DNA of 32,000 nt. Origin: Pseudodesulfovibrio mercurii. GTDB taxonomy: Bacteria > Desulfobacterota > Desulfovibrionia > Desulfovibrionales > Desulfovibrionaceae. The notes beneath the pieces were generated by a model, which worked only from the letters and a program-made list of their open reading frames with translations, was not told the origin of the DNA and ran no database searches. This document shows positions 1 to 32,000 of the stretch, piece after piece (positions within the stretch are counted from its first letter, which is position 1; the number at the start of each line of letters is the position of its first letter). A program made the position numbers and the translations under genes. The stretch lies in NCBI RefSeq assembly GCF_000189295.2, contig NC_016803.1, positions 570,001 to 602,000 on the forward strand, given 5' to 3'.

Positions 1-25
1 AGTCTGTCTAAATACATGAACATCG

Positions 26-916
26 GTGCGACGTTCGCCCGAAAAGGCCCGCGCACCGCGCATCGCTTCTGAACCCCACGAAAGGAGTCTGGTCTTGGAC
101 GAAGGATCCGACAGTCGATTTCGCAACATTTTCAAGAAAATATTCGGCAACAACGAGCACCAGATAGAGGAACACATCCTCGAGGCCAAGGCCGACGGCG
201 AGCTGGAGAGCCATGAGGTCTCCATGCTCCTGAACGTGCTCGGCCTGGACCAGAAGCTCGTGGAGGAGATCATGGTCCCGCGCACGGACATGGTCTGCGC
301 CGACGCCTCCAGCACCGTCAAGGACGTGGCCGAGCTCATCGTCAATCAGGGCGCCCACTCCCGCATCCCCATCTATCAGGACAACAAGGACCACATCTTC
401 GGCCTGGTCCACGCCAAGGACCTGCTCGAGCCCCTGCTCAACGGCCAGGCGGACCGGTCCGTGGTGGAACTGCTGCGCCCCGCCTTCTTTGTGGCCGAGG
501 ACAAGCCCCTGGACGAGGTCCTGGCCTATTTCAAGAAGGAAAAGCTGCACATGGCCGTCGTCCAGGACGAATACGGCGGGACCTCGGGCATGGTCACCAT
601 GGAGGACGTGCTTGAGGAGATCGTCGGCGACATCTCGGACGAATACGACGAGCAGCGCCCGGACGAGATCCAGGACTATTCGGACGGGACCTTCGTGGTC
701 TCGGGCCGCGCCCCGCTGGAGGACGTCAACCGCAAGTTCGGCCTGGACCTGGAGAGCGAGGAAGTGGACTCCATCGGCGGCTACATGGCCGCCCTGGCCG
801 GGCGCATCCCGGACCCGGGCACGCTGTACACCTTTTCGGGCTGGCGGTTCACGGTCATGGAGGCCGACGAGCGCCAGATCTGGACCATCAAGGTCGAGCC
901 CCTGGGGACCGAGTAG
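26..916 (+). CDS. corC: CBS-pair plus CorC_HlyC-domain protein (CorC/YbeX family, Mg/Co efflux-associated)
   Basis: Translation shows a tandem CBS pair (VEEIMVPRTDMV.., IFGLVHAKDLL..). It is followed by a CorC_HlyC-type C-terminus (MEDVLEEIVGDISDEYD .. FTVMEADERQIWTIKVEP). An alternative in-frame start TTG 95 is preceded by AAAGGAG (81-87). The gene sits directly upstream of lnt, as in the conserved ybeX-lnt arrangement. Confidence 0.85.
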   Translation: MRRSPEKARAPRIASEPHERSLVLDEGSDSRFRNIFKKIFGNNEHQIEEHILEAKADGELESHEVSMLLNVLGLDQKLVEEIMVPRTDMVCADASSTVKDVAELIVNQGAHSRIPIYQDNKDHIFGLVHAKDLLEPLLNGQADRSVVELLRPAFFVAEDKPLDEVLAYFKKEKLHMAVVQDEYGGTSGMVTMEDVLEEIVGDISDEYDEQRPDEIQDYSDGTFVVSGRAPLEDVNRKFGLDLESEEVDSIGGYMAALAGRIPDPGTLYTFSGWRFTVMEADERQIWTIKVEPLGTE

Positions 917-919
917 GCC

Positions 920-2437
920 GTGCTCAAACTGGTGCTTCTCGCGACGTTGGGGGCCTGGATCGGGTTCGCCAACCCGCTGTTCCATTTCCCGCCAGCGGTC
1001 CTCGCTTTCCCCCTGGGGCTGGCCTGGATCGGTCTGCGCGCCGTGTCCGGCGGCCGGGCCTTCCGCTTCGGCTGGCTGGCCGGGACCCTGGCGGCCACGG
1101 GCTGCTTCTACTGGATGGTCATCCCGGTGCAGATCTACGGCGGGCTGCCGTGGTACGTGGCCCTGCCCTGCCCCGTGCTCCTGGCCGGGTTCATCGGCCT
1201 GTATTTCGGCCTGTTCGCCTACGCCATGCATTTCGCGGGCAAGCGCATCGACGGAATGCCCCTCTGCCTGCTGGCCGGGTTCGCCTGGGCGAGCATGGAG
1301 ATGCTCATGGGCTCCGTGTTCTCGGGCTTCCCATGGATGAACCTGTCCTCGGCCTTCGCGGCCTGGCCCTTTGCCGTGCAGGGGGCTTCGGTCATCGGGG
1401 CCTACGGTCTGTCCGGCCTGTACACGGCCCTGGCCGTGGCCCTGCTGCTCTGCGCCACCTATCGCGGGGCCCTGGTCCTGGCCGTTTCCCTGACCGCCCT
1501 GATCGCGGGCTTCGGGTTCTGGCGCGTGTCCGCCTTCGACGTGGGCAAGCTCGACTACATGGTCACCCTGGTCCAGGGCAACGTGGACCAGGGGCAGAAA
1601 TGGGATCGCGCCTACCAGGCGGCGACCGTCCGGAAATACGCCCGGCTGAGCGCCGAGGCCATCGCCCTGCATCACCCCAAGGTGGTCATCTGGCCCGAGA
1701 CGGCCATGCCCTTTTATCTCCAGGAGCCGACCCCCTACCGCAAGGCCCTGGAAACCCTGGTCCATGAGACCGACACCCCGCTCATCACCGGTTCGCCCGC
1801 CTACCGCGTGACCAATACCAAGACCAACGCCTACGTGCTCTACAACCGGGCCTGGCTCATGGACACCCTGGGCCAGACCACCCAGTCCTACGACAAGGAG
1901 CACCTGGTGCCCTTCGGCGAGTACATGCCCCTGGAGGAGTGGATTCCCTTCAAGAAGCTGGTCCAGGCCGCGGGCGACTTCAAGCCGGGCCTGGACAACA
2001 GGCCGCTCAAGCTCAACGGCGTTGCGCTGGGCATGCTCATCTGCTATGAAGCCATCTTTCCGGACCTGGCCCAGCAACAGGTGGAGCGCGGGGCCAACGT
2101 GCTGGTGAACATCAGCAACGACGCCTGGTTCGGCAACACGTCCGCGCCGGGCCAGCACCTCGACCTGGCGACCATGCGGGCCGTGGAACAGGGCCGCTGG
2201 CTGGCCCGCTGCACCAATACGGGCATCTCCGCGTTCATCGACCCGGTGGGCCGCCGGGCCGCCGTGGGCAACCAGTTCCGGGCCGAGAGCCTGAGCATGA
2301 AAATCGCTGCCCTTACGGCCGATACCGTGTATCATCGCATCAACGGCTGGCTCAAGGCGTTCATCCACGTGATGACCGCGGCCGCCTTCGGCTACATTCT
2401 CATTGCGGCCGCACGAAACAAAGGAACCGTTCAATAA
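920..2437 (+). CDS. lnt: apolipoprotein N-acyltransferase
   Basis: GTG start 3 nt after the corC stop. The N-terminus is multi-TM, followed by a CN-hydrolase domain. Catalytic E/K/C contexts are present (VIWPETA, YDKEHLVPFGEY, LICYEAIF). Confidence 0.9.
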   Translation: MLKLVLLATLGAWIGFANPLFHFPPAVLAFPLGLAWIGLRAVSGGRAFRFGWLAGTLAATGCFYWMVIPVQIYGGLPWYVALPCPVLLAGFIGLYFGLFAYAMHFAGKRIDGMPLCLLAGFAWASMEMLMGSVFSGFPWMNLSSAFAAWPFAVQGASVIGAYGLSGLYTALAVALLLCATYRGALVLAVSLTALIAGFGFWRVSAFDVGKLDYMVTLVQGNVDQGQKWDRAYQAATVRKYARLSAEAIALHHPKVVIWPETAMPFYLQEPTPYRKALETLVHETDTPLITGSPAYRVTNTKTNAYVLYNRAWLMDTLGQTTQSYDKEHLVPFGEYMPLEEWIPFKKLVQAAGDFKPGLDNRPLKLNGVALGMLICYEAIFPDLAQQQVERGANVLVNISNDAWFGNTSAPGQHLDLATMRAVEQGRWLARCTNTGISAFIDPVGRRAAVGNQFRAESLSMKIAALTADTVYHRINGWLKAFIHVMTAAAFGYILIAAARNKGTVQ

Positions 2438-3556
2438 TGTTGGAATATCCCGAGCTCAAGGCCGCCTCGGCGGACCTCATCGACCAATACGAATCCCTCT
2501 GGGGGCGTCTTTGACTACGCCGAGACCAAAACGCGCCTCGACGCGATAGAAAAGGAAATCTCCAAACCCGGGGCCTGGGACAATCCCGAGGCCCTGACCC
2601 CGCTGCTCAAGGAAAAGAGCCAGCTCTCCACCAAGCTCGAAATGTATGACGGCCTGTCCGAGGCCAAGGACGACCTGGACGCCTGGCTCGAACTGGCCCA
2701 GGAGGACCCGGACGAGGAATCGCTCAGCGCCCTGAACGCCCAGGTGGCCCTGCTTCGCGAGCGGCTGGCCGGGACCGAGCTGGCGACCATGTTCGCCTTC
2801 GAACACGACAAGGGCGACGCCATCCTCGAAATCCATCCCGGCGCGGGCGGCGTCGAGTCCCAGGACTGGGCCGAGATGCTTCTGCGCATGTACTACCGCT
2901 ACGCCGAGCGCAAGGGGTTCAAGGTCACCCAGCTGGACTACCAGGCGGGCGAGGAGGCGGGGCTCAAGTCCGTGACCCTCCAGATCGAGGGGCTGTTCGC
3001 CTACGGCCTGCTCAAGGGCGAGACCGGCGTGCACCGGCTGATCCGCATCTCCCCCTTCGATTCCTCGGGCAGGCGGCACACCTCGTTCGCCTCGGTGGAC
3101 GTGTACCCGGACATGGACGAGAACATCGAGATCGAGGTCAAGGACGAGGACCTGCGCATCGACACCTTCCGGTCCAGCGGGCCCGGCGGGCAGTCCGTGA
3201 ACAAGACCAGCTCAGCCGTGCGCATCACCCACATCCCCACCGGCATCGTGGCCCAGTGCCAGAACGAGAAATCCCAGCACCGCAACAAGGCCACGGCCCT
3301 GCGGCTGGTCAAGGCCCGGCTCTACGAGCGGGAGCTGAAGAAGATCGAGGAAAGCCGCAGGCAGGACTACCAGGCCAAGGACGCCATCGCCTGGGGCAGC
3401 CAGATACGGACATACACCCTGCAACCGTATCGTTTGGTCAAGGACCACCGATCCAACTGCGAAAGCGGCAACGTGGACGCCTTTCTGGACGGCGATCTGG
3501 ACGAAATGATCCGAAACTACCTATTATTCATCCATGCCCACGGACAAAAGCATTAA
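2437..3556 (+). CDS. prfB: peptide chain release factor 2, expressed through a programmed +1 ribosomal frameshift (join 2437..2511, 2513..3556)
   Basis: ATG 2437 overlaps the lnt stop (TAATG). Frame 0 reads [25 protein letters not shown] then TGA (2512-2514). The +1 frame from GAC 2513 reads [26 protein letters not shown].. and joins ORF 2642..3556. That ORF carries the RF2 SPF motif ([15 protein letters not shown]) and the GGQ motif ([11 protein letters not shown]). Confidence 0.93.
2500..2515 (+). other. RF2 autoregulatory +1 frameshift site (SD-like GGGGG, 3-nt spacer, CTT TGA C)
   Basis: The sequence tGGGGGcgtCTTTGAC has the same architecture as the canonical AGGGGG-N3-CUU UGA C recoding site. 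The downstream frame is offset by exactly +1 from the upstream frame. Confidence 0.9.
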
Positions 3557-4386
3557 ATTCCCCGAGAACGAGCTGGCCTCGGAACTGACCGCGCTCCAGG
3601 AGGAGCTGTGCGAGTTTTCCAAGCAGTCCGGCCGGGATCTCGAACACGCGGTCTGGGTCTTCCGGCTCATCCAGGGGGTCTCCTGCGAGGAGTGGGAGTC
3701 CATCGCCGCCCGGCGCGATCTCGGGCAGTGGCTCTCCCTGCCCATCAACGGCGACGCCTACCCGCAGCTGAAGCGGTTCCAGGAGACCCTGGAGCGGCTT
3801 GCCTACCAGACCGACCACGACCCGCTGACCGGGCTGGCCAATCGGCGCGCCTTCGACCGCATCCTGGACATCGAGATCGAGCGCTCCAAGCGCGCCCGCA
3901 CCCCCCCTCTCCCTGGCCATCTTCGACCTGGACGACTTCAAGCGCATCAACGACACCTACGGCCACCAGAAGGGGGACGAGGTCCTGAGCACCTTTGCCG
4001 GGCACCTCAAGGCGCACACCCGGCGCTACGACCTGGCGGCCCGCTTCGGCGGCGAGGAGTTCGCCCTGATCATGGCCGGGTCCGGCCTGGTCCGGGCCCA
4101 GCGGCTCCTGGCACGGCTTCTCCAGGAGTTCAGGGAGATCGAATTCACCACCCCGGACGGCGACGGGACCTTCCACGTCACCTGCTCCGTGGGCCTGACC
4201 TGCTACAAGGGCAGCGTGAACATCACGGACAGGGAACTGATCGAACTGGCCGACGGCGCGCTCTACGAGGCCAAGGGTGCCGGCAAGGATCAGATCAAGG
4301 TCTCCAGGCTCGCCTTTGCGGACAACGTCCCCAGCGAGACCCTGGTGCACGCCAACGAAAAGCAGTTCCTGTTCGGCGGGAAATAA
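3534..4386 (+). pseudogene. GGDEF-domain diguanylate cyclase split by a 1-nt frameshift at a C7 homopolymer (3901-3907). It could be a true pseudogene, a slippage variant or a sequencing error.
   Basis: The frame from ATG 3534 reads ..LAYQTDHDPLTGLANRRAFDRILDIEIERSKRARTP and then becomes nonsense. The +1 frame from 3907 reads LSLAIFDLDDFKRINDTYGHQKGDEVL..HTRRYDLAARFGGEEFALIMAG.. with no stop until 4386. This carries a GGEEF active site and an RxxD I-site 5 residues upstream. Removing one C from the run restores a 283-aa protein. Confidence 0.75.
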
Positions 4387-4398
4387 CGGAGACGGACA

Positions 4399-5208
4399 AT
4401 GAACCACAACAATACACTCAGTCTCTCGATCATGAGCGGCAAGGGCGGTGTCGGCAAGACCAACATCGTGCTCAACCTGGGCTACGCCCTGCACGCCATG
4501 CACATCACGTCCATGCTCATGGACTGCGACCTCGGCCTGGCCAACCTTGACGTCCTGCTCGGCATCTCCCCGGACCGCAACCTGCACGACCTGCTCCAGA
4601 CCGGCGTGGACGCCGAGGACGTCCTGGTGTCCATCGAGGACGGCTTCGACATGCTCCCGGCCACCAGCGGCGTGCCCGAACTGGTGGAGATGGACGAGGA
4701 CCTCCAGGACATCCTGTTCCGGAAGCTCATCACCCTGGCGGGCGAATACGACTTCCTTATGCTCGACCTCGGCGCGGGCATCAGCCACACGGTCCTGTCC
4801 CTGGCGGCCATGACCCAGCTGCGCGTGGTGGTGGTCACCCCGGAACCGACCTCCCTGACCGACAGCTACGCCATGATCAAGGTCCTGGCCACCCAGCACG
4901 ACGTCCGGGACTTCCTGGTCCTGATCAACCAGGCCACCAGCGCCAAGGAGGCCAAGCAGACCTTCGAGCGGCTCAACGCGGCGTGCATGAATTTCCTGAA
5001 CATCGAGCTGCGCAACCTGGGCTACGTGCACCAGGACCGGACCCTGGTTGAGTCGGTTCGGCGCCAGACCCCACTCTTGAAATTCGCCCCGCAGGCCACG
5101 GCCAGCAAGGATATCGTGGGCATCGCCAAGAAGCTCATTCGGTACCGCGAGGACAACCGGACGCGCATCGGCGGTCGCCCCATTCTGAAAAATTTTCCTT
5201 CGGAATGA
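4399..5208 (+). CDS. MinD/ParA-family P-loop ATPase (FlhG/FleN-like)
   Basis: Deviant Walker A motif SGKGGVGKTN; further family motifs MDCDLGLANLDVLLG and DFLMLDLGAG. GGAG lies upstream of ATG 4399. Confidence 0.85.
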   Translation: MNHNNTLSLSIMSGKGGVGKTNIVLNLGYALHAMHITSMLMDCDLGLANLDVLLGISPDRNLHDLLQTGVDAEDVLVSIEDGFDMLPATSGVPELVEMDEDLQDILFRKLITLAGEYDFLMLDLGAGISHTVLSLAAMTQLRVVVVTPEPTSLTDSYAMIKVLATQHDVRDFLVLINQATSAKEAKQTFERLNAACMNFLNIELRNLGYVHQDRTLVESVRRQTPLLKFAPQATASKDIVGIAKKLIRYREDNRTRIGGRPILKNFPSE

Positions 5209-5225
5209 AATTCGAGAAATAATGG

Positions 5226-5255
5226 TTGACGAAAAGAGTTATTTTTCGGCATAGT
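5226..5255 (+). promoter_or_regulatory. possible sigma-70 promoter for ihfB (TTGACG, 18-nt spacer, CATAGT)
   Basis: Hexamer match in the AT-rich intergenic region about 90 nt upstream of the ihfB ATG. Pattern match only. Confidence 0.3.
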
Positions 5256-5345
5256 TAGTGAGAATTTCTGAACTGATTACTTTTTTGTTACCTCCCAGGG
5301 CCAATTCCGGAACCTGTGGGAAACACACGTTTCAGGGGGAACAGC

Positions 5346-5621
5346 ATGAACAAGAGCGAATTGATCAAGGCTCTGTCAGAACAAAAGAAAATGCACGTTG
5401 ACGAGGCCACCAAGGTGGTCGGCGCCTTCGTGGATTCCGTCAAGGAAGCCCTGCTTCGGGGCGACCGCGTGGAAATCCGGGGTTTTGGCAGCTTCAAGAT
5501 CAAGGACTACGAGGGATACACCGGGCGCAATCCCAAGACCGGGACCGTCGTCCAGGTCCGGCCCAAGAAACTTCCCTTCTTCCGTCCCGGCAAAGAGTTG
5601 AAGGAATACATCAACCAGTAG
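5346..5621 (+). CDS. ihfB: integration host factor beta subunit / HU-family DNA-bending protein
   Basis: MNKSELIKAL.. VEIRGFGSFKIKDYEGYTGRNPKTGTVVQVRPKKLPFFRPGKELK has the IHF-beta-type RGFGSF and PFFRPGKEL signatures. GGGGGA precedes ATG 5346. The longer track ORF from 5316 lacks an SD. Confidence 0.8.
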   Translation: MNKSELIKALSEQKKMHVDEATKVVGAFVDSVKEALLRGDRVEIRGFGSFKIKDYEGYTGRNPKTGTVVQVRPKKLPFFRPGKELKEYINQ

Positions 5622-5622
5622 G

Positions 5623-6483
5623 ATGCGACGACTTTCATACTGCCTGTTTCTGGCGGTCATGGTCCTTGTGTGCGGCGACGCCCGCGCGCAGGGTTCTCTT
5701 TTGACCATCCTTTACTCGGCAAATACGTATGGCACGGTGCGGCCATGCCCGACCTGAGGCGGCAAGACCCTCGGAGGGGTGGCCCGTCGGGCCACGTATT
5801 TTATGGACGTCCCCAAAACGGACGCTCCCTTGCTGCTGGTCTCCGGCGGCTGGGAGTACATCCGTCCCAACGGCAATCCGGGGCTGGCCAAAACCATGGT
5901 CTCCCTGAGTCGGGCCTACAACGCCATGCACTACGATGTGGGACTCCTCACGGCCAGGGAGGCCAAGGCCCTTGCCGGGGACGACGTGCCCCGCTGGCCG
6001 TGGCAGAAGACGGCCGGGGAAGAGCCCTTCACGGTGCGGGAACTGCCGGACGGCCGCAAGGTCGGCTTCCTGCGTTACCCGTCCCTGCCGGACGGGGCCG
6101 ACGCCCCGTCGCCTGAGCTGGCCGCAGAGGTCTCCCGCCGGGTCAAGGCGGAACGGGGCCGGGTGGACCTGCTTATCGGTCTGTGCGACTGGGGCTGGGT
6201 GGCGGAGAACGACTATCTTCGATCCAACCCGGAACAGGTCCCGGACATGCTCTTCGGCAGCGGCGGCGGGTCCGGCATCAACGGACGGGTCCTGGCCGAT
6301 GGCCGGTGCCTGTGGGTCCGGCCCTACGACAGGGGCCGCAGCCTGGTCGAGATAACCGTCCTGCAATGGCCGGAAAGAGAAAATTCATTTGCCTGGGAAG
6401 AGGCGAAGAATTATACCTCGTCTTCCATAGGCATGAACGACGCGATCAAGGACAATCCGGAGATCGGGGCCCTGTTCCAGTAG
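5623..6483 (+). CDS. candidate secreted selenoprotein (CxxU), with a degenerate metallophosphoesterase/5'-nucleotidase-like N-terminal layout. The in-frame TGA at 5755-5757 is read as Sec.
   Basis: ATG 5623 lies 1 nt after the ihfB stop and encodes the signal peptide MRRLSYCLFLAVMVLVCGDARA/QG. The same frame continues as SLLTILYSANTYGTVRPCPT-TGA-GGKTLGGVARRATYFMD.. straight into track ORF 5779..6483. The offset of 156 nt is a multiple of 3. The only interruption is the TGA, which sits in a Cys-x-x-TGA context. Confidence 0.55.
5779..5795 (+). other. SECIS-like hairpin candidate downstream of the in-frame UGA
   Basis: Perfect 7-bp stem GUGGCCC / GGGCCAC with apical GUC. The loop G-U lies about 30 nt 3' of the UGA, within the spacing range used for bacterial SECIS models. 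Confidence 0.4.
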
Positions 6484-6526
6484 GAAGGGCTGCGGATTCG
6501 GGTGGCTACGTATACTTTAGGAGGAG

Positions 6527-7414
6527 ATGACGATGGAATTACGAGGAGCTTTCACCGCTCTCTCGACGCCCTTCAAGGATGGCGAGGTCGACGAATCGAC
6601 CTACCGCGATTTCATTGAATGGCAGATCGAGCAGGGTATCGACGGGCTGGTGCCCTGCGGCACCACCGGCGAAGCGGCGACCATGTCCCACGAGGAACAG
6701 GGACGGGTCATCAAAATCTGCGTGGATCAGACCAAAGGCCGCGTGCCCGTGGTTGCCGGAGCCGGGTCCAACTCCACCAAGGAGGCCATCGAGCTGACCA
6801 AGATGGCCAGGGACGCCGGGGCCGACGCCACCCTGCAGATCACGCCCTACTACAACAAACCGACTCCGGGCGGCCTGGTGGCCCACTTCAAGGCCATCGC
6901 CGACGCGGCCCACATGCCCATGGTCATCTACAACGTGCCCGGCCGGACCGGTCTGAACTGCCTGCCGTCCACGCTGAAGAAGATCAAGGACGCCGTGCCC
7001 GAGGCCATTGCGGTCAAGGAGGCCACCGGCAACCTCTGCCAGGGCGCCGAGGTCGTGGAGCTGTGCGGCCGCGACTTCAAGCTGCTGTCCGGCGACGACT
7101 TCACTTCCCTGCCCCTGCTGGCCGTGGGCGGCGTGGGCGTCATCTCCGTCATTTCCAACATCATGCCCAAGGCCGTGAGCGCCATGTGCAAGGCCTTCTT
7201 CGACAAGGACCACGAGAAGGCCCTGGAACTCAGCCTCAAGATGGCCCCGGTCAACCGGGCCATGTTCATGGAGACCAATCCCATCCCGGTCAAGACCTCG
7301 CTGGCCATGATGGGCATCTTCAAGGACGCGCAGTTCCGCCTGCCCATCGTGCCCCTGCAGGACGAGAACAAACCCAAACTGGAAGCCGTGCTGAAAACTG
7401 CCGGTCTCTTGTGA
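6527..7414 (+). CDS. dapA: 4-hydroxy-tetrahydrodipicolinate synthase
   Basis: Translation LRGAFTALSTPFKDGEVDE..GIDGLVPCGTTGEAATMS..ITPYYNKPT..IYNVPGRTG and overall length are typical of DapA. AGGAGGA is present upstream. ATG 6533 is an alternative start. Confidence 0.93.
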   Translation: MTMELRGAFTALSTPFKDGEVDESTYRDFIEWQIEQGIDGLVPCGTTGEAATMSHEEQGRVIKICVDQTKGRVPVVAGAGSNSTKEAIELTKMARDAGADATLQITPYYNKPTPGGLVAHFKAIADAAHMPMVIYNVPGRTGLNCLPSTLKKIKDAVPEAIAVKEATGNLCQGAEVVELCGRDFKLLSGDDFTSLPLLAVGGVGVISVISNIMPKAVSAMCKAFFDKDHEKALELSLKMAPVNRAMFMETNPIPVKTSLAMMGIFKDAQFRLPIVPLQDENKPKLEAVLKTAGLL

Positions 7415-7421
7415 TATTTGA

Positions 7422-7450
7422 AGGCCTCGGCATGTGCCGGGGCCTTTTTT
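7422..7450 (+). terminator. rho-independent terminator after dapA (first of two)
   Basis: aGGCCtCGGCAtgTGCCGgGGCCt stem-loop followed by TTTTTT. Confidence 0.7.
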
Positions 7451-7467
7451 CGTCATCTCCCGGAAAA

Positions 7468-7493
7468 GGGACGGCCCGCGCCGTCCCTTTTTT
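7468..7493 (+). terminator. second rho-independent terminator (A-tract upstream, T-tract downstream)
   Basis: GGGACGGC-ccgc-GCCGTCCC is a perfect 8-bp stem followed by TTTTTT, and is preceded by AAAA. Confidence 0.7.
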
Positions 7494-7659
7494 GCGTCCG
7501 GCGAATGGCCTCTCGGCCTACTCGGTCTGCCTCCCGGAGGGGCCATGGACGCCCGTGCGGGTCGGCGCTGGACAGGGATGGGGTCTCCGGGGCAGTATGG
7601 CCCGTGCCGCCCGCGACCGGGGCGGCCGAAACCGACAACCGCACGCAGGTGATCCGGGC

Positions 7660-8829
7660 ATGAAGAAACGCTGGCCCAACCCGCAGGATGAACACGGCGA
7701 CATGACGCCCGAAGGAACCGGAGAAGGGGAATCCCATGTGGCCGAGCGGGTCAGGGAGCTGGAGACGGCCCTGGCCGAGAGCCGCCGGATCGGCTCCCGC
7801 TCCTACCGGGGCGAGGCCGCCTCGCTCATCGCGGACCTGTCCACCTTCCTGGCCCTGGCCAATGCCTCCATACCGGGCATCGCCCACATCGTCCTCAATT
7901 ATTCCAAGCTGTTGACCGGCAGCGCCATCGGCTATGTCTCGACCATCGACCTGGAGAGCGGGGACAACATCTGCCATACCCTGACCGCCCTGTTCAGCAC
8001 CGAGTGCCGGATCACGGAGACGAGCAAGAGCGTCATCTTTCCCCGGACCCGGGACGGAGTCTATCCCGGCCTGTGGGGGTACACCCTGAACACGCGCAAG
8101 GGGTTCTACACCAATGAACCGGCCCGCCACGCCTCCTCCATCGGCCTGCCCAACGGTCACTTCGCCCTGAACAACTTTCTGTCGGTTCCGGCCCTGTTCG
8201 AAGGCCGGCTGCTGGGCCAGATCGCGGTGGGCAACGCGCCTGGCGGGTTCGACCAGCAGTCCCTGGAGGACATCGAGCGGCTGGCCACCATCTACGCCCT
8301 GGCCATCGACCGGGCCAACACCGAGAGCCGCCTGCACACCGAGATCGACAAGCGCCGACAGCTGGAACGGGACATGGCCCGGACCAAGGACGGCCCGGCC
8401 GCCAGCATGGCGGAGGCCCATTCGGCCCTGGAACTGCTGCTCAAGCAGAAGGAGCAGGACCGCAAGGAGGCCGAGCGGACCCTCCTGCGCAACATCAAGG
8501 AGCTGGTCACGCCCTACCTGGAAAAGCTCGAACACACGGAGCTGACCGAACGGCAGCGGACCTACGTCTCGATCATCCGGCAGAACGTGGAGGAGATCCT
8601 CTCGCCCTTCCTCTCCAAGGCCAAGGCCATGGACATCTACCTCACACCGCAGGAAATGCAGGTCGCCTCCCTGATCCGCAAGGGGTATCAGACCAAGGAC
8701 ATCGCCGAACTGTTCGCCACCTCCCTGAATTCGGTCAACTTCCACCGCAAGAACATCCGCACCAAGCTCGGCCTGCGCAACCGGAAGATCAATCTCCGCG
8801 CCTTTCTCCTTTCCCTGTCCGAAGAATAA
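7660..8829 (+). CDS. GAF-domain sensor fused to a LuxR/GerE-type HTH transcriptional regulator
   Basis: The C-terminus LTPQEMQVASLIRKGYQTKDIAELFATSLNSVNFHRKNIRTKLGL is a LuxR-type HTH. The central region (..GYVSTIDLESGDN..FLSVPALFEGRLLGQIAVGN..) is GAF-like. Start ATG 7660 was chosen because the upstream part of ORF 6619..8829 overlaps dapA and both terminators; ATG 7702 is also possible. Confidence 0.8.
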   Translation: MKKRWPNPQDEHGDMTPEGTGEGESHVAERVRELETALAESRRIGSRSYRGEAASLIADLSTFLALANASIPGIAHIVLNYSKLLTGSAIGYVSTIDLESGDNICHTLTALFSTECRITETSKSVIFPRTRDGVYPGLWGYTLNTRKGFYTNEPARHASSIGLPNGHFALNNFLSVPALFEGRLLGQIAVGNAPGGFDQQSLEDIERLATIYALAIDRANTESRLHTEIDKRRQLERDMARTKDGPAASMAEAHSALELLLKQKEQDRKEAERTLLRNIKELVTPYLEKLEHTELTERQRTYVSIIRQNVEEILSPFLSKAKAMDIYLTPQEMQVASLIRKGYQTKDIAELFATSLNSVNFHRKNIRTKLGLRNRKINLRAFLLSLSEE

Positions 8830-9126
8830 CCCATTCCGGGCTGTTTTCACCCGTTTTCGCCGAAACGCCCGCCGTGGCGTCTCCCTTCCGTGCCTGCGGC
8901 TGTTTTTCCCGCCATTGCCGGTCGTAACTGGTAGTTTTTTAGGCCATTTTACCCCCACTTATCCTCATTGACTCTTTTCATATTTGGGTGTGTTTTACAA
9001 ATATGGTTTATTCAAACAATTCATCAATTTTGTTCATGTCTATTTTTAACGAAATTGAAAAACGATGCCAGGCATCACGGTTTGAATAGGGCCATAATCA
9101 TCAAATCGAGAGAGAGGAGGAAAAAC

Positions 9127-10284
9127 ATGAAACGGCTGCTGACCGTCAGTCTGCTGGCGGCGATGTTCCTGATGTTCGGACTTTCCGGCCTGGCCCTGGC
9201 GGAGAAGATGGAAAAGATCGGCCCCCTGGAGGACACGCTCGATATCGTGGCCTGGGCGGGCTACATCGAGCGCGGCGAGACCGACCCGGCATACGACTGG
9301 GTCACCGAATTCGAGAAGCAGTACAACTGCAAGGTGCGGGTCAAGGTCGCCGGGACCTCCGACGAGATGGTCGCCCTGATGAACGAGGGCGGCTTCGACC
9401 TGGTCACGGCCTCGGGCGACGCCAGCCTGCGCCTTATCGCGGGCAAGCGGGTCCAGGAGATCAACACGGCTCTGATCCCCAGCTGGAGCAAGGTGGACAA
9501 GCGCCTCCAGGACGCGCCCTGGCACACGGTGGACGGCAAGCACTACGGCGTGCCCTACCTGTGGGGCTCCAACGTGCTCATGTACAACACCAAGGTCTTC
9601 CCCACCCCGCCCACCAGCTGGGACGTGGTCTTCCGCGAGCAGACCCTGCCCGACGGCAAGTCCAACAAGGGCCGCGTCCAGGCCTTCGACGGCCCCATCT
9701 ACATCGCGGACGCCGCCCTGTACCTGAAGAAGCTCAAGCCCGAACTGGGCATCGACGACCCCTACGAACTGTCCGAGGAGCAGTACCAGGCCTGCCTGGA
9801 GGTGCTCCGCGCCCAGCGCAAGATCGTCAACCGCTACTGGCATGACGCGTTCATCCAGATCGACGACTTCACCAACGAGGGAGTGGTCGCCTCGTCCTCC
9901 TGGCCCTTCCAGGTGAACATTCTGGTCTCCAAGGGCGAGCCCGTGGCCAGCGTCATCCCCGCTGAAGGGGCCACCGGCTGGGCGGACACGACCATGCTGC
10001 ACGTCAACGCCCCGCACCCCAACCTGGCCTACAAGTGGCTGGAATGGTCCCTGAACAAGAAGCTCCAGGGCGACGTGGCCGCCTGGTTCGGCGGCGTGCC
10101 CGTCAACCTCGAGGCCTGCACCGGCAACGCCCTGCTCGGCGACGACGGCTGCAAGACCAACGGCCTGGACGACTTCGAGCGGATCAGCTTCTGGCGTACC
10201 CCGGTGTCCAAGGGACCCAAAGGCCCCTGCGTGCCCTACTACCGCTGGGTGACCGACTACATCGCCATCCTGGGCGGCCGGTAG
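9127..10284 (+). CDS. ABC transporter periplasmic substrate-binding protein (PotD/PotF-like, family 1)
   Basis: AGGAGGA precedes ATG 9127. The signal peptide is MKRLLTVSLLAAMFLMFGLSGLALA. The body resembles polyamine-type binding proteins (VAWAGYIE.., VPYLWGSNVLMYN). It is the first gene of a four-gene ABC operon. Confidence 0.8.
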   Translation: MKRLLTVSLLAAMFLMFGLSGLALAEKMEKIGPLEDTLDIVAWAGYIERGETDPAYDWVTEFEKQYNCKVRVKVAGTSDEMVALMNEGGFDLVTASGDASLRLIAGKRVQEINTALIPSWSKVDKRLQDAPWHTVDGKHYGVPYLWGSNVLMYNTKVFPTPPTSWDVVFREQTLPDGKSNKGRVQAFDGPIYIADAALYLKKLKPELGIDDPYELSEEQYQACLEVLRAQRKIVNRYWHDAFIQIDDFTNEGVVASSSWPFQVNILVSKGEPVASVIPAEGATGWADTTMLHVNAPHPNLAYKWLEWSLNKKLQGDVAAWFGGVPVNLEACTGNALLGDDGCKTNGLDDFERISFWRTPVSKGPKGPCVPYYRWVTDYIAILGGR

Positions 10285-10370
10285 GCCGGTTCCCGCATCC
10301 TGAACGAAACCTCCGCGGGGCGGCCGAACCAGGGCCGCCCCGCCCCTGAAACCTCAAGACAAGACGCACC

Positions 10371-11417
10371 ATGAGCACTGCAATCGGATTTCTGGATGTC
10401 AGCCGTCACTACGGCGAGGTCAAAGCCCTGGACCACGTCTCCTTCGGCGTGGAGGAGGGCGAATTCTTTTCCATGCTCGGCCCCTCGGGTTCGGGCAAGA
10501 CCACGAGTCTGCGGCTCATCGCCGGGTTCGAAACCACCACCTCGGGCCGGGTGTTCATCGACGGCCAGGAGGCCCAGGAGATCCCGCCCTACAACCGCAA
10601 CGTGAACACGGTCTTCCAGGACTACGCCCTGTTCCCGCACATGACCATTCTCGAAAACGTGGCCTACGGGCTGATGGTCAAGGGCATGCCCAGGAAGGAA
10701 TACCGGCGCAAGGCCGAGGCCATGCTCGAACTGGTCAAGCTCCGCGACGTGGGCAGGCGCAAGCCCGCCCAGCTGTCCGGCGGCCAGCGCCAGCGCATCG
10801 CCCTGGCCCGCGCCCTGGTCAACCAGCCGCGCGTCCTGCTTCTGGACGAACCGCTCGGCGCCCTCGACCTCAAGCTGCGCAAGCAGATGCAGCTGGAACT
10901 CAAGTCCCTCCAGCGCCAGCTCGGCATCACCTTCGTCTACGTGACCCACGACCAGGACGAGGCCCTATCCATGAGCGACCGCGTGGCCGTGTTCCACAAC
11001 GGGCGCATCGAGCAGATCGGCACGCCCGAGGCCATCTACGAACGCCCGGAATCGCCATTCGTGGCCGACTTCGTGGGCGACGCCAACGTCCTGGCCCCGG
11101 AACACGCCCGCGACTTCTGCCCGGACGGGTGTACCTGCTCCATCCGGCCCGAGCGCATCGTCTTCGTCGACGGGGCCCTGGCCCCGGACGCCTACTGGAA
11201 GGCCGAGGGCACGGTGCTCGACGTCAACTACCACGGAGCCAACGTCCAGTACGCCATGCAGCTGGCAAACGGCGCACCCGTCACGGTCTCCGTGGCCACG
11301 GGCGGGGTCTGCGCCGCGCCCGCCGTGGAACCGGGCACGGTTCGCGAGATCGCCTGGCTCAAGTCCGACATGCGGGTCTTCGGTGCCGGGAGGGGTGCCG
11401 GAGGGGGTGCCGCGTGA
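10371..11417 (+). CDS. ABC transporter ATP-binding protein (PotA-like, with a C-terminal TOBE-like region)
   Basis: Walker A GPSGSGKTT, Q-loop, signature LSGGQRQR, Walker B LLLDEP and the H-loop VTHDQ are all present. Confidence 0.9.
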   Translation: MSTAIGFLDVSRHYGEVKALDHVSFGVEEGEFFSMLGPSGSGKTTSLRLIAGFETTTSGRVFIDGQEAQEIPPYNRNVNTVFQDYALFPHMTILENVAYGLMVKGMPRKEYRRKAEAMLELVKLRDVGRRKPAQLSGGQRQRIALARALVNQPRVLLLDEPLGALDLKLRKQMQLELKSLQRQLGITFVYVTHDQDEALSMSDRVAVFHNGRIEQIGTPEAIYERPESPFVADFVGDANVLAPEHARDFCPDGCTCSIRPERIVFVDGALAPDAYWKAEGTVLDVNYHGANVQYAMQLANGAPVTVSVATGGVCAAPAVEPGTVREIAWLKSDMRVFGAGRGAGGGAA

Positions 11418-12355
11418 CCACCGCCGCCATGACGCGTTCCTCGTCCGGGCTGACCGGCAGGATATCCACCTTCTTCTTCCGCAGGCCCACGCTCTTCCTG
11501 CTGGCCCTGCTGACCCCGCCCCTGCTCTGGCTGGGGATCATCTACCTCGGCTCGCTCTTCTCCCTGCTCGTCCAGAGCCTGTTCTCCATCGACGAGTTCA
11601 CGGGGATGATCGTCCACAAGCCGACCTTCGACACCCTGCTCCAGCTGTTCACCCCGGCCAACCTGGACATCGTCATCCGCACGGTGGTCATGGCCTCGGT
11701 CGTGACCCTGGCCTCAAGCGCCATCGCCTTTCCCATCGCCTACTACATGGCCCGGTACGCCCGGGGCCGCCTCAAGGCCCTGCTCTACCTGGCCATCATG
11801 CTGCCGCTGTGGTCCAGCTACCTGGTGCGCGTCTACTCCTGGAAGCTCATCCTGGCCAAGGAGGGCATCCTGACCTGGATCCTGGCCAAGCTGGGGCTGA
11901 CCCCGCTGCTGAACTCGGTCCTGGCCCTGCCCGTGGTTGGCGGGTCGTCCCTTTCCGTCAGCTATATCGGGACCTTCCTGGTCTTCCTGTACATCTGGAT
12001 GCCGTACATGATCCTGCCCATTCAGGCCTCCCTGGAGCGGGTGCCGTCCTCCCTGCTCGAGGCCTCGGCCGACCTGGGCGCGCAGCCGAACCAGACCTTC
12101 CGCACGGTCATCCTGCCCCTGGCCTTTCCCGGCGTGGTGGCGGGCTCCATCTTCACCTTCTCCCTGACGCTCGGCGACTACATCATCCCCGGCATCATCG
12201 GCTCGTCCCGCTACTTCATCGGCCAGGCCGTCTACACCCACCAGGGCATCGCGGGCAACATCCCCCTGGCGGCCGCCTTTTCCATCGTGCCCATCGTGAT
12301 CATGTCCATCTACCTGACCATCGCCAAACGACTGGGGGCCTTCGATGCACTCTAA
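11414..12355 (+). CDS. ABC transporter permease (PotB-like)
   Basis: GTG 11414 overlaps the ATPase stop (GTGA); ATG 11429 is an alternative start. The protein is multi-TM with an EAA-type loop ([23 protein letters not shown]). Confidence 0.85.
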
Positions 12356-13160
12356 AGCCGACACACGGGCCACCCTGAGCCTGCGTCTGGCCACCTGGGG
12401 CGGCATGCTCTTCCTGCACCTCCCCTTCCTGTTCATCCTGCTCTACGCCTTTTCCACCGAGGAGAAGTCCTACCAGTTCCCGCCGCCGGGCCTGACCACC
12501 AAGTGGTTCGCCGTGGCCTTCGGCCGCCAGGACATCTGGGACGCCATCTCCCTGTCCCTGCGGGTGGCGAGCGTCTCGACGATCATCTCCCTGACCCTGG
12601 GCACCCTGGCCGCGGCCGCGCTGTACAAGCGCCGCTTCTTCGGCAAGGAGGCCATCTCCCTGCTGATCATCCTGCCCATCGCCCTGCCCGGCGTGATCAC
12701 CGGCATCTCCCTGCGCAGCGCCTTCCACCTGCTGCACATCCCGTTCAGCACCTGGACCATCGTCCTGGGTCACGCCACCTTCTGCATCGTGGTGGTCTAC
12801 AACAACGCCGTGGCCCGGTTCCGGCGCGTCTCCGGCTCCCAGATCGAGGCCTCCATGGATCTCGGCGCGGACGGTTTCCAGACCTTCCGCCACGTGGTCC
12901 TGCCGAACATCGCCACGGCCCTGCTGGCGGGCGGCATGCTGGCCTTCGCCCTGAGCTTCGACGAGGTCATCGTGACCACCTTCACGGCGGGCCAGGAGAC
13001 CACCCTGCCCATCTGGATGCTGACCGAGCTGATCCGCCCCCGGCAGCGCCCGGTGACCAACGTGGTGGCCATCTTCATCATGGCCATCACCTTCATCCCC
13101 ATCCTGCTCGCCTATTACTGGATCCGCGACGGCGAGGATGTGGAAGGCGGCAGCAAGTAG
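12345..13160 (+). CDS. ABC transporter permease (PotC-like)
   Basis: Overlaps the preceding permease by 11 nt. It has six TM-like segments and an EAA-type loop ([21 protein letters not shown]). Confidence 0.85.
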
Positions 13161-13226
13161 GGGCTGTGGGATCGCCCCCGATCCCGAGGTCTCCATACCG
13201 GGCATAGGTTCGTGTGGAATTGCCGT

Positions 13227-13265
13227 AAAAAAACCCCGTCCCATGGAAAATGGGACGGGGTTTTT
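13227..13265. terminator. bidirectional rho-independent terminator between convergent genes
   Basis: AAAAAAA-CCCCGTCCCA-tggaaaa-TGGGACGGGG-TTTTT is a perfect 10-bp stem with U-tracts on both strands. It lies between the + strand ABC operon and the - strand PEP-CTERM gene. Confidence 0.85.
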
Positions 13266-13346
13266 CATGCCCGGAGTATGGACGCGACGGGGCATGCGCG
13301 GTTTTCTGCGCAGCCCCTTCGCAAGGGAGGTCCCGTCGTTGCCGGT

Positions 13347-14015
13347 TTACCTGCGGCGCGCCCGGGCTCGGGCGACCCCCAGGGCGCTCAACAGCCCCAG
13401 GCCAAAGAGAATGATGGTCGAGGGTTCGGGAACCGGCGTCGTTTCGATGGTCAGGGCGCCTGAATAATAGATTGTCTCCGGGCTTTGGGTGTCCATCTGG
13501 GCAAGATAGAACGGCACGAGCGGTATCAGCTCGGAAAGATCCAGGATGATGTTCGCGATCTGGTTTTCGGCCAGGGAGAAGGTCCAGCCCAGGGCAAAGG
13601 AGACGTCGTCGTCATTCCCCCAAGGCAGGGCATTGGTGTTGTCGAGGGCGCCGGCCAGCACGTGGGTGTAGATGTCCCCGAACAGGAAGCCCGGCTCATC
13701 GATTTCCCACATCATGCCGGGAGCGGGGACACCGACCGCCGCGCCGTATTCGTTGAAGAAGGTGTTCAGCGGCTCGTCGATCTCATAATCGAAAAAGGCG
13801 ATGAACGTGTGGCTTCCCGCTTCGCTGGTGGACCAGCTCAGCTCACCCAAGCCGTCGGTCAGGCTGCCGCTTACCGGCATGTCGCCGGAAGTGGTAATGA
13901 CGCCGTCGATGTTGAATGCCCAGTCGTACAGGGTGATGGACGGATTGGCGAAGGCTTCGGAGGTGACGAGGCAGAAACACAAAACGACCAGCCAAAGGAA
14001 TCTACGGATGTTCAT
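13347..14015 (-). CDS. PEP-CTERM sorting-signal protein (secreted, function unknown)
   Basis: The C-terminus ..TPVPEPSTIILFGLGLLSALGVARARARRR has the VPEP motif, a TM helix and an Arg cluster. The N-terminal signal peptide is MNIRRFLWLVVLCFCLVTSEAFA. Start ATG 14015 is preceded by AAAGGAA. G+C is visibly lower than in neighbouring genes. Confidence 0.85.
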   Translation of the reverse strand: MNIRRFLWLVVLCFCLVTSEAFANPSITLYDWAFNIDGVITTSGDMPVSGSLTDGLGELSWSTSEAGSHTFIAFFDYEIDEPLNTFFNEYGAAVGVPAPGMMWEIDEPGFLFGDIYTHVLAGALDNTNALPWGNDDDVSFALGWTFSLAENQIANIILDLSELIPLVPFYLAQMDTQSPETIYYSGALTIETTPVPEPSTIILFGLGLLSALGVARARARRR

Positions 14016-14055
14016 GTTACGGTTCCTTTTGTTGAGTTCGTGTGTATTGTTTCCC

Positions 14056-14071
14056 AGCAATAAACATTCCT
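14056..14071 (-). promoter_or_regulatory. sigma-54 (-24/-12) promoter candidate for the PEP-CTERM gene
   Basis: The minus strand reads AGGAATG-TTTA-TTGCT against the consensus TGGCACG-N4-TTGCW. The invariant GG and GC have exact spacing, and 9 of 12 defined positions match. The predicted TSS is about 30 nt upstream of ATG 14015. Confidence 0.45.
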
Positions 14072-14118
14072 TAATATAACGTGCTGAAATCCGGGGGCGG
14101 TATCGTCACATTCCCGCC

Positions 14119-14154
14119 CGATTTGTCAATTTTGTCGACGGACGTGTCAAATCG
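14119..14154. promoter_or_regulatory. inverted repeat CGATTTGTCA-N16-TGTCAAATCG, a possible enhancer-binding-protein UAS
   Basis: The 10-bp arms match at 9 of 10 positions and are centred about 90 bp upstream of the predicted sigma-54 TSS. The region contains three TGTCRA repeats and a central GTCGAC. Confidence 0.35.
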
Positions 14155-14266
14155 ACCGACAGGATTCCCTGCCGATGTGCCCCGTTTCCGCCCCGCCGCC
14201 CTTTTTTCCCCATGCGGGATTTGGGCTGCGGCCGAGGCGACCGGGGCCGGACAACGCAAAAGGCCC

Positions 14267-14300
14267 GCCAGCACAACGCTGACGGGCCCGACTTTGCGCA
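14267..14300 (-). terminator. rho-independent terminator downstream of ppaC
   Basis: The minus strand reads GGGCCCGTCAGC-gttgt-GCTGGCGGGCC followed by TTTT. Confidence 0.65.
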
Positions 14301-14320
14301 CTGTCAGTAGTATGGAACTA

Positions 14321-15241
14321 CTAGGCTTCGAAGGCCTTGATGAAGTTGGGGGCGACCTGCTTCTTGCGGCTCATGACGCCTTCCAGCCAGACCGGCTCGC
14401 CCTTGGTGGCGATGCCGAAGGCCTTCTCGACCACGGACGGATCGTCGGAGGCGATGAGCATCTCGGAGCCTTCCTTCATGATGTCGGTCAGGAGCAGGAA
14501 GACGGAGTGGCGGCCTTCGGCCTTGACCTTCTCGATCTCGGCCTGCAGGGCGGCCTTGTGGGCATCCAGCATGGACAGGTCCACGACTTCCAGCTGGCCG
14601 ATGCCGACCTTGTTGCCGGACATGTCGAAGTCCTTGTAGTCGCGGAAGACCAGCTCGCTGGCGGCGGCGCCGTCAACGGCGGACTTGACCTTGAACATCT
14701 CCATGCCCAGGGCCATGACGTCGGACACACCGGCGATCTTGGCCAGGGCTTCGACGGCGGCCTTGTCGGCGTCGGTGCAGGTGACGGACTTGAACATGAC
14801 GGTGTCGCTCAGGATGGCGCACAGCATGATGCCGGCGATGTTGGCCGGAATCTCGACGTTGTAGAAGTCGTACATGGACTTCAGCACGGTGGCGGAACAG
14901 CCCACGGGCCAGACCCACATTTCCAGCGGACCGGCGGTGGTGATGTCACCCAGCTTGTGGTGATCGACGACGGCAAGGAGCTCACCCTTGTCCAGGTTGT
15001 CGATGGTCTGGGAGATGTCGGTGTGGTCCACCAGGATGATCTTCTGATCGGTGGCGTCGGTGACGATCTCGGGAGCGGCGAAGCCGAACTTGCCGAGCAC
15101 GAAGGCGGTCTCCGGAGCGATCTCGCCCTGGGTCACGGCCTTGGCTTCCATGCCACGTTTGCTGTACAGATCGGCGGCACCGATCGCGGAAGCGACGGTG
15201 TCGGTGTCAGGGTTCTTGTGTCCAACAACCAAAATAGCCAT
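14321..15241 (-). CDS. ppaC: manganese-dependent inorganic pyrophosphatase (family II, DHH-DHHA2)
   Basis: MAILVVGHKNPDTDTVASAIG.. LVDHTD.. VVDHHKLG.. are DHH motifs, followed by a DHHA2 C-terminal half. AGGAGG lies 7 nt upstream of the ATG. Confidence 0.93.
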   Translation of the reverse strand: MAILVVGHKNPDTDTVASAIGAADLYSKRGMEAKAVTQGEIAPETAFVLGKFGFAAPEIVTDATDQKIILVDHTDISQTIDNLDKGELLAVVDHHKLGDITTAGPLEMWVWPVGCSATVLKSMYDFYNVEIPANIAGIMLCAILSDTVMFKSVTCTDADKAAVEALAKIAGVSDVMALGMEMFKVKSAVDGAAASELVFRDYKDFDMSGNKVGIGQLEVVDLSMLDAHKAALQAEIEKVKAEGRHSVFLLLTDIMKEGSEMLIASDDPSVVEKAFGIATKGEPVWLEGVMSRKKQVAPNFIKAFEA

Positions 15242-15260
15242 ATCAAGTCCTCCTAATTAA

Positions 15261-15289
15261 ATTATCCCATATATGGATTTGAGCATCAA
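15261..15289 (-). promoter_or_regulatory. sigma-70 promoter candidate for ppaC (TTGATG, 17-nt spacer, GATAAT)
   Basis: The minus strand reads TTGATG-ctcaaatccatatatgg-GATAAT, about 20 nt upstream of the AGGAGG-ATG. Confidence 0.55.
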
Positions 15290-15299
15290 AAAAACAGAA

Positions 15300-15315
15300 T
15301 GTGACAGATATCACA
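15300..15315. promoter_or_regulatory. CRP/FNR-family operator (perfect TGTGA-N6-TCACA)
   Basis: TGTGAcagataTCACA, which reads TTGTGAtatctgTCACAT on the minus strand. Its edge lies 10 bp upstream of the ppaC -35 hexamer. Confidence 0.55.
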
Positions 15316-15545
15316 AACTGCCCCGCCTGCCAAGCTAAAAGCGCAGCCAAAGTAAGAAAAGCGCGAAAAGATTTGCGCCTGTCGCGGAACCGCCATAATT
15401 CCGCCTCAGCCCGCGTCTGCCAAGGCTTTTGGGAGACACGTCCGGTCGCTGATTTTGCTCGGAAAATCCTTCGGGACGAGTCGGTCCCGGCGTCAACCAT
15501 GTGAAGAGGATCGCAAACTCGTCGCGCGTGCAGGTCGGCATGCAG

Positions 15546-15578
15546 TGCGGTCCGGCACGAAAACGGCGCGGGACCGCA
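15546..15578 (-). terminator. GC-rich hairpin downstream of the PTS IIC gene (no U-tract)
   Basis: TGCGGTCC .. GGACCGCA outer stem with inner GC/CG pairs around a TTTT loop, starting 7 nt after the IIC stop. The absence of a U-tail makes terminator function uncertain. Confidence 0.4.
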
Positions 15579-15584
15579 GCGGGA

Positions 15585-16288
15585 TCAGATGCCGAAGTCG
15601 GGCAGGATCAGGAACAGGGCGACGATGACGATGCCCGTGGCCAGGATGACATATGCACGCTTCAGTCGCAGGGCCATGAGCCCGCCCAGGGAGGCGGCCA
15701 CCCAGAGATGGGCCCAGGTCACGCCCAGGTGCAGGAAGATCGGCGGATAGAAGGCGAAGAAGACGTCCAACCCCAGCTTGAGGATGAGGATGGCCGCCAG
15801 GAAGGTGATCCAGCCCATGAGCAGCCCGCGGGCCATGGAGCGCAGAATGAGCGCGCCGGGCAGGTGCTTGGACCTCGGATTGCGCGCCCAGTTGAGCAGC
15901 GCGTTGTAACTGCCCTGCTCCCGTTCGCGCAGCCACCCTTCCACCTTGGTGCCGATCCAGGCCAGGGGCATGCTGGCGAAGAGCACGAACATGATCCGGG
16001 ACGGCTGGTCCAGCCCGAACCATGTGGTCAAGGCCAGGGCCGCGAAGGTGGCCGCCGTGAGCTGCGGCGGGATGTAGGTCCCGGCCGGGATGAGGTCGAG
16101 CCAGAAGAGTTCGAAGAAGATGGCGATGTACAGGCTGGTGGTGTATTCCCCCGTGGCCGCGCCCCAGAAGAAGCCCACCACCAGGGGGCGCTCAAGCAGG
16201 CCGATGCTTACGGTCGAGCGGAACTGGGAAAAGAGGGCAAAAAAAAAGCGACCAGGGCGAACCAGGCGAGTGAATGCTGGGCGAGCAT
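15585..16288 (-). pseudogene. PTS mannose/sorbose-family EIIC component, frameshifted at a T9 homopolymer (plus-strand A9, 16239-16247)
   Basis: ATG 16288 follows the IIB stop (TAG ACC ATG) with GAGG upstream. It encodes MLAQHSLAWFALVAFF and then hits a stop 10 codons after the T-run. The frame carrying ..FFFALFSQFRSTVSIGLLERPLVVGFFWGAATGE..FFELFWLDLIPAG.. (EIIC-Man-like) is offset by one nt. A T10 run would give an intact 234-aa protein. Confidence 0.7.
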
Positions 16289-16291
16289 GGT

Positions 16292-16756
16292 CTAGAACCT
16301 CACCTGCACGGGGTCGTTGGGCACGCAGCGGAAATCGAGTTCCACGCCCTGGCGGTTCAGCTGGCGCAGGCAGGTCTCGTCCTCGTCGGACAGGGCCACG
16401 CTCGGGGAGATCTGGCGCTTGCCCGGGCTGTAGTGGACGTTGCCGATGTTCAGTACGTGGAAGCCGAACCCGGAGTCGAAGGCCCGGCGGGCGTCGGCAC
16501 AGCTGGAAAACAGGAGGATGGCCCCGCCGTCGCCGGCATTGGAACACATGCGGGCCATGGCCGAGGGGACCTCGTCCACGGTGATGAAGGAGCTCTTCAC
16601 GGCCTGGGGGATGGCCAGGGACATGATCTCCTGCTGGAGGATATCGTGGGCCAGCTCGTCGTTGGCCACGATAACGGTCTTGGCGCCGGTGTAGGGCAGC
16701 CACGTCTCGATGATCTGGCCGTGAATCAAGCGGTTGTCGATACGAACGAGAGTCAC
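16292..16756 (-). CDS. PTS mannose/sorbose-family EIIB component
   Basis: MTLVRIDNRLIHGQIIETWLPYTGAKTVIVANDE.. carries the phospho-His context RIDNRLIHGQ typical of EIIB-Man. Confidence 0.88.
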   Translation of the reverse strand: MTLVRIDNRLIHGQIIETWLPYTGAKTVIVANDELAHDILQQEIMSLAIPQAVKSSFITVDEVPSAMARMCSNAGDGGAILLFSSCADARRAFDSGFGFHVLNIGNVHYSPGKRQISPSVALSDEDETCLRQLNRQGVELDFRCVPNDPVQVRF

Positions 16757-16766
16757 GGCACCATCC

Positions 16767-17207
16767 CTACTTTTTCGTCGCTTTTTTGCGCAGCATCGCC
16801 CCGGCGACCTTGATTCCCTGCTGCCCCGCCACCATGGCCTTTTCGGCCAGGTCGGGCAACGTCAGGGAGCGGGCCTGGAGGGTGGCCACGAGCATGGGCA
16901 GGTTGACGCCGGTGATGACCTCGAGATTTTCCGATTTCATCAGGGACAGGGACATGGTCGTGGGCGAACCGCCGAACAGGTCGGTCAGGGCCATGACGCC
17001 CTTGCCCTGCTCCACGGACTGGATCGCCTTGCGCACATTTTCCAGGGCCTCGTCCACGCCCTTGTTCACGTCGATGCCCACGGCCAGGCAGTTCTCCTGG
17101 GGACCCAGGACCATCTCGGCCGCCTTGAGCAGGGTCTCGCCGAAGCTGCCGTGGGTGACCAGCACCACGCCGATCACGCCGGATTTCTTGTCAGTCTGTG
17201 CAACCAT
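16767..17207 (-). CDS. PTS mannose-family EIIA component
   Basis: From ATG 17207 the translation is MVAQTDKKSGVIGVVLVTHGSFGETLLKAAEMVLG..LTDLFGGSPT. It has the EIIA-Man THG active-site and DLxGGSP motifs. The upstream part of track ORF 16767..17612 overlaps rapZ. Confidence 0.85.
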   Translation of the reverse strand: MVAQTDKKSGVIGVVLVTHGSFGETLLKAAEMVLGPQENCLAVGIDVNKGVDEALENVRKAIQSVEQGKGVMALTDLFGGSPTTMSLSLMKSENLEVITGVNLPMLVATLQARSLTLPDLAEKAMVAGQQGIKVAGAMLRKKATKK

Positions 17208-17209
17208 GT

Positions 17210-18091
17210 CTATCCGAGTTCCATGTGTCGATGTTCGATCGAAACCGTATACCCCTTTTCCTTCAGGGTTGCCAGTACCGACTCGGCCACGGAAACCGAC
17301 CGGTGGCGGCCGCCGGTGCAGCCCAGGGCCAGGGTGATCCTGTAGCGCCCTTCCTCGGCGTACAGAGGCAGAAGATAGAGCAGAAAATCGTGGAACCGCC
17401 GGATGAAGCCCTGCCCCGTGGGATTGTCCAGGACGTAGTCGGACACGGCCTTGTCCAGGCCGGACAGGGAGCGCAGGGACTTGTCGAAATATGGATTGGG
17501 CAGGAAGCGGAGGTCGAAGACCAGGTCCGCCTCGGACGGCACGCCGTACTTGAAGCCGAAGGTGATGATGTGCACCCGCATGCCCAGCCCCACGTCCTCC
17601 AGGGCCGACCACTTGGTCTGGATGACCCGGCGCAGGTCGTGGATGGAGTAGTCCGTGGTGTCCAGGACCAGGGCCGCGCCCGAGCGGACAGGCGCCAGGA
17701 GCTTCTTCTCCATCTCCAGGGCCGCTTCCAGGCCGAGGTTGCGGCTCTCCAGCGGATGGGGACGGCGGGTGGTGGCGTAGCGGCGGACCAGTTCGGCCAT
17801 CTTGGCCTCGAGAAAGAGGACCTGCGGGGTGATGCCCAACTCGGCGAACCCCTCCAGGGCCTTTCCCCAGCCGTCCACGAACTCGAACTGGCGCAGGTCC
17901 ATGCCGAGCGCCATGCCGCGGTACTTGGTGTCGAAGGTCAGGATGAGCTCGGCCAGCTTGGGCGACATCTCGGAGGGCAGCCCGTCGATACAGAAAAATC
18001 CCAGGTCCTCGAAGACCTTGAGGGCGGTGCTCTTGCCGGACCCGGAAAGTCCGGTGACGATCACCACGGGAAAGGGATTGGTCGAGGTCAA
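17210..18091 (-). CDS. rapZ: RNase adapter protein RapZ (YhbJ, P-loop)
   Basis: VVIVTGLSGSGKSTALKVFEDLGFFCIDGLP.. and the C-terminal CTGGRHRSV motif are present. The position downstream of ptsN is conserved. Confidence 0.92.
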   Translation of the reverse strand: MTSTNPFPVVIVTGLSGSGKSTALKVFEDLGFFCIDGLPSEMSPKLAELILTFDTKYRGMALGMDLRQFEFVDGWGKALEGFAELGITPQVLFLEAKMAELVRRYATTRRPHPLESRNLGLEAALEMEKKLLAPVRSGAALVLDTTDYSIHDLRRVIQTKWSALEDVGLGMRVHIITFGFKYGVPSEADLVFDLRFLPNPYFDKSLRSLSGLDKAVSDYVLDNPTGQGFIRRFHDFLLYLLPLYAEEGRYRITLALGCTGGRHRSVSVAESVLATLKEKGYTVSIEHRHMELG

Positions 18092-18109
18092 CGGAGTCCG
18101 CCCATGGAG

Positions 18110-18559
18110 TTACACGCTCTTGAGGAGGGCCCAGAGCCCTTCGACGTCCTCGGCCGACAGGAACGCCTTGCGGAATTCCTCGTCCTTGAGGAGACGGGAT
18201 ATCTGGGCCAGGACGCGCAGGTGCATGCCCGCCACCTGCTCCGGGGCCAGGACCAGGAAGAAAATGGTACAGGGCCTGTGGTCGAGAGCCTCGAACTCCA
18301 CGCCCTTGAGGCTGCGGCCCACGACCACGATGACCTTTCCCAGATCCTCAAGCTTGCCGTGGGGGATGGCGATGCCGTCGCCGATACCGGTGGAGCCCAG
18401 CCCCTCGCGGTCGAGAAGGACACGGACCGCATGGTCCGTGTCCATCTCTGGATATTGCTCGCCCAGGGGGGCGACGAGTTCTTGCAGCACGTCCGACTTG
18501 GTCTCGGACTTGAGCTCGGGAAGGATCAGTTCCTTCGCCAGGTAATCACTGAGTTTCAT
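18110..18559 (-). CDS. ptsN: nitrogen-regulatory PTS EIIA (EIIA-Ntr)
   Basis: MKLSDYLAKELILPELKS.. GSTGIGDGIAIPHGK carries the EIIA-Ntr phospho-His context. The rpoN-hpf-ptsN order is conserved. Confidence 0.9.
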   Translation of the reverse strand: MKLSDYLAKELILPELKSETKSDVLQELVAPLGEQYPEMDTDHAVRVLLDREGLGSTGIGDGIAIPHGKLEDLGKVIVVVGRSLKGVEFEALDHRPCTIFFLVLAPEQVAGMHLRVLAQISRLLKDEEFRKAFLSAEDVEGLWALLKSV

Positions 18560-18561
18560 GC

Positions 18562-19104
18562 TTAGTTACCGGGGTCTATGAGGCCGTAATCGCCGTTCTT
18601 TCTCTTGTAGATAACGTTGACGCCATCGGTCTCCGCGTTGAGGAAGACCAGGAATTCCTTGTCGCGGGCATCAAGCTGCATGGCGGCCTCTTCCACGGAC
18701 ATGGGCTTGGGCTCGTATGCATCGCTGCCGACGATGGTGGGCGACGAACCGGAAGCAAGGTCCTCGTAGGACAGGTAGTTCATCTGCACCAATTTATTGG
18801 GACTCGCCTGCCTGGGGCGATTCTTCATCTTTTCACGCATCTTGCGAAGCTGGGCTTCCAGCTTGTCCAGGACCATGTCTATGGTGGAGTACATGTCTTC
18901 CGAGTCTTCATAGGCCGAGATGTGAATGCGATCCGAGTTCAGGATCACGTCCGCCTTGTGGCGGAACTTATCGACCAGCAGGTTGACCTGGAGATCTGCC
19001 TCCGCATCGGAAACGTATTTCGCTACCTTTTCAAAACGCTTTTCCGCATACCCCTTGAGGTGATCGGAAGGCTCGAAGTTCTTGAAAGTGAAGCTGATGT
19101 TCAT
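18562..19104 (-). CDS. hpf: ribosome hibernation promoting factor (long HPF/RaiA family)
   Basis: From ATG 19104, with AGGAGG upstream, the translation is MNISFTFKNFEPSDHLKGYAEKRFEKVAKY.. plus a C-terminal dimerisation extension (PMSVEEAAMQLDARDKEFLVFLN). Confidence 0.9.
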   Translation of the reverse strand: MNISFTFKNFEPSDHLKGYAEKRFEKVAKYVSDAEADLQVNLLVDKFRHKADVILNSDRIHISAYEDSEDMYSTIDMVLDKLEAQLRKMREKMKNRPRQASPNKLVQMNYLSYEDLASGSSPTIVGSDAYEPKPMSVEEAAMQLDARDKEFLVFLNAETDGVNVIYKRKNGDYGLIDPGN

Positions 19105-19138
19105 ACGCTGCCTCCTGGTTGTGAGTGCCAAGCAGGGA

Positions 19139-20548
19139 CTAGAAGTACTGCTTGCGTTTTGAAGACGAAGCAATGCCCATTGCCGAGCGGTATTTGGCGA
19201 CCGTACGCCGGGCGATGTTCACTTCCAGCTTTTCCTGGAGGATCTCGCCGATGCGCTCGTCGCTGAGCGGTTTCTTCGTGTCTTCGTCTGCGATCATTTG
19301 CTTGATGAGCGCCTTGACGCTCTCCGAACCCACCTGGGAACCGTCGTTCAGGTCCAGGGCCGAGTTGAAGAAGAACTTCAGCTCGAAGATGCCGTGAGGG
19401 GTCGAAACATACTTGTTGGTCGTGATTCGGCTCACGGTGGACTCGTGCATCTCGATGTCTTCCGCCACCTCCTTGAGGATCAGGGGTTTGAGTTTCGTCA
19501 CGCCTTCCTCGAAGAAGGCCCTCTGGAAGCCGACAATGCTTTCGACTACTTTATACAGGGTTCGCTGCCGCTGGTACAGACTTTTCATCAACCATGCGGC
19601 GGAACGCATCTTTTCCTGAAAATATTCCTTCTCCTTGTCGGCCGCGCCCTTCATGGAATCCATGTAGAAGGTGTTCATCTGAAGGCGGGGCATGCCGTCC
19701 TCGTTGAGGATGATGACGAAGTCCTCGCCGTACTTGTAGACGAAGACGTCGGGGCTGACATAGTGCGGTTCGGTGCTGGAAAAATTGGCGCCCGGCATGG
19801 GGTCGAGGGTCTGGATCAGGTCCAGGTAGGCCTTGAGGTCCTCCATGGAGATCTTGAACTTGCGGGCCAGGGGCTTGTAGCGGTTCTTCTCCAGGTCCTC
19901 CAGGTGGTCGCGCACCAGGGAGATGAGCGTCGGATCGTCGTAGCCCAGGACCTCCATCTGGACCAGCAGGCACTCCTGCGGGGTGCGGGAGCCGACGCCC
20001 ACGGGGTCGAGATGCTGGATGCGGGTCAGGACGGACTCGACCTCCTCCGGGGTGGCCTGGACCATGGCGGTCAGTTCCTCCATGGAGGCCTGGAGGTAGC
20101 CGTTGGAGTCGAGATTGCCGAGGATGACGTCGCCGATGGCCAGTTCGTGCTCGGTGAAGCTGGACAGGCGCATCTGCCAGTTGAGATGCCCTTCCAGGGA
20201 GGGCTTGGAGGCCAGGCGGGCTTCGAAGGACATGCCCTCCTCCGGCATCTCCAGGTCGCGGGACAGGGCCTGCTTGGAGGTGGAGGAGAATTCGCCGAGG
20301 TAGTTCTCCCAGTCCGCGTTGCGGACCAGTTCCTCCTCGGCCTGGGATTCGGTCAGGACCTCCGCCTTGTCCGGGACCTCGGTCTCGGTCTCGGTCTCGT
20401 CCAGGAAAGGATTCTCCAACAATTCCTGCTGCACCGTCTCCAGCAGTTCAAGCCGCGAAAGTTGCAGCAGCTTGATGGCCTGCTGCAACTGGGGCGTCAT
20501 GACCAGTTGCTGTGAGAGCTTGAGCTGTTGCCGAAGTTCCAATCCCAT
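19139..20548 (-). CDS. rpoN: RNA polymerase sigma-54 factor
   Basis: N-terminal region I is LELRQQLKLSQQLVMTPQLQQAIKLLQLSRLEL. The C-terminal HTH and RpoN box are present (ARRTVAKYR). Confidence 0.95.
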   Translation of the reverse strand: MGLELRQQLKLSQQLVMTPQLQQAIKLLQLSRLELLETVQQELLENPFLDETETETEVPDKAEVLTESQAEEELVRNADWENYLGEFSSTSKQALSRDLEMPEEGMSFEARLASKPSLEGHLNWQMRLSSFTEHELAIGDVILGNLDSNGYLQASMEELTAMVQATPEEVESVLTRIQHLDPVGVGSRTPQECLLVQMEVLGYDDPTLISLVRDHLEDLEKNRYKPLARKFKISMEDLKAYLDLIQTLDPMPGANFSSTEPHYVSPDVFVYKYGEDFVIILNEDGMPRLQMNTFYMDSMKGAADKEKEYFQEKMRSAAWLMKSLYQRQRTLYKVVESIVGFQRAFFEEGVTKLKPLILKEVAEDIEMHESTVSRITTNKYVSTPHGIFELKFFFNSALDLNDGSQVGSESVKALIKQMIADEDTKKPLSDERIGEILQEKLEVNIARRTVAKYRSAMGIASSSKRKQYF

Positions 20549-20784
20549 GATTCATCACCCGCTTGAGGTTGTATTTATCGGCTGCCGGATAACGAAAATT
20601 TTTTTCATTCGGCAGCCATTTTTTTCAGTTCGACTATGTCACAGTGAATTAAAGGATGCAACACAATTGTGATAACATCCTGTTTCTATTGCAAATTCAA
20701 CGGGCATATTTCTGGTATGAAAAAAGTGTACCAACCTTTGCGAACGGTGTAAATCGGGAAAGCGGAAAAAGATGCGGAAAAGGC

Positions 20785-21510
20785 TCAGAGACGGAAATCC
20801 TCGCCCAGATATATCTGCCGGGCGCGGCTGGACTTGACGATCTCGTCCGGCCCTCCCTCCAGGATGACCGTGCCCTCGTAGACCAGGTAGGCGCGGTCGC
20901 AGATATTCAACGTCTCCCTGACGTTGTGGTCGGAAATGAGGATGCCGATCTCCATGGACTTGAGCACGGAGATGATCTCCTGGATGTCGATGACCGCGAT
21001 GGGGTCGATGCCCGCGAAGGGCTCGTCCAGGAGGATGAACTGGGGGGCGAGGATGAGCGCCCTGGCGATCTCGAGCCTGCGCCGCTCGCCGCCGGACAGG
21101 AACATGGCCGCCTGGTCCGCCAGCTTGGTGATGGTGAACATCTCCAGGAGCTCGTCGGCCCGGACGCGCTGCTGCTTCGAGGTCAGGCCGGTCTGCTCCA
21201 GGATGATCTGGAGGTTCTGGCGCACGGTCAGCTTGCGGAAGATGGAGCTCTCCTGGGGCAGGTAGCTGACCCCCATGCGGGCGCGCTCGTGCAGGGGCTT
21301 GTCCGTAAGCGGCCGCCCGTTCAGGGTGACCTCGCCGGTGTTGGGCTGGACGATGCCCACGAGCATGTAGAACGTGGTCGTCTTGCCCGCTCCGTTGGGG
21401 CCGAGCAGGCCGACCACCTCGCGGGCGTTGAGCTCGATGTTGATCCCGTGGACGACCTCTTTCTGGCCGTACCGCTTGGACAAATTGGTGGCACGCAGTC
21501 CTTCCGCCAT
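20785..21510 (-). CDS. lptB: LPS export ABC transporter ATP-binding protein
   Basis: Walker A GPNGAGKTT, signature LSGGERRR and Walker B ILLDEP are present. The start abuts the lptA stop (TAG then ATG). Confidence 0.92.
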   Translation of the reverse strand: MAEGLRATNLSKRYGQKEVVHGINIELNAREVVGLLGPNGAGKTTTFYMLVGIVQPNTGEVTLNGRPLTDKPLHERARMGVSYLPQESSIFRKLTVRQNLQIILEQTGLTSKQQRVRADELLEMFTITKLADQAAMFLSGGERRRLEIARALILAPQFILLDEPFAGIDPIAVIDIQEIISVLKSMEIGILISDHNVRETLNICDRAYLVYEGTVILEGGPDEIVKSSRARQIYLGEDFRL

Positions 21511-22344
21511 CTACTGCACCTTGAGATTGCCGGGGGTCATGAAGATGGCCTTGACGCGCTGCTCGCCGCCGATGACCTCGGACCGGTCGTCCTTGATGTG
21601 GAAGTTGATGACTTCGCCGGTCAGGGAGTTGGGGCCGTCCTGAAGCTTGGGATTCCGCTCCATCTTGAGCAGCTGCGGACCCACCAGGTAGGTCAGCTTG
21701 CCGCAGGTCCCCTCGGTGGTCCCCTTTTTGGCCCGGACGTTGCCCTCGGCCACGATGCGGTCCACGCTGTCGGCGGAGAACTTCTTGTCGGTCCTGGCCG
21801 AGAGGTAGGCCGAGAGCTTGTCGGCCCACAGGGTCAGCTCGCCGTGGGTGGCGACCACGTTGCCCACGAAGGCGATGACCTTGCCGGTCTCGTCGTAGGT
21901 CATGCGGTCGGAGGTGATCCTGACCGGCATGCGGCTCGGGTCCACGCCCACCGGGACGGGGGCGGGCGGCGGGGTTTCGGCCACCTCGGCCTTGACCTCG
22001 CCCTCGCCGGAATCGGCCTTGGGCGCCGGGGCGGGCGCGGCCGGCGTCTCCTCGACCACCTTGAGATACTTGGCGTTGGCGTAGCCCACGGCCTTGGCGA
22101 GGTCGCGGTCCTTTTCACCCAGTTCGAACACGGCCACCCAGCCGTCCTTGGGGAAGTCCGTGCGCACCCGCTGGCCCTTGGCCAGGGTGACCACGTGCTC
22201 CGCTCCCGGGGCGGGCGCCTTGCGCACGTTCAGGTTGACCATGGCCTCGCGCACCTCGCCCCAGTCCTGGGCCTGGGCCCGAACCGGCACCAGCAGCAGG
22301 GCCAGCATCAGCAGCATTCCCGTATGGCGAACCGTTTTTCGCAA
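21511..22344 (-). CDS. lptA: LptA (OstA-like) periplasmic LPS transport protein with an N-terminal SH3b-like domain and a Pro/Ala-rich linker
   Basis: The C-terminal half (PVRITSDRMTYDETGKVIAFVGNVVATHGELTLWADKL..AEGNVRAKKG..) is OstA_N-like. The N-terminal part (VNLNVRKAPAPGAEHVVTLAKGQRV..DGWVAV..) is SH3_3-like. The start is either TTG 22344 or ATG 22317. Confidence 0.85.
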   Translation of the reverse strand: MRKTVRHTGMLLMLALLLVPVRAQAQDWGEVREAMVNLNVRKAPAPGAEHVVTLAKGQRVRTDFPKDGWVAVFELGEKDRDLAKAVGYANAKYLKVVEETPAAPAPAPKADSGEGEVKAEVAETPPPAPVPVGVDPSRMPVRITSDRMTYDETGKVIAFVGNVVATHGELTLWADKLSAYLSARTDKKFSADSVDRIVAEGNVRAKKGTTEGTCGKLTYLVGPQLLKMERNPKLQDGPNSLTGEVINFHIKDDRSEVIGGEQRVKAIFMTPGNLKVQ

Positions 22345-22348
22345 CGTC

Positions 22349-22966
22349 TTATTCCTTGTTTTCGATCAAAGGGCTCTTTCCCAGCCCCTCGGGGGCCAGC
22401 AGGGCTTCCACCCCGCCCGCGGCCACCAGTTGTCTCGTGACCAGGTCGATCTCCATGGCCTTGGCCTGGACGGTCATGTCCGGTCGGCGCACGGTGACGC
22501 CGCCCTTGAGGTACACCTTACCGATTGCGCCCACATAATCAAGGTACTGGGCGTCCAGGGCCAGATTGCCGAACCGGCCGCTGACCCCGTCGTAGAGCGA
22601 CAGGTTGTCGTTCTCCTGATCCACCTCGCCGCGGTCGGCCTGGACGTAGACCTCCTGGCGGTCCGCGCCGAAAAAGGCGGTCAGCTGGGGAAAGTCCACG
22701 GCGATGATGCCGAGTTCCTGGTTGTACTTGGCGCTCTTGGCCAGCAGCTTCCAGGACAGGCTCCCCTGCTTGCCCTGGACCAACTCGATGTCTTCGGCCG
22801 AGACGTCGGCGTCGGCGAACATGTCCTCGCGGGACACGGCCGGTTTGGCGGCGGTGTCCGCGTTCTCCAGGATGGGATCGGAAAAGAAGAGGGAGTTCAC
22901 GGCCAGGCCGAGAAGCAGGCCGAGACCGAAGATGACGAACAGAACCAGAGCGGGGCGCCCTCTCAT
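22349..22966 (-). CDS. lptC: LPS export system protein LptC
   Basis: A single N-terminal TM segment (ALVLFVIFGLGLLLGLAV) is followed by an LptC-like beta-jellyroll region. Its position between kdsC and lptA is conserved. Confidence 0.8.
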   Translation of the reverse strand: MRGRPALVLFVIFGLGLLLGLAVNSLFFSDPILENADTAAKPAVSREDMFADADVSAEDIELVQGKQGSLSWKLLAKSAKYNQELGIIAVDFPQLTAFFGADRQEVYVQADRGEVDQENDNLSLYDGVSGRFGNLALDAQYLDYVGAIGKVYLKGGVTVRRPDMTVQAKAMEIDLVTRQLVAAGGVEALLAPEGLGKSPLIENKE

Positions 22967-25940
<2,974 letters not shown>

Positions 25941-25966
25941 TCAGGAAGCCCCTTCGTTAAGCTTGA

Positions 25967-25972
25967 ATTATA
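25967..25972 (-). promoter_or_regulatory. possible -10 element for pyrG (perfect TATAAT, weak -35)
   Basis: The minus strand reads ..tccTTATAATtcaag.., 30 nt upstream of the pyrG ATG. No convincing -35 hexamer was found. Confidence 0.3.
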
Positions 25973-26110
25973 AGGATATATCATCACCGGCTTCGTCCAC
26001 CGGTCATGTTGACTGTCGTGCGTCGGACACGTATGTTCCTGCCCAGCACGGCGCTGCTTTGCAAATTTTGCAGGGTACTGCGACAAAGTCAATATGAAGA
26101 GGAGATTTTC

Positions 26111-26926
26111 ATGGCCCGCGTCAACGCACTCGTCATCACCGGATACGGCACCAACTGCGAAAAGGAATCCGCCTACGCCCTGCGGGAAGCGGGCGCGGAT
26201 CATGCCGATATCGTTTATTTTTCCGACCTCGCAGCGGGCCATGTCCGCATGGACGACTACAATTACCTGCTCTGCCCCGGCGGATTTCTCGACGGCGACG
26301 ACCTGGGCGCGGCCCAGGCGGCGGCCCTGCGCTGGCGGTGGTCCAACGACGCGGACGGCAAGCCCGTTCTGGATCAGCTGAAGGCCTTTTTCGACAAGGG
26401 CGGCATCATCCTCGGCATCTGCAACGGCTTCCAGCTGCTGTGCAAGCTCGGCCTGCTTCCGGCCGTGGGCGGGCGCTACTTCGAACGCCAGGTGTCCCTG
26501 TCCTACAACGACTCCGGCCGGTTCGAGGACCGCTGGGTGCGGCTCAAGACCAACCCGGCCTCGCCCTGCGTGTTCACCAAGGGCATCGACTACCTCGACG
26601 TGCCCATCCGCCACGGCGAGGGCAAGATCATCCCCATGGATGAAAACATCTTCCGGGCCCTGCAGGACGACAATCTCATCGCGGTGCAGTACGTCCACCC
26701 CGAGACCCGCGAAGTGACCCTGGAGTACCCCTACAATCCCAACGGATCGCCGCTCGGCATCGCCGGGCTGACCGACCCCACCGGGCGCATCCTGGGCCTC
26801 ATGCCCCACCCCGAGGCGTACAATCACAAGACCAACCATCCGTCCTGGACCCGGGGCACCGACCCGGACATCCCGCTCGGCCTGACCATGCTCGAAGCCG
26901 GGGTGCGCTACCTGAAGGACAGGTAG
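26111..26926 (+). CDS. purQ: phosphoribosylformylglycinamidine synthase glutamine amidotransferase subunit (PurQ-like)
   Basis: GAAGAGGAG precedes ATG 26111. The translation contains VITGYGTNCEKE.., GICNGFQLL (nucleophile Cys), NPNGSPLGIAGL and GLMPHPE (His/Glu). Confidence 0.8.
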   Translation: MARVNALVITGYGTNCEKESAYALREAGADHADIVYFSDLAAGHVRMDDYNYLLCPGGFLDGDDLGAAQAAALRWRWSNDADGKPVLDQLKAFFDKGGIILGICNGFQLLCKLGLLPAVGGRYFERQVSLSYNDSGRFEDRWVRLKTNPASPCVFTKGIDYLDVPIRHGEGKIIPMDENIFRALQDDNLIAVQYVHPETREVTLEYPYNPNGSPLGIAGLTDPTGRILGLMPHPEAYNHKTNHPSWTRGTDPDIPLGLTMLEAGVRYLKDR

Positions 26927-26929
26927 CCC

Positions 26930-27418
26930 TTGGCCCTGCCCGTCGCGCCCCCGCCGCCCGCAGGAACCACCTGGCGCGATCTCATGGACGTGGCCTTCGG
27001 CGAGGCGTGCAAGGCGGCCCAGGCGGGCGAGGCCCCCGTGGGCGCGGCCCTGTTCACGCCCACCGGCACCCTGCTCGCCTCGGCCCACAACCGGCCCATC
27101 GCCGCCCACGACCCCACGGGCCACGCGGAGATTCTCTGCCTGCGCGAGGCGGCCCGCGTGCTGCGCAACTACCGGCTGCCGGACACGATCCTGGCCGTGA
27201 CCCTGGAGCCCTGCCTGATGTGCACGGGCGCGCTGATCCACGCCCGGGTGGCCGGGGTGGTCTTCGCGGCCCGCGACGAGCGCGCCGGGGCCCTGGTCTC
27301 CAACATGCAGGGGTGCGCCCTGCCCTTCACCAACCACCGGCTGTGGACCGTGGAGGGTGTCATGGGCAACGAATGCTCGGCCCTGCTCAAGCGGTTCTTC
27401 CTGGAGCGGAGAAAATAG
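26930..27418 (+). CDS. tadA: tRNA adenosine(34) deaminase
   Basis: HAEILCLREAA .. LEPCLMCTGALIHARV are the zinc-binding HAE and PCxxC motifs. The start is TTG 26930 or ATG 26984. Confidence 0.9.
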   Translation: MALPVAPPPPAGTTWRDLMDVAFGEACKAAQAGEAPVGAALFTPTGTLLASAHNRPIAAHDPTGHAEILCLREAARVLRNYRLPDTILAVTLEPCLMCTGALIHARVAGVVFAARDERAGALVSNMQGCALPFTNHRLWTVEGVMGNECSALLKRFFLERRK

Positions 27419-27428
27419 GCCGCCCCCC

Positions 27429-27456
27429 TTTACAACGGAGCGCCGCGCCTTATTAT
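27429..27456 (+). promoter_or_regulatory. sigma-70 promoter candidate (TTTACA, 16-nt spacer, TATTAT)
   Basis: Both hexamers match consensus at 5 of 6 positions. The element lies about 38 nt upstream of ATG 27494, immediately after the tadA stop. Confidence 0.5.
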
Positions 27457-27493
27457 CCCCCATTCAGACCATTCATTTATTCAGGAGAGACAC

Positions 27494-27880
27494 ATGATCA
27501 TCGCACTGCCCACCCGCGAAGGACTCATCGACGACCATTTCGGCCATTGCGACCACTACACCCTGGTCACGGTCGAGGATAACCGGATCACCTTCAGCGA
27601 ACGCATGGATTCCCCCCAGGGCTGCGGCTGCAAGTCCGACATCGCCCCGATCCTGGCCGAGCGCGGCGTCAAGGTCATGCTCGCCGGCAACATGGGCGAG
27701 GGCGCGCTGAACATCCTGCGCAACGCGGGCATCGACGTGGTCCGGGGCTGTTCCGGCCCCATCGAGAAGGTCCTGGAAAAATGGCTGTCCGGCGAGCTCA
27801 AGGACAACCAGATCACCTGCGACCACCACGACTGCGACCACCACGACGGCCCCGCCCTGAGCAAGCTCAAACCGCTCTAG
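27494..27880 (+). CDS. NifB/NifX-family (dinitrogenase FeMo-cofactor biosynthesis domain) protein with a Cys/His-rich tail
   Basis: MIIALPTREGLIDDHFGHCDHYTLV.. VMLAGNMGEGALNILRNAGIDV is typical of the small NifX/NifB-like domain family. The C-terminus carries CDHHDCDHHD. Confidence 0.8.
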   Translation: MIIALPTREGLIDDHFGHCDHYTLVTVEDNRITFSERMDSPQGCGCKSDIAPILAERGVKVMLAGNMGEGALNILRNAGIDVVRGCSGPIEKVLEKWLSGELKDNQITCDHHDCDHHDGPALSKLKPL

Positions 27881-27906
27881 GCCCCCGCCGCACCGAATAT
27901 CCCCGA

Positions 27907-27940
27907 AGCCCCCGAGCCCACCCGCCGGGGGCTTTCTTTC
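27907..27940 (+). terminator. rho-independent terminator
   Basis: AGCCCCCG-(11-nt loop)-CGGGGGCT followed by TTCTTTC. Confidence 0.55.
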
Positions 27941-28051
27941 GCCTACCCCTCCTCTTTACGCACACCCCGTCCGCGCCAATCAAGTCACGGCCCTTCCGCG
28001 CCCCAACGCCAGGCCTGCCCCTGGCCACCGGCGAACAAAGCCAAAAGGTGC

Positions 28052-28080
28052 TTGCCACTTGCGCCGAGTCTGTTTATATA
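28052..28080 (+). promoter_or_regulatory. sigma-70 promoter candidate for tRNA-Ser (TTGCCA, 17-nt spacer, TATATA)
   Basis: Good hexamers with optimal spacing and a GC-rich discriminator. The -10 element ends 30 nt before the mature tRNA 5' end. Confidence 0.55.
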
Positions 28081-28110
28081 GCCCTTCCACGCCGACACAC
28101 GGCGCATCCA

Positions 28111-28206
28111 GGAGAGGTAGCGAAGTCCGGCCGTAACGCGCTCGACTCGAAATCGAGTTACGAGTTAATAGCTCGTACGTGGGTTCGAATCCCACCCTCT
28201 CCGCCA
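28111..28206 (+). tRNA. tRNA-Ser (anticodon CGA), type II with a long variable arm and encoded CCA
   Basis: Manual cloverleaf. The acceptor stem is GGAGAGG/CCTCTCC. The anticodon stem is CTCGA/TCGAG with loop CU-CGA-AA. The variable arm is ACGAG-ttaatag-CTCGT. The T arm is GTGGG-TTCGAAT-CCCAC. The discriminator is G, followed by CCA. Confidence 0.9.
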
Positions 28207-28216
28207 CGAATGAGAT

Positions 28217-28245
28217 AAGGTCTTGCGAAAGCGAGACCTTTTTTC
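28217..28245 (+). terminator. rho-independent terminator after tRNA-Ser
   Basis: AAGGTCTTGC-GAAA-GCGAGACCTT, with one G-U pair and a GNRA loop, followed by TTTT. Confidence 0.75.
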
Positions 28246-28347
28246 GTTCTTGCGGGGAAAGAGTGGCCGAGCCGCTTTCAGCACCATCCGAACTCGGACC
28301 ATTTTCGGACCATCTGCCCGAAATGGCCTGTTCAGGGAGCCGAAAGC

Positions 28348-30087
28348 ATGAGCCATATCGTCCTTGACGGGAGCACCCATCACTTCCGTTATCGCGTTCC
28401 GCAGCAGTTCCATTCCGTCATCGGTCAGCAGGTCATCAAGGTGAGCCTGAAGACTGGCAACAAGCGCCTTGCCAACCAACGGGCCGAACGGTTAGCTTCG
28501 GCGGTCCGATCCTTTTTCACCCTGTTGCCCGACACGACCATGAACACGCTCTCCCCTGCCGATCTCAAAGCCAAGCTCCGAGCCTTCCTCGAACAGTGCC
28601 TTTACGAGGACGAAGGCAAACGAGCCATGCCGCCCCTTGAGGACCGAACACCGATCCCTGCCCATTTTCCGAAAGACCATGAACCGAGCAGGCTGGAGAT
28701 GTACATCGATGAGGCTGGTGCTGGGCTGGCACAGTCCGACTACACTTTCTTCGGTTCGTACATTGACCGCTTCATCACGCAGAGCGGCATTGAGGTGGCC
28801 CCGGATTCGACGGATTTTTACCGCATAGCCCGTGGCGTTTACGAGATGGTGTTCGACCTGCTGAACGTCCAACACTGCCGGGCGATGGGAGATGTGCTGG
28901 GTGAGCGGGAGTACTTGGCCAAGCTGCCTCCTGTTTCCGTTTCTCTACCGCAACCATCCATTCCTGTCCCCCTGCCCCAGCCGACGCAACCGGCTCCGGT
29001 TCTCGAAGCCGTGATGGAAAAGTACATCGAAGACAAGACCAAGTCGGAATGGGGCAAGGCCAGCATCAAGGACATCCCGCCGCAACTGCGCCGTTTCGTC
29101 GAATACGTCGGCTCCGGCATCCGCATCGACGAATTGACCCGTGACCACATGCGACTGTATCGCGACATCATCACGGGCCTGCCCAACGGCAACCACATCG
29201 CCAAGTACCGAGGCAAGACAAGAGACGAACTGCTTGCCATGGACATACCAGCGGCACATCGGCTCAAGTCCAAGTCCCTCGAAACCAACTACACCAACGT
29301 CAAATCCTTCCTGAACTGGTGTTGTGAAGAGGAGTTCCTCACGCAGGCTAATCCGTTGAAATCCGTCCTCAAGCTCGGCAAGAGCAACACCAACGCGACC
29401 ACGCCCAAACGCCGAGCCTTCACCCTCGACGAATTGAAAGCCCTGTTCGAGAACAAGGACTACCACAAGGGGAAATTCACCCATGCGGCCAACTTTTGGG
29501 TACCGATCATCGCGCTCTTTTCCGGCGCACGGCTGGAGGAAATCTGCCAGCTCTACCTTGATGACATACGCGAGATCGACGGCGTCATGTGCTTCGACAT
29601 CAATGCCGAGGATGACAAGGACATCAAGTCAGAGGCCGGAAAGCGGATTGTCCCCATCCATCCGTTCCTCATCGAGATCGGCCTGCTGGACCGTGTCGCC
29701 CACCTCCGAGCCAACGGAGAAGAACACCTCTTCCACCGCAGCACCTTGAGTCAAGCTGACGGCAAGCTATCCACCAACATCTCGAAGGCGTTCACCTACT
29801 TCCGGCGCAAGTATGGAATAGGCGGCAGCACCGACGAGACGAGCGAGGTGGTATTCCACTCATTCCGGCATACCGTCATCACGCTGGGCAAACACAAACG
29901 CGTTGACCGCAGGCTGGTCAAGGAAGTGGTCGGCCACGAAGAAGGTGAGTTCGAAGATGTGACCGGCGGCTACGAGGGAGCCGATCCGGTGAAGGCCAAG
30001 TTCGAGGAATTCATTTGCCAGATCGACTTCGACAAGGTGATGGACCTCGGCCATCTCAAGGGCAGCATGTGGATCACCAAGAGGTGA
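28348..30087 (+). CDS. tyrosine-type site-specific recombinase / phage integrase (579 aa, long N-terminal arm-type region)
   Basis: The catalytic contexts are FSGARLEEICQL (Arg I), HSFRHTVIT (H-x-x-R) and VGHEEG..TGGYEG (His/Tyr region). The N-terminus HHFRYRVPQQF..IKVSLKTGNKRLA resembles island-integrase N-domains. GGGAG lies upstream of the ATG. Confidence 0.88.
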   Translation: MSHIVLDGSTHHFRYRVPQQFHSVIGQQVIKVSLKTGNKRLANQRAERLASAVRSFFTLLPDTTMNTLSPADLKAKLRAFLEQCLYEDEGKRAMPPLEDRTPIPAHFPKDHEPSRLEMYIDEAGAGLAQSDYTFFGSYIDRFITQSGIEVAPDSTDFYRIARGVYEMVFDLLNVQHCRAMGDVLGEREYLAKLPPVSVSLPQPSIPVPLPQPTQPAPVLEAVMEKYIEDKTKSEWGKASIKDIPPQLRRFVEYVGSGIRIDELTRDHMRLYRDIITGLPNGNHIAKYRGKTRDELLAMDIPAAHRLKSKSLETNYTNVKSFLNWCCEEEFLTQANPLKSVLKLGKSNTNATTPKRRAFTLDELKALFENKDYHKGKFTHAANFWVPIIALFSGARLEEICQLYLDDIREIDGVMCFDINAEDDKDIKSEAGKRIVPIHPFLIEIGLLDRVAHLRANGEEHLFHRSTLSQADGKLSTNISKAFTYFRRKYGIGGSTDETSEVVFHSFRHTVITLGKHKRVDRRLVKEVVGHEEGEFEDVTGGYEGADPVKAKFEEFICQIDFDKVMDLGHLKGSMWITKR

Positions 30088-30166
30088 GTCTCGACCAGCC
30101 AAGGGCTGGAGTAGTCTTCCTGTGCGCGTCAGCATCGGCCTCTTATGCGTCCAGAAAAATCAACAG

Positions 30167-30293
30167 GCCGAAAATCGTCTGTAAACAGTCGGTAGTTCAA
30201 CCGCCGCCAAGAGCCGGATTACCCTCGCTGTGCCTCTGGGGAAGCCTCAGTTCAAGCGCATATCCTGAAAAAAACAGGAAGCCGAAAATCGTC
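30167..30293. repeat. pair of direct repeats (13-bp perfect core GCCGAAAATCGTC within about 30-bp imperfect units)
   Basis: The cores lie at 30167-30179 and 30281-30293. Each is preceded by a tccNgaaaaa..acagg context and followed within a few nt by ctgta. The spacing is 114 bp, in the intergenic region between the integrase and the 304-aa gene. Confidence 0.6.
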
Positions 30294-30336
30294 CAGCTTC
30301 TGTAGGACTTATGCACGAATACAGGACGACAAGACG

Positions 30337-31251
30337 CTAATCACTGAACTCGCGCAAGGTATCCCTGAACAAGGCCATGTCCTTCGCATCCAAGAAGATG
30401 AGGTTGTCATCCATGGCCCTGATCTTGTCCAGATACTGCTGTTTCTTGTTCAGGCTGTCCACGAGCTTGAAGTACTCCGAGGAGCCTGTCTGCCCCTGAA
30501 GTCGAGCCTCGATCTCGTGGATGTCCTGCTCCACGGCATCCAGCAACACGCGTTTGATCTCGTGATGGCAGTCATGCTTGACCGTGATCTCTTCCACCAC
30601 GTCGAAGGGAACATTTTTCTCGTTCCACACGGCCCACCGCTTTCCGAGCTTTCCCCATGATTCGAAGCAGCTCGTGTGGTGAGTCGTCGGTTCATCGGAC
30701 CCCATCTTTCGGAACAGCTTCTCCGGGGAGTCCGACACAACCTGCACTCGAACGGCCCGATCCTCCATCGTCCCGTCGAGATCATTGATCTTGACCCACC
30801 AGCCCTTTACCAGATTCTGAAGTTCGTCCTCGGGCATGTCGTTTTCAAGCCTGCCAAGGAGATGAAGAATCGGTACACCTCGTTGCGTTTCCGGCATGAG
30901 ACGCCAGAAGAACCAACTTCGGGGGAAGTTCGCCACGAATCGCCTGCGAAGGTTGGTGATCGCACGTTTCCAGTCCTTGGGAGAGGGCGAGGTCATGCAC
31001 GTCAACACGATGTAGTGCGTAGGCGTTTTGTGCAGTTTGATCTCGTTCAACGCCTTCTGGAGTGACAGCCTGCTCTTGTCCGTGAACCTGCTCCTCGACG
31101 GTGCTGCCGGTGACTTGCTGACCTTGGCCTTCTGCTTCTTCGGGCCACTCGCCTTGGGCTTGTTGTGATCAGTGATGCTGACGTACCCCGGCGCGATCCT
31201 GATGGTGTATTCGTCGTCGGGGTCGGGAATCCTGATATCGAGATCGGCCAT
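30337..31251 (-). CDS. island-encoded hypothetical protein (304 aa) with weak motif-level resemblance to rolling-circle (HUH-type) replication initiators
   Basis: A long ORF with GC3-biased codons and a basic Lys/Pro/Ser-rich N-terminal segment. The motifs THYIVLTC, FWRLMPETQRGVPILHLLG and LGKRWAVWNEKNV recall Rep motif I, the motif II region and the C-terminal G.R.W..S.N element. The second His and an obvious catalytic Tyr motif are not evident. Confidence 0.6.
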   Translation of the reverse strand: MADLDIRIPDPDDEYTIRIAPGYVSITDHNKPKASGPKKQKAKVSKSPAAPSRSRFTDKSRLSLQKALNEIKLHKTPTHYIVLTCMTSPSPKDWKRAITNLRRRFVANFPRSWFFWRLMPETQRGVPILHLLGRLENDMPEDELQNLVKGWWVKINDLDGTMEDRAVRVQVVSDSPEKLFRKMGSDEPTTHHTSCFESWGKLGKRWAVWNEKNVPFDVVEEITVKHDCHHEIKRVLLDAVEQDIHEIEARLQGQTGSSEYFKLVDSLNKKQQYLDKIRAMDDNLIFLDAKDMALFRDTLREFSD

Positions 31252-31548
31252 GGTATCACCTGATTTTCTTCAATGATTTCGAGAAGTGCCGGAAGGAGAT
31301 ACCATCTACGTATACAGTTCGTCAAACGAGAAGAGGCTCACCGGTCAAAGTGTGCCTCCCAGAATTTTTATGCAGGTCGGTACGTGATCCGCTCGTGGGT
31401 CGTTCGAGGAGGGGGAGTCGGCATAGTTGACCCTGATTCGCCCATTCGATACTGCTGATAATGAAGGTGCGGCAGCTCTTCGCCAGACCCTTCCGAGCAG
31501 TGCTGGTAGATACCGAAGGTACTGACTTCGGATAGGAGGTGATGCCTT

Positions 31549-31662
31549 ATGGCCAAGACCAAGTCTGGAAAGAAGAAGGTCCATGTCCCCGAACATGTCC
31601 GCACGGACAAGAACGGGAAGAAGACCAAGGTGCGCGAGCACTACCGCTCCACCCCTGAATAG
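31549..31662 (+). CDS. small, highly basic 37-aa protein (unlisted ORF): MAKTKSGKKKVHVPEHVRTDKNGKKTKVREHYRSTPE
   Basis: A strong SD (AGGAGGTGA, 31534-31542) lies 9 nt before ATG 31549. Third codon positions are strongly G/C-biased, unlike the overlapping antisense 98-aa ORF. It is divergent from the 304-aa gene. Confidence 0.5.
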   Translation: MAKTKSGKKKVHVPEHVRTDKNGKKTKVREHYRSTPE

Positions 31663-31665
31663 GGG

Positions 31666-32000
31666 CTAACCGGCTGCCGCATCTTCACTTCTTGCCCGTC
31701 CTGCCTTCTTTTTTCCCTTCGCCGTTTCTCGCTCAGCCTTGATTCGCTCCAGCAGGACAGAGGCCGGTTCGTCGTTCGGGTCTTGGGGTACGAGTTCGCC
31801 TCGGAAGGCTTTGGCGAGAATGGATTGATCGAGATTGGCGACTTGGCCTATCAGCCCGATGCTGTTCTCTCTCTGTCCTTTGATGACAGCCAGAGTTTGT
31901 TTTATCTTCCGCGCAAGCTCCACCTGCTCATCTTGCGGAGGTATAGGGACGGCAAGAGCTTTCAGCTTTGAGCCGTTGATGTTCGCCTGTCCAACCTGCT
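31666..32000 (-). CDS. hsdS: type I restriction-modification specificity subunit, 3' part only (5' end beyond the window)
   Basis: The open frame runs from the window edge: QVGQANINGSKLKALAVPIPPQDEQVELARKIKQTLAVIKG..LDQSILAKAFRGELVPQDPNDEPASVLLERIKAER... This is the conserved HsdS central/C-terminal helical motif and tail. Confidence 0.8.
   Translation of the reverse strand, partial: QVGQANINGSKLKALAVPIPPQDEQVELARKIKQTLAVIKGQRENSIGLIGQVANLDQSILAKAFRGELVPQDPNDEPASVLLERIKAERETAKGKKKAGRARSEDAAAG

Follow-up and report, generated by a model that had tools for sequence, protein, structure and literature searches.

A truncated gene call in Pseudodesulfovibrio mercurii hides a predicted exported selenoprotein of UshA-like family 2

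The UshA-like (seleno)protein family held in NCBIfam as NF041198 (here family 1) is the PCGU family, the COG0737 UshA-like selenoprotein of Zhang and Gladyshev 2008 (PMC2398784). Its sister family, NF049981, carries the name 'UshA-like (seleno)protein family 2'; a 2026 review (PMC13188914) tabulates it as a CxxU family with one Sec and the exemplar WP_420705249.1, marked as 'GenBank annotated' only. The bacterial SECIS (bSECIS) consensus, as given in the same review (PMC13188914, Fig. 2 legend), comprises a loop of 3-9 nt with a G in the first two loop positions, a stem of 4-16 bp, a distance of 16-37 nt from the UGA and a minimum free energy of at most -7.5 kcal/mol. P. mercurii ND132, formerly named D. 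desulfuricans ND132, appears in a published list of Sec-utilising bacteria (PMC5029168 Table S2), where 6 known selenoproteins are given for it. Going by this table, selA, selB, selC and selD are probably present in the P. mercurii genome. In the literature searched, we found no report of selenium incorporation or activity for the NF049981 family, and nothing specific to the protein described here among work on ND132 or Pseudodesulfovibrio and selenocysteine.

Here we describe positions 5623-6483 of a 32,000-nt stretch of P. mercurii DNA (the window). We consider it very probable that this interval is a single gene encoding an exported family-2 selenoprotein, with a hairpin serving as its SECIS element and a Cys-Sec centre whose role is likely to be periplasmic redox chemistry. 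The conceptual protein, with Sec replaced by Cys in the query, matches NF049981 at 306.1 bits (E 1.9e-91, cut-off 140), with residues 27-286 aligned to positions 1-262 of the 262-position profile. Judged from this match, the family of the window protein is already catalogued as a selenoprotein family. The finding is thus correct but not new, since the family stands both in NCBIfam (NF049981) and in the review (PMC13188914). The window itself contains none of selA, selB, selC and selD and no sel domains, and its only tRNA is tRNA-Ser(CGA). The features of the locus, all on the forward strand, are as follows.

5346..5621, +, upstream gene for an HU/IHF-family DNA-binding protein (Pfam PF00216, Bac_DNA_binding, 107 bits)
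5623..6483, +, complete predicted selenoprotein gene, 286 codons plus stop, Sec at codon 45 (translation, NCBIfam NF049981 match, orthologues)
5623..5688, +, predicted signal peptide, residues 1-22 (MRR, hydrophobic core, A-R-A), with predicted cleavage after Ala22 (hydropathy, conservation)
5689..6480, +, mature 264-residue single domain, predicted 5'-nucleotidase N-terminal (calcineurin-like) fold (AlphaFold, Foldseek)
5746..5757, +, Cys42-Pro-Thr-Sec45 motif, TGC CCG ACC TGA, the most conserved feature of the wider family
5755..5757, +, UGA predicted to be decoded as selenocysteine (TGA in 18/18 orthologous loci, Cys in distant homologues)
5779..5795, +, candidate bacterial SECIS hairpin, 7-bp stem, loop G-U-C, 28 nt from UGA to loop (bSECIS criteria, -12.2 kcal/mol)
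5796..5808, +, U-rich tract directly 3' of the hairpin (synonymous-site constraint; terminator-like in a scan)
5830..6483, +, truncated public gene call, 217 aa, from TTG 5830 (P0001, 100% identical)

The HU/IHF-family gene stops at TAG 5619-5621, and after a single base follows ATG 5623. With the stop only 1 nt before the start codon, translational coupling between the two genes is likely; the same stop-N-ATG arrangement with the HU-like gene is found in 18 orthologous loci. From ATG 5623 the frame runs to a TAG ending at 6483, with TGA 5755-5757 as its sole interruption. A mechanical ORF call begins instead at GTG 5779 (234 aa), a truncation similar to that of the public call. The GGAGG that lies 2 nt upstream of this GTG is not a normal Shine-Dalgarno site, since it is too close and is composed of conserved Gly codons, whose third positions are free to vary among relatives. 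The public entry is a 217-aa 'hypothetical protein [Pseudodesulfovibrio mercurii]' that contains neither the signal peptide nor the Sec site, and its UniRef name is already 'UshA-like (seleno)protein family 2'. An earlier note on this DNA had proposed that the frame is open upstream to an ATG 1 nt past the stop of the preceding gene (called ihfB there), that the GTG 5779 ORF has no Shine-Dalgarno sequence and that gene callers truncate the gene, all of which agrees with what we find. The downstream gene, dapA, is co-oriented with the selenoprotein gene. The conserved neighbours are housekeeping genes and gave no functional clue.

To assess the TGA, we compared the locus with its relatives. The Sec column is TGA in all 18 distinct orthologous loci, which range from 45 to 83% protein identity, and never TAA, TAG or a sense codon. 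The peptides flanking it are nearly invariant on both sides (VLTILYSANTYGTVRPCP[TS] before and GG[KR]TLGGVARRATYF after), while many of the flanking codons vary synonymously. A scan of the genome collection with the single protein returned two loci, and an exhaustive profile search returned 271 clusters. Among the best 150 of these 271 clusters, most sequences start just past the Sec column, which is the signature of truncated calls; roughly 120 distant family members are cut short at the N-terminus. Of these best clusters, 26 are full-length homologues, 25 with C-x-x-C at the Sec column and one with W. Across the family, Cys42 is present in 34/34 sequences and position 45 is Cys or Sec in 33/34; the lone W is probably a TGA translated as Trp. 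Two of the Cys forms (P0040 and P0049) lie in the same HU-X-dapA locus as here, in other contigs. Taken together, the degree to which relatives conserve the TGA, the coding sequence flanking it and the hairpin discussed below is far beyond chance, and on these comparisons the in-frame TGA 5755-5757 is, by all sequence indications, a genuine selenocysteine codon. The codons at 5746-5757 bear out the Cys-Pro-Thr-TGA (C-P-T-U) motif that had been read from this sequence before. The relatives likewise bear out the upstream extension: the homologues do not begin at the equivalent of 5779, the upstream 44 residues are conserved in 18/18 orthologous loci, and the Sec column holds TGA in all orthologues and Cys in about 25 full-length distant homologues.

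The hairpin downstream of the TGA, GTGGCCC-GTC-GGGCCAC, is a perfect 7-bp stem with a 3-nt loop. It fits the published bSECIS consensus; the loop in relatives is G-G-C. Across 19 sequences, 99.2% of the stem cells are paired, and the sole changes are C to U opposite G. No stem pair has changed in both of its bases, and strict covariation is thus absent. Since the stem encodes the invariant peptide V-A-R-R-A-T, only its third positions are informative. Third-position entropy is 0-0.85 bits in the stem codons, and none of the 18 comparable columns in the rest of the gene falls below 0.99 bits; all four fourfold sites of the stem have less entropy than any of 18 such sites outside residues 35-58. 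Arg56 is CGG in 18/18 sequences, whereas Arg222 and Arg228 use all four codons. A hairpin in SECIS-compatible geometry, with a stem of 7 bp or more when G-U pairs count, is seen at 88 of the 867 TGA trinucleotides in the window (about 10%); on its own the hairpin is statistically ordinary. The 61-nt region after the UGA folds no better than shuffled sequences (z = 0.15), and we therefore dropped folding energy as evidence for the SECIS element. An Rfam search of the window found one tRNA only, with no SECIS or other family at the gathering threshold. The perfect stem and GUC apex at a SECIS-compatible distance, which the earlier note had pointed out, are as described, with a spacing of 28 nt. 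The note had asked for a hairpin that covaries in relatives: the hairpin is conserved, with pair-preserving changes only, and strict two-sided covariation is not seen. The other refuting conditions set there came out in favour of the selenoprotein reading, with the Sec-insertion genes resting on the published table.

Directly 3' of the hairpin, the U-rich tract reads GUAUUUUAUGGAC in P. mercurii and GUAUUUUUUUGAC in many relatives. Tyr59 is TAT in 18/18 sequences and Phe60 is TTT in 17/18, with mixed codons at other invariant Tyr columns, and the Leu in the tract is encoded by the rare TTA. With this conserved tract behind it, the hairpin looks like a terminator, and a consensus scan flagged hairpin and tract as terminator-like, one of 2 such sites found where 2.2 were expected from shuffled sequence. 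A pairing of the U tract with the upstream A-rich Lys codon was considered and rejected; four orthologues have Arg codons there.

Two rival explanations concern this region. If the TGA were a plain stop, a short upstream ORF of 44 codons would be followed by a gene of its own, 234 or 217 aa long, or else the locus would be a pseudogene inactivated by a nonsense mutation. The public record and gene callers do annotate the downstream part only, and GTG 5779 is preceded by a GGAGG. This GGAGG is misplaced by its 2-nt distance and drifts at its third positions among relatives, however, and the orthologues keep TGA rather than TAA or TAG down to 45% identity, with the protein conserved across it. 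Full-length homologues place Cys in the same column, two of them in syntenic position. The downstream piece would also be left without a signal peptide and without the beta-strand that opens the fold; in the model of the fragment, the N-terminal ~40 residues have a pLDDT below 50, against 94 in the full-length Cys form. As far as sequence comparison goes, a plain stop is already contradicted, and we regard it as scarcely conceivable. The other explanation concerns the hairpin at 5779-5795, which with its U tail could be an intrinsic terminator or attenuator, instead of or besides acting in selenocysteine insertion. In one form of this idea, the SECIS hairpin and the tract at 5796-5808 would make up a weak intrinsic terminator, that is, a selenium-sensing attenuator inside the SECIS. 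In addition to the scan result, the synonymous-site constraint described above holds the U tract in place, a ribosome paused on the UGA, which lies 24 nt ahead of the hairpin, would presumably leave it free to form, and the exact hairpin and U tract are missing from three Cys forms. Shuffled sequence yields as many such sites, however, and a G-U-A, suboptimal for termination, separates the stem from the U run. An efficient terminator would also abort transcripts when selenium is present, because SelB needs the same hairpin, and a literature search on SECIS elements and transcription termination turned up no precedent. We therefore judge terminator or attenuator activity improbable, and the selenium-sensing form equally so. 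Were it true, a delay or failure in decoding Sec at UGA 5755 would leave the hairpin free and cut transcripts short before the remainder of the gene and dapA, so that transcription of both would depend on how efficiently Sec is decoded. Selenocysteine insertion directed by the hairpin remains the preferred reading of the region.

The recovered N-terminus (MRRLSYCLFLAVMVLVCGDARA/QG) contains two Arg residues, a hydrophobic core with a 9-residue Kyte-Doolittle mean of up to 3.4, and Ala at positions -3 and -1. Ala20 and Ala22 are invariant in 10 aligned orthologues, and the Cys-form homologues have N-terminal signal-like helices too. These features agree with the signal peptide that had been proposed for this N-terminus, and cleavage by signal peptidase I is predicted after Ala22. 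We considered and rejected a lipoprotein N-terminus (LVC), since Cys17 is not conserved among the aligned orthologues and the segment is thus not a lipobox. Twin-arginine export was likewise rejected: orthologues L017 and L018 carry MRW, so this is not a conserved twin-arginine signal.

We characterized the fold with AlphaFold models of window residues 46-286 (pLDDT 76.5) and of the full-length Cys-form homologue P0040 (pLDDT 94.1). In Foldseek searches, the top matches of the first model were 5'-nucleotidases, with E-values of 1e-7 to 1e-5, and the P0040 model matched CD73, UshA and SoxB with E-values of 1e-13 to 1e-11 and query-normalised TM scores of 0.60-0.67. The PDB matches include CD73, UshA (2ush), c4898, Thermus thermophilus 5'-nucleotidase and SoxB. 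Sequence searches did not recover this relationship. A Pfam scan of the conceptual protein found nothing at E up to 1, including Metallophos (PF00149) and 5_nucleotid_C (PF02872), a profile built from 10 orthologues, run against the PDB by hmmsearch, picked up only chance matches to the urokinase receptor, and hhalign of the profile against E. coli UshA gave a non-significant match of 31 columns. Metal ligands were compared in a MAFFT alignment with E. coli UshA and CpdB, bridged by family 1, in which the motif I region is uncertain. Relative to UshA/CpdB, SGGD is replaced by SGGW, GNHEF by LTARE, THMGH by CDWGW and GGHSQ by GSGGG. At the ligand positions, Asp84 becomes Trp77, Asn116-His117 becomes Thr/Ala, His217 becomes Asp189 and His252 becomes Gly; Asp189 is not conserved across the wider family. 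The dimetal-ligand motifs (D-x-H, G-D, G-N-H-E, H and G-H) are not found in the window protein. The C-terminal nucleotidase domain is absent as well, and the protein ends with the N-domain. Foldseek and the UshA/CpdB alignment thus agree with the earlier note in assigning a 5'-nucleotidase/metallophosphoesterase N-domain, and the replacement of its metal ligands, also proposed there, is seen in the alignment.

In the explanation we favor, ATG 5623 would be the start codon, with initiation probably coupled to the end of translation of the HU-like gene upstream. The hairpin at 5779-5795 would recruit SelB with Sec-tRNA(Sec), and selenocysteine would be inserted at UGA 5755. The precursor would be exported via the Sec pathway and cut after Ala22. 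The reactive centre of the mature 264-residue protein would be Cys42-x-x-Sec45; the loop or beta-hairpin that carries it links the first strand to the GGxARRAT helix and would place it where the old dimetal site opens. Our best inference is that this is a periplasmic Cys-Sec redox or metal-binding site. The likeliest chemistry would be a selenylsulfide/selenol redox couple in the periplasm, whose target would be a partner protein or a small sulfur, selenium or metalloid species, with electrons supplied by a separate periplasmic cytochrome. The hint of redox activity comes from the sister family 1 (NF041198), with its fused multihaem cytochrome c domain. A thiol-oxidoreductase-like redox motif had been assigned to this site previously; the CxxU spacing is correct, the redox role we only infer, and the motif could equally be a metal-binding knuckle.

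The inherited fold raises the question of whether the protein is a working 5'-nucleotidase, UDP-sugar hydrolase or SoxB-type hydrolase that merely contains a selenocysteine. Its fold matches 5'-nucleotidases, UshA and SoxB, the GGxARRAT and YD motifs are common to the 5'-nucleotidase family, and the NCBIfam name contains 'UshA-like'. Aligned with UshA and CpdB, however, the protein has other residues where the metal ligands should be, Metallophos and 5_nucleotid_C go unmatched even at E = 1 and the PDB yields no sequence match. Given a mature length of 264 aa versus about 525 aa, the substrate-binding C-terminal domain is missing. A hydrolase is therefore highly improbable. A more serious alternative, possible though less likely than redox chemistry, is that Cys42 and Sec45, instead of forming a redox couple, both bind a metal or metalloid ion in the remodelled pocket that once held the dimetal site. 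Further ligands could come from the conserved Asn34, Glu78, Asp105, Glu113 or Asp208, and the protein would then be a selenium-ligated metalloprotein, or a metal/chalcogen binding and trafficking protein. The family-wide motif is C-P-x-[C/U]-G, and rubredoxin or zinc-ribbon 'knuckles' have the sequence C-P-x-C-G. The P0040 model puts its C-P-V-C-G motif on a beta-hairpin (formed by strands 43-46 and 49-51) and not at a thioredoxin-like helix N-cap, several acidic residues are conserved throughout the family, and the scaffold is itself a metal-binding fold. Set against this are the small number of conserved Cys/Sec residues, just two, with the second Cys, Cys229, not invariant, and the non-ligands such as Trp77 and Gly that replace the canonical ligands. 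The C-G-U spacing and fused cytochrome of family 1 are no less compatible with a redox site that receives electrons. If metal binding proved true, the protein would be a new type of Se-ligated metalloprotein. The periplasmic redox couple remains the reading we prefer.

Pseudodesulfovibrio and related sulfate reducers share the gene in conserved, syntenic form. Because truncation at the Sec codon affects most database members of the family as well as the P. mercurii record, proteomic or functional studies that use the public gene model would miss both the signal peptide and the only plausible active site.

Compared with known systems, the window protein is closest to NF049981 family 2, with a full-model match, the same CxxU motif and no family-level difference; the public P. 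mercurii record, by contrast, is still a 217-aa truncated 'hypothetical protein'. Family 1 (NF041198) has a homologous degenerate UshA-like N-domain, with weak but significant reciprocal HMM matches (E 1e-9 and 5e-11). The window protein itself scores 37.3 bits against NF041198, over residues 7-105 only and below the cut-off of 275. In both families the loop that follows the first strand carries the Sec, with GGL..K/R helix residues after it. Family 1 has C-G-U (CxU) where the window protein has C-P-x-U, and is about 520 aa long with a C-terminal multihaem cytochrome c domain, whereas the window protein has no CxxCH. A family-1 member at locus L002 (590 bits) illustrates this: its homologous loop reads Cys-Gly-TGA, and its C-terminal domain, which carries four CxxCH, matches Pfam Cytochrome_C554. 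Thioredoxin-fold CxxU/UxxC selenoproteins (SelW-like, DsbA-like, Prx-like and others) share with the window protein the two-residue-spaced Cys/Sec pair and the existence of Cys homologues, and some of them are exported too. Their fold is entirely different from the 5'-nucleotidase N-domain type seen here, and the placement of CxxU/UxxC at a helix N-terminus that marks thioredoxin-fold oxidoreductases is not what we find, the motif of the Cys-form model lying on a beta-hairpin. With 5'-nucleotidases, UshA, CD73 and SoxB, the window protein has in common the N-domain fold, the order of strands and helices, and the GGxARxAT and YD motifs, and it is predicted to be exported, like UshA. It differs from them in having no dimetal motifs, no C-terminal substrate-binding domain and no Pfam or PDB sequence match, and in having a C-x-x-Sec loop inserted after motif I. 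The family would represent a case in which a metallophosphoesterase scaffold gave up its metal site and gained a Cys-Sec centre.

The gene under study lies between an HU/IHF-family gene and dapA and comprises 286 codons, numbered here from ATG 5623, with TGA as codon 45. The following features, all on the forward strand, define its layout.

Features of the locus, with coordinates and strand
up to 5621, +: upstream HU/IHF-family gene (Pfam Bac_DNA_binding), stop TAG at 5619-5621
5623-6483, +: candidate selenoprotein gene, ATG 5623 to TAG 6481-6483, a single frame whose sole interruption is TGA 5755-5757
5746-5757, +: Cys-Pro-Thr-TGA motif, from codon reading
5623-5757, +: 44-codon ORF in the mechanical ORF list
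from 5779, +: 234-codon ORF with a GTG start in the mechanical ORF list
5779-5795, +: hairpin GTGGCCC-GTC-GGGCCAC, a perfect stem of -12.2 kcal/mol

This layout confirms the earlier note in its reading of an ATG directly after the ihfB stop, of an upstream frame open save for one TGA, and of a CxxU motif at that TGA. The earlier note had also anticipated that automated calling would truncate the gene, and the public model indeed starts at TTG 5830 and lacks the N-terminus, giving a 217-aa P. mercurii "hypothetical protein" that is 100% identical to the 234-residue part. None of the 35 relatives retrieved by a word-indexed database search covers more than 83% of the conceptual protein, and thus all are N-terminally short.

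Orthologue DNA was taken from genomes and metagenomes, yielding 18 distinct loci with 45-83% protein identity to the window protein. At all 18, the frame is open 5' of the called start back to an ATG that sits 0-1 nt past the stop of the HU-like gene, and the one in-frame stop is TGA every time, in the same column. The peptide spanning the TGA is near-invariant, consisting of MRR, a hydrophobic core and AxA, then VLTILYSANTYGTVRPCP[TS]-TGA-GG[KR]TLGGVARRATYF, so that the upstream 44 residues are conserved in homologues, a point raised by the earlier note. Many codons of this peptide vary synonymously (all four Pro codons occur at Pro43, and TAC and TAT are equally frequent, 9:9, at Tyr31), which indicates that on either side of the TGA it is the protein that is conserved. 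These patterns support the interpretation of the in-frame TGA as a read-through codon of a selenoprotein gene.

An exhaustive HMMER search with a profile of the part after the TGA, run against 1.84 billion representatives, matched 271 clusters (E up to 1e-3). Most of the best 150 of these 271 begin a few residues past the Sec column, usually with M-ARRAT or M-GGLARRAT, which we read as the footprint of gene callers restarting after the TGA. The region N-terminal to the Sec column is included in 26 clusters, of which 25 have C-x-x-C (CPVC, CPTC, CAVC and others) and one has W. Homologues therefore carry TGA (18/18 loci) or Cys (25 full-length relatives) at the Sec column, as the selenoprotein proposal predicted. 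In an alignment of 34 sequences, all 34 have Cys42 and 33 have either Cys or Sec at position 45, making these the best-conserved side chains of the family. The full-length member P0066 has K-P-C-P-S-W-G across the Sec column; its Trp is most likely a TGA rendered by a caller with another genetic code. Two Cys forms (P0040 and P0049) occupy the same chromosomal position as the window gene, downstream of prfB-GGDEF-ParA-like-HU in P0040 and of GGDEF-ParA-like-HU, where the contig ends, in P0049, and upstream of dapA-DHH...rpoN in both. Both appear to be positional orthologues that have undergone a Cys-Sec exchange.

The earlier note had proposed that the perfect 7-bp hairpin lies at a SECIS-compatible distance, and this holds, at 28 nt from the UGA. 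The bacterial SECIS consensus comprises a loop of 3-9 nt with G within its first two positions (usually G then G/U), a stem of 4-16 bp, an MFE of at most -7.5 kcal/mol and a distance of 16-37 nt from the UGA (PMC13188914). The hairpin agrees with it in stem, distance, energy and loop (G-U-C or G-G-C). Folding of the 61 nt past the TGA is no better than that of dinucleotide shuffles (z = 0.15), and stems of 7 bp or more with SECIS-compatible geometry occur at 88 of the 867 TGA trinucleotides of this GC-rich window; the hairpin alone is not remarkable. Across 19 sequences, 99.2% of stem cells are paired and the only changes are C to U opposite G (6 cells) and one broken terminal pair. The expectation of a covarying hairpin in relatives was thus borne out as to pairing but not as to covariation, since no pair in these sequences has changed on both sides. 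The stem codes for the invariant V-A-R-R-A-T, so that third positions alone are informative. Among the 32 columns whose fourfold codon box is invariant, third-position entropy is 0.31, 0.00, 0.85 and 0.50 bits at the four in the stem and at least 0.99 bits at all 18 of those outside residues 35-58. Arg56 is CGG in 18/18, while Arg222 and Arg228 each use all four CGN codons. In three Cys-form genes the hairpin and its tail were also sought at the corresponding position and were absent. Taken from these alignments, support for a SECIS element is good, short of covariation grade.

Synonymous constraint runs on 3' of the hairpin (5796-5808), where Tyr59 is TAT in 18/18, other invariant Tyr columns being mixed, Phe60 is TTT in 17/18, and four of the five Leu codons at residue 61 are the rare TTA. 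The resulting GUAUUUU(UUU) directly follows the GC-rich stem, and this U-rich tract could be an extended SECIS determinant. Hairpin and tract might instead form an attenuator tying Sec decoding to transcription, as a scan flagged them as terminator-like; the same scan, however, finds such sites equally often in shuffled sequence, and we regard an attenuator as unlikely. Synonymous variation is also reduced just 5' of the UGA (5725-5748; Gly37 GGC 18/18, Thr35 ACG 15/18, Pro41 CCA 15/18), and a search for a conserved pairing partner of this stretch gave no convincing one. A second terminator-like hairpin at 5664-5693 (12 pairs, then TTCTCTTTTG) lies within the signal-peptide coding region and probably arose by chance, because that region varies among relatives.

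The window contains no sel genes, with no sel domains among about 30 ORFs scanned, and its sole tRNA is tRNA-Ser(CGA). Desulfovibrio desulfuricans ND132, at present named P. mercurii ND132, is listed as a Sec user with six known selenoproteins in a published survey (PMC5029168 Table S2).

Several other features of the window were recorded. The tRNA-Ser(CGA) (28111-28206) is directly followed by a 579-aa ORF (28348-30087) with DUF6538 and phage-integrase domains; this probably marks the boundary of a mobile element integrated at the tRNA gene. The upstream GGDEF (diguanylate cyclase) gene at 3534-4386 is frameshifted at 3905-3919: the 283-aa protein of a relative aligns to 3534-3905 and, in a different frame, to 3919-4383, and where the window has 7 consecutive C (about 3901-3908) the related locus L011 has 6. 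The break reflects a homopolymer sequencing error or else a true pseudogene, possibly a phase-variable one. In the release-factor ORF at 2642-3556, which has PCRF and RF-1 domains, the match to the PCRF profile begins only at position 41, and relatives are called at 370-373 aa; this fits prfB with a putative programmed +1 frameshift upstream. A 237-aa ORF at 13347-14060 on the reverse strand has a C-terminal PEP-CTERM sorting motif and is flanked by an ABC transporter operon and a DHH-family phosphoesterase gene.

The recovered N-terminus, which the earlier note had recognized as a signal peptide, has features of a signal-peptidase I substrate, namely MRR, a hydrophobic core of 13-14 residues and Ala at both -3 and -1, where the aligned orthologues show no variation. 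Cys17 is not conserved, so there is no lipobox, and two orthologues have MRW, so there is no conserved twin-arginine signal. Signal-like N-termini are also found on Cys forms. We infer a periplasmic location.

The family is already catalogued. With Sec entered as Cys, the conceptual protein matches NCBIfam NF049981, "UshA-like (seleno)protein family 2", an NCBI "equivalog" model, end to end (306 bits, cut-off 140), and the truncated P. mercurii entry already carries the family name in UniRef. A relative with CxU, the UshA-like selenoprotein of COG0737, was already known in 2008 (PMC2398784). The window selenoprotein is thus a correct rediscovery, its observation confirmed and its interpretation supported. 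The public gene model still needs correction.

A Pfam scan of the conceptual protein returned nothing and a profile search of PDB sequences gave no real match. The AlphaFold model of residues 46-286 (pLDDT 76.5) is poor over its first ~40 residues, whose partner strand is missing, and it still retrieves the 5'-nucleotidase N-domains of YunD, E. coli c4898 and CD73 (E 1e-7 to 1e-5). The model of the full-length Cys form P0040 (pLDDT 94.1, pTM 0.90) retrieves CD73, Thermus 5'-nucleotidase, E. coli UshA and SoxB (E 1e-13 to 1e-11; query-normalised TM 0.60-0.67). With a family-1 protein (NF041198, the CxU sister family) as the bridge, alignment to UshA and CpdB of E. coli revealed that the ligand motifs are replaced (SGGD by SGGW, GNHEF by LTARE, THMGH by CDWGW, GGHSQ by GSGGG), with the structural motifs GGxARRAT and YD retained. 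Fold and motifs together support the earlier suggestion of a repurposed metallophosphoesterase N-domain that would not act as a phosphoesterase.

In the proposed working, translation would start at 5623, probably through coupling to termination of the HU-like gene, SelB would insert Sec at UGA 5755 guided by the hairpin, the precursor would be exported via the Sec pathway and cleaved after Ala22, and Cys42 and Sec45 would form the reactive centre. Neighbours in Pseudodesulfovibrio and relatives are housekeeping genes and give no functional help. A distant Cys form (P0163, locus L032, 1-16882) lies in a cluster of prepilin-type (N_methyl), MshE/T2SS-E ATPase, T2SS-F and TPR genes downstream of a molybdopterin oxidoreductase, a context wholly unlike the HU-dapA locus. 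One observation favours a redox role for Cys42-Sec45: in family 1 the homologous loop carries C-G-Sec, and a multihaem cytochrome c is fused at the C-terminus. That the pair serves as metal ligands is a serious rival, since C-P-x-C-G would form a knuckle on a beta-hairpin; in the P0040 model, C-P-V-C-G is placed on a beta-hairpin right after the first strand.

Family 1 is exemplified by a selenoprotein in a Deltaproteobacteria MAG (L002, 5851-7554; NF041198, 590 bits). Its reading frame includes a TGA, within E-P-C-G-TGA, and four CxxCH haem motifs lie in its C-terminal domain (Pfam Cytochrome_C554 match); its ORF is likewise truncated under mechanical calling. The window protein matches NF041198 weakly, and family 1 in turn weakly matches UshA, SoxB and CpdB by HMM, which links the families by sequence. 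Compared with UshA-type enzymes, the P0040 motif falls in the stretch from motif I to the GGxAR helix, and the window protein stops after the N-domain, with a mature length of 264 aa, whereas UshA has about 525 aa.
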